Shown piece by piece: positions 1 to 64,000 of a DNA stretch of 64,000 nucleotides. The notes beneath the pieces are model-generated. The model saw nothing but the letters and a program-made list of their open reading frames with translations, was not told where the DNA came from and did not search any database. Numbering within the stretch: position 1 is the first letter of the stretch; each line of letters opens with the position of its first letter. Origin of the DNA: a phage. The position numbers and the translations under genes were made by a program. The stretch lies in sequence record NC_101835.1; one strand, 5' to 3'.

Positions 1-46
1 GGTGGTGCAGTTCTGATGTATAACTATCTTGAAAAAGGAGACAGCA

Positions 47-232
47 ATGGTAAAAAATAAATCTTTAGAGCAGGCTGAAAACCTTCTCCACGAGCTGGTA
101 AAGGAGTGGAAAGTTGAATACTCAGATTTTAATGCACGAGAGGGTGAAGATTATTGGCCTACGGAGCGCTCAGAGGGCGAATGGTATCAAGATTTTATAG
201 AGTGGTTATATCAGACGTGCGATGAGGGGTGA
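47..232 (+). CDS. hypothetical small protein
   Basis: ORF with ATG 7 nt after AAGGAG; track TTG start at 29 less likely. Confidence 0.5.
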   Translation: MVKNKSLEQAENLLHELVKEWKVEYSDFNAREGEDYWPTERSEGEWYQDFIEWLYQTCDEG

Positions 233-234
233 CG

Positions 235-699
235 ATGTTTGTTAAATATGTAAAAACGTGCCTCAACAGTCTTGGCAGAGAGCATTGGTACACCTTGCTT
301 GAAAAAGGGGAAATTTTAACAAAATCTGGAAAGATAACTTTGATACCTCTTGATAGTAAAGGTAAAGACCCGTCACGACTTGTTATAGATGATTACGTTA
401 CAGGTGTGACGTTCGAGGTCTCTGTGGAGAGGTTAATACGCAGAGCTGGCGGCCCTTATGACCGAAGAGAGTATGTTTTCGATTCCGTTACAGAGATGGG
501 GGAGCATCCGTCTTTAATGTTCAGGATGGTAATCAGAGATATGAGGTCATCTATAGATAGGATCGTAAAGGACATTAAGGAACCTTTTAGAGTAAAAGTT
601 AAGAAGTTTTTCGATTCTAAGATTAACATACTCGCCGTTGCACTAGGTGTAGTTCAACTTCTGTTAATTTTGCACTATTTTGAACTGCTATTTAAGTAG
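235..699 (+). CDS. hypothetical protein with C-terminal hydrophobic segment
   Basis: ORF overlapping previous stop; GAGGGG upstream of ATG; C-terminal ILAVALGVVQLLLILHYF membrane-anchor-like. Confidence 0.5.
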   Translation: MFVKYVKTCLNSLGREHWYTLLEKGEILTKSGKITLIPLDSKGKDPSRLVIDDYVTGVTFEVSVERLIRRAGGPYDRREYVFDSVTEMGEHPSLMFRMVIRDMRSSIDRIVKDIKEPFRVKVKKFFDSKINILAVALGVVQLLLILHYFELLFK

Positions 700-761
700 T
701 AGTTGAGATATGGCACAAAGGATGTGCCATAGTGAAATAAACTAAGAAAGAGGTAGAGAGA

Positions 762-1109
762 ATGCCAAAGATTAAAACGTTATTACTGTGGGTAGCTGTT
801 TTAGCTTTTATAGGGTACTGGACTTGGGAAACTGAATTAAAAGATATCGGATATACCAGTCTTGAGAGCAAGGCGTGCATTGGCATAACCGATGCGTTCA
901 GGCAAAATGCTATGGATCACGAATGTGTTGATGCAGATATAGATGAGAAACTGTCTAAGGACAAAGATTTTTACCATGGGCATGCTTTACTTGATAGTGG
1001 TGACACTGTAGAGTTCTGGTCGTGGTTTCGTGAAGATGGAACAATAAAAACAGCAGTAAAGATCTCTAACAAAGAGTTAATGCTGTTGCAGCAAAAGGAG
1101 GCTCAATGA
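762..1109 (+). CDS. hypothetical protein, N-terminal signal/TM segment
   Basis: AGAGGTAGAGAGA RBS before ATG; N-terminal LLLWVAVLAFIGYWTW hydrophobic. Confidence 0.55.
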   Translation: MPKIKTLLLWVAVLAFIGYWTWETELKDIGYTSLESKACIGITDAFRQNAMDHECVDADIDEKLSKDKDFYHGHALLDSGDTVEFWSWFREDGTIKTAVKISNKELMLLQQKEAQ

Positions 1110-1393
1110 TCTGGATATCCTATGCTGATGGCACCATGCTGTATACTGCAGGTACCAGATATGAAGTTCAGGAGAACGATAAAAAATTTATCGTAAAAAC
1201 ATTTGACAAGGACGACAACCTTTTGCTAGAATTGACTTACAAAGTTGGAGAGGTATCCAATATCCAGTTGGATTGTGGTCATAAAGATAATCCACTCAAA
1301 AAACCTGGAGTAGGTAAGGCTTCAGAAGAACGTCTGTCTCGTATTGCAGAAAGCGTTTCTCCCCAAAAATCTAAGAAGAGGACTAGAAAATGA
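1106..1393 (+). CDS. hypothetical protein
   Basis: AAGGAGG RBS; start overlaps upstream stop (ATGA). Confidence 0.5.
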   Translation: MIWISYADGTMLYTAGTRYEVQENDKKFIVKTFDKDDNLLLELTYKVGEVSNIQLDCGHKDNPLKKPGVGKASEERLSRIAESVSPQKSKKRTRK

Positions 1394-1584
1394 AAAACTT
1401 ACGTTTTAACACTTATTACTACAACACATTGAATGATTTGTATTATATTGTTCGAAGTAAAAGTCCTGAAACAGTCCTATTCTGCCGCGAACCTTTCAAA
1501 GGGGAGGAAGTAGAGTCTGAGATGAATGTTAGCCAGATCACCTCTTTGTTGCTCTCAGGCGCAATGGAAGAAGCAATATTCTAA
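1390..1584 (+). CDS. hypothetical protein
   Basis: ATGA-coupled ORF, AGAGGA upstream. Confidence 0.45.
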   Translation: MKNLRFNTYYYNTLNDLYYIVRSKSPETVLFCREPFKGEEVESEMNVSQITSLLLSGAMEEAIF

Positions 1585-1602
1585 ACCAGGCAGGAGGGTT
1601 TT

Positions 1603-1791
1603 ATGAAGCACTATTGCCTGTCTGGTAGAATGGGTGCAGATTGTGATTGGGTTTTCTTAAAACTTGTCAGCATTCGAGAGTTCATCCCAGAGGAAGAGCA
1701 AGAAAGCGAGCTGATGTCATGGATCAACCATTACGGTAACACTTTTCGGCATGTTAAGGTAGAAGAGTTGCCAAGCGAGGCTGAATTATGA
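1603..1791 (+). CDS. hypothetical protein
   Basis: GGAGGG RBS before ATG. Confidence 0.45.
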   Translation: MKHYCLSGRMGADCDWVFLKLVSIREFIPEEEQESELMSWINHYGNTFRHVKVEELPSEAEL

Positions 1792-2084
1792 AACTTTTTG
1801 AGTGGTTTAAAAAGTTTAAATATAAAGCTGTAGCCATCGTGCCGTGGTCCATTCAGTGGGTTGATGAAGGTGGTCTACCGATACCTGGTGACAAAGATAC
1901 TGGGTACTGGATTATGATGGAGAACGGGTTTGGAAAGCGAAAGTATACGTGCACAAACTCTACTCGATCTGCACTTAATAGAGTGCCTGGTTACAAACTT
2001 ATGGTTGTGTGGAAAATGTCAGGCGTGCCTCCAGCCAATGCTCAATTTCTTACTGACAATCCGACCACGGTAGAGGGAGATTGA
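1788..2084 (+). CDS. hypothetical protein
   Basis: ATGA overlap with upstream stop. Confidence 0.5.
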   Translation: MKLFEWFKKFKYKAVAIVPWSIQWVDEGGLPIPGDKDTGYWIMMENGFGKRKYTCTNSTRSALNRVPGYKLMVVWKMSGVPPANAQFLTDNPTTVEGD

Positions 2085-2086
2085 TA

Positions 2087-2368
2087 ATGAAAAAGATTAA
2101 CAGTAGTGAAGTAGAGTTTAAACTTGTCGGAAAAGGCACTTACTGGGAAGTTCGTCAAAAGGTATATTTGTTCGGTCTTATTCCCTACTGGTCTAAATTC
2201 TACTGGGGAGCTAACGAGTTGGGAAGATACGCCACCAAATCAATGGCACTTATTGGTATAGCAGAGTACATTGCAGCCCGAGACAGGGTTGGAACCACTT
2301 ATTACTACACTGCTGACGATATTCGTAACAGTGTTTACGTCCCACAACCACCTGATGGAGACCGTTGA
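2087..2368 (+). CDS. hypothetical protein
   Basis: ATG after GAGGGAGA; track TTG start 2081 less likely. Confidence 0.5.
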   Translation: MKKINSSEVEFKLVGKGTYWEVRQKVYLFGLIPYWSKFYWGANELGRYATKSMALIGIAEYIAARDRVGTTYYYTADDIRNSVYVPQPPDGDR

Positions 2369-2592
2369 TGAAAGTTAAAGTTTTAGATTCAAGCTTCTAT
2401 ATTGGTCAGGAGCCTTTAGTAGGAAAAGTGTTTACTGCTGTCCCTAACGAAGATTACCCTGACCTTTTAAAAATAAAAGGAGCAGATCTTATTGCCGCTG
2501 GTGCATCTCAAGAATGCTTTGACAGTCAGTGGACCTATAACTTTGCCCTAGGTGAGGATGTAGAGGTAGTGGAGGACGATCATGAAGGTTAA
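2368..2592 (+). CDS. small acidic protein, paralog family 1 (copy A)
   Basis: MKVKVLDSSFYIGQ..GKVFTAV..ADLIAAGAS..GEDVEVVE; clear paralog of 2582-2836. Confidence 0.55.
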   Translation: MKVKVLDSSFYIGQEPLVGKVFTAVPNEDYPDLLKIKGADLIAAGASQECFDSQWTYNFALGEDVEVVEDDHEG

Positions 2593-2836
2593 AATTCTTG
2601 ATTCTAACGTCTACTTGGGACAATCCTTCCTGAATGGAAAGGTCGTTCCTGCGGTATACTTTGAAGGGTTGCCGTGGGATGATCCTGTGCGGCAACATCA
2701 CAGTTATGTAGGCCACAACGTGGTGTTTATCTTGGGATCAGACCTGATCACCGCTGGTGCACCTGAATATTATTTCGGGGAAGAGTCCTACTATGCCTTT
2801 GGGGTAGGGTCAGATGCAGATATTGTAGAGCTGTGA
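2582..2836 (+). CDS. small acidic protein, paralog family 1 (copy B)
   Basis: MKVKILDSNVYLGQ..GKVVPAV..SDLITAGAP..GSDADIVE; GGAGGA RBS. Confidence 0.55.
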   Translation: MKVKILDSNVYLGQSFLNGKVVPAVYFEGLPWDDPVRQHHSYVGHNVVFILGSDLITAGAPEYYFGEESYYAFGVGSDADIVEL

Positions 2837-2848
2837 TGGGTAACCGTT

Positions 2849-3247
2849 GTGAAAAATAAACTGTTTAAAGTTACAATGAAAATTCGCGGGGCTTGGAGCG
2901 TAAAGCAAGGGCGTATTCCAGAATTTGAGAAAGACTTCTACGTAGTCTCCACCTCGGAGGAGGCTGCATGCTGGCAGGCTGGCTATGCCTATGCAAGAAC
3001 CTGGTACGAAGGATACCAGACTGGGGGCTATGACGGAGAAATTATCAGCAAGGGTGTAGAAGAAATTAATGTGTTGACAAGTGAAAAAGTTTTTGTTATA
3101 GTGCATCCAGATTCCAGAGTGAAGCATTACTGGAATGCCAGAACAAAAACTTGGACACCGTTTGCAGATTCTGCTACGCCACTTTTAAACCAGAAAGCTC
3201 TTGACTCTGCCCCAAGTTATGGGGTTGTTGAAGAAAAGCTAAACTGA
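2849..3247 (+). CDS. hypothetical protein, paralog family 2 (copy A)
   Basis: GTG start inferred; C-terminal HPDSRVKHYWNARTKTWTP matches HPHSNIAYYWDVLNNEWTP of 5059-5454. Confidence 0.5.
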   Translation: MKNKLFKVTMKIRGAWSVKQGRIPEFEKDFYVVSTSEEAACWQAGYAYARTWYEGYQTGGYDGEIISKGVEEINVLTSEKVFVIVHPDSRVKHYWNARTKTWTPFADSATPLLNQKALDSAPSYGVVEEKLN

Positions 3248-3264
3248 AACAGTGAGGTGTCACC

Positions 3265-3555
3265 ATGATGGATTTAATTCTAAATATTGATAACGCAGGA
3301 GAGTTTAAAGACGATGGTGTAACAAGCATGGACAAACCCTGCTCTGCTAAGGTTGACTCAAAATGGACCTACAAGTTTGACGGAGAGATCTTCGCAAATG
3401 ATGAGAAGGTTGTAGATGCTGCAGCCATTTTAAACGCTCTAGGGTACGACCCTGTGAATTCTTTGATCAAGGATCCTGTTGAGTTTGCAGAGTATGTTCG
3501 AAAAATGGCAGATCTTGCTGTGGATATTTTAAAAACTATCGACAACAAGCTGTAA
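3265..3555 (+). CDS. hypothetical protein
   Basis: GTGAGGTG RBS before ATG. Confidence 0.5.
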   Translation: MMDLILNIDNAGEFKDDGVTSMDKPCSAKVDSKWTYKFDGEIFANDEKVVDAAAILNALGYDPVNSLIKDPVEFAEYVRKMADLAVDILKTIDNKL

Positions 3556-3561
3556 AAACTG

Positions 3562-3590
3562 TTGACACAACGCTTCAGATTTAGTATCAT
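3562..3590 (+). promoter_or_regulatory. sigma70-like promoter (TTGACA-N17-TATCAT)
   Basis: TTGACA at 3562-3567, 17-nt spacer, TATCAT at 3585-3590, about 50 nt upstream of hpf-like ATG. Confidence 0.45.
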
Positions 3591-3639
3591 TGTTTTCAAA
3601 GAGAGATAGTTATTCCCTCTTCCTTAAAAGGAACACGTT

Positions 3640-3960
3640 ATGCAAATTGAAATCACTGGCAACAATGTAGAAATCACAGAAGGTATGGTATCTTTTATTT
3701 CCCGCAAAATGTCCAAGCTGGAGCGTTTACATCCCTCTGTTAACTATGCACGTGTGAGTGTAAAAGTTGAAAATGATCACCAGGAAGTTATGGCGTTCAT
3801 TTTTGACAATTCTGGAAAAGAAGTTATTGCCAAGGCTAAAGGCAGTGATGCTTACGAGGCAACTGACCGTATGGTAGATGTTGCAGCACGTCAGCTGGCT
3901 AAATGCGGTGGAAAGAAAGGTAAGGGGAAAGGCAAAGTAAAGATTGACTTTGGAGAATGA
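3640..3960 (+). CDS. hpf: ribosome hibernation promoting factor / RaiA (S30AE) family homolog
   Basis: N-terminus MQIEITGNNVEITEGM.. recalls bacterial HPF MQLNITGNNVEITEAL..; KLE and ARQLAK segments; lysine-rich tail. Confidence 0.7.
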   Translation: MQIEITGNNVEITEGMVSFISRKMSKLERLHPSVNYARVSVKVENDHQEVMAFIFDNSGKEVIAKAKGSDAYEATDRMVDVAARQLAKCGGKKGKGKGKVKIDFGE

Positions 3961-4097
3961 GGTGCTACAATGGGTGTGATTAAGAAATTAGTCCCAAATG
4001 TAGAGATTGCATGCTTTGAAATTATGTTTGCAATCGCAGTTGTAGTTAATGTGTTAGGTTACGGCTATTAATATCAAATAATTGAGGAGACCTCTAA

Positions 4098-4367
4098 ATG
4101 AAAATTAAATTATTCCAAACTGAGCTGGCAGACAAAAATTGTGGACTGGTTGAAGGCATGATTGTTGAAGCACAACCAGTGGACTATATGAAGGTGGTTC
4201 GTGATGCCCTAGGTGAAGGTTTTGATCTGATGGAGCCAGCTCTGCGAGAAGATGTTATCGAGATGGCTAAAAAGCACACACCTGAAGGTTTGGTGGTGTT
4301 TGTTGCACCGGGTAACGGAGAAGAGTTGATTGTAACTCCTGATGTGTATGAGATTGTAGAGGAATAA
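4098..4367 (+). CDS. small acidic protein, paralog family 3
   Basis: GAGGAG RBS; MKIKLFQ.. ending ..TPDVYEIVEE; shared architecture with 5534-5791 and 6471-6758. Confidence 0.55.
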   Translation: MKIKLFQTELADKNCGLVEGMIVEAQPVDYMKVVRDALGEGFDLMEPALREDVIEMAKKHTPEGLVVFVAPGNGEELIVTPDVYEIVEE

Positions 4368-4458
4368 TCCTGCTTGGATTAGCATACTTCCTCGCTAAGG
4401 AAGATTTGTAATTATTTGTGGGAAAGGAGTCCCAATCTCTTACCAGAGGTGATACTAT

Positions 4459-4722
4459 ATGATTGTTTATTTTAAAACTTCAGGTGGATACCCTGATTCT
4501 CAAAGCTTGATCGGAAAAACGTGCACAGCATACTCACCTCTTGATGAGGAGGTAAGCGATATTTTACGAAATATGTATCGGATTGACCCCCAAGAAGCCT
4601 TTGATCAAAACCTTGTATTTGTCAAGGGCTCAGATATGAAGTCTTTGGGAGCATTCCCTGAAGCAGATGATGATGCCGTTTATTCGTTCATGACTCCTTT
4701 TGAAGCTATGGTTGTTGGGTGA
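4459..4722 (+). CDS. small acidic protein, paralog family 1 (copy C)
   Basis: GAGGTG RBS; GKTCTAY / FVKGSDMKSLGAF resemble family 1. Confidence 0.5.
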   Translation: MIVYFKTSGGYPDSQSLIGKTCTAYSPLDEEVSDILRNMYRIDPQEAFDQNLVFVKGSDMKSLGAFPEADDDAVYSFMTPFEAMVVG

Positions 4723-4726
4723 TAAT

Positions 4727-5059
4727 ATGAAAGTACGCTTTATTGGTGAAACAATTCCTGTGCATCTCCGGTCGCCTGAGGATTCTGCAGATCTTGCATC
4801 TCAAAAGGCGAGAGGTTATGATAAGAAAGTAACCTCAACCGATGTAGTGCTTGAGGCTACTAGTCTACCTGACCCTGCTGCATTCTTTAATCATTATGGG
4901 TACTATTTCAGCAATCTGATGAATATCGGTGAGCTTGTGTTTATTAGTGGTGGAGAAATTGTTAGCAAGCTTGGCGGCGATCCGGATATCTTTCATGAAA
5001 CCTGTCCTTTTGCATTTGTGGTAGGTTCAGATGTGGAAGTTATTGAGGAGGTGCGGTAA
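4727..5059 (+). CDS. small acidic protein, paralog family 1 (copy D)
   Basis: ATG at 4727 (track TTG 4700 less likely); C-terminal FVVGSDVEVIEE matches family 1. Confidence 0.5.
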   Translation: MKVRFIGETIPVHLRSPEDSADLASQKARGYDKKVTSTDVVLEATSLPDPAAFFNHYGYYFSNLMNIGELVFISGGEIVSKLGGDPDIFHETCPFAFVVGSDVEVIEEVR

Positions 5060-5454
5060 TGGTAAGCCTATACCGTGTTGAGTATAGCTCAGATACTGTA
5101 TACAACGTAAGAAGCAAAGATCGCAGCGACAGAGTGCAAGAAATGTATGTTCTTGCCGACAGTCCGTTATCTGCAGCGTTCAAGGCAGGGGCTCTTGCAT
5201 CTCGTTGGAAATTTGAAGGTGGATCTTTCTATGAAGAAACCCTTGAAGATTCTGTTGTTATTTCTTCTGTAGAGGTTTCAGATGACTACGAAGGGAAAAA
5301 GTTCGTAATGCGGCACCCACACAGCAACATTGCGTACTACTGGGATGTTCTGAACAACGAGTGGACCCCAGATCTTCAGAAGGCTACTGTGCTAACACCG
5401 TTTTTGGCAGATAAGTTCCCACCAGAAGGTAATTTATCCGCACTGTTTCAGTAA
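5059..5454 (+). CDS. hypothetical protein, paralog family 2 (copy B)
   Basis: GGAGGTG RBS; paralog of 2849-3247. Confidence 0.55.
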   Translation: MVSLYRVEYSSDTVYNVRSKDRSDRVQEMYVLADSPLSAAFKAGALASRWKFEGGSFYEETLEDSVVISSVEVSDDYEGKKFVMRHPHSNIAYYWDVLNNEWTPDLQKATVLTPFLADKFPPEGNLSALFQ

Positions 5455-5533
5455 TTTTCTTGCACACAGGTGTTGACAACGCCAACCCTGTGTGAAATAA
5501 TACCTTCATCTTAATAAGACAGGGGACCGATTG

Positions 5534-5791
5534 ATGAAGATTAAATTGAAAAACCTTGAAACGGCAGAGATTCAGGACGGTGTTGATTTCCGTTCTAAAG
5601 ATGGTGACATCTTAGAGGTAAATATTCCAACCTACGAGCTGATTAAAGGTTTTGGCAACGTTCCGGAAGAGGATATTACAGAAATTCTTATGATGTTGAT
5701 TCTTGACGGAACTGTGTTTGTAGGTGAAGGTGAGAACGCTATTGCAATCCCAGGCCATTTTTATGAAGTAGTTGACGAAGAGGTGCTGTAA
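5534..5791 (+). CDS. small acidic protein, paralog family 3
   Basis: MKIKLKN..KDGDILEVNIPTYELIKG..HFYEVVDEEVL. Confidence 0.55.
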   Translation: MKIKLKNLETAEIQDGVDFRSKDGDILEVNIPTYELIKGFGNVPEEDITEILMMLILDGTVFVGEGENAIAIPGHFYEVVDEEVL

Positions 5792-6142
5792 ATGAAAGTA
5801 GAAATTACCGGTTTTGATGTGAATGTGGTTCCGGAAGATATTTTAGCTAAACTTCCAGAAGGTTTTGGTAACGGCGTTGTGGTGGATGCTGTTCCTCCTA
5901 CCAAAGACATTCTGCTGCAGTATGGTGTAGCAGAGGAAGATGTCGATAAAGTTCTTACAATGATGGCAATCGATCGTGTTGTCGTTGTTAAAGGTCTCGA
6001 TAATTTTGAGAGTGATCCCTTGATTATTCGTGGAGATGACTACAAAATCATCGATAATGAAGGCCAAGAGTTCTATGAACCTTGTGCAGAAGATATTCTT
6101 AACTTATTACTGGAAGCAGGTACCGAAGAGGAGGACGAATAA
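5792..6142 (+). CDS. small acidic protein
   Basis: ORF directly abutting upstream stop; acidic C-terminus EEEDE. Confidence 0.5.
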   Translation: MKVEITGFDVNVVPEDILAKLPEGFGNGVVVDAVPPTKDILLQYGVAEEDVDKVLTMMAIDRVVVVKGLDNFESDPLIIRGDDYKIIDNEGQEFYEPCAEDILNLLLEAGTEEEDE

Positions 6143-6471
6143 TGAAGATTGACCCGTTACTGAAGGCTCGTGCAGAAAAAGCGTACACCATTAAGCTGAC
6201 CAACCTGGTTCCTACTTGTCATCCAGATGTAGGTTGGCCTGAAGGTCTGGTAGAGGGGACTGTAACAGCTGCATACCTCCCTAACATCAAATACCTCATG
6301 GAAATCTTGGAGCTGGATGAGGAAACGGCAGAAGAGTTCCAGTTGGACATGAAACAAAGTGGGACTCTGGTTATTCACGGGTGGTACAATACTAGAGATG
6401 CAGAAGACCCTCTGGTAACTTCTAATCTGGCATATGAAATCTTAGGGCCTTTGAACCTGGAGGAAGACTAA
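6142..6471 (+). CDS. small acidic protein
   Basis: GAGGAGGA RBS; start overlaps upstream stop. Confidence 0.5.
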   Translation: MKIDPLLKARAEKAYTIKLTNLVPTCHPDVGWPEGLVEGTVTAAYLPNIKYLMEILELDEETAEEFQLDMKQSGTLVIHGWYNTRDAEDPLVTSNLAYEILGPLNLEED

Positions 6472-6758
6472 TGAAAGATCTGGTTAAGATTAAGATTAAA
6501 GATACCAATGGAGAACTCAGTCATTTTGGAATTAATGATGGTGACGAGCTGATCGCACACCTGCCTACCAAGGAGGTTGTAAGCAAAGCAGTTGCCGGAG
6601 AAGAAGCTGCAATGCAGGCTGCAGGTGTGGATGAAAACTATGTAGCTATGTGCATGTGCCGAGATCAGGTTGTTCTGTATAAAGCGTATCGACCAAACGG
6701 AGCCACGGAGTGGCTTGTATTCCGACCCGAAGGATATGAAATCTTAGAGGCACTATGA
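6471..6758 (+). CDS. small acidic protein, paralog family 3
   Basis: GGAGGAAGA RBS; NDGDELIAHLPTKEVV.. ending EGYEILEAL. Confidence 0.55.
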   Translation: MKDLVKIKIKDTNGELSHFGINDGDELIAHLPTKEVVSKAVAGEEAAMQAAGVDENYVAMCMCRDQVVLYKAYRPNGATEWLVFRPEGYEILEAL

Positions 6759-6847
6759 TAAATCTTGCCAAGGTTGCAACGGCACTGTTAGTTATTTGCT
6801 GGTCTGTAACCTTAACACTGTGTCTTGTATTTCAGTGAGGTGCTTGT

Positions 6848-7111
6848 ATGAACATCCTGATGTGGGTTATAGCAGTGGCGTTTGTTGCATGTTTTTGCTG
6901 CTGGGTTGCGGTGAGGATTTCTGTAGCTACCCTTCGGAAGTTGGGGTTCTCAGAATGGGATATTAATATCCTTTCTTTTCGCAATGAAACAATCTCAGCC
7001 GCCCTGCTTTGTAAGAAATTTAAGTGGGAACCTTGTGAGGTCATGAGCTATCTAAGAACAGGCGATATCCCTGAAAGATTTAAAAAAGTTCTTGACGGCA
7101 AGGATAAATGA
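6848..7111 (+). CDS. small membrane protein
   Basis: GTGAGGTG RBS; N-terminal MNILMWVIAVAFVACFCCWVAV hydrophobic. Confidence 0.5.
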   Translation: MNILMWVIAVAFVACFCCWVAVRISVATLRKLGFSEWDINILSFRNETISAALLCKKFKWEPCEVMSYLRTGDIPERFKKVLDGKDK

Positions 7112-7120
7112 CAGTATAGT
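7092..7120 (+). promoter_or_regulatory. sigma70-like promoter (TTGACG-N17-TATAGT)
   Basis: TTGACG 7092-7097, 17-nt spacer, TATAGT 7115-7120. Confidence 0.4.
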
Positions 7121-7139
7121 GACTAACAAGAGGTGAGGA

Positions 7140-7280
7140 ATGACTGATTTTACTGAAGCTTTAATGATGGCCTTGTCTGTTTTAGCGCTATCGGTGTGTT
7201 TTGGGGCGTTATTCACATCTCTGGTTAAAGTTTTACATACAGTATTATTACCCAAGGAGCGCAGTAATGACGAAGATTGA
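7140..7280 (+). CDS. small hydrophobic peptide (46 aa)
   Basis: ATG after AGAGGTGAGGA; below ORF-track size cut-off; hydrophobic core ALSVLALSVCFGALF. Confidence 0.3.
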   Translation: MTDFTEALMMALSVLALSVCFGALFTSLVKVLHTVLLPKERSNDED

Positions 7281-7518
7281 CTTAAATGCTGGAGACCATG
7301 TTGTTGTCAAATGCATCGGAGATTATCTTGGATTCACAATCGGCAATACTTACGAGGCGGTAGTGGCGAAGGTTTACCATGATAAAGTCCTCAGTCTTGT
7401 ATTTGACTGCGATGATGATGGGGATGACCGATACGTCTGTGAGGTGCTGGCACGAGACGATAGTGAAGACCAGAAATTCCTGGTTATTGAACTGAACGGT
7501 ATTTTTGTAGAACGTTAA
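7267..7518 (+). CDS. hypothetical acidic protein
   Basis: ATG after AAGGAGCG; track start 7201 less likely. Confidence 0.5.
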   Translation: MTKIDLNAGDHVVVKCIGDYLGFTIGNTYEAVVAKVYHDKVLSLVFDCDDDGDDRYVCEVLARDDSEDQKFLVIELNGIFVER

Positions 7519-7546
7519 TTTAAAACAACATAAGGAGACTCTTACT

Positions 7547-7852
7547 ATGGCTAAATCTAAAGTTGAACTGTTCACCTCTCTTCCTTCTGACACTGCAGAG
7601 CGTGATCGCCTTCGCAAAACAATCGAAGAACTGGTAGAACTCCAACTTCAGATTAAAGATCTGAAAGATGCCATTAAGGATATCATTCTCGTTGAGAAGC
7701 AGGATCACCTGTATTCTCCTAAATTCATCAAATCTCTGGTGGCTACCGAGTTCGATATTCGCTATGAGGCTGAAAAACGTCGCGCTAAAATCGAAGAAGA
7801 GGTTGAGCACATGTCTGAGGCAGACATTCTGTTCAAACGCTCTGTAGAATAA
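7547..7852 (+). CDS. hypothetical coiled-coil protein
   Basis: TAAGGAGA RBS; followed by strong intrinsic terminator. Confidence 0.6.
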   Translation: MAKSKVELFTSLPSDTAERDRLRKTIEELVELQLQIKDLKDAIKDIILVEKQDHLYSPKFIKSLVATEFDIRYEAEKRRAKIEEEVEHMSEADILFKRSVE

Positions 7853-7859
7853 TGACAAA

Positions 7860-7884
7860 GAGGGGGGCTTGGGCCCCTCTTTTT
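7860..7884 (+). terminator. rho-independent terminator
   Basis: GAGGGG/CCCCTC stem, 8-nt loop, then TTTTT. Confidence 0.65.
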
Positions 7885-7907
7885 ACTATCTATGAAGGAG
7901 ATTTGAG

Positions 7908-8234
7908 ATGGGTATACCGATTACTGTAAAAGAGCTAAATGAACGTGATGCAGGTGGTCTATGGCCTGCACGAAAAATCCGCTGCGTCTATATGAAAGAG
8001 AATCTTGAACATCTTGATCAACAGATAAAGGTCGGCGATATTTTCGAGGTCTTCTATTCCAATCGGCGCAACTGGGAAACCATTCAGCCTTCTGGTTTTG
8101 TTCTTGCCAAACTTGACACTGGAGAAGTGATTATCCCTGGGTTGGATATTGTCTTCGAAATTATCCAAGAGTGGGATCCGGATAAGATTAGATACGAAGA
8201 ATTATTCGGTAAAGGTATTATCAAACCTGTGTGA
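7908..8234 (+). CDS. hypothetical protein
   Basis: GAAGGAGA RBS. Confidence 0.55.
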   Translation: MGIPITVKELNERDAGGLWPARKIRCVYMKENLEHLDQQIKVGDIFEVFYSNRRNWETIQPSGFVLAKLDTGEVIIPGLDIVFEIIQEWDPDKIRYEELFGKGIIKPV

Positions 8235-8242
8235 GGTGGATT

Positions 8243-8542
8243 ATGTCTACAAAGGCGGCTAAATACTCCTATATGCCATCAACCTCTGCAGAGGTAGACT
8301 TTAGTTTCGATGTGTTTCCACTGTTTGAGGTGGTTCTGGCATACCCAACAATACTAACTACTCCTGAATCACTTGTGCCTGTTAAGTTGCAGAACGCTAT
8401 GCATTCTATGCACTACAACAATAAATGTAGGCACAGATGGTGTCAGGACGAGGAAAAAGATTTGGATAGTTTGAGAGATTTTGACAGTCACCTTTTGACA
8501 CCTTTTAGCTACTCCAACCTTGATAAGCCCTCATGGGTATAG
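8243..8542 (+). CDS. hypothetical protein
   Basis: ATG after GAGGTGG; track start 8231 less likely. Confidence 0.45.
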   Translation: MSTKAAKYSYMPSTSAEVDFSFDVFPLFEVVLAYPTILTTPESLVPVKLQNAMHSMHYNNKCRHRWCQDEEKDLDSLRDFDSHLLTPFSYSNLDKPSWV

Positions 8543-8566
8543 CAAAATATCAAATTTAAGACACCT

Positions 8567-8593
8567 AGGACGCTCTGTGGCGTCCTTTTCTTT
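8567..8593 (+). terminator. rho-independent terminator
   Basis: AGGACGC/GCGTCCT stem, loop TCTGTG, then TTTCTTT. Confidence 0.55.
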
Positions 8594-8755
8594 GTCTGGT
8601 GCACGATTGCATACCTTGGACAGATAATCTCGTTACAGAGCGTTTAAGAGCTTCCTACAAACAACTCCATATTTCGAGCGTAGCGAGAACGCACGTCCGT
8701 TTTGACCCAAATCACCATACGCTCGGATTTTAACCAAACCCTCGCGGCGTTTCTA

Positions 8756-8784
8756 TTGACACATTACAGCTCCAGTGATAATAT
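8756..8784 (+). promoter_or_regulatory. near-consensus sigma70 promoter (TTGACA-N17-TAATAT)
   Basis: TTGACA 8756-8761, 17-nt spacer, TAATAT 8779-8784. Confidence 0.55.
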
Positions 8785-8804
8785 CCACACATCATTTGGA
8801 GAAT

Positions 8805-8906
8805 ATGGAATACACTATGAGAACATTGTCCGAAGTTTTAGTGGTGATCCTGATGATCATTACGTCCATAGCGGCTGTTGCCGGAATACTCACAGGTGGA
8901 ACATGA
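8805..8906 (+). CDS. small hydrophobic peptide (about 30 aa)
   Basis: Just downstream of promoter; GGAG before ATG; ..LSEVLVVILMIITSIAAVAGIL..; stop overlaps next ATG (ATGA). Confidence 0.35.
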   Translation: MEYTMRTLSEVLVVILMIITSIAAVAGILTGGT

Positions 8907-9115
8907 TCAACACACATGCATCTGAAGAGACATCCGAAGGAGTGACCATATGTCCCTTGGATGAGCCAGTTAAAGAGGAAAACTTAGATTCTGAGGACTC
9001 TTCATCTTCGTCCCAGACAGATCCTGAGGCTGATGACCTGACGTGGGAGGACATCGTAGATATCTGGTTCTCTATTATGCCTGAGCACGAAGAGTTCAGA
9101 GGTGGTAGACTATGA
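8903..9115 (+). CDS. small acidic serine-rich protein
   Basis: ATG after AGGTGG, coupled to upstream peptide; replaces the longer track ORF 8702-9115 which reads through the promoter. Confidence 0.35.
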   Translation: MINTHASEETSEGVTICPLDEPVKEENLDSEDSSSSSQTDPEADDLTWEDIVDIWFSIMPEHEEFRGGRL

Positions 9116-9234
9116 AGCACCGAGCCCACACAGGTTCCTCATGCTAAAGCATGGCCTGAAGAGGCAAACGTGCATAATTCCTGCGCATTTGGACGTATAA
9201 TCCTGTTCACACTCTCATTTCCAGAGGAGATTTT

Positions 9235-9450
9235 ATGAAGATAGAGATATTTGGTGGAGCTGACAACACTCGTGGCCTGATTTACCTTGAATTCGATGAA
9301 TCATACCTGCCAGAGGTGTTAAATATAGACTCTGTTGCTGAGGCTTTGGGAGTAAACCCTAAAGAACTCCACTCTTGTGCTGAGATCGATGGTTGGGAAG
9401 AGACCATGAACATTGATTTCAGTGAAGTAGAGGATGAACCGCTGGACTGA
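9235..9450 (+). CDS. small acidic protein
   Basis: GAGGAG RBS; MKIEIFGG.. acidic; last rightward gene before the non-coding zone. Confidence 0.5.
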   Translation: MKIEIFGGADNTRGLIYLEFDESYLPEVLNIDSVAEALGVNPKELHSCAEIDGWEETMNIDFSEVEDEPLD

Positions 9451-9800
9451 CACACAATTAGCTGCCCGGCTAAAGTGCTGGAAGCACCTATAACACATCT
9501 TTCAACTAAATTTCCTACCACCACAATCACTTACCTCCCACACATGACTGTTTGCTTGTTTAGTGAGCAGTCATGCCTTGACATTCTTGCCTATCCTGAT
9601 AAAATTAAGTTCTTCTCTTTTCTTTTACCGAGTAATTCGGGTTTTCTGTTCTCTTCGGTTTGAAGGGGTATGGAGATACACCTGAGTGAACAGGGTGAAC
9701 AACCGAACCTTTGGCTATGGCATTAGCATGGCGAAGCGGACGGGTGACGAAAGAGGGGCCGGAGGACACCAGTCACTGCCATATGATATATGGGTGATAA

Positions 9801-10342
9801 CCTGAAGAGTCTGAATAAGTGTTTAAGTACCAGTCAGAGGAAAAGGTGAATGGTAGCCGAAGGGGGGAGGGGGGTTTCTTGTATCTTTAATTTGTATATT
9901 ATGTATACACTTGTAAACCAATCTAATCTGAATCTGTTTACCACACAAAGCGGATAGAGACAAATATTGCCTATTAAACTTGAATTATTTATAGAAAATA
10001 CCACAACACTACTTAAGTCTTTGATTTTACACACAAATCCTGCAGATATTCACCCTCCATATTTAACATACTTGTAACATATTCCATACTCTACCTGCCC
10101 GATCAATTCACCCAACTACATCCCCATATTTTCCCTGTCTGTACTACCCCTGCCCCGCCGGGAGTCCCATCATATCTGGCTTTCCAGCAAATATCACACC
10201 CACAAATATCATTGCCTGAAGAGGGTTTCATCCCATAATACCTGCCTTACCTGAAGAGCGCTTCATACACCACGTAAATTTTTTAATTGACCTCCCCCTG
10301 CCCCGCCGGAGAGGTTGGCTTTTCCCACACAGACCTGAAGAG
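9801..10342. repeat. dispersed direct repeats (CCTGAAGAG x4; CCCCTGCCCCGCCGG x2)
   Basis: CCTGAAGAG at 9801, 10215, 10250, 10334; CCCCTGCCCCGCCGG at 10148 and about 10295; GACCTACAGG x2 near 10390-10450. Confidence 0.5.
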
Positions 10343-10918
10343 TCAGCCAGAAATATCTGAATAGGCCCAATTCTACCACGATTTTGACCTGACCTACAGG
10401 GAGGCCCGAAGGGTCTAGCTTTCAGCTAGAGTCCTTGCAGGACCTACAGGAGCGCTGCCAGGCGGACGGAATGGGAATACTTCTCATTCTTATAACAATT
10501 CTCAAATATCGAGGCAGTGAGAGAAATTAATAGGCCAGGCCGTTCACACAGTGGCACAACATTTGCAACCTATTTTGTGTGGATGAATGAGAATACCTAT
10601 CATTATGAGAATAGTTATCATTACTGGCAATTTAACATAATACCCATTATGCGCACCACTGGCGATCCATACAGGGATTGATAACATGAGTTACTGTTTA
10701 CGCATATAACAATTATATTTATTACTATTTGTGTTGGGTATAGTTAGCAGCCGATAGATTAGATATTGACCTGCAGACTTCCAACTGTCTAGACGTCTAA
10801 ACGCCCACACAGCAAGGATTATACATACACAACTGAATGTAAACAGGGCCGCAAAAATGCTACCATACCAGATTGTAAATTTTTCATGCAGCACTTGACA
10901 AAGAGGAGGAAAACTTGT

Positions 10919-10960
10919 CTGACATACTGTGACATAATATGACATAATAGTGACACACTG
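10919..10960. repeat. tandem 10-11 bp iterons (TGACATA-type)
   Basis: tgacatactg / tgacataata / tgacataatag / tgacacactg in direct tandem. Confidence 0.5.
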
Positions 10961-11052
10961 GGCATACTCAACACTGGATACAATAACAATTGTTACTATT
11001 GCATGCCTCACTGTTCACGCATAGATGATAAGCCATGCCATTCGTTTGCATG

Positions 11053-11312
11053 ACAATAATTAACTTGTTTACAATCTTTCACTGGCTATGCCAGGTGACC
11101 TTTGGTCACCCCTTCGGGTGTTTCTATGACATAATATAAAAGCAGGGCAACTATTAGAAGATCTATAGTTGCCTTGCTTGTTATGTCATGATTAACTAAA
11201 TACAAGGCAACTATGATCTGATTAATAGATTGCAGACAAACTATCACGGGGGTGATGGTTACTGCTTTTATATTATGTCGCGACTCCGTCGCGCCATGCC
11301 ATTCGTTTGCAT
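11053..11312. repeat. inverted-repeat element bracketed by 19-bp direct repeats
   Basis: CCATGCCATTCGTTTGCAT at 11053-11071 and 11294-11312; inverted arms 11127-11146 and 11262-11279; palindrome 11147-11174; GGCAACTAT 9-mer x4 in alternating orientation. Confidence 0.5.
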
Positions 11313-11972
11313 AGTTGCCTTATTGTTACAGGTAAAATAATTACATTATTAATTATTTCTTATCTTTCTCTTAGTCATCTAATGATTCCAGTCAGTATAG
11401 TAATGTACAGTAAACATTAGACGACTAAATATTTCTCTGTTTATGATAACTCACCGTGACAATTTCGGACTGTTTACGAAAAATGTTGACACCTAAGCTG
11501 ATTTATGTTATGCAGTTTACACGAATAATTATTTTATGCAGGTATTGACTATTCCGTTATTCTGTGGTTGGAATAAATACTTTGCAGGCTATAGAATGGC
11601 GTGCGTACATGAATTCTGAGATCTGGCGGCTATAGTTATACTCGATTTTTCACGTAGAACACGCTTTTTAGTTTGTGTAAGTGTATGACTTATAAGAATT
11701 TTTACTTGTTGACAAGATATTGAAGATCTGCATCAGGTTAAAATTTGTGCAATAGCTGCATTACGTGCAATTTTGGAAGGGAAAACGGGTAAAAATAGCC
11801 CTGCTACCACACAATGAAAAGTTATGCAATAGTTATTTTACATGTATATTTGTACAGTGTGTGGGGTTGATGGCTCGTCAATTATTCCACTTGCCAGGTA
11901 GGGCCGTTTATGGTAGGAGAAGAGCAGACAAAAAGAAAGGGGCCTAAGCCCCTTGATAATTCAGTTAAAAAA

Positions 11973-12392
11973 TTATAATGATTCGTATATTTCAAAAATC
12001 CGATTTGCCAGGTCGTTACGGTAGCGGAATTTTTCCTCACGTTTGATCATAAGATCTTTATAGCCGTACTCTTTAAGCACTTCATTAACTTTATGGCGGC
12101 ATACTTTCATATTATCCTGCGCGTCACCAATAAATCTGTTGCTATGGTGCATGGCTTTAATTTCTTCTTCCAGGACCAGGGCAACTATGCGGACCGGATC
12201 AAGCTGATAGGCGGTAACATCCATGCGGCATTGTAAACGGCTTTTTACGTCTGCCACCGGATATACTGCAACCTCTTCCCCGTCAACATTGACAATAATT
12301 AGTTTACCATCGATTTCGAATCCTTTCGCCGCCGGACCGTGACAAAAAGCGTTATCAAAGCTATATGCCGGATTATTAGATTTAATGTTCAT
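11973..12392 (-). CDS. hypothetical protein
   Basis: AAGAGG RBS before ATG; last gene of the leftward array. Confidence 0.55.
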   Translation of the reverse strand: MNIKSNNPAYSFDNAFCHGPAAKGFEIDGKLIIVNVDGEEVAVYPVADVKSRLQCRMDVTAYQLDPVRIVALVLEEEIKAMHHSNRFIGDAQDNMKVCRHKVNEVLKEYGYKDLMIKREEKFRYRNDLANRIFEIYESL

Positions 12393-12536
12393 GGTGTTTT
12401 TACCTCTTAGTTAATTTTCTTACAACTTCCCTTCAAAAAAGAATATAGCAAAACTGCCGATCCCTGTCAACCAGGGATAGCATAATTTTTATGTGATCAA
12501 GGGGCTTTATTGCCCCTGACCATGTAACTTGTTGTA

Positions 12537-12800
12537 TTATTTGTTGCTCATCCAGTTTTCCCAAGCTGCCTGATAATCTGCCTCACTACGGCGGATCTCT
12601 TCTTGCTCTTCAAGGCGGATCTCTTCTTCCAGGTACCCCAAGATGTCAGCCTTTTTAGTCTGGCGCAGCATCCAGTCATCTTTTTTGCGAGTGAAGATCT
12701 TATAAGCTTTCTCGCAAACCTCTTTTTTGCTACCTTTCTGGACTTCAAGAACACGATAAGCCATATATTGAACTAATTTGAGCTGATCAAGACGTTTCAT
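12537..12800 (-). CDS. hypothetical protein
   Basis: AAGAGG RBS. Confidence 0.55.
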   Translation of the reverse strand: MKRLDQLKLVQYMAYRVLEVQKGSKKEVCEKAYKIFTRKKDDWMLRQTKKADILGYLEEEIRLEEQEEIRRSEADYQAAWENWMSNK

Positions 12801-12860
12801 GATGTTTACCTCTTTGTGCGGTTCTGATTAGTGGGCCTTTTGGCCCGTGTCATTATCTTA

Positions 12861-13133
12861 TTACTTATGGCGGCAGAATTCAAGCGTTTTTAATTGATAA
12901 TCTTCCTCAGCTTGGAGTACGACCGCCTCGATCATTTCGTTGGCATTGTTAAAGCCATAACCTTTAGCGAACTCATCCGCGCCACCTTCGTGATCATGTT
13001 CTGCGTTCATCGCTTCCACAAAATGGAATTCCAAATTGTTGAGGTAGGGGCTTGATGTTCCGTCCTCTTTTTCGATGAGATCCCAAATAGCATTAAAACG
13101 TGATTCGACTTCTTGATTAATCCAGCTTGACAT
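12861..13133 (-). CDS. hypothetical acidic protein
   Basis: GAGAGGAAAA RBS. Confidence 0.55.
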   Translation of the reverse strand: MSSWINQEVESRFNAIWDLIEKEDGTSSPYLNNLEFHFVEAMNAEHDHEGGADEFAKGYGFNNANEMIEAVVLQAEEDYQLKTLEFCRHK

Positions 13134-13344
13134 AGTGTTTTCCTCTCTCCTGGTTGTTGTGTGGGCACTTTTGCCCCTTCAAGATAAATGTTACCCCACC
13201 CCATGGCAGATGTCAACGGTTTTTATAGTTCTTATATGACAGGCAGGCCCGGTGATTGTCTCCCCCCGTCGCCAGGTGCCTGCCGTGAAACAAGTATAAC
13301 AAAAAACAGGACCATTGCAAGCCCTGTTTTGTAGTTTATAAATA

Positions 13345-13536
13345 TTATATTTTTTCGCCTATGTAGTCCGGTCGGTTTTTCTCTGTCATGCGCTTTAGCA
13401 ATTCTTGCATGTTGCTTATGGCTTGTAGTGTATCCCCTTCCAGGCTTGAATCGACATAATCAGGATCGTCTATGACCTTTCTATGATTATGATAACGCAG
13501 TACCGCCAATACCTTTCTGACTTGTTCGATATTCAT
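13345..13536 (-). CDS. hypothetical protein
   Basis: AAGAGCGG RBS. Confidence 0.5.
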   Translation of the reverse strand: MNIEQVRKVLAVLRYHNHRKVIDDPDYVDSSLEGDTLQAISNMQELLKRMTEKNRPDYIGEKI

Positions 13537-13685
13537 TTTTACCGCTCTTTAAAACAAGGTGCCAACCGTTTCCAATAGATCACTGACTGCCAGGACAATA
13601 CCGATCAGCACATATCTAACCATAAGGGGAAAGAGCGCCAATATTGCCACCACAATCCCCAAGGTGATAATTATCTTTCTCATGG

Positions 13686-13970
13686 TTAACGGTTCACGTA
13701 AGTTTTCCCGTTCACGGTTATGGGCAGATCCTCCAGGTCTGGATCTTCCTTAAGGTCGCGAGCAAGCTCACCGCACCGGATACCCTCGAATCCGTAGTAC
13801 TCTGTTGTGCCGTCCTTAAAAGTTTTAGCGGCAAGGCATAAGCGATAAGTAACCCCGATTTGATTGACGGCATGAATATCCGTTAGATTAACCTCTTTTG
13901 CCAGCTCTTTAGCCATTACAGGCGCATTAAGTCCAACAACCAGGGCAACCACTGCGATCATCTTTTTCAT
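13686..13970 (-). CDS. small secreted protein (signal peptide)
   Basis: MKKMIAVVALVVGLNAPVMA signal-like N-terminus; GAGGATGG upstream. Confidence 0.5.
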   Translation of the reverse strand: MKKMIAVVALVVGLNAPVMAKELAKEVNLTDIHAVNQIGVTYRLCLAAKTFKDGTTEYYGFEGIRCGELARDLKEDPDLEDLPITVNGKTYVNR

Positions 13971-14061
13971 TGTGTCCATCCTCTTTCTGCTACGTTTAAG
14001 GCGGCGGTAACCGCCTGTTTATGCTTTGTTGGTTAATTTTCGGGTATAGGTATAAATTAAA

Positions 14062-14277
14062 CTATGCTGTACGCTCAACTATAACAACGGCTTGAGGGAT
14101 CTCACCTTCAACCACTATCAAGGCTTTTTTCTGCGTGATAGATATCTTTACCCGCTTCAGCGTGGCGGTAAAATCTTTCATTTCGTCACGTGGTGTTTTA
14201 GTGCAATACCAGATCTCAGGCTTGCCGATCTGTAAGTTGCGTAAAAATTCTGTTTTGCCTGTTTTGTTAGTGATCAT
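14062..14277 (-). CDS. hypothetical protein
   Basis: GTGAGG RBS. Confidence 0.5.
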   Translation of the reverse strand: MITNKTGKTEFLRNLQIGKPEIWYCTKTPRDEMKDFTATLKRVKISITQKKALIVVEGEIPQAVVIVERTA

Positions 14278-14286
14278 TTGGCAACC

Positions 14287-14391
14287 TCACCCGATACCGT
14301 TGGAAGACAAGATCGCATTAGCCATGGTTGCAATCAGGCCAATACCCAGGGCAATAACCAAGATCACTGCATCGATTAATTTCTGTTTCAT
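14287..14391 (-). CDS. small hydrophobic peptide (34 aa)
   Basis: MKQKLIDAVILVIALGIGLIATMANAILSSNGIG; AGAAGAGAA upstream; below track cut-off. Confidence 0.3.
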   Translation of the reverse strand: MKQKLIDAVILVIALGIGLIATMANAILSSNGIG

Positions 14392-14468
14392 GGTGTTTAT
14401 TCTCTTCTGTTAGTAACCTTATTCATGGGGCCGCTACCACAGCCCCAAGGTAAGGCAGCTATGTGCTT

Positions 14469-14714
14469 TTAGTGTTTCATTCCAACCATCGCGGCACGGA
14501 TCGCCGTAGTGCTGTACTTGAAGCCGTCCGGGGTCTTATCTTGTCCGGTTAGCTCCAGAAAAAGCATCATATCCCGCGCCGCATCATTACGATTAGCATT
14601 GGCGTTAATAAAGCCTTGGGCCAACCGGTACAATGACTCATCGTTATTAATCCAAAGGCTTACATTCCAATGAGTTTTGTTTTTGTAACCGTTATAACCT
14701 TTATTGCTTTTCAT
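14469..14714 (-). CDS. hypothetical protein
   Basis: AGAAGAGG RBS. Confidence 0.5.
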   Translation of the reverse strand: MKSNKGYNGYKNKTHWNVSLWINNDESLYRLAQGFINANANRNDAARDMMLFLELTGQDKTPDGFKYSTTAIRAAMVGMKH

Positions 14715-14805
14715 GGTGTTTACCTCTTCTTTGTTCCAGGTGGCGGATCATTCTACCACCTTATGTATTATGCTTTGTTAGATGGTTGTTTGTTGTCAAA
14801 CTATT

Positions 14806-14985
14806 TTACCGATAATCATCATATGCTTTATTTACCTGGCGAATATAACATTCAAAAGCCAAATCAATAGATTTATATTCACGGATATACTCACCATAGG
14901 AAACCACATACATTTCTATAGCTTCCTCATATGCGAGGAGAATAGAATCTAAGCCTACGATCTCAGTCTTTGCAATAATAGCCAT
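14806..14985 (-). CDS. hypothetical small protein (59 aa)
   Basis: MAIIAKTEIVGLDSILLAYEEAIEMY..; AAAGAGGATAAAAAATC before ATG; below track cut-off. Confidence 0.35.
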   Translation of the reverse strand: MAIIAKTEIVGLDSILLAYEEAIEMYVVSYGEYIREYKSIDLAFECYIRQVNKAYDDYR

Positions 14986-15060
14986 GATTTTTTATCCTCT
15001 TTGTGGTTGGTGGGGTTCGTTGCCCCTTTGATTTATATATTACAGTCTTATATGGTCATG

Positions 15061-15294
15061 TCAACTATTTTCAAAAAATTTTTCTGCTGTGATATTCTTC
15101 CCGGTAGGGTTCGCTACTTTCAAAATTTTATCATGCACTGGACGCCCAAAAGAATAAGCGCCGTACACAGTAAACCAATAATCGCCGTCAGGTTGTACTA
15201 TTACTGCCGCATATGGTACGCCTTTTTCGTTTTTGCTGACAAAATAGATCACGTTGCCATTAATAGCCTCGGCGCGTTTAATTTGTTCCATCAT
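15061..15294 (-). CDS. hypothetical protein
   Basis: AGAGAGG RBS. Confidence 0.5.
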   Translation of the reverse strand: MMEQIKRAEAINGNVIYFVSKNEKGVPYAAVIVQPDGDYWFTVYGAYSFGRPVHDKILKVANPTGKNITAEKFFENS

Positions 15295-15350
15295 GATGAT
15301 TTGCCTCTCTTTATTTTCATAATTGGGGGGCCTTTTCGGCCCCGCCAGGT

Positions 15351-15635
15351 TTATTTATTGATAGCGTGCAGCGGGAAAGGTACGCCAGGTTGATAGATAA
15401 CCTTTACAACCTCATCAGGACAAAAGAAGTTGCAGAACTCACCGCAATAGGCCTCATCCTCTTTCAACTCTTCATCAACATACTCAAAAAAGTAGTCGAT
15501 GCTTGGATAATCTTGACCAGGGTTATAATCAACCATAGTGAGGACCAGTTCAAGATCATTGCGGATGATATGCATACCAGCTTTTAAATACTTCGCTTCC
15601 ATTTTTACTACATCGCCAGCGGTAACAATAGCCAT
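15351..15635 (-). CDS. hypothetical acidic protein
   Basis: Start moved to MAIVTAG (AGGAG RBS); track start 15701 lies upstream of the RBS. Confidence 0.5.
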   Translation of the reverse strand: MAIVTAGDVVKMEAKYLKAGMHIIRNDLELVLTMVDYNPGQDYPSIDYFFEYVDEELKEDEAYCGEFCNFFCPDEVVKVIYQPGVPFPLHAINK

Positions 15636-15866
15636 GGTTTTAACTCCTGTTTCTGTTAATGATTGGAGGCATAACCCCCCTCGACAACTCTTATTATCCA
15701 TATTGTAGGGCTTGATGCAAGTACTTCTTTAAAAAAAAAAATTTTTTAAGTGCCTTGGAGGCCGCTGTAACGCCAAAATAATAAAGGCCATGCAACCGCA
15801 TAGCCTTTATGTGATTATATCGCTGCAGGCCCTGCTAGGGGCCTTATTTTGCATCATTTGCCGGAA

Positions 15867-16175
15867 CTATACAGAGAAAACATCGTTCACAATAGCGATC
15901 ACAATGCCGCCCACCTTGTCACGGTCAACAATGCACAAATCACCATAGATCATGTGGTAGTCTGGATGATCTTTCACGGAATAGTCAATGAGCGTTTTCT
16001 TGTCGTCCAGCTTTGTAACTTCCATTCTCATAACGATATGAGAATCATCAAAGGCATTATTCCGAAAAGTCATAGCCTGACCACCAGGGCACCCAGTGAT
16101 CTCCACTTCCACACCGTCTACGATCTGACCATCAAAGAAATAAAGATTATTAGCCAGGATAAACATGTTTATCAC
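15867..16175 (-). CDS. hypothetical protein
   Basis: AAGGAGTG RBS. Confidence 0.5.
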   Translation of the reverse strand: MINMFILANNLYFFDGQIVDGVEVEITGCPGGQAMTFRNNAFDDSHIVMRMEVTKLDDKKTLIDYSVKDHPDYHMIYGDLCIVDRDKVGGIVIAIVNDVFSV

Positions 16176-16214
16176 TCCTTGTTAACTGCGTGTTATTTTA
16201 CCACGATTAAAATT

Positions 16215-16258
16215 TACTTTACTGATGGCCCTGGCGTCAAGGCCATCTAAAAATAAAT
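16215..16258. repeat. 44-bp conserved hairpin element, copy 1
   Basis: TTTACTTTACTGATGGCCCTGGCGTCAAGGCCATCTAAAAATAA; hairpin GATGGCC/GGCCATC; directly follows the stop of 16259-16459. Confidence 0.55.
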
Positions 16259-16459
16259 TTACAGGCCTACAATCTCTTTGATTCGTTTAACTGCTGCCTC
16301 AGCGCCTTGGGGGTAGAAATTATGGTAACCGATCACGCGAGTGATACTAATCGCAGTTTGATGATCTTCATAATAGCCCTTGAAGATTTCTTGACCGTCA
16401 ATCAGCACGGCAATTTTTTCTTCTTTTTTGAAGTTAATAACGCGGATATTGTTGCTCAT
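16259..16459 (-). CDS. hypothetical protein
   Basis: AAAGGAGAAA RBS. Confidence 0.5.
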   Translation of the reverse strand: MSNNIRVINFKKEEKIAVLIDGQEIFKGYYEDHQTAISITRVIGYHNFYPQGAEAAVKRIKEIVGL

Positions 16460-16716
16460 TTTGTTTCTCCTTTCTGGTTTTTGTGTTGGTGGGGATTAGC
16501 TCCCCGTTGATTATTATTATCCATATTTCGGACCGGATTGCAACACCCCGGAAGAAAAATTTTTTGAAAAAGTTAGGCCCCCAGGGATCGGGGGCCGTTA
16601 TCAGTTACTTACAGCGATAAAATACATCCCTACGCCTAACAATATTTCAAGGGCGATGATCTCAAGCCATACCATAACCCGGCGCACCTTATCGGTGCGG
16701 GGCTTATCCTTGGTTG

Positions 16717-16964
16717 TCATCGTCTCCCCCTTTCATCCTGGTAGTAGTGACGTGGTTTACAATGGCCCCCAGGAGTACCATCACCACGCACATCACAAGA
16801 AAAATTATCTCTGTCGTTGTTCGATCCATTGTTATAAAATTCCTTAAGATCAGGCCTGAAAATAAAGCGTTCGTTATTGAATCCATCACGCCAGGCGGCT
16901 GGCTTCAAATCTTCATCAAAGGGATTAATTAACGTGGTATTATTTAAACGGCTGGCCCACATAT
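16717..16964 (-). CDS. hypothetical protein
   Basis: ATG after GAGAGGAATAGAAAAT; an alternative overlapping frame (16704-16889) also exists, so the call is uncertain. Confidence 0.3.
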
Positions 16965-17310
16965 TTTCTATTCCTCTCAAATAGGCGATCCGCCTCAGTT
17001 AAACAAATCTCATGGGCGTGATCTCTGGTTTTAGCTTCATCGAAAACCTGTTGTGCAAGGCTGCAGCGTAGGGAGACTGGAAGATCACTATAATAGGCGT
17101 TGACAAATGTTTGCGCGTCATACAGGTCGGAAAATACTTTACCCTTTCTATTATCGCCTTTGTCAACAATTGCAAGGATAACAAGTACAATAGTTGCAAC
17201 CACCCCCAGGAAAATAGATATAATAAACCATAAAAAGGCGGATCTACCCATCTTGCCAGCGATCCAGGCGTTAAACAAGGCAACTAATACGGCCAAAATA
17301 ATAAATTCCA
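16940..17310 (-). CDS. membrane protein (two predicted TM segments)
   Basis: AAAAGAGGTACATAGA before ATG (MEFIIL); hydrophobic ILAVLVALFNAWIAG and FLWFIISIFLGVVATIVLVILAIV. Confidence 0.5.
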
Positions 17311-17375
17311 TTCTATGTACCTCTTTTGCAGTTCTGTTTAACAATAAGGCGGCAAATATGCCGCCTGTTACCTGA

Positions 17376-17755
17376 TTAAAAATTATCGCCGTAAATCTTT
17401 CCGCTTTCTGCCCACACCACCACGCGGGGCATACTATCCCACACGTCTTGTTTTAGATTGAGCGCGTGCAATTCTTCGGTGGTGCCCATACCAGGCACGG
17501 GCTGATTGTATACTGCAAAACGACCACCCGCATAGTCATAGGCCAGAGTTAAATCACACTGGATCATCTTTTTGATCATGGCATTAAGCATGGCGTTAGC
17601 CGCATACTGATCACGTTTTAAAGGCAACTCTTTGATTAGTTTGCGATAGTTTTCAATGTGATCGCACACTGTTTCACGTGGAAGATCTTTCATATCCTCG
17701 CGAAAGGTAACCAGGTTAAACATGACGGTGTCAATAGCTTTAGTAGTGTTTTTCA
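17376..17755 (-). CDS. hypothetical protein
   Basis: AAAGAGGAAAACATC before ATG (MKNTTKAID). Confidence 0.5.
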
Positions 17756-17810
17756 TGATGTTTTCCTCTTTGTTTTGTGTGGGGGGCAAACGTCTTGCCC
17801 CTTGAGTTTT

Positions 17811-17838
17811 AATATAGCAGGTTTTTAGATTATTGCAA
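17811..17838 (-). promoter_or_regulatory. sigma70-like promoter (TTGCAA-N16-TATATT)
   Basis: On minus strand, followed by a GC hairpin (17781-17801) and RBS of 17376-17755. Confidence 0.4.
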
Positions 17839-17846
17839 CACTTTAT

Positions 17847-18470
17847 TTATGAAAAACTCATCTCTCCATATTCATCCACATCAAACCGCCAATCATTGGC
17901 CTCGATAAGGCCGATCAGGTTTTCGGTAGTAAATTGTTCAAGATAAGCTTGCTCCAGGTCTACGTAAACCTTGCGGGATAGTTCCCGTACGTTCTCGGTG
18001 ATCAACTCTTCCAGCTCTTCAACCTTACTTTCTTGCTTGGCTGTCAGGTCTAGCCATGTAGTATCGATGTACCCGCTTACAGTGTTTTCGTGACTATAGC
18101 GGCTATATGGATCACGCTCAACACTTGCGGATAGCTCGCCATCGTGCATTGTGCCGAACAAGTGACGAATTGAGCGGAATTTAGTCAGAGACTTGACTTT
18201 ACGCAAGAATTTTTCTAAATCCACGTTTTCCGCACTGATTGACGCGCCGTCGCCCTGGCACCAAAAGCCGGACCAATGTACCTTGGTATCTTCAAGGCCA
18301 TACTCTGGAAAGATATGTTCTTTATAGTCTTCAATTACACTTTCTGCAAAAAAGTTATCCCCGCTGTGTTCTTCTCTTTCGCGGACCATTTCAATAGCTT
18401 TTTCTTTTTGTTCATCGGTCAGCACGTCGAAAGATAAATTGTAACCTGTGGTAATGTTAACGGTGGTCAT
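17847..18470 (-). CDS. hypothetical acidic protein
   Basis: ATAGGAGAAAATATC before ATG. Confidence 0.55.
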   Translation of the reverse strand: MTTVNITTGYNLSFDVLTDEQKEKAIEMVREREEHSGDNFFAESVIEDYKEHIFPEYGLEDTKVHWSGFWCQGDGASISAENVDLEKFLRKVKSLTKFRSIRHLFGTMHDGELSASVERDPYSRYSHENTVSGYIDTTWLDLTAKQESKVEELEELITENVRELSRKVYVDLEQAYLEQFTTENLIGLIEANDWRFDVDEYGEMSFS

Positions 18471-18527
18471 GATATTTTCTCCTATTTTCTTTGTTAGTGG
18501 CGGGAAGTTTTCCCGCCTGTGTGTTTA

Positions 18528-18555
18528 AGTATACTTATCGAGATTTACTTGTCAA
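18528..18555 (-). promoter_or_regulatory. near-consensus sigma70 promoter (TTGACA-N16-TATACT)
   Basis: Minus strand TTGACA (18550-18555) and TATACT (18528-18533); then 5-prime UTR hairpin GGCGGGAAAACTTCCCGCC and RBS. Confidence 0.5.
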
Positions 18556-18805
18556 CACTATTTTTTAAATTATTGTGGCGCAAAATGCTTAAAATCTCTT
18601 CAACGTCATCAACACGGCGGCAATTTTTAAACGCTACCAATTGCCCCATGATTTTAATCACTGGACGGCCTTGCCAGTGCCCCTGGAGAAAGCGCGCCTT
18701 GACTTTATCGGTGGAACTATCACGCCACCAAATGGCCTTGTTATTGCAGTAGTAAAAATTATTCAGGACAACATCAACTTTATCAAAATTTTTTAATTTA
18801 CGCAT
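18545..18805 (-). CDS. hypothetical protein
   Basis: AAGGAGTAAACGCC before ATG. Confidence 0.5.
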   Translation of the reverse strand: MRKLKNFDKVDVVLNNFYYCNNKAIWWRDSSTDKVKARFLQGHWQGRPVIKIMGQLVAFKNCRRVDDVEEILSILRHNNLKNSVDK

Positions 18806-19051
18806 GGCGTTTACTCCTTCCTTCTTGCTTTGATGTGGTTAGTATATCCGGACTATTCCAAGGTGTCAAGCTTTAAATAAAATCACTGTCAATGATATTT
18901 TTTAACACCATAAAACGGCCCTGGGTGATGTTTTCAGGTTAATAAAGGGGATTGCATAGGTAGGGGCTTTTGTGGCGTTTGTGGGGCCAACCAGGGGCGC
19001 TATTCGTAGGATAGAAATAAAAAACCCCGCACAATGGCGGGGCGTTGGTTG

Positions 19052-19249
19052 CTATTTGTCTTTGTGGCGGTATCGTTCCGCTTGTCGTTCACGTTCCAAA
19101 AGCAGGCTGGGTAATTTGCGATCATAGTGATTTCGCCAGATCTTCCCAAATCTTTTCGGCTTATTCAGTTTATTGTTACGCTGGCGTCGTTCCGGCAGCT
19201 CTTCGGAATCATGAGATCGCTTTACAATCTTCTCAAAATTAATCTTCAT
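19052..19249 (-). CDS. small basic protein
   Basis: AGGGGGGAATAT before ATG (MKINFEKI); K/R-rich. Confidence 0.4.
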   Translation of the reverse strand: MKINFEKIVKRSHDSEELPERRQRNNKLNKPKRFGKIWRNHYDRKLPSLLLERERQAERYRHKDK

Positions 19250-19592
19250 ATATTCCCCCCTTGCTAACTTCAATATTGGCCTGAATAGCCCGGATACGGC
19301 GCTTTATAACCTCCTGATCCTTGCAATCATATCCCCAAAAGTCTACGATTTTTGCGCCTCCAGCCTTTAGGCGGTATAGTGTTTCTTGCATCTTGTAAGC
19401 CGGGATCGGTCGCGGTGTTACCTGGTCGCCCTTCTCATTCTTGTACTTGATAATGTAGTCTTCATTGTCGTTGAATACCCAAAATGGGTATTCTGTGAGC
19501 GCGTTGCTCTCTTTTTCGTTTTTAGATTGGATCTTGTTTACAATTAAAGCCGTAGCAATAGCGCCAATAATAAAACTTGCCCCGCTGATCAT
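19239..19592 (-). CDS. membrane-anchored protein
   Basis: AAAGGAGAAAGTAC before ATG (MISGASFIIGAIATALIV). Confidence 0.5.
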   Translation of the reverse strand: MISGASFIIGAIATALIVNKIQSKNEKESNALTEYPFWVFNDNEDYIIKYKNEKGDQVTPRPIPAYKMQETLYRLKAGGAKIVDFWGYDCKDQEVIKRRIRAIQANIEVSKGGIYED

Positions 19593-19667
19593 GTACTTTC
19601 TCCTTTCATTGTGTTGATAAACTATCTTTATAGATGGCCCTGCTACCAGGACCACCGAAAAAACAGC

Positions 19668-19913
19668 TTATTTGACGATACCGACAAAACAGATCCCGCC
19701 TTCCCCTATATAGGCAATATCGGTAATTTTATAATTTGTCAAGATCCGCGTGTTCAGATCATTAATAAAATCGGTCATCGCGTTGGTGTGGTTGTCTTCC
19801 GTGTCTAAGGCATAATCCCAGGTGTAAACCTTTTTACGTCCGAAGCCTTTTACCATGATACGGGCGCTTTTGGTGTTGGTAGGGGCATAATATTTGGTGA
19901 TTAGTGCTGCCAT
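19668..19913 (-). CDS. hypothetical protein
   Basis: AGAGGAG RBS. Confidence 0.5.
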   Translation of the reverse strand: MAALITKYYAPTNTKSARIMVKGFGRKKVYTWDYALDTEDNHTNAMTDFINDLNTRILTNYKITDIAYIGEGGICFVGIVK

Positions 19914-19956
19914 GGTTTTAACTCCTCTGAATTAGTTCAGTGTTAACAGTATAAAG

Positions 19957-20000
19957 TTTACTTTATTGATGGCCCTGAAGTCAAGGCCATCTAAAAATAA
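19957..20000. repeat. 44-bp conserved hairpin element, copy 2
   Basis: TTTACTTTATTGATGGCCCTGAAGTCAAGGCCATCTAAAAATAA; directly follows the stop of 20003-20344. Confidence 0.55.
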
Positions 20001-20002
20001 TC

Positions 20003-20344
20003 TTACTCGTTTTCTTCCAGCTCCGCAAGCTCTTCTTTTGCTTCTTCTAACTCTGTCTGTAGTTCCTGGTATTCTTCATCGTCCTCAATATCCAGGCTGT
20101 CGATGTAGTCGCTAAATCCGCAGCGGTAAGCGATAGGATCTAGCTCCTTGAGGATACGCGACGGAAGAAAAGAAATGTTTCCGATCATAATTTCGCCGTA
20201 GATCTCGTCTAACCATTCATCATAGTTTTCGTCGTACTTGTCCTCGTCGATTTCAAAGTTATCGATCTTGTTCTCAAGGTCTGCGATCTGTTTTTTCAGC
20301 GCGGCGATCTGCATAGCTTTTTCTGCGGCGGTCATAGTAGTCAT
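20003..20344 (-). CDS. acidic coiled-coil protein
   Basis: AAAGGAGAAAACACC before ATG; E/D-rich. Confidence 0.5.
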   Translation of the reverse strand: MTTMTAAEKAMQIAALKKQIADLENKIDNFEIDEDKYDENYDEWLDEIYGEIMIGNISFLPSRILKELDPIAYRCGFSDYIDSLDIEDDEEYQELQTELEEAKEELAELEENE

Positions 20345-20395
20345 GGTGTTTTCTCCTTTTGTGTGCTCTGGGAAGTTTTCCCGTTTACGTGTTTA

Positions 20396-20423
20396 AGTAT
20401 ATCGATCTAAGTTAGTTTGTCAA
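20396..20423 (-). promoter_or_regulatory. near-consensus sigma70 promoter (TTGACA-N16-TATACT)
   Basis: Same promoter-hairpin-RBS layout as 18528-18555; hairpin GGGAAAACTTCCC. Confidence 0.5.
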
Positions 20424-20577
20424 TTAAAAATTTAAGAAAAATTTTGCAAAACTGTTAGCGCTACTCATTAACATTTGCGCCAGGATGTAACCGACAACGC
20501 AAACGATAATAGTTACCTTTGTGTATTGGCGTGTAGTGCTCATCTTAAAGCCCCCTTTTTTCGCTTAGTTGAGATTA

Positions 20578-20622
20578 GTTTACTTTATTGATGGCCCTGA
20601 AGTCAAGGCCATCTAAAAATAA
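20578..20622. repeat. 44-bp conserved hairpin element, copy 3
   Basis: GTTTACTTTATTGATGGCCCTGAAGTCAAGGCCATCTAAAAATAA; directly follows the stop of 20625-21020. Confidence 0.55.
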
Positions 20623-20624
20623 AC

Positions 20625-21020
20625 TTAGTAAGTTTTCAGTACTTTACCGTCCAACCTGTCAAGCTGGATCTCGATAGCTGCAGAAAACCTATTGTAAACC
20701 ACATCGCCCATAGAATCCAACCAGTCTATGACATTATACACCTGCTCTTTATTCTTGCAAGTCCGGATCCGTTTCATTACGTAAGACGGATCAATATTAG
20801 TGCTCCCGTTGTTGTGGTCATGCGCCTGGCCTGCTGCACTGGTTATAGATTTTACAACCACCTGAAAGGGCTTTAAGGTGCCTTTTGCGTTCATCTCACG
20901 CGCTTTTGCGGCGCGGTTGTTATATGTTACACAACGGCGGCAAATGTTGACTAAATGCATGTCAATAATTTTTTCATCGTTTGCCAGTTCGTTCATGATG
21001 CGGCGTACGTTCTTATTCAT
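20625..21020 (-). CDS. hypothetical protein
   Basis: AAAGGAAAAAAGATC before ATG (MNKNVRR); track start 21119 lies upstream of promoter and RBS. Confidence 0.5.
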   Translation of the reverse strand: MNKNVRRIMNELANDEKIIDMHLVNICRRCVTYNNRAAKAREMNAKGTLKPFQVVVKSITSAAGQAHDHNNGSTNIDPSYVMKRIRTCKNKEQVYNVIDWLDSMGDVVYNRFSAAIEIQLDRLDGKVLKTY

Positions 21021-21069
21021 GATCTTTTTTCCTTTGTGCTGGCGGGAAACATTCCCGCCTTTTGTGTCT

Positions 21070-21097
21070 AGTTTACTTAAATTTTGCAGCGTGTCAA
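21070..21097 (-). promoter_or_regulatory. sigma70-like promoter (TTGACA-N16-TAAACT)
   Basis: Followed by 5-prime UTR hairpin GGCGGGAATGTTTCCCGCC (21043-21061). Confidence 0.45.
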
Positions 21098-21103
21098 TGA
21101 TTT

Positions 21104-21502
21104 TTATTCGTGGGCGCATGTCACAATGTGCTTTTTATAGCCCAGGTGGTCAGCAAGTGCCGACAAAAACTCTTCTTCGTAGATCCAGCCGTCGGCAGTG
21201 ATCCCCATAGCATTTAATGCGCTCTCAAGTGCTGCGTTAGCTTTATCGTAACCGTGACCGCTAGCCTTGCCGCCAGTATAACCGTACTTATTGTTCTTGT
21301 TGTCGTGAATCCAAAACACGCAGTAGTGAGTGTTACCACTGGCGGCGGCATAATACCGGATCTCAGCTACTTCGTGCAAATTATTGTCATCGTCCAGGCC
21401 CACCAGATTATAAGCCTTGTAAAATCCACGATCACGGCGGCAGTTCTTGACATCAGAAAAAGAAAAGTCGGCATTATCAAAATTAAAGGTTGTGGTTTTC
21501 AT
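21104..21502 (-). CDS. hypothetical protein
   Basis: TAAGAGGATAAAATC before ATG. Confidence 0.5.
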   Translation of the reverse strand: MKTTTFNFDNADFSFSDVKNCRRDRGFYKAYNLVGLDDDNNLHEVAEIRYYAAASGNTHYCVFWIHDNKNNKYGYTGGKASGHGYDKANAALESALNAMGITADGWIYEEEFLSALADHLGYKKHIVTCAHE

Positions 21503-21566
21503 GATTTTATCCTCTTAGTGTCTTTTGTGATTTCAGTATATTTTGTGTCAGACTACATGTCAATAT

Positions 21567-21768
21567 TTATTTTTTATTAAACCAGTGGTTGATCTGACCT
21601 TTTGTCAGGGCGCAACGATTAAGCTGTTGCAGGGTATAGCTATGACCGCGACGAAATTTATAAAGGCCTTGCCCGTTGTTGATGGTTACATCCACCCGGC
21701 AAATCACTTGATTGGTGACCACCTGGCGAGTGTTGCGACGTACTTTAATTCCGTAGGCGTTCATGATT
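21567..21768 (-). CDS. hypothetical basic protein
   Basis: AGAGGATAAAAAAATC before ATG (MNAYGIK). Confidence 0.4.
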
Positions 21769-21850
21769 TTTTTATCCTCTCTGTTAATTGGTGTGGTGTT
21801 GTTCACCTTGCGAGGATAAGAATAACAAGAACTGTCCGAGCTGTCAACCA

Positions 21851-22027
21851 TTAGTTAAAATTATTTTTTGGGTAGAATTCTCCAGCCGCCGCCCCTGCCA
21901 GGTTAACCATCATTTTTTCGTACTCTTCTTTATGTTCCAACGCTCCCGCCATAGCCTTTTCAACCAGGGCGATAGCCTCAGCGTCATTAATAGCTACATT
22001 TTCCAGGGGGATCATATTACCTTCCAT
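21851..22027 (-). CDS. hypothetical small protein (58 aa)
   Basis: AGGAGGTACAAAA before ATG (MEGNMIPLENVAIN..); below track cut-off. Confidence 0.4.
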   Translation of the reverse strand: MEGNMIPLENVAINDAEAIALVEKAMAGALEHKEEYEKMMVNLAGAAAGEFYPKNNFN

Positions 22028-22069
22028 TTTTGTACCTCCTCTTCAATTGTTACCTATCCTATAGCATAG

Positions 22070-23040
22070 GCCCACCAGGTTTACAAGCCTTCATTCTCCC
22101 CTACCTGGTCAGTTAGGTCCTGCCAGGCTGGCCCCGCCAGGTTGCAGCGGTTAGCGCATCAGGTTAGAAAAATTTTTTGAAAAGTGTTGACAGCGGCCCC
22201 GCCAGGTGGCACAATATACCTATCGAAAGGACGGCAGGCACTGGTGACGGGGGAGACAACCACCGGGGATGGGCGCTGCATAAAATGAGAACGATTATCA
22301 TTATCATTTAAAAATTTATGCAAAAAATCCTTGCTTTCTTTGTCCTGTGTGATACTATAATAACAAGCCGGGGCAACAGGGGCCGGGAGACAATCACCGG
22401 GCCTGCCCGTTATTCTGCAAACGAGAATGATTATCATTCAAAATTCTAAATGAGAACTCCTCGCATTTAATAAATTTAATTAGCACGCTAATTACCTACC
22501 GTGACAATTATATATAAAATAATACCTCCTAAAATATTTCCATATACAAATTTTAAAAATCCATTTCTGAAAACGAAAAATCGATTTCGTCCCCAAAAAT
22601 TTCAGGTCGAGATCCGGAACGATTTCCAGAAAATCCGATTTAGAAAACGAAAAACAGATCGAGTACTGAGAAATTTATCGAGAAAAATTTTCAGAAAATC
22701 CAAGCCATGAAATGAAAAGTAGATCGAGTACTGGAAAAATTGTACCGCAACCCACTGATAGTGATGGGTTTTCCGTCATAAATCACTAAGAGTGAGTGGA
22801 GAAAGGTATGGTGGAGAGGTGTGTATGTGTGGGAAATCTGTAATGGTGGCCTGAAATATGGTGCAAACGGCTAGATAGATTGGCACAATTTTCCGCGCCT
22901 GTGTTGAAAAAATCCATTTTAGTTTTCGATCCATTTTCTGATTTTCTAAGGATTTTAAAATATCCTGGTAGGTAAAATATCAAAAGGAGGAAATCCATTT
23001 TAGAAATCCCCCTTATACTTGATATGCCAGGAATTTTCAA
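22070..23040. repeat. non-coding repeat island (GC-rich motifs, tandem about 60-nt units, AT-rich iterons)
   Basis: GGCCCCGCCAGGT x2; two units GGGAGACAA(C/T)CACCGGG...GAGAA(C/T)GATTATCATT; 22500-23040 has repeated AAAATCCATTT(T/C) and AGATCGAGTACTG. Confidence 0.5.
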
Positions 23041-23043
23041 GTA

Positions 23044-23373
23044 TCAGTTGTCTTTGTTTTTAGGTTTGTACATGCGCAGAGGTATGGTCTTTGTAACATT
23101 CCATTTCCTCAACCCTTCCCAGCTCCAGTTGTGGGCGTGGTATCCGGTTATGCATGCACTACTGGAGTGATCGTAAGCATAAGAGAACGCTAAGCGCACC
23201 AGGTGGGGCCAGTCCTTCCATGGTTGTGGACCGTAAGCTTTTCTCCAACACCGACACAAACTAAATGTCTCAAGGATAGGAAGGATAACAAACCCATACA
23301 CTGTCACCAAAATAGTCAGTGCAATGATTGTCAGGAACACATACCCTGCAGTTGAAATGATGATCTCTGTCAT
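23044..23373 (-). CDS. membrane protein
   Basis: AAAGGGGA RBS; N-terminal TM YVFLTIIALTILVTVYGFVILPI. Confidence 0.5.
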   Translation of the reverse strand: MTEIIISTAGYVFLTIIALTILVTVYGFVILPILETFSLCRCWRKAYGPQPWKDWPHLVRLAFSYAYDHSSSACITGYHAHNWSWEGLRKWNVTKTIPLRMYKPKNKDN

Positions 23374-23573
23374 TTGTCGTCCCCTTTCTTACGGATATAA
23401 ATGTGAGAACCTGCCTGTATATAAATTTCTCGACCATCTTCTGCGAAGATGTGGAATACACGGTCACCTTCGTACTCAATACGAGATATCTTCATAGTGG
23501 TCTTCCCACCGGGGATACGGATCTCATCACCCACAGCAATGTTCCATGCGGATTTAAGCTTAAACATCAGCAC
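23370..23573 (-). CDS. hypothetical protein
   Basis: AAAGGAGGG RBS. Confidence 0.5.
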   Translation of the reverse strand: MLMFKLKSAWNIAVGDEIRIPGGKTTMKISRIEYEGDRVFHIFAEDGREIYIQAGSHIYIRKKGDDK

Positions 23574-23805
23574 CCTCCTTTGGGAACTTAAACTCTGGCA
23601 TAGCCATGTACGCTACAACAGGGTTGTGATCAAAGTAGAACTGACCGTTAATTATCCCGGTTTTGTCCACATAGTTACCAGATCCTGCAAGAACAACCTC
23701 GCAAGCTCCGAAATCCACATTGCCATCCTCATCAGCCATGGCTACGATATACTTTCCAAGAGGCATGTTTTTAACGCCGTCTACAAATGTCCACTCTGTG
23801 TTCAT
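23560..23805 (-). CDS. hypothetical protein
   Basis: AAGGGTAAAG before ATG. Confidence 0.5.
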   Translation of the reverse strand: MNTEWTFVDGVKNMPLGKYIVAMADEDGNVDFGACEVVLAGSGNYVDKTGIINGQFYFDHNPVVAYMAMPEFKFPKEGADV

Positions 23806-23814
23806 ACTTTACCC

Positions 23815-24147
23815 TTAAGGTAGCCAGTAAACAATCTCGCCTTTCAGCTTCATGTCGTTTCCAACATAAATTTCCCAGCCATCCATCTTAGCCACTGCAG
23901 GAGTGAAGTCCGTAGAACCACTAACCTCTTTCCAAGTCCCGTAGTCAGGTTGCCAGATATAGAATCCACCTTCCTTGTCCCATGCTCCATATACCACATC
24001 GAGCAGGTTGCCCATTGCAACAATAATAGGCCGTGGGAATAATACATCTACAGATGCGCCACAATTTCGGGTATCTTTTAAGTTGCAATCCCAAAAGATG
24101 TCTGCCAGTGTGGCGGCGATAGCTTTACGTCTTTCCAATGTTACCAT
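23815..24147 (-). CDS. hypothetical protein
   Basis: ORF with GTGAG upstream. Confidence 0.45.
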   Translation of the reverse strand: MVTLERRKAIAATLADIFWDCNLKDTRNCGASVDVLFPRPIIVAMGNLLDVVYGAWDKEGGFYIWQPDYGTWKEVSGSTDFTPAVAKMDGWEIYVGNDMKLKGEIVYWLP

Positions 24148-24154
24148 ATCATAC

Positions 24155-24346
24155 TCACTTGTTGTTAAGAAGTTCTAAAACTTTCTGTTTTACTTTATCA
24201 AGATCTGTTGATTCAAAAACTGTGCGATATCCCCAACTTTGCCCGTAGGAGTGACTGCAATCCCCGTAGCACCATTGCTCAATTTGATAGTATTCAAGGA
24301 ACGGGTGCTGTCTAACTATGATACCATCCCGGTTAAAAATTACCAT
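24155..24346 (-). CDS. hypothetical protein
   Basis: AGAGAGTGATG upstream. Confidence 0.45.
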   Translation of the reverse strand: MVIFNRDGIIVRQHPFLEYYQIEQWCYGDCSHSYGQSWGYRTVFESTDLDKVKQKVLELLNNK

Positions 24347-24409
24347 AATACATCACTCTCTGTTAGTTTATGCATATATTATACACTGCAGTTTTCAGAT
24401 GTCAATCTT

Positions 24410-24604
24410 TTACAGGTTACTCCAGTATAATCGGCATTTACATTTTGGGCAATGAGGTTCTTTTATGTAATAACCATCAGTCTTTGGAACACTTTTTGGT
24501 GCAGTTTTAAGATTGTACCTGGTAAAACATCGGAAGCAGGTTACCTCTCCCACCTGTTGATCGTTGATCCACTCACCAGAGTAAAGCTCTTTCTTGTTTC
24601 TCAT
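24410..24604 (-). CDS. zinc-ribbon-like small protein
   Basis: GGGAGAG before ATG (MRNKKELYS); CFRC ... CPKCKC cysteine pairs. Confidence 0.45.
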   Translation of the reverse strand: MRNKKELYSGEWINDQQVGEVTCFRCFTRYNLKTAPKSVPKTDGYYIKEPHCPKCKCRLYWSNL

Positions 24605-24855
24605 AATTCTCTCCCAAATCCTCTGCAATCTTATACCAAAATCTCCAGCCAGAAAGCACACGGGAACACTTTGAGGATTGAATCTTTACTTGGCTCGGAA
24701 GTTCTTTTTCCGTATGGTAGGTAGAAATACCCTCCTGCAGATTCGAATATAGCTCCTTCGGTTGTATCTACCACAGCAAGAATTAAGATTTTAGTCTCCA
24801 CAGTGCTCTCCTCTCTTAGTTGTTGTGGAGACTATATCACCTCAGAAGATGGTCG

Positions 24856-25254
24856 TCAACACTTTTTGTACTCTACTACAACCACATCAATATCTGTGGT
24901 TGCAAGATTAATTACATCTTCTACATGTTCCCACTTTAGACCGCCAATACCGCATCCGATTTTAGGAATGTAGAACGGCAATGACACACCTTTGAATACC
25001 TCGTTGACTCGCTCAAAACCTTTCATGATTGAGAAGTATTCAGCATTGGGCCCTGGGTAGAACTGGGTATACAGGTTGATTCCATATACGACCCTGTTCT
25101 TGGCAAAATGCTCCCAACAAGAAAACATACCCAGCTTGCCTAGATCACCATAAGCAGTCTCTTTGTCGGCTGCCAGTGCTTGAGGGAACTCACGGGCAAT
25201 ATCTTTCGCTATGCCTGCACCCATTGTGTGAAAGCAGTTACAACCGTGGATCAT
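24856..25254 (-). CDS. macro-domain protein (putative ADP-ribose hydrolase)
   Basis: N-terminal HGCNCFHTMGAGIAKDIAREFP and later IPKIGCGIGGL recall the glycine-rich phosphate-binding loops of TARG1/DarG-type macro domains. Confidence 0.55.
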   Translation of the reverse strand: MIHGCNCFHTMGAGIAKDIAREFPQALAADKETAYGDLGKLGMFSCWEHFAKNRVVYGINLYTQFYPGPNAEYFSIMKGFERVNEVFKGVSLPFYIPKIGCGIGGLKWEHVEDVINLATTDIDVVVVEYKKC

Positions 25255-25304
25255 GTGGCCCGACCCTTTCTTGAAAAGAGAGATTAGATCTCCCCCCTAT
25301 AGTA

Positions 25305-25730
25305 TCAATAATCACGGTATGCCAGCTCCTCTTCCGCAATTTCAAAAAACTCAGTCCAGCACTGTGGCATATTGGAGTTACCGAAGTGGCTTTCATAGTA
25401 AAGGTTCTCACCGCTCGGGAGGTAGAAATCTGTTACCTCGTAGAATCCACAATCGTCGCACTCACCTTCTTCAAACTTGGCCTCAACCTTAATACCGAGG
25501 AAGGTGAAAAGTTTATGGATATCTTCAGTTTCGAACTCCCAGCAAATATTGTTTTCCGCATCGGTATAGAACTGGATCAGCAGACCATTGTCCAGTTTAC
25601 CAAAATACTCTGTGAAGTAACTTCCTTCCCAGAAATCTTTATGACAAATAATATCCATGCGTTTGCCCATAATAATGGTGTGAGCGTTTTGGGCATCGTC
25701 ACGAATCAGTTTTGGCATTTCATAGATCAT
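25305..25730 (-). CDS. hypothetical acidic protein
   Basis: GGAGAA RBS. Confidence 0.5.
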   Translation of the reverse strand: MIYEMPKLIRDDAQNAHTIIMGKRMDIICHKDFWEGSYFTEYFGKLDNGLLIQFYTDAENNICWEFETEDIHKLFTFLGIKVEAKFEEGECDDCGFYEVTDFYLPSGENLYYESHFGNSNMPQCWTEFFEIAEEELAYRDY

Positions 25731-25798
25731 CTTAGTTCTCCGGGTTCAACAGGTGGTGGTGCTACAGGAAGATCATAAAACATGGCTATCACAGTCTC

Positions 25799-25996
25799 TT
25801 ACACAGGAATTGCTTCAAATAGACCGTTATCTATACCGTCCTTCAGATAGAGATTATATTCTATGTCGGTATCTGTATAAAGGGCAGCATCCAGCATTCT
25901 ATCTGTGAGTCCATCCATCGGGTGGAGAAACCACCACCCACGCCAGTCAAAGTAACAGCCTGGTGCATCTTCTCTTACACGGATTCGATAAATCAT
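25799..25996 (-). CDS. hypothetical protein
   Basis: AGGAGG RBS. Confidence 0.45.
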   Translation of the reverse strand: MIYRIRVREDAPGCYFDWRGWWFLHPMDGLTDRMLDAALYTDTDIEYNLYLKDGIDNGLFEAIPV

Positions 25997-26092
25997 GGGC
26001 AGTGGCCTCCTGTTAGTTATACATCCCAGTTTTCTTCGTTCATCACGTCCTCCCGTTTTATGAAGTTATAATTGCACACCTTTCAACCTGTG

Positions 26093-26509
26093 TCAACAGA
26101 AAACTTCAACAAATTCTTCCACAGTTTTAATGTCATGGGAAAAAGGTTTACGGCTATAACGGGCAATAGCACTATCAACCACCGCCCGATACTCAAGATC
26201 TTCAGAATATTTCATGAAGCATTGCAGCGTCTCTGGGCAGATAGCTAAATAGCTCCACCACCCTTCTTCAGATTGGTAGTCGAATCCCATACTCTCCAAC
26301 CATGAAGCATATACTCCAGCACCCTCAAGCCAGTGAGTATTTTCATCCAGAAACTTGTTAACAGACATGTGAGCTTCTAAGCACTTGTCCAGCTCTTTTC
26401 CGTTAACCAGCCACGCACTAACTGTGGCGCATCCAAGGTCTACAGATTGAGTTGACAGGTTGTATTGGTCATAGTTCTCAGGTTTAACAATGATATCTTC
26501 TAATGTCAT
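26093..26509 (-). CDS. hypothetical protein
   Basis: AAGGAGA RBS. Confidence 0.5.
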   Translation of the reverse strand: MTLEDIIVKPENYDQYNLSTQSVDLGCATVSAWLVNGKELDKCLEAHMSVNKFLDENTHWLEGAGVYASWLESMGFDYQSEEGWWSYLAICPETLQCFMKYSEDLEYRAVVDSAIARYSRKPFSHDIKTVEEFVEVFC

Positions 26510-26528
26510 TTTTCAGATCTCCTTATAC

Positions 26529-26556
26529 AAAAATGCCCCACCCTTTCGGGCAGGGC
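26529..26556 (-). terminator. rho-independent terminator
   Basis: Minus strand hairpin GCCCTGCCCGAAAGGGTGGGGC then TTTTT; identical copy at 38270-38296. Confidence 0.6.
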
Positions 26557-26571
26557 TATGTCAGTTAGGTG

Positions 26572-27150
26572 CTAAAAGTATTCATAGAGGTATCCATCGG
26601 GAGCTGGAATTTTTTCATGAATGTAGTAACCAACATATATTCCGGTTTCTCTGCTGCAAGAGTTGTGGGATACCCATTCTTTAAGAACGTTGCCATTCAT
26701 GTCCAACCTCCTTACATTTTTGCACCGTCTACCGCTGGTGCTTCTATGTAACAGAATATCCTCTGTCTGCTTGTCTTTATTTTCTCCCCAAGTCGTTAAA
26801 CGGATATTATCAAAAGAGTATCCTTTGAAATCGTCTATCCTGTCACAAGAAGGCTTTTTCCTTTTGTCGTATCCGCTGGCTACCCATTGGTCATACAACT
26901 CTTTGTAACCGTTTAGGTATAGCCACTCTTTAAACTCTTTTTTGGTGTAAGTCGGAGGAGGGTGACCTCTTTGCTTGCTGTTGCACTTTTGAGTCTTGTA
27001 CAACACACGTATTACACCTTTTTCTGAAGAGTCTTTAGCAAATTGGTCAGCCTCCCTGCTGGCCTTCTTACAGCACTCTTTGCACGTTGATTTGTTGCTG
27101 GTGTAGAAGTCGGAGGCCTCCTTGTCCTCCCCACAACGTTTGCATTTCAT
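26572..27150 (-). CDS. zinc-ribbon + HNH-like (DRID variant) endonuclease-like protein
   Basis: N-terminal CKRC..CKEC; C-terminal CDRIDDFKGYSFDNIRLTTWGENKDK resembles HNH_3 motif with R replacing the first His. Confidence 0.45.
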   Translation of the reverse strand: MKCKRCGEDKEASDFYTSNKSTCKECCKKASREADQFAKDSSEKGVIRVLYKTQKCNSKQRGHPPPTYTKKEFKEWLYLNGYKELYDQWVASGYDKRKKPSCDRIDDFKGYSFDNIRLTTWGENKDKQTEDILLHRSTSGRRCKNVRRLDMNGNVLKEWVSHNSCSRETGIYVGYYIHEKIPAPDGYLYEYF

Positions 27151-27158
27151 AACTGACC

Positions 27159-28385
27159 TCAGAAAGGGATCGAGTCATCAAAGGCGTACTGTGCTGGATT
27201 CTGATCCATCGGGTCATCTTCCTCATCATTTACAGGAGGAGCGTCTACAGTGTTTTGCTGTGGAGCTGCTTCCTGTTTGGCAGCCTGAGGTTCTTGATGG
27301 TCAGTTGACCCAGCACCGTTCTTGATCCAATCGTACAACGGCTCAGCCAGATTAGTCAAGACATCTTTTGCTTCTGCAGTAATTGCCACTGCAAAATCAT
27401 CAACTTTCGTTTTCTTGTCAATACGGCGACAAGCGTTCAACACCGCATTACCGACACTGGCACCTACTTCATCTTCAGTTCGGTTGGTGGCTTGAGCATA
27501 CTCTTTCTTAAGCTCAATAGTGACTACGTGTAGTGTTTTAGCCACTCCTAATGGGTCGTCTACCTTAAACCCGCGATCCAGGATGATCTGCAACGCATTG
27601 ATGCTATGCCCCGTTTCCACACCGATAGGGTCGTAAGAGGATTTACGCTTGCCACCGGAGCCTTGAGTGCCGTTCTCTGCCTTAGGAGGATAGGCCTTGA
27701 AACCACTGATAATGTTTCCAGTGTCTTTGTCAACAATGGCTGCAACACGACCACCTACCACCAGGTCTTTAAGCTGCTCATCAGTGACAACCATAGCACC
27801 TTCGCCAATCTTGTGGTCATTAACAGTAACCACGTTGCCAACAATCTGAGTCACATCACCATAGATGCGTAAAACGTCCTGATTGGCATTCTGCTGAGGT
27901 TTCTGCTTCTGGCCTTGTGATTGTGCACCTTGTTGCTGTTTTTGCTGCTGAGTCGCTGCTGGAGCCTCTCCTGCACCCAGCTTGACCATCTTAGCCAGTG
28001 AGCCTTTGTAATAGGTCTTACCGTTATGCTCGTTTGCCTTCAAAGGGATATTTACGATCCATCCTGGCGTTACGGTTTCCCACTTGTCATCAATTTTAAC
28101 AGAGACAGAGTCTTGATGACCCGGTTTAAGCAACTTATCGCCCATACTGATCCAAACTTCTTCACCACCTTGAAGCAGGTTATCAGAGGAATCCAGTTCA
28201 GAAATCAGTAAAGAGATGGTGTGGCTGGATTCAATTTTCTTACCTTGCCACACAGTGGTTTTAATACCTGTTGTAGGATCAGCACCTTTGATAGGCTTGA
28301 TGCTGACACGTTTAATCATGCCGTGAGCCAGTAAAACAGTTTCACGCGGATTCATCGGGTTAGCGAATTGTTGAATAACGCTCAT
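27159..28385 (-). CDS. putative ssDNA-binding protein with SSB-type acidic C-terminal tail
   Basis: C-terminus ..DDPMDQNPAQYAFDDSIPF resembles E. coli SSB tail DDDIPF; Q-rich linker; sits in the replication block. Confidence 0.5.
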   Translation of the reverse strand: MSVIQQFANPMNPRETVLLAHGMIKRVSIKPIKGADPTTGIKTTVWQGKKIESSHTISLLISELDSSDNLLQGGEEVWISMGDKLLKPGHQDSVSVKIDDKWETVTPGWIVNIPLKANEHNGKTYYKGSLAKMVKLGAGEAPAATQQQKQQQGAQSQGQKQKPQQNANQDVLRIYGDVTQIVGNVVTVNDHKIGEGAMVVTDEQLKDLVVGGRVAAIVDKDTGNIISGFKAYPPKAENGTQGSGGKRKSSYDPIGVETGHSINALQIILDRGFKVDDPLGVAKTLHVVTIELKKEYAQATNRTEDEVGASVGNAVLNACRRIDKKTKVDDFAVAITAEAKDVLTNLAEPLYDWIKNGAGSTDHQEPQAAKQEAAPQQNTVDAPPVNDEEDDPMDQNPAQYAFDDSIPF

Positions 28386-28750
28386 TATTTGTCTCCTTGT
28401 TCTTCGTTAGTGTTTGCCGTGTGTGCAAACCCTGCTTGAATTAATTTGTCCTGAACTTGAGCCAACAGGCCCATTGCAAAACTTGTAGTCCCAGAGAGGG
28501 CCATTAGCATATCTCGTTGTTGAGCTACCCAACCTAAGGCATAGTCCAAACGACGATATTTTTCTTCTTCACGCAGAGCCTGAAATAATTGTTCAGCCTC
28601 CGGTTGTTGTGTGAGCTCCTGAAGTCTTCCCATGAAAGAAGAAAGCACTAGCAGAAGAGACACTTGATCTTTACTTAACCCTAAGAAAAATTCTTGAGGT
28701 TGTTCTTGCTCGTTCATCGCAACCGACGCTTGATCGTTCATTTGTTCCAT
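28385..28750 (-). CDS. hypothetical protein
   Basis: GGAG RBS, ATGA coupling to SSB-like gene. Confidence 0.5.
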   Translation of the reverse strand: MEQMNDQASVAMNEQEQPQEFFLGLSKDQVSLLLVLSSFMGRLQELTQQPEAEQLFQALREEEKYRRLDYALGWVAQQRDMLMALSGTTSFAMGLLAQVQDKLIQAGFAHTANTNEEQGDK

Positions 28751-28833
28751 TATGGAATCTCCGATTTTATTTGAACAACATAGAAGGAGACACTATTTTA
28801 GCATCCCCTTCTGTAAATTACAATAGGTATTTG

Positions 28834-29079
28834 TTAGCCAATCACTTCGAAAGTTCCCCAATTCCCGTCCAGCAGGCAGGTGATCGGATCTCCATCGTCG
28901 TCAAAGATTTCAAAGTTTTCAGCATCCAGGATGTGGCCCTCGAACACAATACTCTCGTCGCCACCACCAGAAATAACAGCGTATTCCTTACCTTGAGTCA
29001 AGTTTTGACACCCTTTGCCACCAAAACCTACTTCCACACAACGTACTTTCTGTCCTGCGCGAGCAACTACTTCAGCCAT
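28834..29079 (-). CDS. hypothetical protein
   Basis: AGGAGA RBS. Confidence 0.5.
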   Translation of the reverse strand: MAEVVARAGQKVRCVEVGFGGKGCQNLTQGKEYAVISGGGDESIVFEGHILDAENFEIFDDDGDPITCLLDGNWGTFEVIG

Positions 29080-29096
29080 CTTAAGGTCTCCTGATA

Positions 29097-29398
29097 TTAA
29101 TCGTCAAGTTCAAAATAGATTTTAACAGCTTCATCAAAGATTGGAATCCCGACGTTGTTGATAAGCTGCCAAACTACCATATCTTTACCTGGATCTGGGA
29201 GAATGTCAACCTTTCTCCATGCGCTGTATATCCAGTTCGGACCACCTTCTGCACTAACTGGCAGATTTTCACCAGCTTCCTGTAGATACTTATACAGCAA
29301 AAGATATTCTGGATACTCTAGAACACTGTCCTCTGTAGTATATAGCAGTTCACGGTATACTTTTAAGAACCCTGCTGGGGTAATGTTTTCAGTCTTCA
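29097..29398 (-). CDS. hypothetical protein
   Basis: AGGAGAAGCGGCAA before ATG (MKTENI). Confidence 0.5.
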
Positions 29399-29778
29399 TT
29401 TGCCGCTTCTCCTGCATTCATCAGGTCTGCCATAGCGTCACCCACGAAGAGAACAACCACATCGTTGACAGCGTCAGCATCATCTTTGTTGACGTTGCTG
29501 AATTTAGGACACACAGCAATGATCATATAGACACCGTTACCAACCTGGACTGTCCGTGTGGTGCACATCATGGCGGTATTTGTGCCTTCTTTGAAGGCGA
29601 AGCCTTGAAGACGCTCCTCTAAAGTGTTACCGGTAGACTTCAGAAGCGCCAGCTCGTCCAAGGCATAGATGATATCTCCGGAAGTTAGTGTTGCCTTGCC
29701 ATCAGACACCATAATCACTCCATCAGTACCGTCAAGCTTAGAGGCTTCAAAGATATCAATATCCCAAATATTTTTCAT
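29389..29778 (-). CDS. hypothetical acidic protein
   Basis: GAGGAAGCG RBS. Confidence 0.5.
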   Translation of the reverse strand: MKNIWDIDIFEASKLDGTDGVIMVSDGKATLTSGDIIYALDELALLKSTGNTLEERLQGFAFKEGTNTAMMCTTRTVQVGNGVYMIIAVCPKFSNVNKDDADAVNDVVVLFVGDAMADLMNAGEAANED

Positions 29779-30050
29779 TACGCTTCCTCGTCGTCTAAGT
29801 AATCATCAAGAGAGGCGAAGATTTCACCGAAGTATTCTAAGATTTCTAGCTCACGTGTGGTGCAGCAAACATAATCGCCTTGGTCGTCCTTAATAGTGGC
29901 CTCTTTACCCAGAATATCTACTTCAAGTTCATCGTTCAACAGGACGGCCCCTGTGTAAACTTTGTCAGCTGTGCAGTCCCGAAAAGCAGAGTCCTTCTCC
30001 AGATAGTCTGGCTTAACCTTGGCTTTAATTCGTTGGTATTGTTTGGTCAT
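29778..30050 (-). CDS. hypothetical protein, tandem paralog pair (copy 2)
   Basis: AAAGGGGACCACAGCA before ATG (MTKQYQ); KPDYLEKDSAFRDCT / IKDDQGDYVCCTTRE matches 30114-30368. Confidence 0.5.
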   Translation of the reverse strand: MTKQYQRIKAKVKPDYLEKDSAFRDCTADKVYTGAVLLNDELEVDILGKEATIKDDQGDYVCCTTRELEILEYFGEIFASLDDYLDDEEA

Positions 30051-30071
30051 TGCTGTGGTCCCCTTTCGTTT

Positions 30072-30100
30072 TGATAGGGCCATTATATTAGGCCCTATCA
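30072..30100. repeat. perfect 10-bp-arm palindrome
   Basis: TGATAGGGCC-ATTATATTA-GGCCCTATCA between two paralogous genes; no flanking T-run. Confidence 0.5.
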
Positions 30101-30113
30101 CTGTTGTCAAGTA

Positions 30114-30368
30114 TTAATGTTCAGGTTTTACAAAAACGACTTCATTAACAGTGCACCAGACAGAGTCTCCTTCATCATCTTTAAAGGTAAGGCACTGTGC
30201 TGAGTTTTCCAGCTCATCGATCTCTTCTTGTGATAAAGGGGCCCCTTCTTCCAGAAGGGCTTTTACCAGAGGGTTCTCACAAAACTCTGCTTCATAAATT
30301 GCACCGACTGTGCAATCTTTAAAAGCTCGGTCATTTGCAACGCATTCTGGCTTCAAAGTAATTTTCAT
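30114..30368 (-). CDS. hypothetical protein, tandem paralog pair (copy 1)
   Basis: GAGGAGA RBS; KPECVANDRAFKDCT / FKDDEGDSVWCTVNE. Confidence 0.5.
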   Translation of the reverse strand: MKITLKPECVANDRAFKDCTVGAIYEAEFCENPLVKALLEEGAPLSQEEIDELENSAQCLTFKDDEGDSVWCTVNEVVFVKPEH

Positions 30369-30444
30369 CTTGGCAGTCTCCTCAGTTATTTAAAAATCAA
30401 CGCTCTGTTTGTGTGAAGCATCTTATATCTAATCTTACTTCTTG

Positions 30445-30816
30445 TCAATGGCTATTTTCAATCAGCCACACAGGGTCGAGGTAAATTTGTTGGCGTGTTG
30501 CCCAATGACAAACTTCATTGTACATCTGAATCTCTTTGTCTGTCAATTCACGAATAGGCTCATCTATACCCTCATTTTTGTGGTAATCCCAGTCGGCATC
30601 GATTTCCCACAGCCATGACTTGTTGTCACCACGCTTACGCACACAGAAGTCACCAGGACGGCCTGCCAATGCATTTAAGAACTCGTTCTCCGCTCGCTCT
30701 TGGAGAATACTAAGGAGCAAAACGTTAGAACATGACCGTAGAATATGCTTCAGCTCACAATCATCAATCTCAACTTCAATACGTTGTTTGACTGTGTGGG
30801 TACCTTTTACTAACAT
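30445..30816 (-). CDS. hypothetical protein
   Basis: GAGGAGGTAGG before ATG (MLVKGTH). Confidence 0.5.
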   Translation of the reverse strand: MLVKGTHTVKQRIEVEIDDCELKHILRSCSNVLLLSILQERAENEFLNALAGRPGDFCVRKRGDNKSWLWEIDADWDYHKNEGIDEPIRELTDKEIQMYNEVCHWATRQQIYLDPVWLIENSH

Positions 30817-30826
30817 CCTACCTCCT

Positions 30827-31021
30827 CTAAACGAACTCTGCAAGGGTTGTGTTGTTCACTGCACCGCAGTAAATGGAGTATCCCAGCCCATTAGAGTGCA
30901 GAAACCACGGCGTGCCGAAATTATCTTTCACGTAGACATCGCCGTTGCTTGTAAAGGGCCAATATTCTTCACCAAGGGTGAAATACCTACTCATACCCTC
31001 AGCCAGATACTTTACTTTCAT
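30827..31021 (-). CDS. hypothetical protein, tandem paralog trio
   Basis: GAAGAGGG RBS; shares ..KDNFGTPWFL.. motif with the next two genes. Confidence 0.5.
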   Translation of the reverse strand: MKVKYLAEGMSRYFTLGEEYWPFTSNGDVYVKDNFGTPWFLHSNGLGYSIYCGAVNNTTLAEFV

Positions 31022-31245
31022 AGGCCCTCTTCAACAGCTACAAACTTGGCAAGCAGGGTGGTTCCGTAGATATGATACTCACCGTTTGCCAGATGGGAGA
31101 TAAACCAGGAAATCCCTTCCTCGTCTTTAATCATCTTGTTTGCACGATTTTTATCGTAATAAACCTCGTAGGTCTTTCCTTCTTTAAAGAATGACAGGTC
31201 TGTCATCTTTTCTTCTACAAAAGTAGCTTTAACCAAAGTTGTCAT
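31018..31245 (-). CDS. hypothetical protein, tandem paralog trio
   Basis: AAGGAGA RBS; IKDEEGISWFISHLANGEYHIYGTTLLAKFV. Confidence 0.5.
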   Translation of the reverse strand: MTTLVKATFVEEKMTDLSFFKEGKTYEVYYDKNRANKMIKDEEGISWFISHLANGEYHIYGTTLLAKFVAVEEGL

Positions 31246-31526
31246 TGATCGGTCTCCTTCTTGTTAAGTCTGAATACTGCAATAATAGCATTCCCAAGGT
31301 GCAGTGTCAAATCATTTCCAAGATACCACAACATTCCACGGTCATCTTTAATGAAAGGGTAACAATCTGGTGCCTTCCAGACATTGTACACTTTCCCAAC
31401 CTGAAAGAAATCAGGCCCTGTTGGGATTTTGGTGCCAGGCCACACTTGGGATGCCTGAACACACTCCACCTGCATAATAACAGGGATAGTCATAGATGTA
31501 AATGTTTTTGTTGGTTCTACTACCAT
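31242..31526 (-). CDS. hypothetical protein, tandem paralog trio
   Basis: AGAGGAGAC before ATG (MVVEPTK); IKDDRGMLWYLGNDLTLHLGNAIIAVF. Confidence 0.45.
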   Translation of the reverse strand: MVVEPTKTFTSMTIPVIMQVECVQASQVWPGTKIPTGPDFFQVGKVYNVWKAPDCYPFIKDDRGMLWYLGNDLTLHLGNAIIAVFRLNKKETDQ

Positions 31527-31575
31527 AAAAGTCTCCTCTTTGCTCAACAACACTTCCATGTGTTGATAGTTTACA

Positions 31576-31929
31576 TTAGTGACAATCACCCCAATTACGA
31601 CCACACAAGTATTCACCTGTGATCTGGAACGGGACTCCCATCATTTTAGAAGCTTGCCAGAAGCAATGTACCACCATTTCGCCCACAGGACTCCAGATAA
31701 GTTCAAGCTTTCCGTCATCGTTCAAGATAGGATCGTACACCGTGTTTCCGTTTCTGTCAACCACTTCGTTTCCGTTTTCATCCTTGCGTGCCTTTTTGTA
31801 CTTATGACCGTCGAACACATGAAGTTTGGCCTCCTGCTCTGCCTTAAATGCTTCCAATTCTTCAATTGTGTCGAAGGTGTACACAGTCTTATACTTAGGT
31901 GTGTCAGGGACCTGAAGTTGGTACTCATC
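31576..31929 (-). CDS. DNA polymerase (family A), C-terminal segment / putative exon 2
   Basis: Begins DEYQLQV (completes HDE motif C with the upstream exon) and ends ..CGRNWGDCH, like the C-terminal His of T7 gp5 / Pol I; no SD before it. Confidence 0.6.
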   Translation of the reverse strand, partial: DEYQLQVPDTPKYKTVYTFDTIEELEAFKAEQEAKLHVFDGHKYKKARKDENGNEVVDRNGNTVYDPILNDDGKLELIWSPVGEMVVHCFWQASKMMGVPFQITGEYLCGRNWGDCH

Positions 31930-32205
31930 CAATAGTTCAGGTAGGTCGTTAAGCTACCCCGCACCATTACGTGCATAGCCATACGTTTTCACGTAGGATC
32001 GGACCATCTCATATTCCTATGATAAGCAACCACAGGAATCCTCCCATTTCGACCGCACTTGCTGGTCTACTTCCTTTCGGAATGGCCTCTGAGCGTTCGC
32101 TCTTTTGAGCGCTTCGTTGCGGATTACCTTGCCATAAGGTTTAGGCTTCCCGCAGTTAAAGAGGTTATTCGACATAGATTACTCTATGAAGCCACAATGT
32201 TATTT
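31930..32205 (-). other. putative group I self-splicing intron in DNA polymerase gene
   Basis: 276 nt between ..YYH and DE..; 5-prime exon ends in U, intron ends in G; GUGG near intron start can pair with exon CCAU; P-like AACUGCGGGAAGCC and Q-like AAUCCGCAACG; GAAA-capped hairpins. Confidence 0.5.
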
Positions 32206-34629
32206 ATGGTAATAAATAATACGACGAACACCTTCATCGTACCACCCACGCTTCACCATTTGGTGGTGCATAAGTATCCCAACCAAGTCACACAGCGATG
32301 CACCACCATTCTGTTGATATGCATTAAGTAAAGAGTGTTTAGATCGGGTCCAGATGGCATGACCATCAAAAGAGTAGATAAACTTCTTACCCGTTGCTTC
32401 CCAGAATTTCTCCAGATCCTCTTTACGGCCCTTAAGACCAGGGTTGGCATCCCAAAGCGCATCGATTACCCTTTGTCCCAACTCTGGAGAGATGTCCAGC
32501 ATATCTGCAACTTTATCTTTTTGTGCCCCGTACATAACCCCATACGTGATAGGTTTACCGTCGTTACGGGACACCTCTCTACCTGCTACTTTTGTATATG
32601 CCTCAGCATTGTTTTGGTGTGCGTCCCCGTTACTTACAACATCGTAATACAGGCCGTTGTCGAACTCAAAGGCACCCCAAGCCCCGATAAGCTGCTCTAA
32701 GTTGGACCCGTCAATACCGATCTCAAAGTATCCCGGAGGAACACCCCACAGACTACGCATCTCTTTACCCATAACCACTTTAGGAGATGGTTTAGGCATG
32801 TTTGCACAAATACTGTGTTTCTGTCTGGAAGTGTTTGTTAATCCAGAGCTTTTAGCAGGAAGCTTATGGTCAATCTTCAAACGTGGGTGATTAAGAAGAC
32901 CAGTGTCAACCTTATCCTCCTTGATTGGATCAAGTACCGATCTGCGGTTTCGCAATGATAACCATAAGACGATATCTTTAGCCATCTCTCCGTTCAATTT
33001 TTCAAGATTCGGACACAGGTGTCCAAACGTATCTTTCAGTTGCGGAGAAGTAATAAGTGCCCTAGCTTTTCTACGTATTTTCCCGAATACTTCCTTTTTA
33101 ATCCTTTCGGAGTTAGGAAAGCTTCGGAACTTGTGCACTGTTGTCTGAAACTTAGCATCAGTTTTGTTCCAGAAGTTGATAATTAGGTCACAATACTCTG
33201 ACTCTAAAAGCTCGTCCATGTATGCATATACTCGTGCATCAACATCTGCATCAGGTAGAGCTTTCTTCTTGCTGTCTTTAGTTACATCCTTAGTTCTCCA
33301 CATTGTCGGAAGCCAACCAGCACTGATCAGGTATCGCTTAATGTCGTCCTGATTGCTGATTTTCATAGGTATCTTGCAGTCAGGCATTCGCTTCTGCTGC
33401 AGATCGCTTATTGCCTGATCCATCAGCTCTTTAGGCAAAGGTTGTGGTGTGGAGGTGCCCTTAATATAACCTCTCAAGAAATCAGCCATCTTGTCGGGGT
33501 CTTTGCAGCCCATCTCTTCACACCATTTTATCCCCATCTTACTGACATCTCCTGTGGAGGTAAATGCTCTCTTAGGCGGGGCTTTGAACTCTAGAGCGCT
33601 CATGTCTACAGGATAGCCAAGCTTATCTTTTAACCATTTCCAACCATTATTAGAGATTGTCCCGTCTTGGTTAAACGGCTTTTCAGGGAACTTGGGCCGC
33701 TGAGACATTGACAGCTCTTTTAAAGGCAGTTGTGGTTCAACACGATCAGCGATTTCTTTCATCCACGCATCGCAACGGTCACGTAAAGCAATAGCTCCAT
33801 CTATGTCGAAGTATACACCCTGACGGGCCTGCAGCTCCATCAGGAAGTGCTGCAGCATGCCTCGACGTAATGCGTTCTTCCAGGTGATCTTCTTGAACCC
33901 TTTCGGCTTCTCTTTGGCAGGATCGTACATAAAGTTCTGCATGTCAGATTTGCCGTAGAATACACCTTTTGATTCCGCTACCAGTTCTTTCCAGAGCAGC
34001 TCCTGGATGATAACGTCCTCAAATACACGATCCACATACTTCCACAACGGAAGATCGCGCCAGTCATCAATTTGAACTTTCTGGTTACCAAGGGCATAGC
34101 CCCATGCCATAAGGCCGTGGGGACCAACAGGCTGCATTTTCTTAGTAACCGGGTTGAATACAGCGTCCGGACAACCTTTTGGTAAAGGGCGATCAGGCCA
34201 CAAGATTCGGCTCATCGCCAACGTATCAAACAGGTTAACCTGGTGGTCGTTGATAGTCCCCATGCATTTAGGATCACGGAACATATCAAAATGAATACCG
34301 GATAATCTTTCCATCAGCATAAAGTCATAACTGTAGCAGTTATGGCAGTTCAAAGCTGTTGGTGACCAGTCGGAATTGCCTGTAAGCCAACCTTCCAACT
34401 CCGAAAAATCTGCTATGCGAACTTCAAAACCTTTATAAAGAGTTTTCTTTGCCAGAATGAAGTTCTTAGCCTTTTCTATATCCTCCTCGGAGTAGTGTGT
34501 GCGGTCATTTAGAGGAAGGAACAGCATAAAACGGTTCTTATTCAGCTCTTTAAACAGGCCGCAGTGATAATAAAGATCTGGATCTTCCAAAAGCCCTGAG
34601 GCCTCCAGATCGAAGCACCAATTACTCAT
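32200..34629 (-). CDS. DNA polymerase (family A, T7 gp5-like), N-terminal 808 aa / putative exon 1
   Basis: N-terminal FDLEASGL..HCG exonuclease motif like T7 gp5; motif A region IGIDGSNLEQL; motif B KPITYGVMYGAQ; ORF stops at ..RIIYYHK, i.e. at motif C. Confidence 0.85.
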   Translation of the reverse strand: MSNWCFDLEASGLLEDPDLYYHCGLFKELNKNRFMLFLPLNDRTHYSEEDIEKAKNFILAKKTLYKGFEVRIADFSELEGWLTGNSDWSPTALNCHNCYSYDFMLMERLSGIHFDMFRDPKCMGTINDHQVNLFDTLAMSRILWPDRPLPKGCPDAVFNPVTKKMQPVGPHGLMAWGYALGNQKVQIDDWRDLPLWKYVDRVFEDVIIQELLWKELVAESKGVFYGKSDMQNFMYDPAKEKPKGFKKITWKNALRRGMLQHFLMELQARQGVYFDIDGAIALRDRCDAWMKEIADRVEPQLPLKELSMSQRPKFPEKPFNQDGTISNNGWKWLKDKLGYPVDMSALEFKAPPKRAFTSTGDVSKMGIKWCEEMGCKDPDKMADFLRGYIKGTSTPQPLPKELMDQAISDLQQKRMPDCKIPMKISNQDDIKRYLISAGWLPTMWRTKDVTKDSKKKALPDADVDARVYAYMDELLESEYCDLIINFWNKTDAKFQTTVHKFRSFPNSERIKKEVFGKIRRKARALITSPQLKDTFGHLCPNLEKLNGEMAKDIVLWLSLRNRRSVLDPIKEDKVDTGLLNHPRLKIDHKLPAKSSGLTNTSRQKHSICANMPKPSPKVVMGKEMRSLWGVPPGYFEIGIDGSNLEQLIGAWGAFEFDNGLYYDVVSNGDAHQNNAEAYTKVAGREVSRNDGKPITYGVMYGAQKDKVADMLDISPELGQRVIDALWDANPGLKGRKEDLEKFWEATGKKFIYSFDGHAIWTRSKHSLLNAYQQNGGASLCDLVGILMHHQMVKRGWYDEGVRRIIYYHK

Positions 34630-35360
34630 ACTGTCTCCTCCTGTGTCTTCTCAGCATTCTTTCTTGCAGCTATTGCATCGTCCCTGTTCTTGAAATACCC
34701 AAGGCATTTCCTTTTACCATCTACATAAATTCTGGCTACCCATCTTTCATGGGTTTTATCCCAATTCACCCCTGAGCAACCGCTGGTGTTATTATACTGC
34801 ACGGCTCTTCCACTCTTGTGCGAAAAACCATTATCTTCGAAGAACTTTCTTGCCCACTCTGCCTCTTCAAAAGTTCTGTACTGGCCTAGCCAGACCCTTT
34901 CACCTACAGAGTCTGTGCCTTGAGCTACCCATGCCCCTCTTTCTTCAGAATAGTGCACCCCGACCCTGCCAGATTTGTTGTTGCTACGAGGTATCTTGCA
35001 ACTTTTCTTTTTGTTATCTGTAGGTTCGAGTAGTTGCAAATTTTGAATACTGTTGTCAGCCACACCACCTGTTTCCCTTATCTCCTTGATGTGGTCAACC
35101 TCATACCCTTCCGGTACAGGACCGTTAAACATTTCCCAGATTATAACGTGGGCACCTTTAGTGCAATGCTTTCCTAGACTAACCACAGGCCTGCCATCAG
35201 CATCTTGCCCCTTGTCAGCTCTGGAGCCTGCTGAAGTTTTAACATATCCTACACCGCTGCCTGCCAGAATGTCTATCTTCCAAAAAAGATTTTGACCGTC
35301 ATACTCCAATATTTCTGACCACAAGTGATTAGCTACACAGTGATCTCTGAACTCGTTCAT
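34626..35360 (-). CDS. HNH homing endonuclease with two AP2 domains
   Basis: HNH core GYEVDHIKEIRETGGVADNSIQNLQLL..N; AP2-like repeats SGRVGVHYSEERGAWVAQ and SGCSGVNWDKTHERWVARIYVDGKRKCLGYF; stop overlaps polymerase start. Confidence 0.75.
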   Translation of the reverse strand: MNEFRDHCVANHLWSEILEYDGQNLFWKIDILAGSGVGYVKTSAGSRADKGQDADGRPVVSLGKHCTKGAHVIIWEMFNGPVPEGYEVDHIKEIRETGGVADNSIQNLQLLEPTDNKKKSCKIPRSNNKSGRVGVHYSEERGAWVAQGTDSVGERVWLGQYRTFEEAEWARKFFEDNGFSHKSGRAVQYNNTSGCSGVNWDKTHERWVARIYVDGKRKCLGYFKNRDDAIAARKNAEKTQEETV

Positions 35361-35418
35361 AAAGTGTTCTCCTTAAAGGGGAGGCGGTTGTACTACCCCT
35401 CCCACTCTTTGTTAAACA

Positions 35419-37497
35419 TTAAAAAGGCGTTTCATCATCCTCAAAACCAGGGACCGGGTCAGAGGATGGATCATCGTACTGGAGGTCTTCCTGCGTGTCA
35501 ACAGGCTTAACAGTAGGAGTTACAACCTTATCAGCCACAACCTTGCCCATAGGTGTTTCTACAACTGCATGCTCCTGATCCTCAAACATAGCCTGAGGTC
35601 TCCAAACAACCTCCCCACCTTCTCCGTCTGTAAACATTTGCATTTCTTTGTCCCAGTACCAATTACTGGCATCATGGAACTTACCTGTATGTGGGTCCAT
35701 AACTAAAGTGTCAGCAATACCTAAAGTTTTTGCTGGACGGTTTTTAAGACCTACCAGACGGACACGCCCACGAGAACGATCCACCATTTCTTCGGCCTCG
35801 ACACCTATGACTACCCAACTCAACTGTTCAAGCCCAGCCGATCCTCGCAAATTCTCTTTTCGCACAGGATACCAGAAAGGTAATGGGTTACCATCCTTGT
35901 CCTTAGGGGGCACAATCTCTGTACGTTTGAGGTGAGCGATCACCAAGATAAACACGTTAAACTGCTTACAAAACGCAGCCAGCTGAGTCATAGCCATGTC
36001 CAGTTCTTTTCGCTCATCTTTAACATTAAGCCCTGAAATTACCATAGACAGGTGATCCAGCACAATATAGCGACAATGGTACAGGCAGACCATTTGCTTA
36101 AGCTTGGTAATCAACTCGTCCACTGGAATAGACCCGAAATGTTTGAACACTTTGATTTTTCCAGCTTTTGCCCATGATTGGTGAATCTCTGCATGTTCTT
36201 GATCAGTTAAAAACTGGCTAGGATCTTCAACAAACTCTTTAACATCAAACCCTAACTGGTTTGCATACAAGGAGTTAATTGCTTCCTCTGGGTCCTCCTC
36301 AAGATGAATCATGCATAGACGATCATCCTCTTCGTAGTCATCGGCCTTTGGACATGTCGGGTCCATTAGGTATCTTGCAATACAGTGTTCCAGTTTTTTG
36401 GCTACAGTTGTTTTACCACCTCCTGATGGACCTGTAAGCATTACGAGTGTCCCTTTGTGCAAGCCTTTTAGCATTTTTTGCAGTTTTGGAAACTCTGCGC
36501 TGATATCTACCCCGTTGGAAGTCTTTTTCCGCAAAGATTCGATAGAGAAGTCTTCTAAATCCGACACAGCATCAGGCACATACTTAACAGGATGCCGGAA
36601 CATGTTTACAATATCTTCCAGCTTTTTAGCCTTCAGCATGTCACGGATATCTTTTACACCATCAGGGTCGTTTACCTCGCCAGGATATTCCACGTGGTAA
36701 ACGTTGTCAGCCATCAAAAATGCTGCAATATTATGTGTGGCTTCAACACCTTTGATAACGTGTTTTTGCTTCTCTACCTCGTTAGCCGCATCGTTGTCCA
36801 TTGCAAGGACCACTGTTCCGTAGCTACGGATAAATTTCTCATTGTTTGCAAAAGTATCTACTGCGTTTGCACATCCACAGTTAATTCCAACAAAAGGTAG
36901 GCAGGGTTTTCCTGCCAGATCACCCCCGTTGATAACTGCATCGATCCCGTCCTGGACCTCTTTAGCCCACTGTTTCACCTTTGCCGGGGCTTTAGCGTTG
37001 GTGAGAATCCCTTTTACTTGTATCTGATATGCAGCCTGCCATGCTGCAATAACATCACCTTCCCCCTCACAAACGTTAATCTGCTTACGGTTGTTAGAAG
37101 ATGCACACAGCTTTTGCCCAAACATTTGGGAGTTAGCCTTTACGATCCCAACCGTCGTAAAGTGCCCACGTTGCTCTTTGGGGATCGTCCAGTCACGCTT
37201 TTTGAAACCGGACAGATTCCCGTAGCGGTCGTAATATGGGAAATATGTTGCAGTAACTGTCACACCGTCTTCTTGGGACAATGCTGATCGCACACCAAAA
37301 TATTGTGCAGCCATCAGACCGATATTTTGTTGTGGGACAGGGACGATTTTAGTATTTTCTAAAACAGTCTCTACAGTTTCAACTTCTTTTTCATCACGAT
37401 AGTCTCGTTTCACACTTCCCCCACTTTTATACTTAGTTGCTTTCGGGTTTGGCTCACCGAAACGGTTGTATGCAGATGCCATAAATTTACTTCCCAT
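35419..37497 (-). CDS. bifunctional DNA primase-helicase (T7 gp4-like)
   Basis: TOPRIM residues CEGEGD and VLAMDNDAANE; Walker A LTGPSGGGKTT; Walker B YIVLDHL; acidic C-terminal tail ..FEDDETPF. Confidence 0.85.
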   Translation of the reverse strand: MGSKFMASAYNRFGEPNPKATKYKSGGSVKRDYRDEKEVETVETVLENTKIVPVPQQNIGLMAAQYFGVRSALSQEDGVTVTATYFPYYDRYGNLSGFKKRDWTIPKEQRGHFTTVGIVKANSQMFGQKLCASSNNRKQINVCEGEGDVIAAWQAAYQIQVKGILTNAKAPAKVKQWAKEVQDGIDAVINGGDLAGKPCLPFVGINCGCANAVDTFANNEKFIRSYGTVVLAMDNDAANEVEKQKHVIKGVEATHNIAAFLMADNVYHVEYPGEVNDPDGVKDIRDMLKAKKLEDIVNMFRHPVKYVPDAVSDLEDFSIESLRKKTSNGVDISAEFPKLQKMLKGLHKGTLVMLTGPSGGGKTTVAKKLEHCIARYLMDPTCPKADDYEEDDRLCMIHLEEDPEEAINSLYANQLGFDVKEFVEDPSQFLTDQEHAEIHQSWAKAGKIKVFKHFGSIPVDELITKLKQMVCLYHCRYIVLDHLSMVISGLNVKDERKELDMAMTQLAAFCKQFNVFILVIAHLKRTEIVPPKDKDGNPLPFWYPVRKENLRGSAGLEQLSWVVIGVEAEEMVDRSRGRVRLVGLKNRPAKTLGIADTLVMDPHTGKFHDASNWYWDKEMQMFTDGEGGEVVWRPQAMFEDQEHAVVETPMGKVVADKVVTPTVKPVDTQEDLQYDDPSSDPVPGFEDDETPF

Positions 37498-38250
37498 TAA
37501 TTCTGCTCCTTACTACAGGCTCGTTTGCTAAGAATACGGCTTTTGCCCAGCCACGTGGTGTGAGGCTTCGGATCATCTTCGTTCTTGCACTCTTTCCACC
37601 CAGCTTGGCGTGTTGCATGGAATACCCGCTAACCGCGTCAACTATTTGCGGGACAGGTTTTGTGGCCGGGATTATAAATCCATTACCTATCCAGCCGCAA
37701 GTTATTTTTGGATAGGCATCACGTGGAGCTATAAATTCAGGAAACCAAGGGTTTACATCATCCTCCGGTAAATACCCTCCATAGTCAGAAGGATGAAAAC
37801 GGTAATCAGGTTTGCGCCACAGTGTGGACATAACACCAACAGGATTCTCTACATGCCACGGGCAATCGTAAATCTCTCCCAGCTCTTCCGCAACCCGAGC
37901 ATCCTTTACAGCATTAATTTGGATCATGGGGTCCTTAGCCAGCTTTTTCTTAAAATGTGCAGCACCTGATACCGCTAAATGCGTGCACGGAGGAAATGCA
38001 AGAATAAAGTCTGGGGCTGGGTACATGCAAAAAGTTTCCTGAGGGAACCATGGGTCAATCCAATAATCCACATAGTGGATGTTGGGATGATCGGTTATCA
38101 CCTCTGCATAACTGCCGTGATCAGCACCTTCTGCATTGAAGCATAGGCACAGGTACCCAGCTTTTGCCCAGTCAATGACTGCACCACCAGACCCGTCAAA
38201 TAGACTCCACACAACACCTTTGTGGTAGTGTTCTTTGTAGATAAATTTCA
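37487..38250 (-). CDS. C5-cytosine methyltransferase-like protein
   Basis: FDGSGG (motif I-like), FPPCTHLAVSG (PC motif), WHVENP (ENV-like) in canonical order; start placed at TTG after AGGAGA because the track GTG start sits inside the terminator. Confidence 0.45.
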
Positions 38251-38269
38251 ATTTGCTGTCTCCTAATGC

Positions 38270-38296
38270 AAAAAGCCCCACCCTTTCGGGCAGGGC
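38270..38296 (-). terminator. rho-independent terminator
   Basis: Second exact copy of GCCCTGCCCGAAAGGGTGGGGC + TTTTT (minus strand). Confidence 0.6.
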
Positions 38297-38302
38297 CTAG
38301 TG

Positions 38303-38785
38303 TTAAACCCGGATACCTATTGTATACTCGGTGGATACCAATGTCAAATCTAAATTTAAAATTTCTTGCATCTCATAGTATGCGTCCAGGGTGAGATACA
38401 TTTCCCCATCCTTTTCTACATACTTGTCCAAGTGCTTGAGGCATTTCGGATAACTATCGAGCGCAGCTTTCAGACACTCAAACTCTGTGCTGTTGATGAG
38501 TCCTTCCATCTTGGCTACCCGTTCTGGGGTAACGATAGCACTGTAGTGAGATTTAGCTTCCTGAATGCAATGGGTCCAAGCATCAACTTTCTCTTCGAAA
38601 AGTCCGAAGAATTTCTTTTTGGTGAGCTTCAGATTCTTTAAGTGCTTAAGCACTCGGTTGCCGATCACAGCCACATCACGAAACTTAAGGATCACTTTGT
38701 CGATATCTTCGCGACCTATTTTCACAAAACAGGCCTTACACATTTCAGGGGAGGAATAACCAACTTTCCACATAAAATCTGACAT
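38303..38785 (-). CDS. hypothetical protein
   Basis: AAGGAGAGGGTGGT before ATG. Confidence 0.5.
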   Translation of the reverse strand: MSDFMWKVGYSSPEMCKACFVKIGREDIDKVILKFRDVAVIGNRVLKHLKNLKLTKKKFFGLFEEKVDAWTHCIQEAKSHYSAIVTPERVAKMEGLINSTEFECLKAALDSYPKCLKHLDKYVEKDGEMYLTLDAYYEMQEILNLDLTLVSTEYTIGIRV

Positions 38786-38797
38786 ACCACCCTCTCC

Positions 38798-39193
38798 TTA
38801 TTCCTGAAAAGCAACGATATCATATGAACTTGCAGACGATCCTAGTGAAGAATGACTCCAGTCCAGGTTATCAGAGTAGTCAGCGTACTGTGCACCACTA
38901 CGTAGTTTATATTTTACCCACTTACCTGGTGCAGGGTTTTCACCACCTTCCCATACTTCCCAGTCTTCTGGCAGGCCGTCCTGAGGGTAGTCATCCACCT
39001 CACTAATAATCTTAGGGTTTGGCACCAAGACCCATGCAGGCTCTTCCTTCCGGGTAAGTGTCCACACAGCGTAGGTATCTGAGCAGGCGCATGATAGCAA
39101 AGTATATCCACTATTCAGAACTTCTGCAAGCTCTTTTTCAGCATCTCCCAATTTGGTTAAGTGGTATTGGATAATCTTCACACCTGTAATCAT
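38798..39193 (-). CDS. hypothetical protein
   Basis: GGGAGG RBS. Confidence 0.5.
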   Translation of the reverse strand: MITGVKIIQYHLTKLGDAEKELAEVLNSGYTLLSCACSDTYAVWTLTRKEEPAWVLVPNPKIISEVDDYPQDGLPEDWEVWEGGENPAPGKWVKYKLRSGAQYADYSDNLDWSHSSLGSSASSYDIVAFQE

Positions 39194-39495
39194 CAGAAAC
39201 CTCCCACTTCTTCAGCAAATGCAGCTGCTGTCGTCGCTGCATCCAGATAGGACTCTAGTTCACGGGCTGCACGTTTGTAAATTGAGTGGCGCATATCGTT
39301 TGGCAGTTGGTGGAAGTCCACCTCTTCACCGTTGTGGTAAACACGCACATCGGTAATTTGTCTAAATCCGTAATAGTCAACATCAGAGTCACGGCACTCC
39401 GAGTCTGGCAGCTGGACAACTGCTTGAGCTTCCACAGTAAACATATCGTCAAGTTCGAAATCGATTTCAAAAGTGTATGGTTTATAACGTTTCAT
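39193..39495 (-). CDS. hypothetical protein
   Basis: AAGGAAG RBS. Confidence 0.5.
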   Translation of the reverse strand: MKRYKPYTFEIDFELDDMFTVEAQAVVQLPDSECRDSDVDYYGFRQITDVRVYHNGEEVDFHQLPNDMRHSIYKRAARELESYLDAATTAAAFAEEVGGF

Positions 39496-39555
39496 CGTTT
39501 AGTGCTTCCTTAGTTTTTGTGGGGAGGAGTGCCTCCCCTTTAGACTAACATCTTA

Positions 39556-39897
39556 CTACTGAAGGTCTTCAGAGTCAAGCTCAAAAAGAATCAAACTGTG
39601 CATGCCTGCAGAGAGATCAACGCACCCTGCAATAATAAGGGTCTGATAGTAAGGTTCAGCACCATCAATGTCTTCGTTAAAATCTACAACAAGATAGTCA
39701 CCTTTGTTAAAGGTGTATTTGTCCGATGTAAACGCAAAACCTACCCAGTCCCCTACTGCAGGATCTTTATCAGTCACCTTTGTTAGCAGTAGATCTTTTT
39801 CACGAGATCTTTTAGTAAAATCGTGAATCACAACATCCTTCTCTTCAGGAGTTGGATTGCCGCACACGTAGTTAACTATATTTCTCCACAAACTCAT
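39556..39897 (-). CDS. hypothetical protein
   Basis: AGAGGGGGA RBS; coupled to helicase gene. Confidence 0.5.
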   Translation of the reverse strand: MSLWRNIVNYVCGNPTPEEKDVVIHDFTKRSREKDLLLTKVTDKDPAVGDWVGFAFTSDKYTFNKGDYLVVDFNEDIDGAEPYYQTLIIAGCVDLSAGMHSLILFELDSEDLQ

Positions 39898-41264
39898 ACG
39901 TCCCCCTCTTCGGCTCTGGTTTCAAAATCTTTCCTGACAATTTTGTCTAAGTCAGGGAATGTTGTATTGTAAAACTCTACGACTCGCGGGTCAACAATAA
40001 TGTCAACTTCTCTTAGTGGACGCAACAAGTTTATTCCTTGTATTGTCTTAACTCGACTCAAAGCAACATACGTCATCCCCGGAGAGAAAGCTCCGTTCTT
40101 TCCAAGGTCTAGGTTGTAACAATCTAGCGTAAGTCCTTGACTTTTATGAGATGTTACGGCGTACCCAGATTTCAGAGGAAGTTGCTTGTATGACCCAATC
40201 ACTACCCTCTCTATAAACTTCTCCATCTTCCTTTCTGCAATATTGTATCTCTGAGAGGGCTTATACTCGTTATTCTCCCACAACCTCTGCTCTATGTCAA
40301 CCTGTGTTCCATCTTCAAGCTCTACCACCACCGCCTTGTTCTTAAATTTAACAATTGTGGCACGTGTTCCGTTAACATAATAAGGTACTTTGTGCGTCGG
40401 GTCAACATCGTTGGCGGTTATCATAACTTTCATGCCAATTTTCAACTTCATCTCCTGCTCAACTGGCAGGGTGGAGGGAAACTTACCCTTCATTTCACCA
40501 GTGTATACCTTCTCTGGGGCGTTGATGGCATCATAGAACCTTCTGTTTACTTCCTCTGCTTGTTTGTTGGTGGCGCAAATTGTGAGAGCATCTGTTGGTA
40601 CACCACCTTTGTAACAGCGAGCATTAAGTTCTGCTACAACCTCTTTTATGCGACGACCCTCACGAACACAGTTGAGCATTGTGGCAAATCGAATAGACTC
40701 CTGTCGGAACTGATCTATTAGGGCTATGTTGTGGAGGTCAAGCTCTTTCCAAGATTCGGTATAGCAACACAGGTCCGTATGGTAGAAGTTGAAGTAGGCT
40801 TCCTTCTCCATAGAAGAGACAACAGGAGGTGCCTGGTAAAAATCGCCAAACAATATGACCTGTATGCCCCCGAAAGGTTTGTCATTTTTTCGAAGGAAGC
40901 GGAGTTTCCTATCCATCTCTATAAACTTATCAGCACGAATCATAGAGATTTCATCGATAATTAGGATGGTAAATGCCTTGCTTTTCAAAGGCTTTGCTGT
41001 TTTTGCCCTTATTGCGGTCCAGTCCGACTCCATGCTCACACCTGCTGCAAGATCGAAGGTTCGGTGTGCTGTTGCTCCATTAACGTTTAAAGCGGCTACC
41101 CCTGTCGGGGCAACCGTTATGCAAGAGTCTCCATACATTGACTGGATCATGTTGATGAGGTACGTCTTCCCACAACCTGCGGGTCCTGAAACGAAGACAT
41201 TCTCACCGCTCATGATTGCAACGAGGGCAGCATCTGTGCCTACATCATACTGCCCTTTTTCCAT
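39894..41264 (-). CDS. SF1B DNA helicase (Dda/Pif1/RecD-like)
   Basis: Walker A SGPAGCGKTY; Walker B LIIDEISM; C-terminal YAVTSHKSQGLTLD motif. Confidence 0.8.
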   Translation of the reverse strand: MEKGQYDVGTDAALVAIMSGENVFVSGPAGCGKTYLINMIQSMYGDSCITVAPTGVAALNVNGATAHRTFDLAAGVSMESDWTAIRAKTAKPLKSKAFTILIIDEISMIRADKFIEMDRKLRFLRKNDKPFGGIQVILFGDFYQAPPVVSSMEKEAYFNFYHTDLCCYTESWKELDLHNIALIDQFRQESIRFATMLNCVREGRRIKEVVAELNARCYKGGVPTDALTICATNKQAEEVNRRFYDAINAPEKVYTGEMKGKFPSTLPVEQEMKLKIGMKVMITANDVDPTHKVPYYVNGTRATIVKFKNKAVVVELEDGTQVDIEQRLWENNEYKPSQRYNIAERKMEKFIERVVIGSYKQLPLKSGYAVTSHKSQGLTLDCYNLDLGKNGAFSPGMTYVALSRVKTIQGINLLRPLREVDIIVDPRVVEFYNTTFPDLDKIVRKDFETRAEEGDV

Positions 41265-42469
41265 TACGCCTCCTCGTAAAGAATGTCGATAGTATTACCG
41301 TCACGATCAACTACATATTCAATAGGGTCTCCATCTTTGCGTGCTTCCGGAGCTACCACAATCTCATAGCGGCATGCACGGCACTTAGCGCTATTGTGTT
41401 GGTATGGCACACTAACCACATCTGCAGGATCAACCATAACAGTCATTACAGTGCCGTAGCTCTTTGCATACTCTTTGCTGGCGCAGTGTAAGCCATAGGA
41501 GCACGCAGCTTCCGGATCATCCTCTACAAAGTTACGAGGCATGGATACAAAAGCACCCTGGTATTGTGGAACTTTACCACTGTGCCAATCCACCCACTTG
41601 CTGCCGTTAAACTGAACCCCTTTGTAGCAAATGATTCGACCATCTTCTGCAATCTGGATATCGTTGGCCTGCATAAAATCGTAGAGCATGTTTACAGATT
41701 TTGCAGAAGGATTGCGTAGCAGGCGAACGAGGAATTTCACATAGCGGTCATCCAGCGTTCCGTCTGCATAATCTTTCTCAATTTTCTTTGCAATGGTGGA
41801 TCGCATCTCTACACCGTAGTAGTAGAGCTTACCATCTTTCATGATCAGGTTGTCTGCAAGTGTGGTGAACTCATTCTTGCGTTCCAGCCAGACAAGGATT
41901 TCACCAATTGCCTCATCATATTCCTGAACAGAGATATGGTCGAAGACTTTCTGGTAAACTTCCTCACTTTCGCTGCGGCGAATTTCAAAAATGCCTTCGT
42001 TGCAGGTGATCTGGAGGAGTTCACCACAAATAACTACCAAAGGCTCGATGCTTCGAGTCTGTTGCTGAGACACACTGCTCACCACCTCCAGCACCGGGTC
42101 TTTGACTTCTACTAAAGGTTCTTCTGACTTGATTGCCACCCCAGTGAACCCCACACCGTGAACAACACACAGTGGGTATACCACGCCCCAACGTTTAACG
42201 GAACCTTCGCCTAAGTCTAAGATCATGGCGTACTTACCATTATCTTCCAGCCCATATCGAAATAGACGGGCCTCTTCACGGGTTTCAAAATCCTCACGGG
42301 TGTAGCAGACGCTGTCACGGTCAGGATCGAACAATTCTGGGGCACCCACTGCCAGTGTCCAGGTTGTGTCACCTTTCTCAATGGCACATGTGAAACCCTT
42401 CTTCTCAAGTTCTGCACGGCGGTCGCGTGCTTCTTTACGAGTTTTGAAATGTTCGTAGATGAAAATCAT
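41264..42469 (-). CDS. rIIB: rIIB-like protein
   Basis: C-terminal AACSYGLHCASK..VMVDPADVVSVP..KCRACRYE resembles T4 rIIB (TCSYGLHVCSK..VHPRDVVSIP..KMRTCQYE); directly downstream of rIIA-like gene. Confidence 0.7.
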   Translation of the reverse strand: MIFIYEHFKTRKEARDRRAELEKKGFTCAIEKGDTTWTLAVGAPELFDPDRDSVCYTREDFETREEARLFRYGLEDNGKYAMILDLGEGSVKRWGVVYPLCVVHGVGFTGVAIKSEEPLVEVKDPVLEVVSSVSQQQTRSIEPLVVICGELLQITCNEGIFEIRRSESEEVYQKVFDHISVQEYDEAIGEILVWLERKNEFTTLADNLIMKDGKLYYYGVEMRSTIAKKIEKDYADGTLDDRYVKFLVRLLRNPSAKSVNMLYDFMQANDIQIAEDGRIICYKGVQFNGSKWVDWHSGKVPQYQGAFVSMPRNFVEDDPEAACSYGLHCASKEYAKSYGTVMTVMVDPADVVSVPYQHNSAKCRACRYEIVVAPEARKDGDPIEYVVDRDGNTIDILYEEA

Positions 42470-42479
42470 CTTGGTCTCC

Positions 42480-44462
42480 TTATTTGATGTTATTCTTTGT
42501 ATCGATCAGTTCACGGTATTCAATCATAGCAGGAGTGTCCCAATATTTCAAGCCTACATGCTTCAAAAGTGGGTATTTCTTTTCCAATCTTGCAATATAG
42601 GCCTTCCCGCATTTAACTCGGTTGGCGATTAAGATTTTGGCACGATGATTTAGCTCACTGTGCTTCCACGTGGTGTTACCTTCCCACTTGTGGAAATGTG
42701 GCCGATAATTTCCAAAATCTTGCATGGGAATAATTTTCCCTAATTGTCTATACAGGCTGTCATAAGAAGTCTCATTTGCTGCACGGGTCAGTAAGAATTT
42801 CCAAGCATCCTCTTTCAACAGGTGCTCCACATTCTTCTCTGTAACATACTGGCAATCAGGATCAGTCCAAAGCAGACGAGATTCAGATACCAGATACAGA
42901 TCTTCACCTTCAGGAATCTGAAGTGCCGCACGTACACGGTCATAATCTTGCTGGTAGATGTTACTCATCTGCCCCAGCCAACAACTTCCACGTTGGATAT
43001 CACCCTCATAAGGGATGCAGTGTTTAATCTTCCGGAACTCTGCCTTAGTAATACGCTCACGGCGGAAGTAACCATCCTTCTCAAGTTTTTTAACCCAATA
43101 GCCTGGCTCATAACGAGTTTTTGTTTCACCTTTCTTGGCAGGTCGGCGAGGGAGCTCCGATAACAATTTGACCGTATCTGCAAAGAACGGGTGGTGTGCC
43201 GCTTCTTTAAACTCTTCCACCAGATCCGTGGTACGGCAATAGAAAACGTTGCGTCCGGTGATCTCGCTTAAGTAGTTACACTTATTTCGGTTATATTTGC
43301 CGTCTCCGTCGTTAAATACTAAATAGACTCCCCGTAAGAACTCTGACTTTCCATAACGAGCATAGCCTATGCGGCCTTTATTTAAGCCGCCAGCGAAAAT
43401 TTCACAATCGCCTAAGTCTCCAAGTCCTGTTTCTTCCCAACGGTTCCACATAAAGTTTTTGCCGAAGATGTGTCCGAACACCCCACTATTCTTCATCATT
43501 TCACGTGCTTCTGAGGATGTTTTTGCTGTTTCCAATTCCGCAACAACTTCTGCCCCACGAAGACGGATACCTTCTTTGACAAAGGCCTCCAGGCGATCCT
43601 GGAATCCACCGTCGTCATGGCCCTCTATGGTCCATTCACGCCCAGGGTTAATATTGCAATCCCCAATAGGAATTTCCACGCAGATTGCAGGGTAATCGGT
43701 CAATGTCTCCAGGAACTTGGAGCGGTAAGGTTGGTGACCCATCACAACACGGCTCTCATCAGAACTGGTATAACCTTTCAGGATGGTCATTTTCCAGCCA
43801 TCCTTCTCGTAATGATACTGTGCCTCAACCTTGTCACCTTCTAACATCTTACTGGTCATAGGATCGGTGACGATGAACGGAAACTTCGCATAGCGTAAGC
43901 ACGATGCAATAGCAGTGCGATATTTCAGGACATGCTCTTTCTTAACATGGAACTGAACTTTTACCCCGTTGTGCTCTTCAGTCTTCCGCTCACGGATCTT
44001 GGTAACGTTTGGGATACCCTGATCCAAGAACAATAGATATGTGCTTTCAACACCATTGTGCACACTGATAACATCGAAAGTGTCCACCATACTGAACGGA
44101 GCCTTTGAACCAACACCTTTATTACCTACCAGAGCGTTGCTGTTGCGCTTGGTTGACTCCCCGAGATTCATGAAAGTGTTGCGGACCATCTCTTCTGACA
44201 TGCCCAATCCAACGTCCTGCACAAAGAAGTATGGTTCAAGGTCTGTAGGGGAGTGAATGATGATCGGTACATCACCCCGTCCAGACTCAACATGGGAGTC
44301 CACAGCATTGAAGATTGGTTCACGGCAGCTTGCCAGCACCTTATCTTCGTAAATCCCTTTAATGATTAGCCCAAAAGTCTCTTTGTTCAGAGAAATTGAG
44401 CCCCTGGTGACCTCCATATTTCCGGTTAGTACTGCTTTAGTTTCATTACTGTTTACAATCAT
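42480..44462 (-). CDS. rIIA: rIIA-like protein (GHKL ATPase fold)
   Basis: N-terminal FNAVDSH, FFVQDVGLGMSEE and GNKGVGSKAPFSMVDTF match the T4 rIIA N-terminal ATPase-like motifs. Confidence 0.75.
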   Translation of the reverse strand: MIVNSNETKAVLTGNMEVTRGSISLNKETFGLIIKGIYEDKVLASCREPIFNAVDSHVESGRGDVPIIIHSPTDLEPYFFVQDVGLGMSEEMVRNTFMNLGESTKRNSNALVGNKGVGSKAPFSMVDTFDVISVHNGVESTYLLFLDQGIPNVTKIRERKTEEHNGVKVQFHVKKEHVLKYRTAIASCLRYAKFPFIVTDPMTSKMLEGDKVEAQYHYEKDGWKMTILKGYTSSDESRVVMGHQPYRSKFLETLTDYPAICVEIPIGDCNINPGREWTIEGHDDGGFQDRLEAFVKEGIRLRGAEVVAELETAKTSSEAREMMKNSGVFGHIFGKNFMWNRWEETGLGDLGDCEIFAGGLNKGRIGYARYGKSEFLRGVYLVFNDGDGKYNRNKCNYLSEITGRNVFYCRTTDLVEEFKEAAHHPFFADTVKLLSELPRRPAKKGETKTRYEPGYWVKKLEKDGYFRRERITKAEFRKIKHCIPYEGDIQRGSCWLGQMSNIYQQDYDRVRAALQIPEGEDLYLVSESRLLWTDPDCQYVTEKNVEHLLKEDAWKFLLTRAANETSYDSLYRQLGKIIPMQDFGNYRPHFHKWEGNTTWKHSELNHRAKILIANRVKCGKAYIARLEKKYPLLKHVGLKYWDTPAMIEYRELIDTKNNIK

Positions 44463-44959
44463 TTATTGCGCTCCTTGTAGTAGATATGACTCCCGAATTG
44501 AGCTGTCCTCTGCATCTTTTTTGCCCATTTCGGTCGTACTTTGGTTGTATGGTAGTGTGTTGCTCCACCTGTTATATCCATAGCCATGTATGCAACATGG
44601 TTGTTATTATAGACCTTTAGAAGCATCTTTGCAAGACTTTTAGCGTGATCCCATGAATCTTTTTCTGTCACCTTAAAAGTTTTGCCGTGGTTTGTCCACG
44701 AAAACTGGTTGGGTTGGTAGACAATCTTTCTTATAGTGTCTGGGTATTTAGGGTGAGATTTCCTGTTTAATGTGGCAAACCCAGATGCCAGCATACCCAT
44801 CGTGCCATCCCCTCTAGCTTCCCTGTAGATATTACATGCCAAAATGTTTTCCTTAGTATCTGAGGGCTTGCAAGTATGATATACTTTTTGTTTTGGTGCT
44901 GCAACAACAGGCAGCGATAAAAATGCGCTCAAAATAATAGCAAAGATCTTAATTTTCAC
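44459..44959 (-). CDS. secreted cell-wall hydrolase (SleB/Hydrolase_2-like)
   Basis: GTG start after GGAG; signal peptide MKIKIFAIILSAFLSLPVVAA; NIYREARGDGTMG..LNR..YPDTIRKIVYQPNQFSW. Confidence 0.6.
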   Translation of the reverse strand: MKIKIFAIILSAFLSLPVVAAPKQKVYHTCKPSDTKENILACNIYREARGDGTMGMLASGFATLNRKSHPKYPDTIRKIVYQPNQFSWTNHGKTFKVTEKDSWDHAKSLAKMLLKVYNNNHVAYMAMDITGGATHYHTTKVRPKWAKKMQRTAQFGSHIYYKERNK

Positions 44960-45007
44960 AATAACTCCAAATAGAAAATCCCCGCCGAAGCGGGGTGGTA
45001 TTAGAAA

Positions 45008-45388
45008 TTAATCGTAGTGTGCCAAAATCTCTCCATCGTTGCAAGTTCCCTCTACAAAGTTATGAAGATTCATGCACTCATCTTGATAGAAGAATTTACC
45101 GCTTTTCAGCCGTAAGCCAAACAACTCCGCATCTCCACGATGGCAAGCCTCTACAAGTTCATAGATTTCATACGGCAACTCTCCGTCGTCATGGAAGAAC
45201 CCAGCCTTATCGTTGACATAGATGAAGAAATAATCACTGCTATCGCAAGCGTCCAATATTTTAAACCAGATTTCATCTACATCTTTTTCTCGGATATCGA
45301 TCACGCAAGTGGAGCTGCATTCGTACTCCTTCTCCGGCTCCTCGGTCAATACCACCAGGTAGTTTCCCCGCTTACCTACTTTAGCCAT
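45008..45388 (-). CDS. hypothetical acidic protein
   Basis: AAGGAGG RBS. Confidence 0.5.
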   Translation of the reverse strand: MAKVGKRGNYLVVLTEEPEKEYECSSTCVIDIREKDVDEIWFKILDACDSSDYFFIYVNDKAGFFHDDGELPYEIYELVEACHRGDAELFGLRLKSGKFFYQDECMNLHNFVEGTCNDGEILAHYD

Positions 45389-45397
45389 ACAACCTCC

Positions 45398-46582
45398 TTA
45401 AGCTTTAGCCAAAATGGCGCTAAACTCTTCACCAAACTCTTTTACAATCTTCATCAGGTTTGGGTATGCTTTGATCAGCTGAGCAACAATCTTGTCACGA
45501 CCTTTACCGATAAGCAAGGCATTTCCTAAGGCATTAGGTTTCATCATCGCCATAAAGACTGAGAATACAAAATCTCGGTTCTCGTCCTTGAAGTTTTCCC
45601 AAAGGAAATCGAGGAAGTTTGCCACACAGCTAACAAGATCTTCGTCGGAGATACTTGCATTTTCCATCATATTACGAATAGCGATACAACCTTCAGATCC
45701 AAGAATCCACAAGATGTCTGGCTGTTTAGGGCCTACGTATTCTTTGCAACCTCCTGCCATAATCCGACCTATTTCCGGTAAGTTGCGTTTCTTGGTGTGG
45801 TAAGTCCAGATCTCTACCGCTGCAGTGTGACCAATAGCACCTTGTAGAAGAACACGGGCCATAGCGTCAGAAATAATACCGCTGTCAAAATCGTGCAAGA
45901 TATCAGATGCAGCAACCCAAGATCGCGGTGTGGCAAAAGATGGACAATTAATCTCAGCCATGGCCTCATAATTATCAATAGCTGATGGAACTCTTTTCAG
46001 ATATCCAATTACAGAGGAGTGCACCCCATTAAGGAATGCGTAGTCCTCAATAAACACCTCTGCGTTGCTTGTAACTTCTACAATGATAAAGCGGTTAGCC
46101 AGAGGGGCTTCGAGCGCCGAAAGAACAGCACCATCTGTAGAACGGTTACCTGCAGCTACAAAAACAGAGCCCTTAGGGAATGCATAGGTGCCACACTTGT
46201 GGTCGAGCATAATCTGCATTGCAACCTTTTGCAGGTAGTTATCTGCATGAGTGAGCTCATCCAGAAAGACAATTCCGCTCCAGTCAGGATCCGCAGGCCA
46301 AAATTCTGGGATTGCAAACACTGTACGTGTAGTCCCATCCGCTTCTACAGGGATAGGTAGCCCAGATAAGTCGGCAGGATCTTTATCTGACAGCCGCACG
46401 TCAACCAGGTTGTCATCTCTCTCACCGAACATATTATCAGCGATCTGCTTCATCACCTGACTCTTTCCCACACCCATTGGTCCTAAAATCAGGACAGATC
46501 GGTTATGACGCTGGGCAAACTGAATGATAGCTGGCAACTCACGGACAGTGATTTGACCACTTTCAAATACGTTTCTTGACAT
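45398..46582 (-). CDS. AAA+ ATPase (MoxR/CobS-like, AAA_5-type)
   Basis: Walker A LILGPMGVGKSQV; Walker B IVFLDELTHA. Confidence 0.7.
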   Translation of the reverse strand: MSRNVFESGQITVRELPAIIQFAQRHNRSVLILGPMGVGKSQVMKQIADNMFGERDDNLVDVRLSDKDPADLSGLPIPVEADGTTRTVFAIPEFWPADPDWSGIVFLDELTHADNYLQKVAMQIMLDHKCGTYAFPKGSVFVAAGNRSTDGAVLSALEAPLANRFIIVEVTSNAEVFIEDYAFLNGVHSSVIGYLKRVPSAIDNYEAMAEINCPSFATPRSWVAASDILHDFDSGIISDAMARVLLQGAIGHTAAVEIWTYHTKKRNLPEIGRIMAGGCKEYVGPKQPDILWILGSEGCIAIRNMMENASISDEDLVSCVANFLDFLWENFKDENRDFVFSVFMAMMKPNALGNALLIGKGRDKIVAQLIKAYPNLMKIVKEFGEEFSAILAKA

Positions 46583-46884
46583 TAGTAAAAGTCCTCTACT
46601 TGTGTGTAAGTGTTTTCAAAGTTTTCCAAAACAGATATCACATCGGATCTGTCAATATCGTACACAACTTCCCAGTTGTATGCAACCCTTTCTGCTGTTG
46701 CCTCTTCTGGCGCTAGTCGTCTGCTGGCATAAAAGAGTGTTGGAGTACACTTTCTTGCTTGCCCTCTAACTTTCCCATAATAATATCTGTGAATATCTTT
46801 GTCAAAATTTAACTCTTTTTCTGCACGAAGTTCATATTGCTGGTATAACATGTTTATTACTCTTTTAAGTGGCATCCTTGCCAC
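46582..46884 (-). CDS. hypothetical protein
   Basis: ORF coupled to AAA+ gene; true start ambiguous (GTG/ATG candidates). Confidence 0.4.
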   Translation of the reverse strand: MARMPLKRVINMLYQQYELRAEKELNFDKDIHRYYYGKVRGQARKCTPTLFYASRRLAPEEATAERVAYNWEVVYDIDRSDVISVLENFENTYTQVEDFY

Positions 46885-46890
46885 TACCTG

Positions 46891-47271
46891 CTAGAATACG
46901 GTCCGAATCCAGACAAGGTTCTTATCTGCCCAATCATAGAGGCAAGTCATTGCACTGTTGAATTGCTCACACGGAGGATAATCTTCTTCCATCTGGCGCA
47001 TAGCAGAGCCTTGTGGGTAAAGCTCCTGTGCTGCAAACCACGCGTCGTAGTCATCAACGGTGTCGAAGTAGTATACAACATCCTCCAACTCAGGATCGAA
47101 CTTTGAACTATCAGGATCCAGTTGTTCAGGGAACTTGGAGCGTAACTTGCCAGCCACAATACTTGCCAACTCGCTAACATGCTTATTGTCCCACTCCACT
47201 AGCTTCCCGCCTTCAGTGATGCGTCCTAACCACTGATCATGAAGGTCAACTGTTGTCTTCCACTGGGCCAT
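46891..47271 (-). CDS. hypothetical protein
   Basis: AAGAGGTGG RBS. Confidence 0.5.
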   Translation of the reverse strand: MAQWKTTVDLHDQWLGRITEGGKLVEWDNKHVSELASIVAGKLRSKFPEQLDPDSSKFDPELEDVVYYFDTVDDYDAWFAAQELYPQGSAMRQMEEDYPPCEQFNSAMTCLYDWADKNLVWIRTVF

Positions 47272-47273
47272 TA

Positions 47274-47531
47274 TCAGTCCACCTCTTCTTCTCGTTGTAG
47301 TTCAAGATACCCGTAGGTCTGGACATCTTCAAGGGTGTGGAACTCCTCATCTGCCGCTAATGCACGAACAACTTGGCACAAAACCTTATGAGGAACTTCA
47401 TCCAGACCAAGATTCAGTGCAGGGAACACCTTATCTAAGTCAACAAAATAAATGAACTGTAGCTCACCAGCTTCAAAAGGTGTATCTTCAATAAACATCT
47501 TCTCGGCATTAGTCAAGATCTGCACTTTCAT
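47274..47531 (-). CDS. hypothetical protein
   Basis: GAGGAGG RBS. Confidence 0.5.
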   Translation of the reverse strand: MKVQILTNAEKMFIEDTPFEAGELQFIYFVDLDKVFPALNLGLDEVPHKVLCQVVRALAADEEFHTLEDVQTYGYLELQREEEVD

Positions 47532-47887
47532 TATTCTACCTCCTCTTCTTTTTCTTCGGCATTAGTTTCATGGCTACCCCACTCTGGAGTTTCCACCTCG
47601 ATAGTAAACTCACGCACTACACGGTAATTACCCATGAAGCGCTCCACTTCGTCAAGGCTTACGGAGAAGCCATTGGCAACCAGGTCTGCAGCACCCTCTT
47701 CTACCAGGTAGTCCAGATTGGCTTCCAGAGCTTCAGGCTCAAACCCTGTCAATGCAATCAGATAACCTTCCCCTTCATCAGGTAGGACAATACAGCCCAA
47801 CTGATTTTCTTTAAAAAGGCAGTGACCATCATTATTGATCGGGTGTTCATTGCAGTAAATAGCTGCACGATAAGTAACTTTAGACAT
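47531..47887 (-). CDS. hypothetical acidic protein
   Basis: AAGGAGACC before ATG (MSKVTYRA). Confidence 0.5.
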   Translation of the reverse strand: MSKVTYRAAIYCNEHPINNDGHCLFKENQLGCIVLPDEGEGYLIALTGFEPEALEANLDYLVEEGAADLVANGFSVSLDEVERFMGNYRVVREFTIEVETPEWGSHETNAEEKEEEVE

Positions 47888-47900
47888 AGGTAAGGTCTCC

Positions 47901-48173
47901 TTAGGCAATTGTCATTTTACATTCTTGAAATTTTAACACAAGACGGTGATTGTGCCTAGTGTCTAAAAAGATTTTCTCAACCATCAGGCACACGGTATAA
48001 CCGTCCATCTTGTTGATAACAAAATCTCCAGGGTGAGGGAGGATGTCTCCCGGATTGGGGAAACATAGTCCACTCAGAAAGGCATCGTCAGTGGTGGACT
48101 TAATAGATTTCCACACACTGTCTGCCTGAACATGTTCACCGACGTAATATACATTACCACATGCCTTCATCAT
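47901..48173 (-). CDS. hypothetical protein
   Basis: GAGGG upstream of ATG (MMKACG). Confidence 0.45.
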   Translation of the reverse strand: MMKACGNVYYVGEHVQADSVWKSIKSTTDDAFLSGLCFPNPGDILPHPGDFVINKMDGYTVCLMVEKIFLDTRHNHRLVLKFQECKMTIA

Positions 48174-48175
48174 AG

Positions 48176-49075
48176 TCAAACCCTCGCATAAATTAAACTT
48201 GTATCAGTATACTTCTTTAATGGGTAAATATCCTGTCCATAGATGCAATCATTAAACACCTCATCTACCCAAAGGCTACACTTATATCCCATCATTTCTA
48301 AAACACCCATCTCTTCTTCGGTAAACTTATCACCGCTCTTGCAAGATGTCAATACCTCATTCTGAACTCTTGCTACCTCGAAGCGGTTATTGGCAATATC
48401 GCTATTGGCGATCAAATACTCACCTAGAGGGTGTGCGGCATTAAAGATGCACAGTGGACGGCTGACGTAATAGTCTCCGGGTGTATAAAAATTGTTGAGG
48501 TCTTTCACTAGAACATTCTTATCAGTCACTTCATTTATAACATCATGCATATCGCACATCTTTATATGTTTGAGGATTCCATCCCCCATCACAAAATAAA
48601 AACTTGCTGAGACACTTTCGGCATAGATCTTACTAGATCCGTTGTAGTTGTATTTTACTCGGATGCTAACGGGGGTTTTTCCTGTCGCGTTAGCCATCAT
48701 CCAAAGAAATGGCAGCTCATACTTCTCCTCTGAGGAAACAAAAGGTGAGGTAGCCAGAGATCGAAAACCTCCAGAGAAGTTGAAAGTTACAGAACCGCTC
48801 CGGCGGTATGATACCGCGTATTCTACTTTTATATCGACATACCCATTGGAATAGGTGTGTCCTTCATTATCTAAATATGTCCACTTATCAGACCCAGATA
48901 CCAATCTACGCTCAATAACCTTCATCACTATAGGAATTAATGGGTTGGTACAAACCGCTTTTGAAGTAGCTTTATCATCTAAAGCCTCGTAAATTGCAGA
49001 AAGGATGTCTCCAGCTGAAAGATTGGTTGTTATATCCTGTTGCCACCGCGTACTAAAACTGTTAAGATTTGCCAT
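48176..49075 (-). CDS. hypothetical protein (299 aa)
   Basis: AGGAGC RBS; first gene of leftward operon from the divergent promoter. Confidence 0.55.
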   Translation of the reverse strand: MANLNSFSTRWQQDITTNLSAGDILSAIYEALDDKATSKAVCTNPLIPIVMKVIERRLVSGSDKWTYLDNEGHTYSNGYVDIKVEYAVSYRRSGSVTFNFSGGFRSLATSPFVSSEEKYELPFLWMMANATGKTPVSIRVKYNYNGSSKIYAESVSASFYFVMGDGILKHIKMCDMHDVINEVTDKNVLVKDLNNFYTPGDYYVSRPLCIFNAAHPLGEYLIANSDIANNRFEVARVQNEVLTSCKSGDKFTEEEMGVLEMMGYKCSLWVDEVFNDCIYGQDIYPLKKYTDTSLIYARV

Positions 49076-49115
49076 GAGTGAGTGCTCCTATGTTAGTTTT
49101 CTTTCGAATGGGTGC

Positions 49116-49144
49116 ACTATATCGGAGATTTAGAGTAAAGTCAA
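49116..49144 (-). promoter_or_regulatory. sigma70-like promoter (TTGACT-N17-TATAGT), leftward
   Basis: Minus strand TTGACT (49139-49144) and TATAGT (49116-49121). Confidence 0.5.
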
Positions 49145-49157
49145 CACGTTTTTGATG

Positions 49158-49186
49158 TTGACATCTGTTGAGACAATTGATAAGAT
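49158..49186 (+). promoter_or_regulatory. sigma70-like promoter (TTGACA-N17-TAAGAT), rightward
   Basis: TTGACA 49158-49163, TAAGAT 49181-49186; back-to-back with the leftward promoter. Confidence 0.5.
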
Positions 49187-49217
49187 TTCTTCACTTACAG
49201 AGCACGAGAGACAACTC

Positions 49218-50195
49218 ATGAATCTTGAAAAATATTATACACCAGAAGAGTTAGAGCGCCTGCTCAAAAAATATAGACGCAAACAGAATAATGCACGGAA
49301 ACGAGATATAGAGTTCGACCTGTCGTGGGAAGAATACCTACTATTTGGTAAAAAACTTTTAGGGGAAGGGGTATGCGACTACACCCTTATACCTTTCGAC
49401 ATGCACACAGATGAAAACGGACTGGGAAATCCTTTCTATCCATCTCTGGAGCGGATAGATGATGAAGGTCCTTACGCAATTGATAATTGTTGTGTGGTAG
49501 GGTTGAGGTGCAACGCTCTGAAGGACTGTCTGGTAGATAAAAAGACTGCAATATTGATAAAAGACAAAACTGATCGAAAAATTGTCCAGCAGATGATGCT
49601 CCACCTGAGCGAAGAGCGTATGGAGAAATTGAAAGGTGATTATACTTTCGAAGATTTCATCTTGCAATACGGGACAGAAGAAGATAAACTAGCACTTTTT
49701 GACGAAGAGGAAGAAGATATGTCACCAATGCAGGACTTTAAAAATTTCATGGCTGATCGTGCAGCCAACAAACACATTTCAGATATCGTAAACGAAACTG
49801 TGACAGAAGAAATTGAAGAACAGAACTCTGAAGAGGAAAAAGAGCCTCAGGAGGTCGAAGAGGAGATTGCAGAAGAGGTTCCTGCACTGCCTGATGATGT
49901 TGAGGTTGCTAAGGCTTACACTTTCTATTGTCAAACGTTCTACGATGCAGGTATGAAAGTTGATCTGTCGTTCAGCCAATTTAAGAGTTCATATATTCGC
50001 AAATGCTGTGCTTTAACTGGTGAACGTCTCGGAGCTGGACTTAAACCGCTGTTGGTGACCGACTGGAATAAAGGTTTCACTAAAGGAAACTTTATGGTAG
50101 TATCTCCAATTATGGAAAAAGCCATGACAGATCTTATGAAGACCACTCGCATGACAATGACTGAGTTGGCAGGTATTTTCAAACACGTTAAATAA
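49218..50195 (+). CDS. hypothetical protein with HNH-like DRID-type segment and acidic linker
   Basis: ATG after GAGAGA, downstream of promoter (track start 49152 would overlap it); PSLERIDDEGPYAIDNCCVVGLRCNALK; E-rich linker. Confidence 0.45.
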   Translation: MNLEKYYTPEELERLLKKYRRKQNNARKRDIEFDLSWEEYLLFGKKLLGEGVCDYTLIPFDMHTDENGLGNPFYPSLERIDDEGPYAIDNCCVVGLRCNALKDCLVDKKTAILIKDKTDRKIVQQMMLHLSEERMEKLKGDYTFEDFILQYGTEEDKLALFDEEEEDMSPMQDFKNFMADRAANKHISDIVNETVTEEIEEQNSEEEKEPQEVEEEIAEEVPALPDDVEVAKAYTFYCQTFYDAGMKVDLSFSQFKSSYIRKCCALTGERLGAGLKPLLVTDWNKGFTKGNFMVVSPIMEKAMTDLMKTTRMTMTELAGIFKHVK

Positions 50196-50207
50196 TGACA
50201 GGGGCCA

Positions 50208-51689
50208 ATGGCCCCTTCTGGAGTTTTAATGGATAGCAGAAGTTCAGAAATCGTTGCCTCACAGAAAGATGATGCCCTGAGAATGTTGCAGGCTGCACGT
50301 ATGTATCTCCTTGAAAAGCTGCCGTTTTATGGCACACTGCTGTCAGGGTTGCAGTTCGTAGAAAACCACACATGGTGCTCCACCATGGCAACCGACCATA
50401 AACGCATCTATTACAGCCCTGAGTTCATTATGGGATTGGCTGATGAACGCAAGGCTATTCTTAAGGCCTCTCTAACTGACAAGCAGTTTGAGATGGCTGA
50501 GGTTTTCTATTCCCCCAAATCTGTGAAAGAGGTGGCCTTTCTTCTGTCGCATGAGGTGGGGCATATTATCTGTGATCACCTGGTCCGTGGTAAAAGCTTT
50601 GAGCCGGAACTGTTCAATATTGCTTGTGATCACGTTATCAACACAGGCCTTGTGGTTGACTTTAGCAAACCTCCTTGTGTTTTCTTCTCGAAGGGGAAAA
50701 GCACTACGTTCGTGAAAGGTAAGCCTTTTGGCTTCTTAGCCAGCTGCTACTGCGACATGAAGTTTCATGGATGGATTGCTGAGAACGTTTATGCAGTTCT
50801 TGATAAGCAAAGAGATCAGAATAACGGTAAAAGTAAGAGCGGTAAAGGTGAGAACTCTCAAGAAGATAAGCGACAAACCGATGATCACATGAGTGGTAAC
50901 GGTGGCACCAGTGATGATCTTGGAAAGGCTATGGGGTATGATCAGCCACAACCTGTAATCAGTCAATCTGATAAAGATCAGGCCATGCAGGACTCTGGTG
51001 ACATGCTGGAGGCAGCAATGCAAGCTTCCGGAGGTCGTTGCCCTGAGGCGGTTCGTGAGTTTGTCAAGAATAGAGGTAAGCCTGTAATTAATTATATAGA
51101 CATCATCAAGCAACGCATGTTGTCTAAACGAAAGGCTGAACTGACCTACAGAAAACCTGGTCGCCGATCTGGGTCTTTGACCAGCACAATGCGAAAAGTT
51201 GGGGCTATAAACAAGAACCAGCACGTTATTGTTCCTGGTCGTAATCCGGAAAACACCATAGATATTGTGGTAGCTTTAGACGTTTCTGGCTCGATCTCTC
51301 AAAGAACTTTAAAGAAAATGTTCAATGAAATCACCGGATTGTGCAATCTGTATAAAGAGTTTAAGGTTACAATGTTCTGTTGGTCAACTGAAGTCGGAGA
51401 GGTTAAAGTATACACTCGCGGCAACATAGACGAGATGATCAACTATGAGGTACACTCAACATGGGGCACAACAGCTGCTTGCGTGTTCGAGTATCTGGAT
51501 GCCAACATACCGAATGCAAAAGATGTCATCGTCCTGACCGACCTATACTTTGAGCATAACTTTGAACAAAAGGCTGTTGACAACAAGTGGAAAAAGTACG
51601 ATACTTTATGGGTTCTCACCGAAGGGTATAATAAAAATTATATCCCTAGCTTTGGGAAAACTGTGGAATTAATCGAGTACGCTAAGTAA
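50208..51689 (+). CDS. VWA-domain protein with N-terminal HExxH metallopeptidase-like motif
   Basis: LSHEVGHIICDH zinc-peptidase motif; VWA MIDAS motif IVVALDVSGSIS; typical partner of MoxR-like AAA+. Confidence 0.65.
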   Translation: MAPSGVLMDSRSSEIVASQKDDALRMLQAARMYLLEKLPFYGTLLSGLQFVENHTWCSTMATDHKRIYYSPEFIMGLADERKAILKASLTDKQFEMAEVFYSPKSVKEVAFLLSHEVGHIICDHLVRGKSFEPELFNIACDHVINTGLVVDFSKPPCVFFSKGKSTTFVKGKPFGFLASCYCDMKFHGWIAENVYAVLDKQRDQNNGKSKSGKGENSQEDKRQTDDHMSGNGGTSDDLGKAMGYDQPQPVISQSDKDQAMQDSGDMLEAAMQASGGRCPEAVREFVKNRGKPVINYIDIIKQRMLSKRKAELTYRKPGRRSGSLTSTMRKVGAINKNQHVIVPGRNPENTIDIVVALDVSGSISQRTLKKMFNEITGLCNLYKEFKVTMFCWSTEVGEVKVYTRGNIDEMINYEVHSTWGTTAACVFEYLDANIPNAKDVIVLTDLYFEHNFEQKAVDNKWKKYDTLWVLTEGYNKNYIPSFGKTVELIEYAK

Positions 51690-51695
51690 GAGAGG

Positions 51696-51962
51696 ATGTT
51701 ATTTATGGCAACAGAGGTAGTAATTAAAGCTGAACGCCCAGTTAAAAAAGCTATCAACACGTTCCCTGTGGGAACCATTGTGAGCATGATCACAGAGTCA
51801 GGTCGTGTATCTACGCTGCTGATTGTGAAATCTGCATGTTCTTCTTGTGTGTGGGCTTACGATCTGGACAAGAAAGAACTAAAATATTTTGTTGGGGAGC
51901 TGAAAGCAACCGAGCTCGATGCTCGTATCGAAGTATTTGGTGAAACTATGGAGGAAGAGTAA
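51696..51962 (+). CDS. hypothetical protein
   Basis: ORF in rightward array. Confidence 0.5.
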   Translation: MLFMATEVVIKAERPVKKAINTFPVGTIVSMITESGRVSTLLIVKSACSSCVWAYDLDKKELKYFVGELKATELDARIEVFGETMEEE

Positions 51963-52225
51963 TGACCACGAAAATCACTATTGCAGAACCGAAAGCTAAC
52001 ACGCAACCTATCGAAAAATTTAAATGTGGTGAGGTGGTAACATTTACACCAGATAATGAAGATGCTAAGATTTTCGCCATGGTCACAGCTGAGTGGATGT
52101 GCGACAATACCACACAGGTTCTGCGTTTTGACACCTATCTTACCGATGAAATCAGGAACGACAAGATCGTGACTGGTGTTGATACTGAAATTATTTTCTA
52201 CAAGAGCTTTTTAGAGGGTTTCTGA
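51962..52225 (+). CDS. hypothetical protein
   Basis: ATGA-coupled ORF. Confidence 0.5.
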   Translation: MTTKITIAEPKANTQPIEKFKCGEVVTFTPDNEDAKIFAMVTAEWMCDNTTQVLRFDTYLTDEIRNDKIVTGVDTEIIFYKSFLEGF

Positions 52226-52226
52226 T

Positions 52227-52460
52227 ATGGAAAAAATTCGTAAATTATCCAGCAATCAGGTTGTGAAAGACTTTGAATCTGGAGAGATTCTGTATGTTCG
52301 TGATGCAGATGACGAAGGTGAAGATCTTGTTATGTTGGTGGGGCACGCTGAGGACGGATGCATCCAAGCTGTTTTTCTTGAAACAGCTATGGTGCACTGG
52401 ATAGAGCTGGACTTGAAAGCACGAAAACCTAAAGCAGAAATCCTGATTTACGAAGATTAA
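52227..52460 (+). CDS. hypothetical acidic protein
   Basis: Tightly packed ORF. Confidence 0.5.
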   Translation: MEKIRKLSSNQVVKDFESGEILYVRDADDEGEDLVMLVGHAEDGCIQAVFLETAMVHWIELDLKARKPKAEILIYED

Positions 52461-52476
52461 CAAAAAGGAGATAGCC

Positions 52477-52926
52477 GTGTTGAGCAAGCGTGAATGCGAC
52501 AGCATTAGCCTGAATTCTTATAAGAAACAATGGTTTGGGGTAGAAGTTTGCCGACTGCGGCTAGGCTCCTACCTGAACTTCGTTTATTATGAGAGCGATA
52601 GTCGTATCGTTTCTTATGAAGTGTTCTACACTAAGAACACCTTCGAACTGCGCCGTAAAGTGGATGGTGGGAGAACTACCACCCAGAATAATTGGGAAAC
52701 TATCCTACCTACAGATGTTATAGGAAGTCCCCTGAATGTATCTGAAGATGAAAATCTTATGGTTCATGCTATGATGGGACTTGACAGCTTAGAGCTGGCG
52801 ATCTATGATATGTCCATCGAAGCAGTTAAGCTGGACTACATCGAAAACACTTTAGAGGAAGGTATCAAGAAGTTTCTCAGTGAGAAATTAAAAGACCACT
52901 TTCATAAGGAGCTATATCTGTTATGA
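52477..52926 (+). CDS. hypothetical protein
   Basis: AAAGGAGA upstream. Confidence 0.5.
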   Translation: MLSKRECDSISLNSYKKQWFGVEVCRLRLGSYLNFVYYESDSRIVSYEVFYTKNTFELRRKVDGGRTTTQNNWETILPTDVIGSPLNVSEDENLMVHAMMGLDSLELAIYDMSIEAVKLDYIENTLEEGIKKFLSEKLKDHFHKELYLL

Positions 52927-53168
52927 AGACCCGTAAAGAACGTAACAAAATTTTACCTGGAGCTCTCGAACACCTGATGAAGTGCAGATCTATTTGGCAC
53001 TCTGCCAAGGAAGGGCAGAAGGTGGTTGTGGTTAGTGACAATACCAACCCGTTTGGAGATTATACCACCATGATGGCCCCATATGTCCGTGATGGCGTTG
53101 TAGAAGTGGTCCCTTACAACGGTTTGCATGAACGGCACTTTGAAAGCACTTTGCTAGTGGAGCTATAG
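52923..53168 (+). CDS. hypothetical protein
   Basis: ATGA-coupled ORF. Confidence 0.5.
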   Translation: MKTRKERNKILPGALEHLMKCRSIWHSAKEGQKVVVVSDNTNPFGDYTTMMAPYVRDGVVEVVPYNGLHERHFESTLLVEL

Positions 53169-53170
53169 TC

Positions 53171-53737
53171 ATGGCGGTCAATGTGGCTTACAACACAGGA
53201 AAGCTTGACAGAGACATTGGGTGTCTTGTCCTTTCAGATACAGAAGAGTATTGGGGCTATGGGTTGCTGTCAGACCCACACCCGAGCAACCTTGTATCAA
53301 CGGTGCTATACCGCTACGACCCCGTGCCAACTGTACACGACAAAGACATTCACGACCTTCGGATCAAGTGTCTGGAAGATCTGCTGAACAATGGTTGCAA
53401 TGATCTGCGGGTAGCCAAAGAGAAGCTTACAAACATTCACAAAGAGGAAGTGATGAGCACCCTCAGTAAGAGATCAGTGCACAAAAAGATGATGCTGAAC
53501 TTTGCAATGGGTATCTACATGGATGGGTATAAGGGCGGGGACCCGATTCTCAAGCTTCGCTGCCCAACACTGTGGGAAAGGGTGGTTGACAGTAAGGACG
53601 GCACTGCCCTGCTTGAGCTTCACACTGCAGGTTGGATATGGCGGTATGTTGATGGATACCCTCTATGGGCATGTGGGCCTGGGGAATTTGTTGACAGGCC
53701 TAGTGCGGTGGTGGACTTGCTATTGCAGTTTGAATAA
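53171..53737 (+). CDS. hypothetical protein (188 aa)
   Basis: Tightly packed ORF. Confidence 0.5.
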   Translation: MAVNVAYNTGKLDRDIGCLVLSDTEEYWGYGLLSDPHPSNLVSTVLYRYDPVPTVHDKDIHDLRIKCLEDLLNNGCNDLRVAKEKLTNIHKEEVMSTLSKRSVHKKMMLNFAMGIYMDGYKGGDPILKLRCPTLWERVVDSKDGTALLELHTAGWIWRYVDGYPLWACGPGEFVDRPSAVVDLLLQFE

Positions 53738-53792
53738 AAGTGAGATATAAGGTGTTCATGCACCTACCAACAATACAACAAGAGAGACTGAG

Positions 53793-54068
53793 ATGACGAA
53801 AGAAGAAGCTGACGTATTAGACTTTGCACTGGAGGCTACGCAAGAGGCTCTGGTGTTAGCTTGGAAAATGAACCAGCGTGCTGCAGAATGCAACCGCCGA
53901 ATCAATGAGATTCTGGGCATGTCTATGTATGATTTCACTATGCATGCCGGAGAGATTCCTGAATTAACTGCAGAGATGAATGATCTTGACAATAAGATTA
54001 ATATCATTCTGAAGACAGCAGAAACAACTCACCAAACCGCCCGTAAATTTATCAACGAGAAGGTGTGA
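53793..54068 (+). CDS. hypothetical protein
   Basis: ORF in rightward array. Confidence 0.5.
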   Translation: MTKEEADVLDFALEATQEALVLAWKMNQRAAECNRRINEILGMSMYDFTMHAGEIPELTAEMNDLDNKINIILKTAETTHQTARKFINEKV

Positions 54069-54544
54069 ATATGGACTACAGCTACTGCGGGGAAGAAGTT
54101 CCTTTTAACTACAGCAATCTTACCACAAGCAATCCATATGAGACTCGCCACGGCACGCACATCATTGCCATTGACTTTGATGGAACGTTTAATGCGAGCC
54201 CTTTCATCTTCTCCCGCCTGATCAGGGATCTGAAGAAGGAGGGGTGGACAGTCTACCTTGTGACTTTCCGATTCATTACTCAAGACAATGTAGACATTGA
54301 GTATTGGCGCAAGGAGCTTGATGTTGGTGTGTTTTATACTGGAGGTGTTCAGAAGGCAGCCTATCTGGCTCAGTTTGATATCTACCCAGATATCTGGATT
54401 GATGATTCTCCGGCATGTATTCCGGCTAAGAATCAATTAGAGTTTGCAATGAAGGAGATTAAGTATAAGTCTGAAGCAAAGCGTAATGGATGGCCTTTTA
54501 TTATTGAAGATTACCCAGATCCTGAACCGGAGAAAGAGCCATGA
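54065..54544 (+). CDS. HAD-superfamily phosphatase-like protein
   Basis: HIIAIDFDGTF matches HAD motif I (DxDGT); later WIDDSP acidic motif. Confidence 0.45.
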   Translation: MNMDYSYCGEEVPFNYSNLTTSNPYETRHGTHIIAIDFDGTFNASPFIFSRLIRDLKKEGWTVYLVTFRFITQDNVDIEYWRKELDVGVFYTGGVQKAAYLAQFDIYPDIWIDDSPACIPAKNQLEFAMKEIKYKSEAKRNGWPFIIEDYPDPEPEKEP

Positions 54545-54741
54545 GGCTAAGATATCATTACCTGATGTGGAAGTTATATCATGGTGCTGCTAAAGCTTAC
54601 CGCACCGTGTTTGGTAATGACAATCACTGCATTATGTTACACCTTACCGCCATTGAACATCACAATGAGTGGATTCGTGCAATCGTAATAGGTGACAAAG
54701 ATTTTAAGTAAAGTATTGCTTTCTAGATGGAGACTGATTAA

Positions 54742-55122
54742 ATGTGCAAGTGTAAATCCTATAATTGGAAAGTGAAAGGTGCCAAGCATCAAAATGTTAT
54801 CGTTGATGTGCCTAAAAAGCTCCGTGACGGCAAAAAACGTGTGTGCCTTGATAAGTGCATGGCTAAGCCTATCATGAGTCTATGGGCGGCAGGATTGAAA
54901 ACGCTAAACTGCTGCTGTGGTCATAACAAAGATGTTCCAAGCATCATTATCCCAGAAGATGCAGATCCTAAAGCTTATGCCAAAATACTGACCCGCTATC
55001 CCAGCACCTTCCTGATTGGAAAATGGTGTCACGATGAACTTCAATGGTGGATAGCCTATGGTAGTATAGGCACTACTTTTGGCTTCCCAGCTTTGTCAGA
55101 GCGCTATGTCAAAGTGTCATAA
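54742..55122 (+). CDS. cysteine-rich hypothetical protein
   Basis: MCKCKS..CLDKC..NCCCGH; possible metal-binding. Confidence 0.45.
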   Translation: MCKCKSYNWKVKGAKHQNVIVDVPKKLRDGKKRVCLDKCMAKPIMSLWAAGLKTLNCCCGHNKDVPSIIIPEDADPKAYAKILTRYPSTFLIGKWCHDELQWWIAYGSIGTTFGFPALSERYVKVS

Positions 55123-55285
55123 TAGAATTTAAGGCCTCAAACGAGGCCTGTGCCTTCATAAATTGCCCCACCCTGTGCGATTGCCTTCCTGAATAAAATA
55201 CCCTCTCAGATCTCTTAAAATTAATCTTGACACCAACAACAGATTTGTATAGGATTATCTCACCAACCAAACAGAGGAGACTGCC

Positions 55286-55693
55286 ATGGAGAATCTTGCA
55301 AGTGTGAATGTCGAAATTGTTAAACTAAAGTTCTTGGGCTTTCGAGACCCTTATTCTTTAACAGCTATACTAATGGATACCCACTTCACACCGGGTAAAG
55401 AGTACACAGCCTTCCGTTATATTTGTGGAGATCACGAATCAGCTTATAGTGTGAATACAAACCTAGGCGAGGGATATTTCATCAGAGATATCACAGATCA
55501 CTTATGGGGAATGTGGGAGTTGGTGGAAGAAGAGAATAAATCCCTTCCTAAAGAGATTTGGGTGCACACCTTCCACACAGGTAAGTTTGGAGGTACGGAA
55601 CATAAGTCTATTCACTATGATGAAGAAAGTGCCATCAAACAACAAGCTGTGCTTGGTGGATCTGTAGAAAAATTTGTTAAATGCGAGGACTGA
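55286..55693 (+). CDS. hypothetical protein
   Basis: AGAGGAGA RBS. Confidence 0.5.
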   Translation: MENLASVNVEIVKLKFLGFRDPYSLTAILMDTHFTPGKEYTAFRYICGDHESAYSVNTNLGEGYFIRDITDHLWGMWELVEEENKSLPKEIWVHTFHTGKFGGTEHKSIHYDEESAIKQQAVLGGSVEKFVKCED

Positions 55694-55696
55694 GAA

Positions 55697-55897
55697 ATGG
55701 CTGATTTTTGTAAAGATTGCTCTGAAGAGTTGTTTGGCTTTGACTGCAAAGATTTGGAAGGTCTGATCACTGAGGATCAGTGGAAGGAAGGCTATGCAGC
55801 ACCTGTTATTTGTGAAGGTTGTGGCTATACCTATGTTGACCATAAAGGTAAGCGCGTCAAGCCGTCTGAAGATGGTGCATGTTGGGAGTATTACTAA
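55697..55897 (+). CDS. zinc-ribbon small protein
   Basis: CKDC ... CEGC cysteine pairs. Confidence 0.5.
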   Translation: MADFCKDCSEELFGFDCKDLEGLITEDQWKEGYAAPVICEGCGYTYVDHKGKRVKPSEDGACWEYY

Positions 55898-55902
55898 CTA
55901 TA

Positions 55903-55934
55903 AAAAGAAAGGGGCCGTTTGGCCCCTTTTTATT
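55903..55934. terminator. bidirectional rho-independent terminator
   Basis: AAAAAGAAA-GGGGCC-GTTT-GGCCCC-TTTTT between convergent genes ending at 55897 (+) and 55947 (-). Confidence 0.7.
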
Positions 55935-55946
55935 TACCCCCTCTTG

Positions 55947-58900
55947 TTAACGAGAAAAGGTTGCGTAGGCTTCTAGACGATACTGCTGGTCACCAGGGAA
56001 CATAACACCTATAGAGGCTGTCCCTAGAATCCTGCCTTCCTTTCCAGGCTCCATTCTGAACCCTACCCATCCTGAACTCCTTGCAGCCTCGATGTTGTCG
56101 CTATACCCGAAAGTGGCAAGATCGTCAACACCAGCCCCAAACAGCAACTGAAGCTGACTTCTCGGAAGCCCTATAATTTCAGGAATATACGCACCAAAGT
56201 ACACCATCTGCCCTACCTTAGGACCGCTGCCGTACTCCATCGGTTTGCTTGTAGAGAAAGTCTTCATACCAGAAGTACCTGCCGGATTAGGGTATGCCCC
56301 GTTTGTTGCTGTACCTATCCACATTCTCCACTGTGGTGCCATCTGTTTGACAGTAAAAGATGTTGAAGACGTTTTGCGCCCTGCATCATCAGTAACTACA
56401 AACTTTATGGTGACATTCCCAGTAGCTTTAAATGTTACCAGCCCTGTGGCAGCATCCACTGTTGCAATGTTGGTATTACTACTTTCCCAAGTCTTTCTAA
56501 TACCGGATACGTTGGAAGGGGTAATAGAAGGTTCCTGCATCTGCAGTTTACCACCCACAATCCCTATGCCGTTACCTGGATTATACAGCACACCAACCTC
56601 GTCTACAATGTTCCCTGCTTTGAGACTATACTTCCTTGAGAAGTTGTAGGTTCCGTTATAAGTGTGTGTCCCTGAGAAGGTGACATCTGCCTTCCCGTAA
56701 GAGATGCAAACCAAAGCATACTTCCTGTCAGGCAACGTTTCTCCAGTCTCTGGGTGAGTTTTACCCACCTGGAACACGCTCGGGTCAGTAGAGTCGTGAC
56801 TATCGCTAATGGAGCTTGGACCGCCCATCAACTGTGACAAACAATTCCTTACCCATGTCCAGTTATTATCACTGGAGAAGTCCACAGTCAAATCAAACAC
56901 AACCCACTCATTCGGCTTCCACACAGGTGTTGCAATGGACTTGCCTGCACCGCCTCCTTGGAGTGTTGCCGACTGTTCGGTGATCAGGGCCGCATAGGCC
57001 AGAGTCCCTAAACTCAGAGTCTGGCTTGCTGTCCTTACTACCTTAGAATCAGCATCTGTGAAGTTGTTGATGATTTGGAATGTGCCATAAGTGTTTTTAC
57101 AGGTAATTCTGGCGTTCAGTGTGTCAATCTTCCTCACATCTGCCATAGCAGTGTTAGACACAGAGAAGTCAGAAGCTTTAGCTGAGTTTGCCGCAACAGC
57201 AGGATCAACGTTAAGAGTTGCGTTGAACTGACAGGCAGGGGTAACCAGCAGCTTGTTATCACCTATTTGCTTCCATGAAACACTTTGAACAGGGAGATTC
57301 CATTTAATACCTGAGAAAACCTTAGCAACCCTTGGCCCCAAAGCTCCAGTCCTGTTGTCTTTACAGCACATAGACATGGTGATCGTTGACGGAGTGGCCT
57401 GACCAAATAATTGCTGTGCTTTTGCAGAGGACATGGTGTAGAAATTGTCCTTAACAAACTCATCAGCGGCTAAAGATCCATCAGCCCTCCACCACTGGAC
57501 CTGATACCCTGTTTTATCCCAGCCTCCAACCTGCTTCAAGTCCTCCCAAGAGATTTCCAGATCCCCCGTGGTAGGGTTGATTGCAGCAGTTCCTGGTGTA
57601 CCGGATGACCACAATGGGATATCAAACCACGCAGGTTTAACAGATTGCACTGCATTAGGACCTATTGCAGCAGCAAGTTGTTGACCCATCAGCACGCGAG
57701 CATCTTTCACCAGGCCCCATTCTATCATAGACCCAGAGTAACCTTCTTTCTTGTAGGCAGAGGATCCGTTCAAATGGATGAGCCTGCTGCAGTCGAAGCC
57801 ATACGCTCCACCACCGTTAGGATCTGCAAAGTTGGTTATGATTCTATCCCTAATATTTTTCCATGCCCTACCTCCAATCTCGTAGTCATGGTCATAACAT
57901 CTTTGCAACGTTGTCCAGCAAATGATTGCCATTCTTCTGCCGCCTGTGAACCCGAAAGCGCCGTCATTCAGCTCTTTCCACAGGTAACAGTTGGTTGTCC
58001 ACATAGCCCTGTGGATATTGAACCAGTTTATAGATTTGGCTGAGTTGTTCCACTGAGTCCCAGGTAATTCAGGCCACACTGCATTGACTAGCATGTCCTC
58101 TGTACCGGCATCCATTAAGAAGCCTCTTACCTTCTTGCCCATACCTACCCTGTCTTTAGCAATCCAATTGCCAAACAGTCTCAGTTTTGGACCATAAACA
58201 ACATCCTCTGGGTGCTCAAAAGAGACATACTTTAAGTAGATTGTTGGGTCACCGTAGGTGCCATCACAAACACTTTTGTGCATGTTTTCGCCAAGGTCTA
58301 GACGAAGCCCCGTCACTACTTTAGACGTGTCGGTGAATTTGTCTGTTAAGTCAAATTCATACCACCACCACCCACCACCTAGCATAAATTTCTTGCATCG
58401 CACAGCGTCTGTGTCAGATATTCTCTTATCCCCTGCAAAAGGTGAATCAGCAAACTGATAGTGCAGAGCAGTCTCAAATAGGTGGGTGGAAGTTCCGTTC
58501 TCTGCAAGAACTTGCTTACCTATCAGATCGCACTTAATGATCATCACAACACGCTTGTATCCGTTTGTTACCGGAACTTGCATAGATATGGATGTTCCAT
58601 CCATGTTCGATCTTAGATCACTCATGATGATATAGGGGTCGACAGCGTTGCCTAAAGTTTCAGGCCCTGGAATTATCTTGTATTTCTTGACCTGGCCCAT
58701 AAATCTGTCACTGGCGTAAGTTGCAGCCTCAAAACAAGAGCCACCACCAGGTAATTCTCCAGGTCCCCAGAAAAATGCCCCATAGCAGTTATAGAACCAC
58801 TTATTAGGGTCGTATTTGTTCTTGAAGGTCTGGACCTCGTTGGCCTGTTTTGTCAAGAAAACCTGCGTATCTGTAAAGATTGCAGGATTTACCCTTGCCT

Positions 58901-61583
58901 GACGCGGAGGGTAACCTGTAGTTTGGTTAAACCACAAATTACAAGAGTAATCCCTCATATAGTCATAATCAGAGTATTTGTTTACATCTTCGTTCCAACA
59001 CATGTTTAGGTTGGTACCGCCCATGCATACAATATATTCTGCGACATACTTATCACTTCTGGTAGGAATACCTATGAACCATCTGTTAACAGGCTCATCC
59101 CAAGCTGTGCGCTCATCTTTAACGCAGATAGCAATCCAGTCATGTGTTCCTGTTTTCTTGCACACATCTCGCTTCATACCGTAGTAGAACTCTTTAGTAT
59201 TCGGCTCAGGTGCATTTATCAGATAACTCCATGCCTGATTTGCATAAGTCCCATTGGTGCGCGGATCATGATCAAAGGCATACATGATGATCCTTTCCCC
59301 ACCAAGATGTTCGCCAAGAGTAACTTTGACATTCACATCGCCGTAACCGTTGCGAACAACATCTATGTTGTCAATAGAGATGCCCCTAGGGGTGTAGGCA
59401 ATTTTCAGGGAGTTATCCTCACTAGTGCCACCAAGGGTGATCCCTATGTTGTTTGTTGTCCCGTCGGCATATCTTACTGTGGCTTCCCAGCGTATTCCGA
59501 AATATCCTGCATCATGGCTAACAATTTTCAGTGTACGAGCACCAGAGTTAGGTTTTCCAGGATCAGGCCAAGGATCTGGATGTTCATGGACAGTCAACGA
59601 TGTCCCGTTTTGCTCGTTGACCTGCAACATTTTACCGCCTCTGCCGTTAGGGTTGAACTCCCACAAGGCTTGTGTTTTCACAACATTGTCATACGTGGTA
59701 CGTCTCTGATCGTAGATCTCCTGAGTCACATCGTAGGTTACAGACCCGGCATCCATTCTATGGAGTCGTACTATATACGATGTATCGCCTTCTACAGCAG
59801 GTTGAGCTGCGTTAAGCCCGAAGTATACAGTATCGTTGACATGGAACTGTTTGTTTCTACCGACAGTATGCCACTTGCCGTTGGACGGATACGCAGGAAC
59901 TATGGTGTTCCAGTTCAAAGTCCTTGTCGTATGGGTTCTGCCTGTGCCATGCTTGTCATGATAGGTTATTTTTACAGAGTACAGGCCACGTCTGTTAACA
60001 TTTCTGTTATACTGGGTAACAACAACTTCGTTGGCCCCGCCGTGGTTCCAGTTGGTGGAGAATTGGTAATTTGCATCTGTAACAACCGTACCTGCAGCAT
60101 TTACCAGTTCAATCTTGTCAATAATGAACGTAGCCCCCTCTGGCTGAGGCTTCAACTTCATCTTGACCGTGTCACCAATGTAAATATTGCTAACGCTGCT
60201 AACACCGTTAACGTCGAAAATATCCTCAACACCCCAGCTGTCTACCGGGACATTTTTATACCAATTCTCAGGAACCTCTGTGAACCCCTGGCTATTAAGT
60301 CTGCCTCCAAACAGGTTGTTAGAGCCTGCAAAACTTCCCCTTGGGATGCCTGACCACCAAAGTTTACCATTAACAACAGTAAAGGTCCCTAAGAAACCTT
60401 CTCTATGGATGCCTTGGAAATAAACACTCTCTGTCCAGCTAACTGGCAGGCGTTGCTCAACATATTTAGCTGTAGCAAGAGCTTGATAGTGGATAAAATC
60501 AGACCTAGGACTATTGTTTGCAGATTGTGCACCAATATCATTACACAAGTTGCGAGAGAATCCACGATACTGCTTGGTGCCATTATTGAAGAAAATGCCA
60601 CTTGTGCCGTACCCACGAGCCATTATTACCTCATGGGTGTAGGTGATATTCAGTTCCCGCCATGTATCATCTCCCCAAATGTTTTGACCATAAAATACGT
60701 TAACAAGCTGCTGGTCATCGGGTCTATGCATCCTCTGTGTGGCAATTATTGCCCCGTTAGGACCGCACATAAACCCTTTCCACTCCTCATCTGCAGGAAT
60801 GCCCCTCAAATCGTTACGAGTAATCTGCACAGGAGGCCAAACAAGGTCGTTTCTACTGTTATTTCTCAGAAAGTCGTATCCAGCAATCCAGAAACCTCTA
60901 GGACCACCGAAAATAACAGAGTTGTCATGCACCTCGCAGTTGATGCTTGGGTTTTTCCAAGGACCTGTTTCAGGATTTTCCGATGTCTCACCAATCTTTA
61001 CAGGGGTTGCATGCTGATTTTTGTCAACATGAAGAGAGCCGTAAGTATTATTGCCAGAGCCGTACAGGTGAAGCATACCATCAGCCTCTGGTGCAGCAAT
61101 TACCCACACTGTATTGTTTACGCCACCCATTACTTCAACAAGTCTCTCAGGATGGGTGTCCAAATGCAACCCTGTTACGATCTGTTCCGGCAAAGGTGTC
61201 CACTCTCTGACACAAACATCGTTTCCACCTGCTGCCTCCGATCCGATAAGACCAGCTGTGCAACCAATATAGAAAAATTTATTATCGAATGTGCGGATTA
61301 CAAATGCACGGTCAGCTCTCCAAACATGGTCTACGTTCCAAGCTGCCTCATTAGGATAGTTTATTGTATCAAGATCTCCAGTCCGACACTCTCCGAACCT
61401 ATTATAGCCAGTAATATTAAGCTGACCATCATCAAAAAGTATAGCTAAGCTATTTACATAGGATACTGTGTTGCTTGTACCATCACTGTTGTCTATTGGG
61501 TATGACAGAACAGCAAGTTCCTTAATTCCACCCCTCTTATCGAGGAAATGACGACCAAGTTTTAGCAAAGGGATTGGAAGCAT
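55947..61583 (-). CDS. large tail fiber/tail protein (1878 aa) with Ig-like (Big_2-type) domain
   Basis: Single ORF with GGAGAA RBS; Gly/Asn/Thr-rich; ..ITPSNVSGIRKTWESSNTNIATVDAATGLVTFKATGNVTIKFVVTDDAGRK.. Confidence 0.7.
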   Translation of the reverse strand: MLPIPLLKLGRHFLDKRGGIKELAVLSYPIDNSDGTSNTVSYVNSLAILFDDGQLNITGYNRFGECRTGDLDTINYPNEAAWNVDHVWRADRAFVIRTFDNKFFYIGCTAGLIGSEAAGGNDVCVREWTPLPEQIVTGLHLDTHPERLVEVMGGVNNTVWVIAAPEADGMLHLYGSGNNTYGSLHVDKNQHATPVKIGETSENPETGPWKNPSINCEVHDNSVIFGGPRGFWIAGYDFLRNNSRNDLVWPPVQITRNDLRGIPADEEWKGFMCGPNGAIIATQRMHRPDDQQLVNVFYGQNIWGDDTWRELNITYTHEVIMARGYGTSGIFFNNGTKQYRGFSRNLCNDIGAQSANNSPRSDFIHYQALATAKYVEQRLPVSWTESVYFQGIHREGFLGTFTVVNGKLWWSGIPRGSFAGSNNLFGGRLNSQGFTEVPENWYKNVPVDSWGVEDIFDVNGVSSVSNIYIGDTVKMKLKPQPEGATFIIDKIELVNAAGTVVTDANYQFSTNWNHGGANEVVVTQYNRNVNRRGLYSVKITYHDKHGTGRTHTTRTLNWNTIVPAYPSNGKWHTVGRNKQFHVNDTVYFGLNAAQPAVEGDTSYIVRLHRMDAGSVTYDVTQEIYDQRRTTYDNVVKTQALWEFNPNGRGGKMLQVNEQNGTSLTVHEHPDPWPDPGKPNSGARTLKIVSHDAGYFGIRWEATVRYADGTTNNIGITLGGTSEDNSLKIAYTPRGISIDNIDVVRNGYGDVNVKVTLGEHLGGERIIMYAFDHDPRTNGTYANQAWSYLINAPEPNTKEFYYGMKRDVCKKTGTHDWIAICVKDERTAWDEPVNRWFIGIPTRSDKYVAEYIVCMGGTNLNMCWNEDVNKYSDYDYMRDYSCNLWFNQTTGYPPRQARVNPAIFTDTQVFLTKQANEVQTFKNKYDPNKWFYNCYGAFFWGPGELPGGGSCFEAATYASDRFMGQVKKYKIIPGPETLGNAVDPYIIMSDLRSNMDGTSISMQVPVTNGYKRVVMIIKCDLIGKQVLAENGTSTHLFETALHYQFADSPFAGDKRISDTDAVRCKKFMLGGGWWWYEFDLTDKFTDTSKVVTGLRLDLGENMHKSVCDGTYGDPTIYLKYVSFEHPEDVVYGPKLRLFGNWIAKDRVGMGKKVRGFLMDAGTEDMLVNAVWPELPGTQWNNSAKSINWFNIHRAMWTTNCYLWKELNDGAFGFTGGRRMAIICWTTLQRCYDHDYEIGGRAWKNIRDRIITNFADPNGGGAYGFDCSRLIHLNGSSAYKKEGYSGSMIEWGLVKDARVLMGQQLAAAIGPNAVQSVKPAWFDIPLWSSGTPGTAAINPTTGDLEISWEDLKQVGGWDKTGYQVQWWRADGSLAADEFVKDNFYTMSSAKAQQLFGQATPSTITMSMCCKDNRTGALGPRVAKVFSGIKWNLPVQSVSWKQIGDNKLLVTPACQFNATLNVDPAVAANSAKASDFSVSNTAMADVRKIDTLNARITCKNTYGTFQIINNFTDADSKVVRTASQTLSLGTLAYAALITEQSATLQGGGAGKSIATPVWKPNEWVVFDLTVDFSSDNNWTWVRNCLSQLMGGPSSISDSHDSTDPSVFQVGKTHPETGETLPDRKYALVCISYGKADVTFSGTHTYNGTYNFSRKYSLKAGNIVDEVGVLYNPGNGIGIVGGKLQMQEPSITPSNVSGIRKTWESSNTNIATVDAATGLVTFKATGNVTIKFVVTDDAGRKTSSTSFTVKQMAPQWRMWIGTATNGAYPNPAGTSGMKTFSTSKPMEYGSGPKVGQMVYFGAYIPEIIGLPRSQLQLLFGAGVDDLATFGYSDNIEAARSSGWVGFRMEPGKEGRILGTASIGVMFPGDQQYRLEAYATFSR

Positions 61584-61596
61584 TGTGTTCTCCAGA

Positions 61597-61624
61597 TAAG
61601 AAAACCGCCCCGTCAGGAGCGGTT
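61597..61624 (-). terminator. rho-independent terminator
   Basis: Minus strand hairpin AACCGC-loop-GCGGTT then TTTTCTT, after stop of 61634-63379. Confidence 0.5.
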
Positions 61625-61633
61625 AGATATATA

Positions 61634-63379
61634 TTAACGTTGTGCAATTACTACGTCTACGATATCACCAACACCACAATATGTTAATTGCAGCAAGGTA
61701 ACACTATTAGCCTTGTTATTAATAACAGGCGTTGCCGACAGGATAGCATACTTATCGTGCAAAGTCACGTTGTGACCTACAGCATCCTGAATGACATAGA
61801 TAACCGCAGTGAATGGATAAGGTTTATCTTCCGCTGATGTACCAGGCCATTGTCCTATTGTAAAATCCCCTTTCGCGTGGACAACATACATACTGGCCTG
61901 CCCGTTAGGTGTCCATGTCCCACTGGACGCGTCAACCTCCTCTAAATCAAAATCTACCTTTCCTGCGTGGAAAGTAGGGGCAGTAATGGTTTTACCCGCC
62001 TCAATTTCTTGAGAGGTGGTTATCTTGCCACTGGAGTTAATGCCATTACAAACAAAGTTGACATTAGAGAAGTCTGGCAGCCACCCAGTCACTGTGCCGG
62101 ATATTTCAAGGTTGTGAAGGTAGGTGGTGCCCGTCCCTGCTGCGTTTAAACTAACATCTCCATTTACCTGCAAGTTTCTGGTAACGTTGCAGTTTTCAGA
62201 GTTTGCAGTTGTTGCAGTTAAAGTAGTGGTTGTCAGCTCGGTAATTACACCTTTGTTGGCTGTAAGCCCTTCCCCTTCAAAAGTTGCACGCTCATTGACT
62301 CTTAGGGTATTCAGAGCTATGTTTTGGATAGAGGCTGTACCTCGAATAACTACAGATCCGCCAACTTCTAAATCACCATTTATTAATGCGTCCCCCGTGC
62401 TTTCAATATAGCTAGGGTAAATCATGGTGCCATCGACAGAGTAGGTTATCCCTGTAACAGTGCCTGTCACCTCAAGGTTCTTAACCCTGGTGGTTCCATC
62501 TACCTGCAATGTCGGTTCGGTTGCTGCCTTCATGGCATTACCACGAATGTACACGTAGTCAAAAAAGTTATTACCTAGACCATCAAAATGCACATCGTTA
62601 TTATTAGCCACTGGTTTCCCAGAAGTTATAGTGTCAGCTATAACCCTGTGGGTGGACACTTCATGAGGTTGCAGCTCTGTGCTTCTCCAGTCTGCATGCT
62701 TAGGATCACTCCACGCAAAAGTAAGTGTAGAAGTATTTGCCGTGAGGATTAGGTTCCTGAAGCGTGCAGTAGAATCTGCTCCATTAACAGGCCCATGTAA
62801 GGTGAGTGTGCCACCAACTATAGTGTTAGCAAGTTCTGTAAGACCTTTTACCACCAAAGACCCTACAGTAACTTTCATTCCCTCCATGGCTTCAAATATG
62901 CTATCCACATAGTCAACAACAAACTCTGTGTTTGCTATAGACTCGGATTTGTCGTCCATTGGAGGCGTAGGTACTCGCGGGTCACCTTCGAACCTCGGAC
63001 TGTTAAGTTTTGCGTAGTATTTTGCCATTACTGCAGAATCGGTATATAATCTCCAGTTTGGAGATTGTGAAGGATCTGCTGGCATTCTAACCGGGTTAGA
63101 TTTTGATGCTGCGGGAGCGTACCACCACTGAGGGCCTGTGTCCCCTTTAAACTCGTACAGCTGGTTAAAAACTGTTGTGGATGCACCATACGCCCAAGGG
63201 ATTGGTGGCGTTTTAAAATAAAGGGTGTCAAGCATGGCTTTTCGTACCGTAGGGATGGTGGTCCCATCCTCTACGACAACTTCATCCACAGCGTTACCGT
63301 TGACAATCAGGTGCAAACGTTCAGAATCAACAATTACTTGATCTACCGCCTGCTCAAAGCTTGTCATGTCTTGCGCCAT
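61634..63379 (-). CDS. tail fiber/tail spike-like protein (581 aa)
   Basis: AAGGAGAAATC RBS; repetitive G/T/N/V-rich beta-rich sequence next to the giant tail gene. Confidence 0.6.
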   Translation of the reverse strand: MAQDMTSFEQAVDQVIVDSERLHLIVNGNAVDEVVVEDGTTIPTVRKAMLDTLYFKTPPIPWAYGASTTVFNQLYEFKGDTGPQWWYAPAASKSNPVRMPADPSQSPNWRLYTDSAVMAKYYAKLNSPRFEGDPRVPTPPMDDKSESIANTEFVVDYVDSIFEAMEGMKVTVGSLVVKGLTELANTIVGGTLTLHGPVNGADSTARFRNLILTANTSTLTFAWSDPKHADWRSTELQPHEVSTHRVIADTITSGKPVANNNDVHFDGLGNNFFDYVYIRGNAMKAATEPTLQVDGTTRVKNLEVTGTVTGITYSVDGTMIYPSYIESTGDALINGDLEVGGSVVIRGTASIQNIALNTLRVNERATFEGEGLTANKGVITELTTTTLTATTANSENCNVTRNLQVNGDVSLNAAGTGTTYLHNLEISGTVTGWLPDFSNVNFVCNGINSSGKITTSQEIEAGKTITAPTFHAGKVDFDLEEVDASSGTWTPNGQASMYVVHAKGDFTIGQWPGTSAEDKPYPFTAVIYVIQDAVGHNVTLHDKYAILSATPVINNKANSVTLLQLTYCGVGDIVDVVIAQR

Positions 63380-63388
63380 GATTTCTCC

Positions 63389-63655
63389 TTAAGCTTTTTG
63401 CTCTTCGTTTTTAACGTGGTCAGGGTGCTGGCAACCCCACCGGAGCGAGATGAATTTGCTAATAAGCTGGGGGCAAGCTACTGAAGGCGCGTATATCCAC
63501 GCATACCATTCAGGAAGCGTATCATTATACCCCATATGAATAAACACCCCAGTCATCACCGCCATGCCTATGTTCGACCATAGCTTAGATTGGGACACTT
63601 TCGTAGGGTCATCAGATGCCGCAACCAGTCCCCATAAAAACTGAGTTAGTTTCAT
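63389..63655 (-). CDS. small membrane-associated protein
   Basis: AAAGAGGGTAA RBS; one hydrophobic segment IGMAVMTGVFIHMGY. Confidence 0.45.
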   Translation of the reverse strand: MKLTQFLWGLVAASDDPTKVSQSKLWSNIGMAVMTGVFIHMGYNDTLPEWYAWIYAPSVACPQLISKFISLRWGCQHPDHVKNEEQKA

Positions 63656-63666
63656 TTACCCTCTTT

Positions 63667-64000
63667 TTAAGCATAAGATATGGTGATCCATTGACCATTT
63701 ACAAGTTTTTGGATAGCACCTGTCCAGTAATCACCTTGATAAGGGTGTTTATAAGCGTAGTTACCAGAGCACATCACATGTCCGGGGTAGACCCTTGACT
63801 CTCTGTAGGTGGTTTTGAAACGGTTTGCTATCCTTACATCATCAACCCCTCTGCTGGGCATAGGGATAGTAAGGTTACCACTACCGTCTGCGCTGTTACC
63901 ATTTACCCTACGGACCACGTTTCTTCCACCAACTGTTGCATATTGGCCCCTGACGGTTTCATCGTTACAATCAACTCTTCCACCTATTTGAGCGCTTCCA
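63667..64000 (-). CDS. structural protein, partial (5-prime end beyond window)
   Basis: Reading frame stays open to the window edge on the minus strand; track Met at 63918 is internal. Confidence 0.45.
   Translation of the reverse strand, partial: GSAQIGGRVDCNDETVRGQYATVGGRNVVRRVNGNSADGSGNLTIPMPSRGVDDVRIANRFKTTYRESRVYPGHVMCSGNYAYKHPYQGDYWTGAIQKLVNGQWITISYA

Follow-up and report, generated by a model that had tools for sequence, protein, structure and literature searches.

A diverged homologue of the ribosome hibernation factor HPF, apparently universal and under purifying selection in rV5-like phages

The DNA analysed here (the window: 64,000 nucleotides of the phage sequence record NC_101835.1) encodes a 106-residue protein of the HPF type whose gene is under strong purifying selection and appears to be universal in the genus Vequintavirus, the rV5-like phages, and absent from the sister groups. 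We consider it probable, if by no means assured, that this selected HPF-family protein, produced from a promoter of the kind used by the host polymerase, binds the decoding channel of vacant ribosomes and keeps them silent, protected and probably monomeric. The gene itself is already known, having been annotated since the first rV5 genome and described and tested in 2019. The rV5 reference NC_011041 lists it as gp139/ORF144 and describes it as 'similar to Klebsiella oxytoca probable sigma(54) modulation protein'; in other records the product goes by the names 'sigma 54 modulation factor', 'hpf', 'ribosome hibernation factor' or 'RaiA'. The rV5 protein (ABI79209) was listed as a phage HPF among the virus-encoded ribosomal proteins (Mizuno et al. 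2019, PMC6375957), and the gene was reported, 'as already described', in five new rV5 isolates (Mathieu et al. 2020, PMC6969025). What is new here is the distribution across the genus, the purifying selection, the origin and divergence of the gene, the apparent retention of three of the four rRNA-binding basic residues and the lack of a phage RMF. The locus comprises the following features:

3562 to 3590, plus strand: sigma70-type promoter, with TTGACA at 3562-3567, a 17-nt spacer and TATCAT at 3585-3590, matching 11 of 12 consensus positions
3600 to 3633, plus strand: 5' leader with a small hairpin at about 3600-3620 and the Shine-Dalgarno sequence AAGGA at 3628-3632 (from sequence and folding)
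3640 to 3960, plus strand: coding sequence of the phage HPF homologue, ATG start, 106 aa plus stop, corresponding to rV5 gp139/ORF144
3640 to 3909, plus strand: HPF core domain, residues 1-90 (from AlphaFold2, Foldseek and pN/pS)
3910 to 3957, plus strand: predicted disordered Gly/Lys-rich tail GKKGKGKGKVKIDFGE, residues 91-106 (from pLDDT <50 and the alignment)

The rV5 counterpart (YP_002003641, ABI79209) is the same gene, with the same promoter and neighbours, and its product is 97% identical; the window allele reads GNNVEIT, like E. coli HPF, and so has an Asn more than rV5 (GNVEIT), and it carries R22 and V34 at positions where rV5 has H and A.

The original prediction of a phage-encoded HPF-family homologue was borne out by profile and pairwise searches. 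With the PF02482 Ribosomal_S30AE profile, whose gathering score is 23.7, the protein scored 56.7 bits and covered positions 1-83 of the 88 (E 4.2e-15); with the HPF/YfiA family model TIGR00741 of NCBIfam it scored 56.8 bits, the cut-off being 40.9. A phmmer search of the PDB placed the E. coli HPF chains 2rql, 4v8h and 6h4n on top (E 4e-15 to 2e-14), with phage residues 1-90 aligned onto residues 1-89 of E. coli HPF, and BLASTP against E. coli K-12 gave 40 of 92 identical residues (43%) with HPF and 25% identity with RaiA. The N-terminus of the translated ORF, MQIEITGNNVEITEGM, had been described as nearly identical to that of bacterial HPF, and is indeed HPF-like: MQIEITGNNVEITEG of the phage protein and MQLNITGNNVEITEA of E. 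coli HPF, to which it aligns, share 12 of 15 residues. The KLE and ARQLAK segments singled out at the same time are both present and in register, K26-L27-E28 occupying the same positions in the two proteins and A83-R84-Q85-L86 of the phage protein corresponding to A82-R83-Q84-L85 of E. coli HPF.

Within the family, the best-scoring model was that of the short HPF equivalog (NCBIfam NF007780), although its score of 65.2 bits lies well under the cut-off of 125; the RaiA/YfiA equivalog (NF007654) scored 22.8 bits against a cut-off of 158. Because the HPF equivalog score stays below this strict cut-off, the protein is, as judged from the profiles, a diverged member of the HPF type rather than an orthologue. 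Of the combined 'HPF/RaiA' identity that had been proposed, the HPF half thus stands and the RaiA half does not. The RefSeq name of the protein, 'ribosome-associated translation inhibitor RaiA', is a generic naming choice, orthology to RaiA being unsupported at only 25% identity. Pfam gave no second domain above threshold, including the C-terminal dimerisation domain of long HPF. The long form (about 185-190 aa; Firmicutes, Thermus and others) has a homologous N-terminal domain followed by a self-dimerising C-terminal domain, whereas the phage protein consists of a single domain and a tail that is predicted to be disordered.

The predicted structure points the same way. The AlphaFold2 model, built from a shallow alignment of five closely related sequences, had a mean pLDDT of 84, with block means of 83-95 across residues 1-90, and consists of a strand (2-8), a helix (14-30), three strands (34-43, 48-56 and 61-68) and a second helix (71-90), i.e. 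the strand-helix-strand-strand-strand-helix order expected of an HPF. From residue 91 onward the model falls below pLDDT 50 and gives no confident conformation, and the tail is predicted to be disordered. A Foldseek search of the PDB returned 36 chains at E <=1e-3, and all 36 were HPF, RaiA or protein Y (pY). The top match was Vibrio cholerae HPF (4hei_A; E 8.5e-10, TM 0.80/0.92, rmsd 1.1 A over 90 columns), and the E. coli HPF structures 2rql and 6h4n superposed on the phage model with rmsd 1.2-1.6 A. The first matches outside the family were dsRBD proteins, at E >1e-3 only. The fold and the profile match to the S30AE family, on which the original prediction had been staked, therefore both came out in its favour.

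Among cellular proteins the closest relative is E. coli short HPF (YhbH, 95 aa; 2rql, 6h4n), at 43-45% identity. The two have the same fold and are collinear over residues 1-90 with one gap of a single residue; they share basic positions of the K23/K26/R84/K88 type and a near-neutral core (pI about 6; 6.1 for the phage protein and 6.0 for E. coli HPF). They differ at R17, K80 and K89 of E. coli HPF, which the phage protein replaces by V, V and G, and in the tail. Counted from residue 89, the phage tail, CGGKKGKGKGKVKIDFGE, comprises 18 residues, among them 6 Lys and 6 Gly, in keeping with the lysine-rich tail noticed at the outset, and raises the pI of the whole phage protein to 9.0. Its length falls near the median for the family, 21, and its Gly-Lys repeat composition is unusual for the family. 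In short HPF, by contrast, the tail has about 8 residues of the form HK[DE]K...H, and H89, K90 and the terminal His are all missing from the phage protein. E. coli RaiA (YfiA/protein Y, 113 aa), which shares fold and family, resembles the phage protein in having a longer C-terminal extension than short HPF. Counted from the same alignment column, however, the RaiA tail has 26 residues and an acidic end (EEVEEE), whereas that of the phage is basic and unrelated in sequence.

In the structure of the E. coli 100S ribosome (Beckert et al.), the C-terminus of HPF lies on the mRNA path, where His95 stacks on G693 and mimics the -3 nucleotide, and Arg33 and Lys93 contact the E-site tRNA. Alignment with E. 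coli HPF shows that equivalents of His95 and Arg33 are missing from the phage protein, and that the phage tail extends 10 residues past the aligned end of E. coli HPF. By extrapolation only, these 10 extra residues could reach up the mRNA exit path toward the anti-SD/RMF region.

Individual residues were compared in an alignment that also held E. coli HPF, RaiA and 107 representatives of the family. The phage protein retains the family signature positions G7, T13, K23, K26, L27, R29, E44, G59, A64, D70, Y72, D76, R84, Q85 and K88. It departs from the family at position 17, which is Val (Arg/Lys in 85% of the family), at position 81, also Val (Lys in 78%), at position 51, which is Met (Glu/Asp in 80%), and at positions 89-90, where Cys-Gly replaces the His/Tyr followed by Lys of the family, position 90 being basic in 89%. 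Placed by the KLER and K-x-x-RQ motifs, the residues K27, R30, K84 and R87 of S. aureus HPF probably correspond to K26, R29, V81 and R84 of the phage protein, which would thus keep three of the four basic residues. In S. aureus HPF, a long form, mutational data assign ribosome binding and dimerisation to K27/R30 and K84/R87, which lie on the two helices (Basu & Yap 2016, PMC4889938). E. coli HPF likewise retains three of these four S. aureus-defined residues (with Gln29 as the exception), and the two helices carry seven basic residues in the phage protein and seven in E. coli HPF. R77, which precedes the lost K81 by one helical turn, was considered as a compensating residue and rejected as a general feature, since the copy in a divergent phage clade (clade B, see below) has L77 and T81.

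The sigma70-like promoter that had been attributed to the gene, with whose -35 hexamer the originally noted interval opens at 3562, withstood closer inspection. Sites of the form TTGACA-N17-TANNNT number 19 in the 64-kb window where 0.93 would be expected, a count reached in none of 100 shuffles, so chance does not account for the promoter-like site. The rV5 record NC_011041 annotates this site as 'Sigma70-type promoter; P144'. The promoter sequence is conserved in the seven other rV5-type copies compared, and the divergent clade B copy has a separate TTGACA-17-AATTAT site upstream. The AAGGA Shine-Dalgarno sequence lies 7 nt upstream of the ATG. The HPF gene of E. coli, in contrast, is part of the rpoN operon.

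The phage gene lies inside a run of small same-strand ORFs. None of the 10 flanking ORFs has a Pfam match and all of their PHROGs are of unknown function, so that no translation-related neighbour was detected among them; nor are there tRNA genes in the window. In the published account of the region, 88 ORFs, most of them small, form a block, and 33 sigma70-consensus promoters are predicted, with no expression timing given (Kropinski et al. 2013, PMC3606486); our literature search found neither published expression timing for rV5-like phages nor a Vequintavirus transcriptome. 'Early' expression is a reasonable expectation from the host-type promoters. In the 5' leader, the small hairpin was rejected as a regulatory element, its fold energies resembling those of shuffled sequences (z -0.95 to -1.8; -7 kcal/mol and z -0.95 in the window). 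The stem varies between copies with pairing kept, being AAGAGGG/CCCUCUU in rV5 and AGAGAGA/UCUCUCU in SYGMH1.

The window belongs to an rV5-like coliphage. Over the 2 kb around the gene it matches Escherichia phages SophiaRose, A51.2 and Murica at 100% identity, and 118 records of rV5-like phages (genus Vequintavirus) at 92-100%; at least 17 GenBank phage records (V18, slur16, Murica, MaxBurger, SophiaRose and others) contain a 106-aa protein of exactly this sequence. Phage records encoding an HPF at >=90% identity number 117, as do those encoding a primase/helicase at >=90% identity to that of the window, and the organism names of 211 more distant relatives (phages of Salmonella, Klebsiella and Cronobacter, Vibrio ICP1 and other phages) are absent from the HPF hit lists; the genus-wide distribution thus rests on matching counts and names rather than on a record-by-record comparison. 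Given the 117/117 counts and the absence of the names of the more distant relatives from the hit lists, this looks like a genus-level acquisition followed by universal retention.

A word-indexed protein search recovered the phage clade only, and the cellular relatives came from an exhaustive search of 1.84 billion representatives. The latter yielded a single close cluster, P0004 (65% identity, 103 aa), with all other matches at E >1e-10. P0004, the clade B copy, occupies the syntenic position in rV5-like contigs of 125-137 kb and also passes the HPF/RaiA family profile, with 50.6 bits. A 1160-aa candidate with 8 matched stretches (P0007) was discarded as spurious, being a PPC-domain repeat protein. 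On the cellular side, nothing came closer than E. coli HPF (45% over the core) and two representatives that share 85-87% identity with it. Other HPFs of the gammaproteobacterial type are 59-63% identical to E. coli HPF, so that the phage copy, at 45%, is the more diverged. The coliphage copies have been placed among gammaproteobacterial HPFs before (Mizuno et al. 2019, PMC6375957). To judge from these identities, the gene derives from a short-HPF gene of an enterobacterium captured by an rV5-like ancestor, and has since diverged strongly. A scan of IMG/VR added two further rV5-type copies and three distant matches (25% identity), and revealed no intermediate lineages bridging the phage clades.

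Among eight rV5-type copies, 24 variable codons differ synonymously only and 11 change the amino acid, which corresponds to a pN/pS of 0.10 for the whole gene, with values of 0.07 for the core and 0.28 for the tail; amino acid changes in the tail are limited to the last 4-5 residues. Between the rV5-type and clade B copies, core dN is 0.25, and synonymous sites have reached saturation, with 54.8 differences over 66.3 sites; owing to this saturation, dS between the two phage clades is not estimable and the comparison yields only the qualitative statement that dN << dS. HPF is the best conserved of seven neighbouring gene pairs in the same comparison, at 65% identity against 38-60%. A few copies are altered: phage inoa lacks 6 aa through an in-frame deletion, JES2013 starts with GTG, and the tail is frameshifted in APCEc02 and P0003. 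No premature stop occurs in the core of any copy compared. As for a possible partner, a tblastn search of 50,697 phage records with E. coli RMF gave no match.

The one experiment on this protein, of the kind proposed with the original prediction, was that of Mizuno et al., in which rV5 HPF expressed in E. coli was found in the crude extract and not in 70S or 100S ribosomes, and 100S levels were unchanged (PMC6375957). Short HPF promotes 100S formation together with RMF. The ribosomes had been prepared through a cushion of 500 mM NH4Cl (PMC6375957). The list of 71 proteins detected in ribosomes of cells expressing the phage HPF (Supplementary Data 4, PMC6375957) lacks host HPF, RMF and RaiA, all three of which were detected when the crude extract of these cells was analysed (Supplementary Data 5, PMC6375957). 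Because the host factors, too, were removed or undetected in the salt-washed preparation, the published negative result on ribosome association is uninformative, having no working positive control, and it is in this gap that residual value for further work lies. RaiA peptides were recorded in the ribosome preparations of two other constructs and not in that of phage HPF, a single unreplicated difference that we take as a hint only.

How the protein might act, and so bring about the direct manipulation of host ribosomes that a phage copy was originally taken to imply, can be outlined as follows. Host RNA polymerase would transcribe the HPF gene without phage factors, and the protein would probably be present from the start of infection. 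It would dock in the manner of HPF and RaiA, whose family binds the 30S subunit in the A/P-site tRNA/mRNA channel and blocks translation, and so lodge between the head and the body of vacant 30S or 70S particles; its basic tail would run along the mRNA path, past the E site, toward the anti-Shine-Dalgarno/RMF pocket. Idle host ribosomes, whether freed by loss of host mRNA or inherited from starved hosts, would then be held silent, nuclease-protected and probably monomeric, in a RaiA-like manner, instead of being degraded or locked into 100S particles in dependence on RMF. The lack of RMF in phage records and the failure of 100S levels to rise would be in keeping with monomers rather than with the promotion of dimers. 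Several observations count against this role, namely that the rV5 protein was unseen in 70S and 100S ribosomes (PMC6375957), that three conserved basic positions are lost and position 51 is Met, and that the HPF equivalog score is only half of the cut-off.

A different role, hypothesised by Mizuno et al., is that of an antagonist of hibernation, which would compete with host HPF/RaiA or block RMF through its tail; binding would be weak and displaced by initiation factors, and 100S ribosomes would be prevented or dissolved, returning stationary-phase ribosomes to phage translation. Competition with cellular HPF against ribosome dimers was suggested by the same authors (PMC6375957). The loss of three conserved basic core residues would fit a weaker, more reversible binding, and the longer tail falls in the same length class as that of RaiA. 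The RaiA tail is reportedly what excludes RMF. That YfiA antagonises HPF is stated, without further detail, by Beckert et al. The lack of an RMF gene in any phage record and of a 100S increase on expression would also be in keeping with an antagonist, as would the absence of RaiA peptides from the phage-HPF ribosome preparation alone, a single unreplicated observation. On the other hand, the sole experiment saw no interaction with ribosomes and no visible reduction of 100S (PMC6375957), the tail is basic and not acidic as in RaiA, with no sequence similarity to it, and the strong sigma70 promoter would be active in growing cells, which contain little RMF or 100S, unlike what a stationary-phase-specific function would call for. 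On this evidence we regard an antagonist as unlikely.

A more speculative variant, which we hold to be about equally doubtful, is that the protein occupies the decoding channel in a manner tuned to the phage and does not promote hibernation at all: the Gly/Lys tail would extend through the mRNA exit path into the anti-SD/RMF pocket, and the protein would keep ribosomes released from host mRNA as monomers shielded from nucleases, exclude host RMF, HPF and RaiA, and be displaced by initiation on phage mRNAs. Such easy displacement would follow from a weakening of three conserved core contacts. If true, this would be a dedicated viral factor for both anti-hibernation and ribosome shielding, a mode not demonstrated for any phage.

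It is also conceivable, and in our estimate rather improbable, that the protein has been neofunctionalised, having lost ribosome binding and turned its dsRBD-like HPF fold and basic tail to another RNA or protein target, such as phage or host mRNA, tRNA, or a component of host defence or a host ribonuclease. The absence of ribosome association in the sole experiment (PMC6375957) would be explained in this way, as would the identity of <=45% to every cellular HPF and the loss of several basic residues conserved in the family; dsRBD proteins are, moreover, the first non-HPF matches of the model, though at E >1e-3. Against this, the negative experiment had no valid positive control, most family signature positions are kept, including, apparently, three of the four ribosome-binding residues, and purifying selection is strongest on the core. 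That the gene is a decaying or neutral passenger of host origin with no role in infection, as the occasional altered copies (inoa, APCEc02, P0003, JES2013) might suggest, is highly improbable and effectively refuted by the selection data, since the gene is apparently present in every genome of the genus, its pN/pS is 0.10, and no copy compared has a premature stop in the core; synteny and a promoter of its own have, moreover, outlasted a split so old that synonymous sites are saturated.

Whichever way the protein acts, a diverged copy apparently present in every genome and under strong purifying selection implies that this lineage of lytic coliphages gains something from HPF. Occupation of vacant host ribosomes by an HPF-family protein, which we favour, would bear on a process, ribosome hibernation, that decides the regrowth of starved bacteria and the replication of phages in non-growing hosts; rV5-like phages, common in gut and sewage, serve in phage therapy and biocontrol. 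Acquisition of host-derived ribosome-associated proteins by large phage genomes is a phenomenon that extends to the phage-encoded bS21 and bL12 and to the HPF of Cronobacter phage GAP32 (PMC6375957). Of these, bS21 and bL12 have been shown to be incorporated into ribosomes, whereas rV5 HPF has not, and GAP32 HPF was reported as a separate, more divergent acquisition (PMC6375957).

Perfect matches to TTGACA-N17-TANNNT occur at 19 sites in the whole window when both strands are considered, against an expectation of 0.93; sites at 3-9 kb and 49-55 kb lie on the plus strand and those at 12-48 kb on the minus strand. This number and strand layout suggest that this section of the genome is for the most part driven by host-type promoters arranged in divergent blocks. 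The following features accompany the gene for the ribosome hibernation factor (HPF) in the window.

3600-3620, plus strand: small hairpin between the HPF promoter and the Shine-Dalgarno sequence, at the same position in the phage copies L001 and L014
3944-3971, plus strand: second promoter-like site, TTGACT-16-TACAAT, with 10 of 12 consensus positions and an extended -10 TG
3970-4071, plus strand: hydrophobic 33-aa ORF, phrog_15151, equivalent to rV5 gp140
4098-4367, plus strand: 89-aa gene, the second downstream of HPF

The candidate promoter at the 3' end of the HPF gene is embedded in the last HPF codons and overlaps both the HPF stop codon and the beginning of the 33-aa ORF, the start of which coincides with the -10 element. 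Evolution of the HPF protein is fastest over its last four to five codons, which read DFGE, DFWD, DFLD, YFGE or DFRE in the compared copies. At the other end of the gene, the transcript would begin at or close to the leader hairpin. The hairpin stem varies among phages with pairing preserved (AAGAGGG/CCCUCUU in rV5, AGAGAGA/UCUCUCU in SYGMH1) and contains one mismatch in the window; comparison of the fold energies with those of shuffled sequences showed that the hairpin was not significantly better.

The coding sequence itself varies among the phages. The HPF allele of the window has one additional Asn codon (GNNVEIT) compared to rV5, and three phage copies of the region depart as follows.

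inoa (L008), 595-894: in-frame loss of 6 aa (GNVEIT), with a GAAATCAC repeat on either side
APCEc02 (L009), 601-906: frameshift in the purine-rich tail, yielding ...CGRKKGKGERQSKD
JES2013 (L010), 601-918: GTG start codon

The same tail frameshift, again ending in ...CGRKKGKGERQSKD, was found in a metagenomic copy of the gene (P0003).

In the published expression experiments (Mizuno et al. 2019, PMC6375957, Supplementary Data 2-5), peptides of the host RaiA are listed for ribosomes prepared from cells that expressed viral bS21 or bL12 and are absent from the list for cells expressing rV5 HPF, a single unreplicated difference. The crude extract of the rV5 HPF-expressing strain contained RaiA, HPF and RMF.

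Several GenBank records (inoa_99, APCEc02_082, ECP32DNA_00138) give the 89-aa gene the label 'sigma 54 modulation factor'. A Pfam search with this gene produced zero matches, and it belongs to phrog_11868, a PHROG of unknown function; the label appears to have been misplaced in APCEc02 and later copied onward. Additionally, the PHROG search identified small-gene families, all of unknown function, with paralogues on both sides of the HPF gene.

2365-2592 and 2582-2836, plus strand: two adjoining phrog_5009 members
4459-4722, plus strand: weak third phrog_5009 member
2849-3247 and 5059-5454, plus strand: two phrog_7379 members

Finally, 18 GenBank records named 'Campylobacter phage', with Campylobacter jejuni as the host (MG065635, MG065653, MG065655 and 15 more), are 96-100% identical to rV5-like phages of Escherichia coli in the compared HPF region. 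The one record examined individually, D1, is flagged 'UNVERIFIED' and placed in Vequintavirus by the NCBI taxonomy. The assignment of C. jejuni as the host of these 18 rV5-like phages looks doubtful.

Follow-up and report, generated by a model that had tools for sequence, protein, structure and literature searches.

Small membrane proteins consisting of a single helix are well known from TisB and similar type I toxins, and several acidic early proteins of phages, among them Ocr, ArdA and Arn, mimic DNA. Other described small membrane proteins include YohP, with 27 aa (bioRxiv 10.1101/2025.05.06.652344), and PhiNM1 Gp11 of S. aureus, which is early and inhibits host processes (PMC11237401). The locus studied here has a direct counterpart in phage rV5, where the orthologous site was listed as predicted promoter P162 (103296..103341) and assigned to a 101-aa 'ORF 162' rather than to a small peptide and a 70-aa protein (Kropinski et al. 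2013, PMC3606486, Table S4).

We analysed a stretch of 64,000 nucleotides of phage DNA (record NC_101835.1; hereafter the window), focusing on the surroundings of this promoter. Coordinates are those of the window, and features lie on the plus strand unless stated otherwise. Many Escherichia phages of the genus Vequintavirus (rV5-like myoviruses) match the region from 8400 to 9500 at 96-98% identity, the closest being phage naam (97.6%). The locus occurs in about 117 public phage records, every one of them Vequintavirus, and scans of metagenomes and IMG/VR added only close relatives. For comparison of the locus we used an alignment set of 22 relatives. The surrounding genes are small ORFans and appear to be of the kind usually taken as early or host-takeover arrays. 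Within this setting, the P162 unit is the last transcription unit of a rightward block of small accessory genes that extends over more than 9 kb.

The promoter, both ORFs that follow it and their PHROG families are already known, as predictions or as hypothetical proteins. The records of Murica (CPT_Murica147/148) and CarlMeissner (bas48_0137/0136) annotate both genes at the same coordinates and with the same ATGA overlap, and the members of phrog_34195 and phrog_16356, labelled 'hypothetical' or 'unknown function', show no difference from the window genes at the level of sequence. Among the records examined, Murica and those of the BASEL collection (CarlMeissner) are the only ones to annotate the peptide. 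Public Vequintavirus records also disagree over the acidic gene, which has 70 aa in some and 101-129 aa in others. What we add is a resolved gene model, a start codon and evidence of selection. We consider it very probable that the anatomy of the locus comprises a terminator, P162, a three-gene transcript and coupled translation, and that a 137-aa ORF spanning part of it is an artefact.

The upstream transcription unit is closed by a predicted intrinsic terminator at 8567..8594, formed by a hairpin (8567-8586) and a T-run. It is identified by its fold score: the hairpin has a dG of -15.2 kcal/mol and a z-score of -4.29, and 0 of 200 shuffles fold as well. The same terminator is annotated in the records of Murica, HdK5 and Gotham. 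Located 170 nt 3' of it is the sigma70-type promoter P162 (8756..8784), to which motif score, conservation and earlier prediction all point. As a preliminary description of this DNA had claimed, TTGACA (8756-8761) and TAATAT (8779-8784) are present and are separated by a 17-nt spacer; in addition, an extended -10 TG occupies 8776-8777, one base 5' of TAATAT. The same description called this a consensus promoter and the best match in the window, and neither label survives. The site scores 10/12 against the sigma70 consensus, with 6/6 for TTGACA and 4/6 for TAATAT relative to TATAAT (T1, A2 and T6 present), and it is outscored by 18 sites in the window, two of them with 12/12 (30110- and 24405-) and sixteen with 11/12. 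Given that the -10 hexamer matches at only four of six positions, a 'strong' promoter is not established either. Promoter-like sites as a class are enriched between positions 1 and 20000, where we counted 71 against 44.1 +/- 7.7 in shuffles.

Comparison among relatives is more informative than the score. The -35 hexamer is identical in 21/22 relatives. Outside NHEP1, which has a deletion here, the TG is conserved and so are, in the -10 hexamer, positions 1, 2, 4, 5 and 6, with either A or G at 8781; most relatives have TAGTAT, which likewise matches at 4/6. The spacing is constant at 17 nt while the spacer bases 8764-8774 vary. In NHEP1 the deletion took the -10 hexamer together with the peptide gene, and the junction re-forms TTGACA-N17-TATGCT. 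The rV5 site, itself a prediction, reads GGCGTTTCTG-TTGACA-CATTACCGCTCCAGTGA-TAGTAT; like the window it has the TG and a 17-nt spacer, with an identical -35 hexamer, and it differs from the window in having TAGTAT instead of TAATAT and a G instead of the A at 8755. The Gotham record carries the same promoter, from PhagePromoter. P162 is thus a well-supported, already published prediction, with a predicted transcription start at about 8791. The literature searched yielded no transcript start-site mapping for Vequintavirus and no transcriptomic, proteomic or genetic data on the peptide and acidic genes.

The first gene behind the promoter (8817..8906) encodes a small membrane peptide of 29 aa, MRTLSEVLVVILMIITSIAAVAGILTGGT. 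It corresponds to the hydrophobic peptide of roughly 30 aa noted previously: the ORF runs from 8805 to 8906 (33 aa), and an internal ATG at 8817 gives 29 aa. That this is a gene is indicated by its family match, by purifying selection and by conservation. The HMM match to phrog_34195 is full length (E 4.3e-21, profile positions 1-29/29). Over the core of the gene (8817-8903), pN/pS is 0.165 in the peptide's own frame, compared with 2.0 and 0.5 for the two remaining frames of the plus strand, variable sites are distributed 3/4/12 over codon positions 1/2/3 (binomial p 0.007), and the constraint ends precisely at the boundaries of the ORF. The ORF is intact in 20/22 aligned relatives. Using tblastn, we found the peptide in 113/117 Vequintavirus records at identities of at least 90%, with 56 identical at the protein level, and matches were confined to this genus. 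The accessory region evolves fast, and the peptide is among its most conserved products.

Several patterns bear on where translation of the peptide begins. Residues encoded by 8805-8816 vary freely among relatives (MEYT, MGYT, MECT, MERT, MKYA, MEYA). The SD-like GGAA at 8807-8810 reads GGAG in many relatives, and a second GGAG lies at 8798-8801; those relatives without the GGAG at 8798-8801 gain one at 8807-8810, six nt 5' of the ATG at 8817. In the most diverged relative, GAGGAG-N8-ATG stands at the equivalent of 8817 and the ATG at 8805 is absent. Taken together with the 29-position profile, these patterns make ATG 8817 and a 29-aa product the likeliest reading of the sequences. In this genome, ATG 8805 may be used as well.

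The best 19-residue Kyte-Doolittle window of the peptide scores 2.95 (residues 7-25), and position 2 is R or K in all homologues. A single-pass membrane protein is expected to have one hydrophobic stretch of 19 residues or more, flanked by positive charge on the cytoplasmic side, and we predict from the sequence that the peptide forms a single transmembrane helix. A glycine zipper (A19/G23/G27) was considered and is weakened by variation: this small-xxx-small motif is not strictly kept, with G23E in L006 and G23V in HMD-6. We also rejected a holin, given the uncharged TGGT at the C-terminus and neighbours that are ORFans and not lysis genes. A degenerate DNA pattern for VLVVILMIIT had four matches in bacterial genomes, and the one that we examined falls within a large multi-pass membrane protein.

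The second gene (8903..9115) encodes the 70-aa acidic protein of the preliminary description, with a net charge of -17, an estimated pI of 3.6 and an ORF ending at 9115. It is defined by alignment, by pN/pS and by a full-length HMM match to phrog_16356 (E 5e-49, positions 1-70/70). The protein has two contrasting parts. Its N-terminal 40 residues are variable in sequence and length and predicted to be disordered, with a pN/pS of 0.69, and the indels in intact genes (3, 12, 24, 27, 33 and 39 nt) are all multiples of 3. The C-terminal 31 residues, DPEADDLTWEDIVDIWFSIMPEHEEFRGGRL, show little or no variation and have a pN/pS of 0.12. AlphaFold2 gave a low-confidence model (mean pLDDT 62) with helices only at residues 48-58 and 60-64. 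Searches against Pfam, NCBIfam and PDB sequences returned nothing above threshold, and on these grounds we rejected a DNA mimic of the Ocr/ArdA type. The family is confined to Vequintavirus: a word-indexed search returned proteins of this genus only, and a profile search of 1.84 billion representatives returned two clusters.

The stop codon of the peptide gene (TGA, 8904-8906) overlaps the start codon of the acidic gene (ATG, 8903-8905) as ATGA, an arrangement that had been noted before. The overlap is kept in 21/22 relatives; in the remaining one, IMGVR_c, the peptide stops 9 nt before the ATG. An SD-like GGTGGA (8895-8900) lies within the last codons of the peptide and survives the NHEP1 deletion. 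We interpret the overlap, together with a ribosome-binding site in these codons, to indicate coupled translation of the peptide and the acidic protein. The C-terminal TGGT of the peptide may be conserved only because it encodes this downstream ribosome-binding site. The comparative evidence supports the earlier gene model of a promoter, a peptide and a coupled 70-aa protein.

Some relatives have lost parts of this arrangement. NHEP1 has no peptide gene and retains the acidic gene behind the re-created promoter. Aya has an intact peptide and a decayed acidic gene (a 74-nt deletion and many replacements). In ECP32, a 70-nt insertion alters or truncates the C-terminus of the peptide. The losses in NHEP1 and Aya imply that both genes are dispensable and that there is no strict dependence of one on the other.

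Further downstream, a gene at 9235..9450 encodes a second acidic protein, of 71 aa and estimated pI 3.5. It is preceded by a strong SD (GAGGAG, 9224-9229) and matches phrog_12108 (E 2e-52); homologues were found only in Vequintavirus, and its predicted structure has a pLDDT of 49. We found no conserved promoter or terminator between 9115 and 9235 and no convincing terminator 3' of 9450. This gene is probably the third cistron of a putative operon. Three other short ORFs were rejected as genes: 8599-8733 (44 aa) has a pN/pS of 1.2, 9112-9147 (11 aa) has a pN/pS of 1.67, and a minus-strand ORF of 24 aa (8644-8718) has a variable tail and loses its start in IMGVR_c.

The locus can be read in other ways, beginning with its frames. 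Based on the track of ORFs, the preliminary description reported a 137-aa ORF that would read through the promoter, and such a frame does exist (8702..9115, TTG start) and is open in the window. Were it the gene, the promoter and the peptide ORF would be chance features within it, and the long versions of 101-129 aa annotated in rV5, JEP1, HMD-6 and phiWec191 fit this reading. Counter to this, the frame meets a stop 18-43 codons past the TTG in 15/22 relatives and is open in only 5; pN/pS over 8702-8803 is 1.21; variable sites in the N-terminal part fall 7/11/7, with no codon periodicity; and only residues 68-137 match phrog_16356. Comparison among relatives already refutes this ORF, as the preliminary description had suspected: it is best seen as a spurious N-terminal extension of the acidic gene, open by chance across the promoter and the peptide gene, and we give practically no weight to its being real. 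The opposite strand offers a different candidate, a gene of some 94 aa (ATG 8917 to ~8633) of which the peptide ORF would be an antisense shadow. It is called in two records at the locus, FFH2 and rV5_ev146, and is open over at least 92 codons in about 11/22 relatives, with four more ending about 12 codons early. The minus-strand frame shares the wobble positions of the peptide, and its pN/pS over 8817-8903 (0.12-0.15) is as low as that of the peptide, so that codon statistics alone leave the strand unfixed. What argues for the plus strand lies elsewhere. The minus-strand frame is not intact in the window, where it contains two stops, nor in IMGVR_b, JEP1, V18, YP-6, NHEP1 and IMGVR_c, where stops, frameshifts or a deletion interrupt it; its first codon reads GTG in Aya and ATA in IMGVR_c, and no SD precedes it; and outside the peptide its pN/pS rises to 0.59 (8756-8816), 0.86 (8633-8671) and 1.5 (8672-8755), with no wobble enrichment. 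It would also be a lone gene opposing the rightward block. A real minus-strand gene is, in our judgement, very improbable. Finally, P162 could be inactive and the three genes expressed by read-through from upstream promoters. The 4/6 match of the -10 hexamer to TATAAT is compatible with this, as is the tendency of consensus scans to throw up chance sites (44 expected per 20 kb). Against it stand the strong terminator upstream of the promoter, the conservation of -35, TG, -10 and spacing despite a varying spacer, and the re-creation of a -10 hexamer at 17 nt by the NHEP1 deletion, and we regard read-through as highly doubtful.

With the plus-strand peptide gene behind an active P162 as the preferred reading, alternatives concerning what the peptide does can be weighed in the same way. 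It could be a mere translated leader, without function of its own, that brings ribosomes to the acidic gene. The retention of the ATGA overlap in 21/22 relatives, and the fact that the acidic gene has its ribosome-binding site within the final codons of the peptide, where it survives the NHEP1 deletion, would be expected of such a leader. Purifying selection along the whole hydrophobic core would not, and the peptide is 100% identical at the protein level in 56/113 records. In addition, Aya keeps the peptide intact beside a decayed acidic gene, and NHEP1 keeps the acidic gene and a re-created promoter after losing the peptide gene. We consider a functionless leader quite unlikely. Alternatively, the peptide could be a membrane toxin, either type I toxin-like or acting in superinfection exclusion, that is restrained by the acidic protein or by an antisense RNA; a host-inhibitory or exclusion role had been raised in the preliminary description. 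Size and hydrophobicity resemble those of small membrane toxins, the peptide is coupled to a partner gene, and a minus-strand site weakly resembling a promoter (9266 to 9238, 9/12) could yield an antisense RNA. This site was the sole candidate for such an RNA, and Rfam gave no match. The peptide has no match in Pfam or NCBIfam, including their toxin, immunity and exclusion families, which led us to reject membership in a described superinfection-exclusion or immunity family. The predicted 5' UTR comprises only about 26 nt before ATG 8817 and has no long folded leader of the type I toxin kind. In Aya the peptide persists although the acidic gene is not intact, which speaks against an obligatory antidote, and the virulence of the phage argues against a toxin or exclusion role. 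Overall, the toxin reading appears unlikely to us.

The promoter lies partly within an ultra-conserved non-coding stretch (8672..8767, no strand assigned) that spans roughly positions -120 to -25 of the promoter and includes the -35 hexamer. Its column entropy is about 0.04, below that of the flanking coding DNA, and every one of the 117 Vequintavirus records with an alignment covering 80% or more of the query is at least 95% identical. This stretch is possibly a cis-regulatory element. The element, taken as 8668-8770, has no repeats elsewhere in the window (95 matches versus 96.5 expected), and 8672-8767 has no match in E. coli genomes. A second ultra-conserved non-coding stretch, at 9580-9920, starts at a promoter-like site scoring 11/12 and has identities of at least 99% in 75/118 records; it lies inside the 2.6 kb reported as ORF-free in the rV5 paper (PMC3606486). 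Both stretches are more conserved than any nearby gene. They gave no RNA-fold signal (z-scores -1.1, +0.1 and -0.96) and no match in Rfam, and they are too invariant for a covariation test.

Looking across the entire analysis, we propose that host sigma70 RNA polymerase would re-initiate at P162 after the terminator at 8567-8586, producing a transcript that would carry the 29-aa membrane peptide (8817-8906), the 70-aa acidic protein (8903-9115) and the 71-aa acidic protein (9235-9450). The peptide would insert in the inner membrane with its N-terminus inside, as suggested by the Arg/Lys at position 2, and may affect either a membrane protein of the host or the integrity of the membrane while the host is being taken over. 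The acidic protein may bind a protein partner via its invariant C-terminal amphipathic helix, with the variable acidic tail serving as a disordered spacer. Both would be dispensable, lineage-restricted accessory functions, and they are probably early accessory proteins. It is from the sequences and their setting that we infer early timing, membrane insertion, topology and any host target, and the search for homology of the peptide or the acidic protein to any protein of known function found none. The mechanism, with a membrane-acting peptide, a partner-binding acidic protein and dispensability of both, is accordingly offered as a tentative proposal, somewhat less probable than its negation. 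Weighing anatomy and mechanism together, we regard the account as likely the best explanation of the locus. A more elaborate version, which we think improbable, would make the peptide and the acidic protein a two-part early effector, in which an envelope-perturbing or exclusion helix is paired with a target-docking partner and the promoter is governed by a new cis-site of about 95 bp at 8672-8767.

The main value of these results lies in annotation, namely of P162, the 29-aa membrane peptide, the 70-aa acidic protein and the 71-aa acidic protein. The genes are ordinary, and nothing about them would surprise a phage specialist. NHEP1, with no peptide gene, and Aya, with a decayed acidic gene, are ready-made natural mutants.

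How does this locus compare with the systems described at the outset? The acidic protein resembles Ocr, ArdA and Arn in being small and very acidic (here -17 in 70 aa), and it is found among ORFans of a type that tends to be expressed early. It is unlike these DNA mimics in that its acidic region varies and what is conserved is a helix of hydrophobic or amphipathic character; predicted disorder covers most of the protein, leaving one short helix and no folded, DNA-shaped surface, and there is no sequence match. The peptide and proteins of the YohP or TisB type are alike in having 27-33 aa and a single transmembrane helix, with hardly any residues outside the membrane. The peptide has no homology to them, and its gene differs from theirs in being phage-borne, coupled to a downstream gene and without a long 5' UTR. 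PhiNM1 Gp11 is alike in size and in its ORFan setting, in a different phage and host; the two have no sequence similarity, and the peptide is known from its sequence. As a functional analogy only, a plausible shared mode of action would be the binding of a host membrane-associated protein.

An almost invariant non-coding stretch of about 95 bp (8672-8767) lies at the predicted sigma70-type promoter of the peptide operon, taking in the -35 hexamer and the DNA directly upstream. Every one of the 117 Vequintavirus records whose alignment covers 80% or more of the query is at least 95% identical here, and identity falls to 77% in the flanks. Within this stretch is an 8-bp inverted repeat, with arms CGAGCGTA (8675-8682) and TACGCTCG (8718-8725). 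We looked for an RNA-fold signal in the stretch, for matches to Rfam and to E. coli, and for a second copy across the rest of the window, and found none. The stretch may be a regulatory DNA site, and we treat it as a candidate for one.

The promoter and the gene for the predicted 29-aa membrane peptide (8817-8906) have been rearranged in several relatives. In phage ECP32 (locus L012, about 1113-1182), the peptide gene carries a 70-nt insertion with a 13-nt direct repeat, TGTTGCCGGAATA, on either side. A deletion in NHEP1 (locus L007, about 985-1050) has taken out the peptide gene together with the original -10 hexamer, and its junction forms a new -10 hexamer, TATGCT, at a spacing of 17 nt. 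It looks as if NHEP1 derives from an ECP32-type sequence that subsequently underwent the deletion. In phage nomine (locus L017, 964-998) the -35 region is duplicated in tandem over 18 nt (CTGTTGACACATTACCGA), giving two TTGACA boxes, and the record annotates the duplication as a repeat_region. The promoter and peptide locus is also matched by 18 records titled 'Campylobacter phage' (MG0656xx). Those among the matches listed share 97% identity with E. coli Vequintaviruses, and the single such record that we opened, A141 (locus L015), is flagged UNVERIFIED. The host attribution of these records looks doubtful.

The frame of the acidic gene (8903-9115) differs in one relative, L005 (the locus of IMGVR_UViG_2051223002_000007), where two nucleotides, AC, are inserted after codon 3 and shift the frame relative to the ATG at 8903. 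Translation starting at a GTG that occupies position 8896 would be in frame again. In MaxBurger the match, seen by tblastn only, runs from residue 3 onward, which suggests that the same 2-nt change may be present there. Alternatively, the insertion in L005 could be a sequencing error in an ACACAC run.

Two neighbouring ORFs are unlikely to be genes: one of 44 aa (8599-8733, +; pN/pS 1.2), annotated in several records (rV5 gp156, bas48_0138), and one of 11 aa (9112-9147, +; pN/pS 1.67), which has an ATGA overlap with the acidic-gene stop.

On the coding strand of the small-ORF arrays there are further short ORFs, 27-60 aa long, that each contain a strongly hydrophobic stretch. They are found on the plus strand at 3970-4071, 6755-6838 and 7140-7280 (the last annotated in the BASEL and HdK5 records), and on the minus strand at 13549-13683, 14287-14391 and 16704-16886. 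The ORF at 6755-6838 has an ATGA overlap with the stop of the preceding gene, resembling that of the peptide gene. Predicted small membrane peptides of this kind seem to recur in this phage.

A second non-coding block, 9578-9920, is ultra-conserved (column entropy about 0-0.07; identity at least 99% in 75 of 118 records). It falls within the 2.6 kb described as free of ORFs in rV5 (PMC3606486), and near a GC-skew turning point. The block starts with a promoter-like site, TTGACA-N16-TAAAAT with a TG (9578-9605; score 11/12), and contains G6AG6 (9862-9874), after which comes AT-rich DNA. Its fold z-score is -0.96, and it has no match in Rfam. One idea is that the block is a putative transcription-primed replication origin or a non-coding RNA of unknown kind. 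Several families of short repeats occur in the non-coding region 9800-10950: CCTGAAGAG at 9801, 10215 and 10250, with its shorter form CTGAAGAG additionally at 8922, 9156 and 10334; CCCCTGCCCCGCCGG at 10147 and 10295; ATGAGAATA..TATCATT at 10471, 10587 and 10605; and TGACATAATA around 10930-10950 and at 11127. In appearance, these families look like iterons.

Follow-up and report, generated by a model that had tools for sequence, protein, structure and literature searches.

A gene-free gap between converging operons of an rV5-like phage: a probable terminal region of the linear genome with a candidate structured RNA beside it

Why would a compact phage genome leave 2.5 kb without genes at the very place where two operons converge? 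The question is raised by positions 9451-11972 of phage record NC_101835.1, of which a stretch of 64,000 nt (hereafter, the window) was analysed; it comes from a Vequintavirus, an rV5-like E. coli phage of ~137 kb. The rightward ORFs end at 9450 and the leftward ones at 11973, the limits already given by a first-pass annotation, which had called the length of the gap unusual and had proposed that it might hold the genome termini or packaging site, a replication origin or non-coding RNA. The gap is long indeed, but such gaps are the rule throughout the subfamily. This one is found, with 88-96% identity, in about 120 deposited phage genomes, and most of their annotators have left it empty. In rV5, where it lies between ORF 163 and ORF 164, it was already marked 'non-coding', without a function, on the genome map (Kropinski et al. 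2013). No paper found in the literature assigns a function to it. DNA searches of other Vequintavirinae genera returned no similarity outside Vequintavirus (clade A) and one uncultured sister lineage (clade B); the Klebsiella phage KPP-1, a Mydovirus, is compared here as well.

The absence of a credible ORF, as claimed earlier, is borne out by an alignment of 5.5 kb in 12 genomes, from which all variability figures given here are taken. The genes flanking the gap are intact in 11-12 of the 12 relatives, and their variable sites show codon periodicity (e.g., 6/3/30 and 50/7/12 by phase). The last gene of the rightward operon (9235-9450, plus strand; 71 aa, hypothetical) is intact in 11 of 12, with phases 6/3/30, and the last gene of the leftward operon (11973-12392, minus strand; 139 aa, hypothetical) is an accessory one, missing from 4 of 12, with phases 53/6/6. 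The ORFs of the gap are not kept: that of 106 aa at 10691-11011 (minus strand) is intact in two of the 12 relatives and that of 66 aa at 9834-10034 (minus strand) in one, and codon periodicity is absent from every part of the gap. This lack of both conservation and periodicity rules out a coding potential for them. An ORF of 39 aa read by eye at 9686-9805 was likewise rejected, since a 1-nt insertion breaks its frame in clade B. The search for tRNA and tmRNA genes found none.

Non-coding DNA of this kind could be what is left of decayed genes or of mobile elements, with no role except to separate two operons. The segments 10400-10450 and 10920-11125 are hypervariable and rich in indels, a homing endonuclease gene is inserted in the gap of clade B, and some annotators have called short ORFs here, as would be expected of such remains. 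Decay does not account, however, for two blocks that are less variable than the neighbouring genes, with 6.7% and 10% of their sites changed, nor for a layout that is kept in three lineages, and the ORFs show neither conservation nor periodicity; we thus regard this explanation as highly improbable. The first of these blocks, 9551-9880, is the least variable part of the whole alignment (the 6.7% compares with 11-27% in the flanking genes).

The gap has a hairpin or a terminator at each of its two borders. Directly 3' of the last rightward gene there is a strong, terminator-like hairpin on the plus strand (9543-9575; -19.1 kcal/mol, z = -5.3), which has no U-run; clade B has a hairpin of other sequence at the equivalent place, ATACCTACCA...TGGTAGGTAT. 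The leftward operon ends in an intrinsic terminator on the minus strand (11937-11954), formed by AAGGGGCTTAGGCCCCTT followed by a T-run, and a terminator is also annotated at this place in relatives. The gap is therefore a bidirectional termination zone, but the terminators of the two converging operons take less than 60 bp and do not explain 2.5 kb.

A larger part of the gap corresponds to a feature already described in other phages of the group. The segment 10461-10919, which runs from GGCGGACGG to AACTTGTC and contains the palindromic site ATGAGAAnnnTTATCAT three times (at 10471, 10587 and 10605), is homologous to the 459-bp direct repeat found at both genome termini of close relatives. In the Gotham record this repeat is annotated at 1-459 and 136567-137025 and aligns to 10461-10919, and in the EdH4 record the first and the last 459 nt are identical; 458-bp terminal redundancies were reported for EdH4 and HdK5, whose ends were placed where most PacBio reads stop abruptly (Korf et al. 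2019). The records of Pr121LW, ECP2303, ECP2309, bov22_2 and Aya start or stop exactly on the repeat unit, version 2 of the bov10K2 record opens exactly at the base equivalent to 10461, and the CM1 record has the unit twice in tandem, beginning at 10461. Altogether, at least nine records, at least seven of them besides EdH4 and Gotham, start or stop exactly on the repeat boundaries; the 241Ecol014PP record breaks inside the unit, ~50 bases short of the boundary. Both boundary sequences are present at the homologous position of the alignment, and the repeat of the window phage, of which the window holds one internal copy, is 93-96% identical to the Vequintavirus repeats. In KPP-1, a gene-poor gap between convergent genes likewise holds a repeat, which is 514 bp long, shows twofold coverage and was assigned to the T7 type by PhageTerm. 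The homology of the repeat, together with the same layout in KPP-1, supports the earlier suggestion that the genome termini lie here, and the gap is very probably the terminal-repeat region of this phage. This part of the finding is already known from relatives: the Vequintavirus sequence, the boundaries and the gene-free convergent placement are those of EdH4, HdK5 and Gotham, and the repeat itself does not differ, the ends of the window phage being placed by homology.

The same locus may be read in another way, namely that packaging proceeds by headful from a circularly permuted genome, so that the gap holds a pac site at most and the 459-bp repeat of the records reflects a convention of assembly or orientation. 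The paper that drew the non-coding box of rV5 departs from our interpretation precisely in describing that genome as circularly permuted, and most deposited records are opened elsewhere than at the repeat. PhageTerm has classed the bov Vequintaviruses as 'circular permutated' and BpE1AUH as headful. When libraries are made with transposase, this program often misses fixed ends. A convention would hardly make the same two bases the start or stop in records of several separate submissions, nor would it explain that the ends of EdH4 were derived from abrupt long-read ends, that the twofold coverage of KPP-1 is limited to its repeat, or that the bov records were re-opened at 10461 in their second version. 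Headful packaging is consequently an unlikely explanation for this region, and fixed ends at the repeat are preferred.

With fixed ends, each junction of the concatemer would hold one copy of the 459-bp repeat, preceded by the right arm of a genome unit and followed by the left arm of the unit after it. The terminase would cut at two fixed positions, the boundaries of the repeat, which would be duplicated in the process; because of these two events, each virion DNA is expected to start at 10461 and to end at 10919. Packaging would then resemble that of the T7 type rather than headful packaging. The likeness to a T7-type junction is one of layout alone, with a repeat of a few hundred base pairs, fixed ends and transcription directed toward the junction, whereas the phage studied here is a myovirus of 137 kb, which is not known to have a T7-like RNA polymerase, and its inverted repeats, instead of lying left of the repeat, are found 200-400 bp inward of the left end.

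These inverted repeats form a conserved nest at 11120-11335, the second of the two slowly evolving blocks. Its outer arms are perfect over 18 nt (11128-11145 with 11262-11279), CAAGGCAACTAT is present in four copies of alternating orientation, and GCCATGCCATTCGTTTGCAT, a direct repeat of 20 nt, occurs at 11032 and 11293; terminator-like hairpins are found on the plus strand at 11107-11120 and 11239-11260. The nest folds far better than shuffled sequence on either strand (z = -8.6 on the plus and -8.2 on the minus strand), and analogous nests, whose outer arms contain GACAYAATA near their outer ends, exist in clade B (z = -4.8) and KPP-1 (z = -7.1). All three nests have perfect outer arms, the inner halves of which are wholly different. 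Repeats of this sort can pair in single-stranded nucleic acid only, and in single strands those near the junction could form fold-back hairpins. A hairpin-primed duplication model for the T7 concatemer junction was reportedly put forward by Chung, Nardone and Hinkle in 1990. The nest is thus a candidate signal for the duplication or packaging of the repeat, or may belong to a second RNA. Between the repeat and the nest, just inside the presumed left genome end, lies the hypervariable segment 10920-11125, with 53% of its sites variable, frequent indels and a tandem of TGACATAATA at 10930 and 10940.

On the other side of the repeat, the most conserved block of the alignment starts within the rightward hairpin and contains a promoter of the sigma-70 type (9578-9605, plus strand), with TTGACA, a 16-nt spacer, TAAAAT and a TG upstream of the -10 hexamer; it is near-consensus, with 11 of 12 consensus positions matched. 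Clade B has TTGCAA, a 17-nt spacer and TATAAT, also with TG, at the equivalent place, so that the -35 element, the spacing, the TG and the -10 element are kept in both lineages and the sequence of the spacer differs. The promoter is followed by conserved non-coding sequence, which we propose as a candidate structured RNA (9606-9874, plus strand; predicted start at ~9612). It includes a conserved unpaired block, CUGAGUGAACAGGGUGAACAACCGAA, starting at 9682, and has at its presumed 3' end a G6AG6 tract (9862-9874), where conservation also ends and whose counterpart in clade B is G5UAG5; a canonical terminator 3' of this tract is absent. The uncultured sister lineage has retained the element, with indels of 1, 2, 5 and 19 nt relative to clade A, and therefore no reading frame is common to the two.

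Eleven of 20 metagenome pattern matches to this element were set aside as chance matches, in which its other conserved motifs are missing. Rfam gave no match to it, whether the whole window was scanned at gathering thresholds or the gap at E values up to 10, the single match in the window being a group I intron outside the gap; a hammerhead reading of CCUGAAGAG (CUGANGA core) was rejected, because Rfam gave no hammerhead match. The element resembles the phage-associated structured RNAs of Rfam in being a promoter-driven structured intergenic RNA, but no family matches. No antisense target was found within the window, and the search for target complementarity matched nothing in 5,426 E. coli genomes. 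We found no Vequintavirus transcriptome in the literature.

Evidence that the block acts as RNA comes from its helices. A covariance model trained on clade B only detects every clade A copy (44-58 bits, E values of 1e-13 to 1e-18) and has no match in KPP-1, in L009 or among the chance pattern matches. Compensatory substitutions between the two lineages are found in P2 (9628-9640), P3 (9643-9676; 94.7% paired) and P8 (9810-9838; 99.3% paired), the last with a conserved loop, GUUUAAGUACCAG (9821-9833). Across lineages, pairing is kept in 90% of cells, and both partners have changed in 17 pairs, compared with 1-5 in slid controls, in an alignment that leans toward the structure of the model, having been fitted to it. 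Within clade B alone, P8 has two pairs and five cells changed on both sides, which none of 500 shuffles equalled. As there are in effect two lineages only, the independent compensatory events are few.

The alternative, that block 9551-9880 works as DNA (a recognition site for terminase and packaging, or for another protein, near the right end), has to be weighed against this evidence. According to this interpretation, the resemblance to a promoter would be fortuitous, or the site would just help to open the DNA. It agrees with the fixed position of the block, ~600-900 bp left of the repeat, with its extreme sequence conservation and with the presence in it of CCTGAAGAG, which also recurs across genera as a DNA motif. 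It is also favoured by the thermodynamics: the fold of 9611-9900 (plus strand) is no more stable than that of shuffled sequence (z = -0.9), the P8 hairpin alone is weak in the window (z = +0.4), and a naive two-lineage MAFFT alignment gives a poor consensus fold (-22 kcal/mol, versus about -84 kcal/mol for single sequences). A binding site in duplex DNA, however, does not require that P2, P3 and P8 change their sequence and yet stay complementary, and the promoter elements are kept in both lineages despite the drift of the spacer. Furthermore, G-U is frequent among the kept pairs. On the other strand such pairs become C-A mismatches, and they are meaningless in duplex DNA; their number favours an RNA read from the plus strand. 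Overall, the DNA interpretation seems to us the less likely of the two but a serious one, and on balance we favour a functional RNA at 9606-9874.

The comparative data, that is, the promoter and the compensatory changes, consequently back the earlier idea of a non-coding RNA in the gap for one element. The candidate RNA gene is apparently undescribed so far. The left arm would constitute an independent transcription unit, in which promoter 9578-9605 drives a G-rich RNA of ~260-270 nt, with no fewer than three conserved helices as well as unpaired blocks that are conserved; the RNA is probably transcribed by the host polymerase and, for this reason, probably early. The genome is probably a linear one with short direct repeats at its ends, and the gap its terminal region or concatemer junction. 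Both flanking operons would run toward the junction and halt at the 9543-9575 hairpin and the 11937-11954 terminator, which would leave either side with ~1 kb of non-coding DNA in which cis-acting functions could reside.

Finding the true ends in the gap would have practical consequences. Phages of the rV5 type are widely isolated and serve in the biocontrol of E. coli O157 and in therapy cocktails. Most of their genomes have been deposited with an arbitrary first base, and some are still described as circularly permuted in several papers. Such ends would fix the orientation and annotation of these genomes, would identify the packaging class, a factor in the risk of generalised transduction, and would show where engineering must retain cis-acting packaging signals. 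The candidate RNA, if true, would be a phage RNA transcribed by the host polymerase and adjoining the end of the chromosome.

Replication origin was the remaining function suggested for the gap, and it is compatible with the terminal repeat. If this were the main role of the region, replication would begin in the AT-rich stretches next to the repeat, primed by transcription or assisted by DnaA, and the G-rich transcript or the nest of inverted repeats would be part of the origin. The stretches 9951-10050 and 11336-11800 are suitably AT-rich, the gap contains repeated short sites and palindromes, the promoter-driven G-rich RNA has its G6AG6 end just before an AT-rich stretch, and in clade B the region equivalent to the repeat holds three perfect DnaA boxes in a space of 40 bp. 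The window itself, however, contains neither a perfect DnaA box nor a cluster of boxes; in the gap, where boxes are not enriched, a single one with one mismatch (10578-10586) is within chance. The turns of GC skew, moreover, track the direction of transcription, as the authors of the rV5 study also found (Kropinski et al. 2013). We therefore consider a mainly replicative role unlikely, though no more so than the DNA interpretation of the conserved block.

A related proposal concerns how the RNA would act. ColE1 RNA II and the mitochondrial light-strand transcript are primer or R-loop-forming origin transcripts, and the latter ends at conserved sequence block II (CSB II), a G6AG8 tract. The candidate RNA is similar in having a promoter, a folded G-rich body, an end in a two-run G tract and an AT-rich stretch directly after it; it shares no sequence similarity with either, and the likeness serves as a lead. 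By analogy, the G6AG6 tract might bring transcription to a stall and fix an RNA-DNA hybrid in place before the AT-rich stretch, and the hybrid might provide a primer or opening for the initiation of replication or for copying of the terminal repeat at the concatemer junction, in a phage counterpart of ColE1 RNA II or CSB II priming. That the RNA acts in this manner, in cis beside the genome end and not as a regulator in trans, is a doubtful proposition.

Finally, the short repeats listed by the first-pass annotation are real, and all are at the places given. CCTGAAGAG has six copies in the window, five of them at 9155-10342 on the plus strand (0.58 expected; six or more copies in none of 100 shuffles), and the motif is found again in clade B and KPP-1. 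For ACCGTGACAATT, the two places (11453 and 22498) are correct and the significance is marginal, with 5 of 100 shuffles. The left arm between the RNA and the repeat (9881-10460) has 27.6% variable sites, about the ordinary rate for gap sequence. It consists of an AT-rich stretch (29% GC at 9951-10050) followed by sequence that is C-rich on the plus strand, with CCACACA-type motifs, CCTGAAGAG at 10215, 10250 and 10334, and CCCCTGCCCCGCCGG at 10147 and 10295; two exact copies of GACCTACAGG (10391 and 10441) flank its hypervariable piece. The right arm (11336-11936) is AT-rich, with 27-39% GC over most of its length and weak promoter-like sites; it contains imperfect repeats of 36 nt at 11712-11852, and clade B shares two short conserved patches with it, at 11626-11652 and at 11690-11735.

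About 120 deposited phage genomes match the gap at 9451-11972 with 88-96% identity, all of them from rV5-like myoviruses of about 137 kb in the genus Vequintavirus. The first-pass annotation placed the ends of the flanking ORFs correctly (9450 and 11973), and its view that the interval holds no credible ORF is borne out when 12 genomes are aligned. Even the longest of the ORFs in the gap are preserved in no more than 1-7 of these; the flanking genes remain intact across 11-12, with variable sites concentrated in one codon phase (6/3/30, 50/7/12 and 53/6/6), a periodicity absent from every part of the gap. Careful annotators left the homologous stretch unannotated in relatives, and the rV5 paper (2013) drew the locus, in the ORF 163/ORF 164 interval, as a grey "non-coding" box with no function given. 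The adjoining 139-aa gene (11973-12392, minus strand) is accessory, being missing from 4 of the 12 relatives (Gotham, pangalan, Alma and FV3); its 85-92% identity in the otherwise very divergent contigs L007 and L009 suggests horizontal movement. About 19 UNVERIFIED records in MG065635-MG065690, labelled 'Campylobacter phage' (Campylobacter jejuni), are 88-96% identical to the E. coli rV5-like phages across the gap, and their host label looks doubtful.

Several database records open or close within the gap. In vB_EcoM_Gotham a repeat_region is annotated at 1-459 and 136567-137025, and it aligns with window positions 10461 (GGCGGACGG...) through 10919 (...AACTTGTC). Both ends of the EdH4 record carry the exact 459-nt repeat, version 2 of bov10K2 runs from precisely 10461 round to 10460, and a record end also coincides exactly with a boundary of this unit in Pr121LW, ECP2303, ECP2309, bov22_2 and Aya, while the break in 241Ecol014PP falls some 50 bases within it; the unit is present twice in 8 of 119 records. 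Korf et al. (2019) described 458-bp terminal redundancies in EdH4 and HdK5, setting the ends where most PacBio reads abruptly stop. For Klebsiella phage KPP-1 (Mydovirus), a 514-bp repeat has been reported whose read coverage is twofold and which PhageTerm classed as T7-type; despite the different genus, it likewise lies in a convergent, gene-poor gap. That rV5-like genomes are circularly permuted or headful-packaged rather than fixed-ended would agree with the description of rV5 in the literature as circularly permuted and with permuted or headful PhageTerm calls on other isolates, but the agreement in end positions among separate submissions, together with the long-read evidence, carries more weight with us. 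Our preferred reading makes the gap the end region, or concatemer junction, of a genome that carries short direct terminal repeats. The earlier suggestion that it may hold the termini gains support from the mapping of the relatives' terminal repeat to 10461-10919; the ends of this phage's own genome we infer from homology. Terminal repeats are already known for the genus, though inconsistently applied. In Shigella phage CM1 (MK962749.1; L002) the unit stands twice in tandem at 4555-5076, starting at the equivalent of 10461, with two 'hypothetical proteins' annotated across the duplication, which looks like an artefact of keeping both terminal copies on circularisation.

Conservation along the gap is very uneven in the 12-genome alignment, with 6.7% variable sites at 9551-9880, 10% at 11126-11330, 22-29% in the remaining gap sequence and 53% at 10920-11125, against 11-27% in the flanking genes. 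Hypervariability and frequent indels mark the two segments, 10400-10450 and 10920-11125, that adjoin the repeat on either side.

An element at 9606-9874 (plus strand) is a candidate RNA gene, described nowhere as far as we found: no Rfam family matches it, and the literature search returned neither a paper on it nor a Vequintavirus transcriptome. Its promoter (9578-9605) matches 11 of 12 consensus positions and has an extended -10. The element is retained at about 75% identity in clade B, a more distant, uncultured sister lineage (contigs of 121-140 kb) whose neighbouring genes are mostly unalignable with those of Vequintavirus at the DNA level, and the promoter there is in the corresponding position but has another spacer sequence. 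Indels of 1, 2, 5 and 19 nt separate the lineages, so no reading frame is common to both. Also conserved are the unpaired blocks CUGAGUGAACAG-GUGAACA-CCGAA, the loop of helix P8 (GUUUAAGUACCAG) and a terminal two-run G tract (G6AG6 in the window, G5UAG5 in clade B), just 3' of which conservation ends. The clade B contigs are L007 5421-8935 (IMGVR_UViG_3300045988_159287), L017, L019, L021, L022, L031, L032 and L040; none of 50,697 deposited phage genomes is closely related to them, and an HNH homing endonuclease gene is inserted between their candidate RNA and repeat region.

A covariance model trained on clade B only detects every Vequintavirus copy (44-58 bits, E 1e-13 to 1e-18), and finds no match in KPP-1, L009 or chance metagenome hits. 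In its alignment 90% of cells are paired (94.7% in the 13 pairs of P3, 99.3% in the 9 pairs of P8) and 17 pairs show double-sided changes; this cross-lineage alignment, being fitted to the model, leans towards structure, and slid-partner controls nonetheless give far fewer (1-5). Within clade B alone, 4 of 8 P8 pairs vary and are never broken, two of them changing on both sides. The many G-U pairs among the predicted helices point to a plus-strand RNA rather than a DNA structure. The fold is about as stable as that of shuffled sequence (z = -0.9), a naive alignment of both lineages yields a poor consensus fold, only 3 of 9 helices hold up well, no canonical terminator marks a 3' end after the G tract, and a search for targets in the window and in 5,426 E. 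coli genomes found none.

To the right of the repeat unit lies a conserved inverted-repeat structure (11120-11335), built from TGACATAATA and CAAGGCAACTAT units and with folding z-scores of -8.6 and -8.2. Analogous nests occur in clade B (z = -4.8) and KPP-1 (z = -7.1). In all three the outer arms are perfect, 17-21 nt long, and have a GACAYAATA core in common towards the outside, whereas the inner parts are completely different; since the arms are 82-164 nt apart, pairing would be possible only in single-stranded DNA or RNA. A 20-nt exact direct repeat, GCCATGCCATTCGTTTGCAT, flanks the nest (11032-11051 and 11293-11312, 261 bp apart), an arrangement that is conserved, since clade B has a related pair (TATGCAACGATAACATGGCGCGAC) on the other strand, spaced 243 bp apart. 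A promoter-like site at 10919-10948 (plus strand; CTGACA, 18-nt spacer, CATAAT, with TG) begins at the final base of the repeat unit and points inward. Beyond it the plus strand has terminator-like hairpins (11107-11120 and 11239-11260), so the left genome end may give rise to a second short transcript. Each copy of the TGACATAAT repeat looks like an extended -10 element.

Every short repeat listed in the first-pass annotation is present. CCTGAAGAG is clearly enriched, with five of its six window copies at 9155-10342 (0.58 expected), and its recurrence in clade B (six copies) and KPP-1 (four) makes it a subfamily motif; the 15-mer and 10-mer occur twice apiece, and the 12-mer common to the gap and 22498 is marginal. 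The left arm (9881-10460), an AT-rich stretch (29% GC) followed by a strongly C-rich one, carries CCTGAAGAG, CCCCTGCCCCGCCGG and CCACACA-type motifs. The palindrome ATGAGAAnnnTTATCAT has three copies inside the repeat unit, three at 22285-22437 and several beside the KPP-1 repeat. A replication origin, also proposed earlier, is possible. Three perfect DnaA boxes lie within 40 bp at the repeat-equivalent region of clade B; the window has no perfect box, and skew turns track transcription direction.

The window has a second gene-free region (22028-22775), sharing with the gap ATGAGAAnnnTTATCAT, GCCCCGCC(A)GG and ACCGTGACAATT. Its two units, arranged in tandem, each have a strong sigma-70-like promoter (TTGACA at 22188; TTGCTT...TATAAT near 22332-22361), continue into about 80 nt of G-rich sequence with a common core, GGGAGACAAYCACCGGG, and terminate at ATGAGAAnnnTTATCAT. 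Small RNA genes and regulated promoters are both possible identities for them; the second unit folds with z = -2.2. Finally, Rfam places a group I intron at 31980-32215 (minus strand; 64.7 bits, E 4e-14), and the rV5 paper describes a large terminase gene in three segments, one with a homing endonuclease.

Follow-up and report, generated by a model that had tools for sequence, protein, structure and literature searches.

The four tandem TGACA-type repeats at 10920-10960 of the window, the 64,000-nucleotide stretch of phage DNA (NC_101835.1) analysed here, are shown by comparison with related genomes to belong to a hypervariable array of short repeats that flanks a direct terminal repeat (DTR), and the first unit of this array, array A, lies inside the invariant sequence of the right DTR boundary. 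Array A would start at the first base past that boundary, given that the ends of the window phage are placed by sequence identity to relatives at both boundaries. The preferred reading, to which we assign a probability of roughly 0.45, is that array A is a cis element of the genome terminus, in which the outer half of the cut site at the right end recurs and with which the packaging machinery probably interacts. Arrays of short repeats beside a terminal repeat are a known kind of feature, and in the rV5-like group they have not been described before.

With about 120 phage records matching it at 90-95% identity, the window is that of a Vequintavirus, a coliphage of the rV5-like group. Array A sits in an ORF-poor gap of about 2.5 kb (9450-11973), with genes on the + strand to the left and genes on the - strand to the right, such that the two blocks converge. 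In the rV5 paper the region is drawn as a "non-coding" box, the word "repeat" does not occur, and no trace is reported of the bidirectional terminators that would be expected between genes 163 and 164. No description of these repeats, or of a vequintavirus origin, was found in the literature. A tRNA scan found no tRNA in the window, an Rfam E-value search of 9000-12500 gave no match, and none of the eight flanking proteins matches a Pfam family above the curated cut-off, the only PHROGs families to which they belong being of unknown function. The non-coding region is otherwise 90-100% identical among relatives, and identity dips at 10375-10450, 10920-11025 and 11050-11125.

Array A contains four well-formed units on the + strand with a TGACAYAMT core, which can be read directly from the sequence as TGACATACTG (10920-10929), TGACATAATA (10930-10939), TGACATAATAG (10940-10950) and TGACACACTG (10951-10960). 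When the phase is followed further along the + strand, three degenerate units, GGGCATACT, CTCAACACT and GGATACAAT (10960-10984), keep it up to about 10984. The four tandem repeats of about 10 bp on which the original prediction was built are therefore present, and two analyses agree with the direct reading. Tandem Repeats Finder reports a period of 10 over 10920-10968, with 4.9 copies, 75% matches and a score of 47. No 5-mer other than TGACA has four or more consecutive copies at a spacing of 9-11 bp in the 64-kb window, and when the window was simulated 300 times with a first-order Markov model, no 5-mer array of this kind arose. The predicted span of 10919-10960 was correct at its end, but its true first base is 10920. 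With TGACA starts at 10920, 10930, 10940 and 10951, the predicted spacing of about one helical turn holds in the window (10, 10 and 11 bp) but is only approximate in relatives, where it runs from 7 to 11 bp. The non-random feature of array A is its clustering and phasing, and over the genome as a whole the motif shows no enrichment: TGACATAAT is present three times in the window against 0.84 expected, and TGACAYAMT occurs six times against 3.0 expected, with five of the six within 10920-11135. A search for the motif elsewhere, which the original prediction had proposed as a check, revealed no operator-like reuse in the rest of the 64 kb.

The DTR-equivalent segment of the window measures 459 bp (10461-10919) and is defined by identity to the ends of the EdH4 record. 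With a slash marking the boundary, its left end reads ...GCTGCCA/GGCGGACGG, directly before 10461, and its right end reads ...AAAACTTGTC/TGACA, between 10919 and 10920. The EdH4 record starts with GGCGGACGGAATGGG, the equivalent of window position 10461, and ends with ...GAGGAGAAAAACTTGTC, the equivalent of 10919, and the 459 nt at its start match the 459 nt at its end with 100% identity. In the left-end copy of EdH4, array A, beginning TGACATAATGTGACC, comes immediately after AAAACTTGTC. Because the EdH4 repeat ends at the equivalent of 10919 and array A comes next, the array begins directly outside the DTR. A palindrome, TGTC-T-GACA (10916-10924), can be read across the right boundary, and its right half is the core of array A unit 1.

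Terminal redundancies of 458 bp were reported for EdH4 and HdK5 by Korf et al., who linearised their PacBio assemblies at positions where most reads stopped abruptly (PMC6563267). The DTR segment is found at both ends of the HdK5 record, the bov11CS3 record begins at the same left-boundary base as EdH4, and the ECP2303 record begins at the first TGACA of its own array. Across all 25 records listed, the DTR-equivalent segment measures 458-460 bp. None of the 26 related loci departs from the string AAAACTTGTC/TGACA or from CACTTGACAAAGAGGAGRAAAACTTGTC, which ends at 10919, and the left boundary is likewise present in all 26. Because the DTR ends are located at the gap, the convergence of the two gene blocks would be the junction of the physical genome ends, and the blocks would seem to converge without terminators between them because they run toward those ends.

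One further record carries the terminal repeat in another form. In Shigella phage CM1 (MK962749.1), two tandem copies of 523 bp, 100% identical to each other and each with an annotated hypothetical ORF, occupy 3482-4527; they start at the DTR left-boundary base and stop after array A, at the equivalent of window position 10981. In this one deposited record, the tandem copies are probably the terminal repeat joined head-to-tail when the record was re-opened to match rV5. A synthetic DTR-DTR junction used as a query found no record with an internal junction of the EdH4 type. Vequintaviruses or their relatives have elsewhere been called circularly permuted or headful packagers (PMC8407724; PMC13211470; PMC3475682), and the papers that call them circularly permuted, of which there are several, mostly used transposase libraries.

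Variation of the array was followed in 26 related loci, by measuring the stretch from the right DTR boundary to a 20-mer, GCCATGCCATTCGTTTGCAT, that is common to all 26, with a single-base variant in a few, and that ends the hypervariable stretch in the window (11032-11051, + strand). Between these anchors there are 21 alleles, 83-237 nt long, with one to six exact GACA-core units each and, after them, degenerate units that keep the phase. Neighbouring GACA cores in the relatives are spaced by 7 bp (four cases), 9 bp (14), 10 bp (13) or 11 bp (nine). Among 42 distinct GACA-anchored units, T stands at -1 in 34, Y at +4 in all 42 and T at +7 in 35, which gives the consensus TGACAYAnT, with a variable spacer and with every unit in one orientation. 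Every one of the 21 alleles has an exact GACA unit as unit 1, and the average agreement with the unit consensus across these alleles declines from 8.5 of 9 positions at unit 1 to about 5 of 9 by unit 7. Of the four units of the window, bov11CS3 retains the last one alone; this phage is viable, so three of the four units are dispensable.

Array A is followed by a second array, array B, which in the window is a short remnant (10988-11024, + strand) with units of 15-16 bp and a core of ACTGTTYACR; relatives carry from two to about 11 of its 15-16-bp units. The outer flank on the left side of the DTR (10375-10460, + strand) is hypervariable as well, with lengths of 51, 52, 83-85 or 101 nt and with one or two copies of a module of about 33 nt that ends in GGAGYGCTGCCA. 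The motif of this module differs from that of array A, and its copies are few. In the window, the left flank also has an extra, hairpin-rich insert of 50 nt between GACCTACAGG direct repeats. A scan with a 33-nt anchor found two loci in IMG/VR and two in metagenome contigs.

A second copy of the 20-mer GCCATGCCATTCGTTTGCAT lies at 11293-11312 (+ strand), 261 bp from the first, and the two copies bound a module rich in inverted repeats. The module includes a perfect inverted pair of 18 nt (11128-11145 and 11262-11279) and four GGCAACTAT motifs in both orientations. In FV3 there is one 20-mer, which is followed directly by AGTT, and the 261-bp module is absent, as would be expected from a deletion or an insertion between direct 20-mer repeats.

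In the proposed mechanism for end formation, the concatemer would carry, in order, the non-coding DNA of the right end, one DTR copy, array A, array B and the leftward genes. Each unit of array A would reproduce the outer half of the site where the right end is cut (...AACTTGTC/TGACAY...), such that the array could offer multiple half-sites for the terminase machinery at the place of right-end cutting and DTR duplication. Unit 1 alone would be essential, extra units would modulate the cut rather than determine it, and further units might be gained or lost through slippage or unequal exchange. This reading is favoured by the invariance of both boundaries, by the hypervariability of the adjoining stretch, by the exactness of unit 1 and the decay of later units, by the conserved positions beyond the core and by the occurrence of the same layout in T7. 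The sister genus Phapecoctavirus also lends it support, through a DTR in the homologous region, a right boundary of similar sequence and short repeats on the left outer flank. That exact units go down to one and that spacing ranges over 7-11 bp argue against a rigid cooperative protein array. Against the end-formation reading stand the right side of the Phapecoctavirus DTR, which has no comparable array, the similarity of the boundaries across genera, which is modest, and the papers that describe vequintaviruses or relatives as circularly permuted or headful packagers.

The closest likeness is to T7. In the T7 sequence, the terminal repeat (1-160) is followed at 175-340 by 13 YNTAAAG units that are mostly 13 bp apart, short repeats of the kind called SRL and SRR beside the terminal repeat. 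Both phages therefore have a short exact terminal repeat followed by an array of short, like-oriented units whose core is conserved and whose spacers vary. By sequence comparison, array A appears to be an array of the T7 type, with a DTR whose ends are fixed in relatives, immediate adjacency and short units in one orientation. T7 belongs to an unrelated family, whereas the window phage is a myovirus of about 136 kb, and both the motif and the period differ, with units 13 bp apart in T7 and a period of 9-11 bp here. The T7 array starts 15 nt past the terminal repeat, but the vequintavirus array starts at the very first base, and the opposite flank of vequintaviruses has a different repeat rather than the same heptamer as in T7. 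Unlike in T7, the vequintavirus copy number is highly polymorphic between close relatives and a second array of 15-16-bp units follows. The analogy would give array A a position rather than a mechanism, since to our knowledge the function of the terminal-repeat-flanking repeats of T7 itself has never been established.

A single position of the homologous non-coding region is the first or last base of many Phapecoctavirus records, and in one phage of this genus, Schickermooser, that region holds a 329-bp exact terminal repeat, which had been given as 328 bp (PMC6563267). The right boundary is AGAGAACTTGCT/CAACAT in Schickermooser versus GGAAAACTTGTC/TGACAT in the window. Without sliding, the right boundaries of the two genera agree at 13 of 24 positions (P about 0.01), with the agreement concentrated in AACTTGYY/YRACAT, and the left boundaries agree at 5 of 24, which is no match. 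Short ATGGCAAKAAT repeats occur on the left outer flank of the Schickermooser DTR, and no TGACA-type array was found to the right of it. Separately, ACAATTCYCAAATATC, at 10494-10509 and some 35 nt in from the left end of the DTR, recurs at about 37-52 of the Schickermooser DTR. It is one of the few blocks conserved between the terminal repeats of Vequintavirus and Phapecoctavirus, and it is a candidate for a left-end recognition element.

A variant of the end-formation reading takes the TGACAY units as alternative sites for right-end cutting or termination, such that a single stock would contain a ladder of right ends in steps of about 10 bp and a unique left end. We consider this variant distinctly unlikely. 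Its model is the N4-like phages, in which the DTR, of 390-440 bp, is precise at its left end but can stop at any of about six positions on the right (PMC3896407). The vequintavirus left boundary falls at the same base in EdH4, HdK5, bov11CS3 and CM1, and the right boundary falls at 10919 in EdH4 versus the equivalent of 10981 in CM1, which resembles the N4 pattern; the difference is that right-end variation in vequintaviruses is suggested indirectly, by the tandem duplication in the deposited CM1 record. If the ladder did exist, the length of the DTR (459 bp in EdH4 and apparently 523 bp in CM1) would change in evolution as the cut shifted along the array, and the case would be N4-like with the responsible sequence element identified. 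The adjacency of array A to the right-end boundary also recalls packaging sites in other phages. At the R sites of lambda cosB and the hexamers of P1 pac, several short protein-binding repeats lie beside a packaging cut site. The number and spacing of the cosB and pac repeats are fixed and their binding protein is proven, whereas array A has one to six units at 7-11 bp.

The best-surviving alternative to the end-formation reading is that array A has no sequence-specific function and is a by-product of slippage or of end processing beside the DTR, a possibility of some weight, though we hold it to be unlikely. As concatemers form and the DTR is duplicated, DNA just outside the terminal repeat would repeatedly be nicked, displaced, resected and recombined, and short duplications close to the boundary would arise by slippage or unequal exchange and then decay. 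The 21 alleles in 26 genomes, with extra units that are clearly dispensable, are what such a process would leave behind, and the fall in unit quality away from the boundary would reflect new copies made at the boundary and older ones drifting. The left DTR flank is likewise hypervariable, with duplicated modules close to the boundary, and other rearrangement has occurred nearby, as in the absence of the 261-bp module from FV3. Unit decay with distance and hypervariability of both flanks fit the by-product and end-formation readings equally well. What speaks against a by-product is the position-specific conservation inside the units (T at -1, Y at +4, T at +7), their single orientation, and the maintenance of an analogous array in the unrelated phage T7. 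Plain slippage from a single seed also does not predict array B, which has another unit length and a related core.

The original prediction had read the repeats as a binding array for an initiator or a repressor, and the corresponding alternative, in which array A consists of replication-origin iterons or is an operator array for a repressor or other regulator, is improbable. Part of that prediction stands, in that phased units in one orientation with conserved flanks make a reasonable protein-binding array, and direct tandem repeats at about one helical turn, as seen in the window, resemble the iterons of origins. Downstream, at a distance of 100-450 bp, there are an AT-rich stretch and numerous inverted repeats. 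The secondary origins of T7, which lie close to the ends of its genome, are a precedent for an origin near a terminus. A role as the binding array of an initiator or a repressor in particular nevertheless has no support. The array abuts the right boundary of the DTR, and hence the genome terminus, rather than a gene-regulatory or known origin context, and neither the number nor the spacing of its repeats is conserved among close relatives. At 9-11 bp, with a spacing of 7 bp in some alleles, its units are half the length of classical iterons (about 17-22 bp). No initiator gene was recognised next to the array, and in Pfam and PHROGs the eight flanking proteins showed no recognisable initiator-like or DNA-binding domain, though a novel DNA-binding protein may be among them. 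The motif is absent from promoters elsewhere in the 64 kb. GC skew in the window follows the direction in which the genes are transcribed and so carries no separate signal of an origin, and the rV5 paper came to the same conclusion genome-wide, with no origin defined by its skew analysis.

Array A could instead be a cluster of sigma-70 promoters reading rightwards, in which each of at least three units supplies a -35-like TGACA and an extended -10-like TGnCATAAT, but this is quite improbable. A promoter scan found CTGACA-18-CATAAT with an upstream TG, matching at 10 of 12 positions, at 10919-10948, and ATGACA-18-CATACT lies at 10939-10968. The most conserved positions of the unit (TG, A and the final T) coincide with key positions of the extended -10 element, and scores of at least 10 are reached in eight of 21 alleles as opposed to 1.6% of shuffles. 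The remaining 13 alleles, those of rV5, EdH4 and bov11CS3 among them, have no good promoter. Moreover, no + strand gene lies downstream, where the next genes are on the - strand, and the rV5 annotation has no promoter in the region.

The array units also show a possible resemblance to half-sites of winged-helix regulators of the OmpR/PhoB type (PhoB TGTCA, TorR CTGTTCATAT, PhoP TGTTTA), as well as to T7 primase sites (GTGTC) and the ACA site of MazF. The spacing of the PhoB and PhoP sites (11 bp) is unlike that of array A, and no likeness to a host regulator, to primase or to MazF was adopted.

Action of the repeats as a transcribed repeat RNA, in the manner of a pseudo-ToxI-like decoy, or as part of a 106-aa ORF (10691-11011, - strand) is very improbable, and both readings are largely excluded. 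ORFs over the array are annotated in PMBT16, CM1 and FFH2, but allele lengths (83, 106, 112, 114, 124, 133, 134, 152 nt and more) fall into all three classes modulo 3, such that the reading frame is not kept and these ORFs are not conserved coding sequence. For a role as RNA, the precedent is phiTE, a Certrevirus of the same subfamily (Vequintavirinae), in which a pseudo-ToxI repeat RNA expands to escape ToxIN (PMC3475682). The phiTE repeat is, like array A, a non-coding tandem repeat that expands and contracts (PMC3475682). The two differ in that the pseudo-ToxI locus lies between co-directional genes next to tRNAs, is not positionally homologous, and has units that act as RNA and show no sequence similarity to array A; at 36 nt, the ToxI antitoxin repeats are also far longer than the array units. 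The lack of an Rfam match argues against an RNA as well, and the single-stranded DNA structure of the array region is ordinary (z = +0.99).

Phages of the rV5-like group are often considered for phage therapy and biocontrol, and their genomes are as a rule deposited as circularly permuted, with an arbitrary start. An array at the boundary of a fixed 459-bp DTR accounts for the "non-coding box" of rV5 and for assemblies that break or duplicate at this place. It provides a concrete cis element for the study of end formation in a large myovirus, and a hypervariable marker that separates close relatives. For annotators, it is a caution that neither ORFs nor origins should be called at the array, and it corrects the origin or operator reading.

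Several minor observations concern the surrounding sequence. A stretch of about 900 bp with no annotated gene (9450-10375) is 96-100% identical in 13 relatives, which exceeds the identity of the flanking genes. It contains, on the + strand at 9578-9605, a near-consensus promoter (TTGACA-16-TAAAAT, with TG), and the fold of a candidate RNA at 9612-9895 is not unusually stable (z = -0.96). For this stretch, which lies just inside the right genome end, a packaging signal, a replication signal and a small RNA are all possible.

Palindromes occur inside the DTR-equivalent segment. A palindromic 19-mer, AATGAGAATAnnTATCATT, has six matches with at most three mismatches, against 0.38 expected, at five sites (10470-10488, 10586-10604, 10604-10622, 22284-22302 and 22420-22438). 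Three of the sites lie inside the segment, and two similar copies lie inside the 329-bp DTR of Schickermooser. The two tandem copies overlap a promoter-like sequence on the - strand, TTGCCA-17-CATAAT (10630 to 10602). The 19-mer has a possible resemblance to the Fur box, GATAATGATAATCATTATC. Another palindrome, GTCTAGACGTCTAAAC (10787-10802), includes the perfect octamer AGACGTCT, the consensus of the MetJ met box; one match to this 8-mer in 64 kb is within chance expectation.

Among the matches to the region are 18 or 19 unannotated "Campylobacter phage" records (MG0656xx), named as phages of Campylobacter jejuni, which are 92-95% identical over it. Their labels are likely to reflect mislabelling or contamination.
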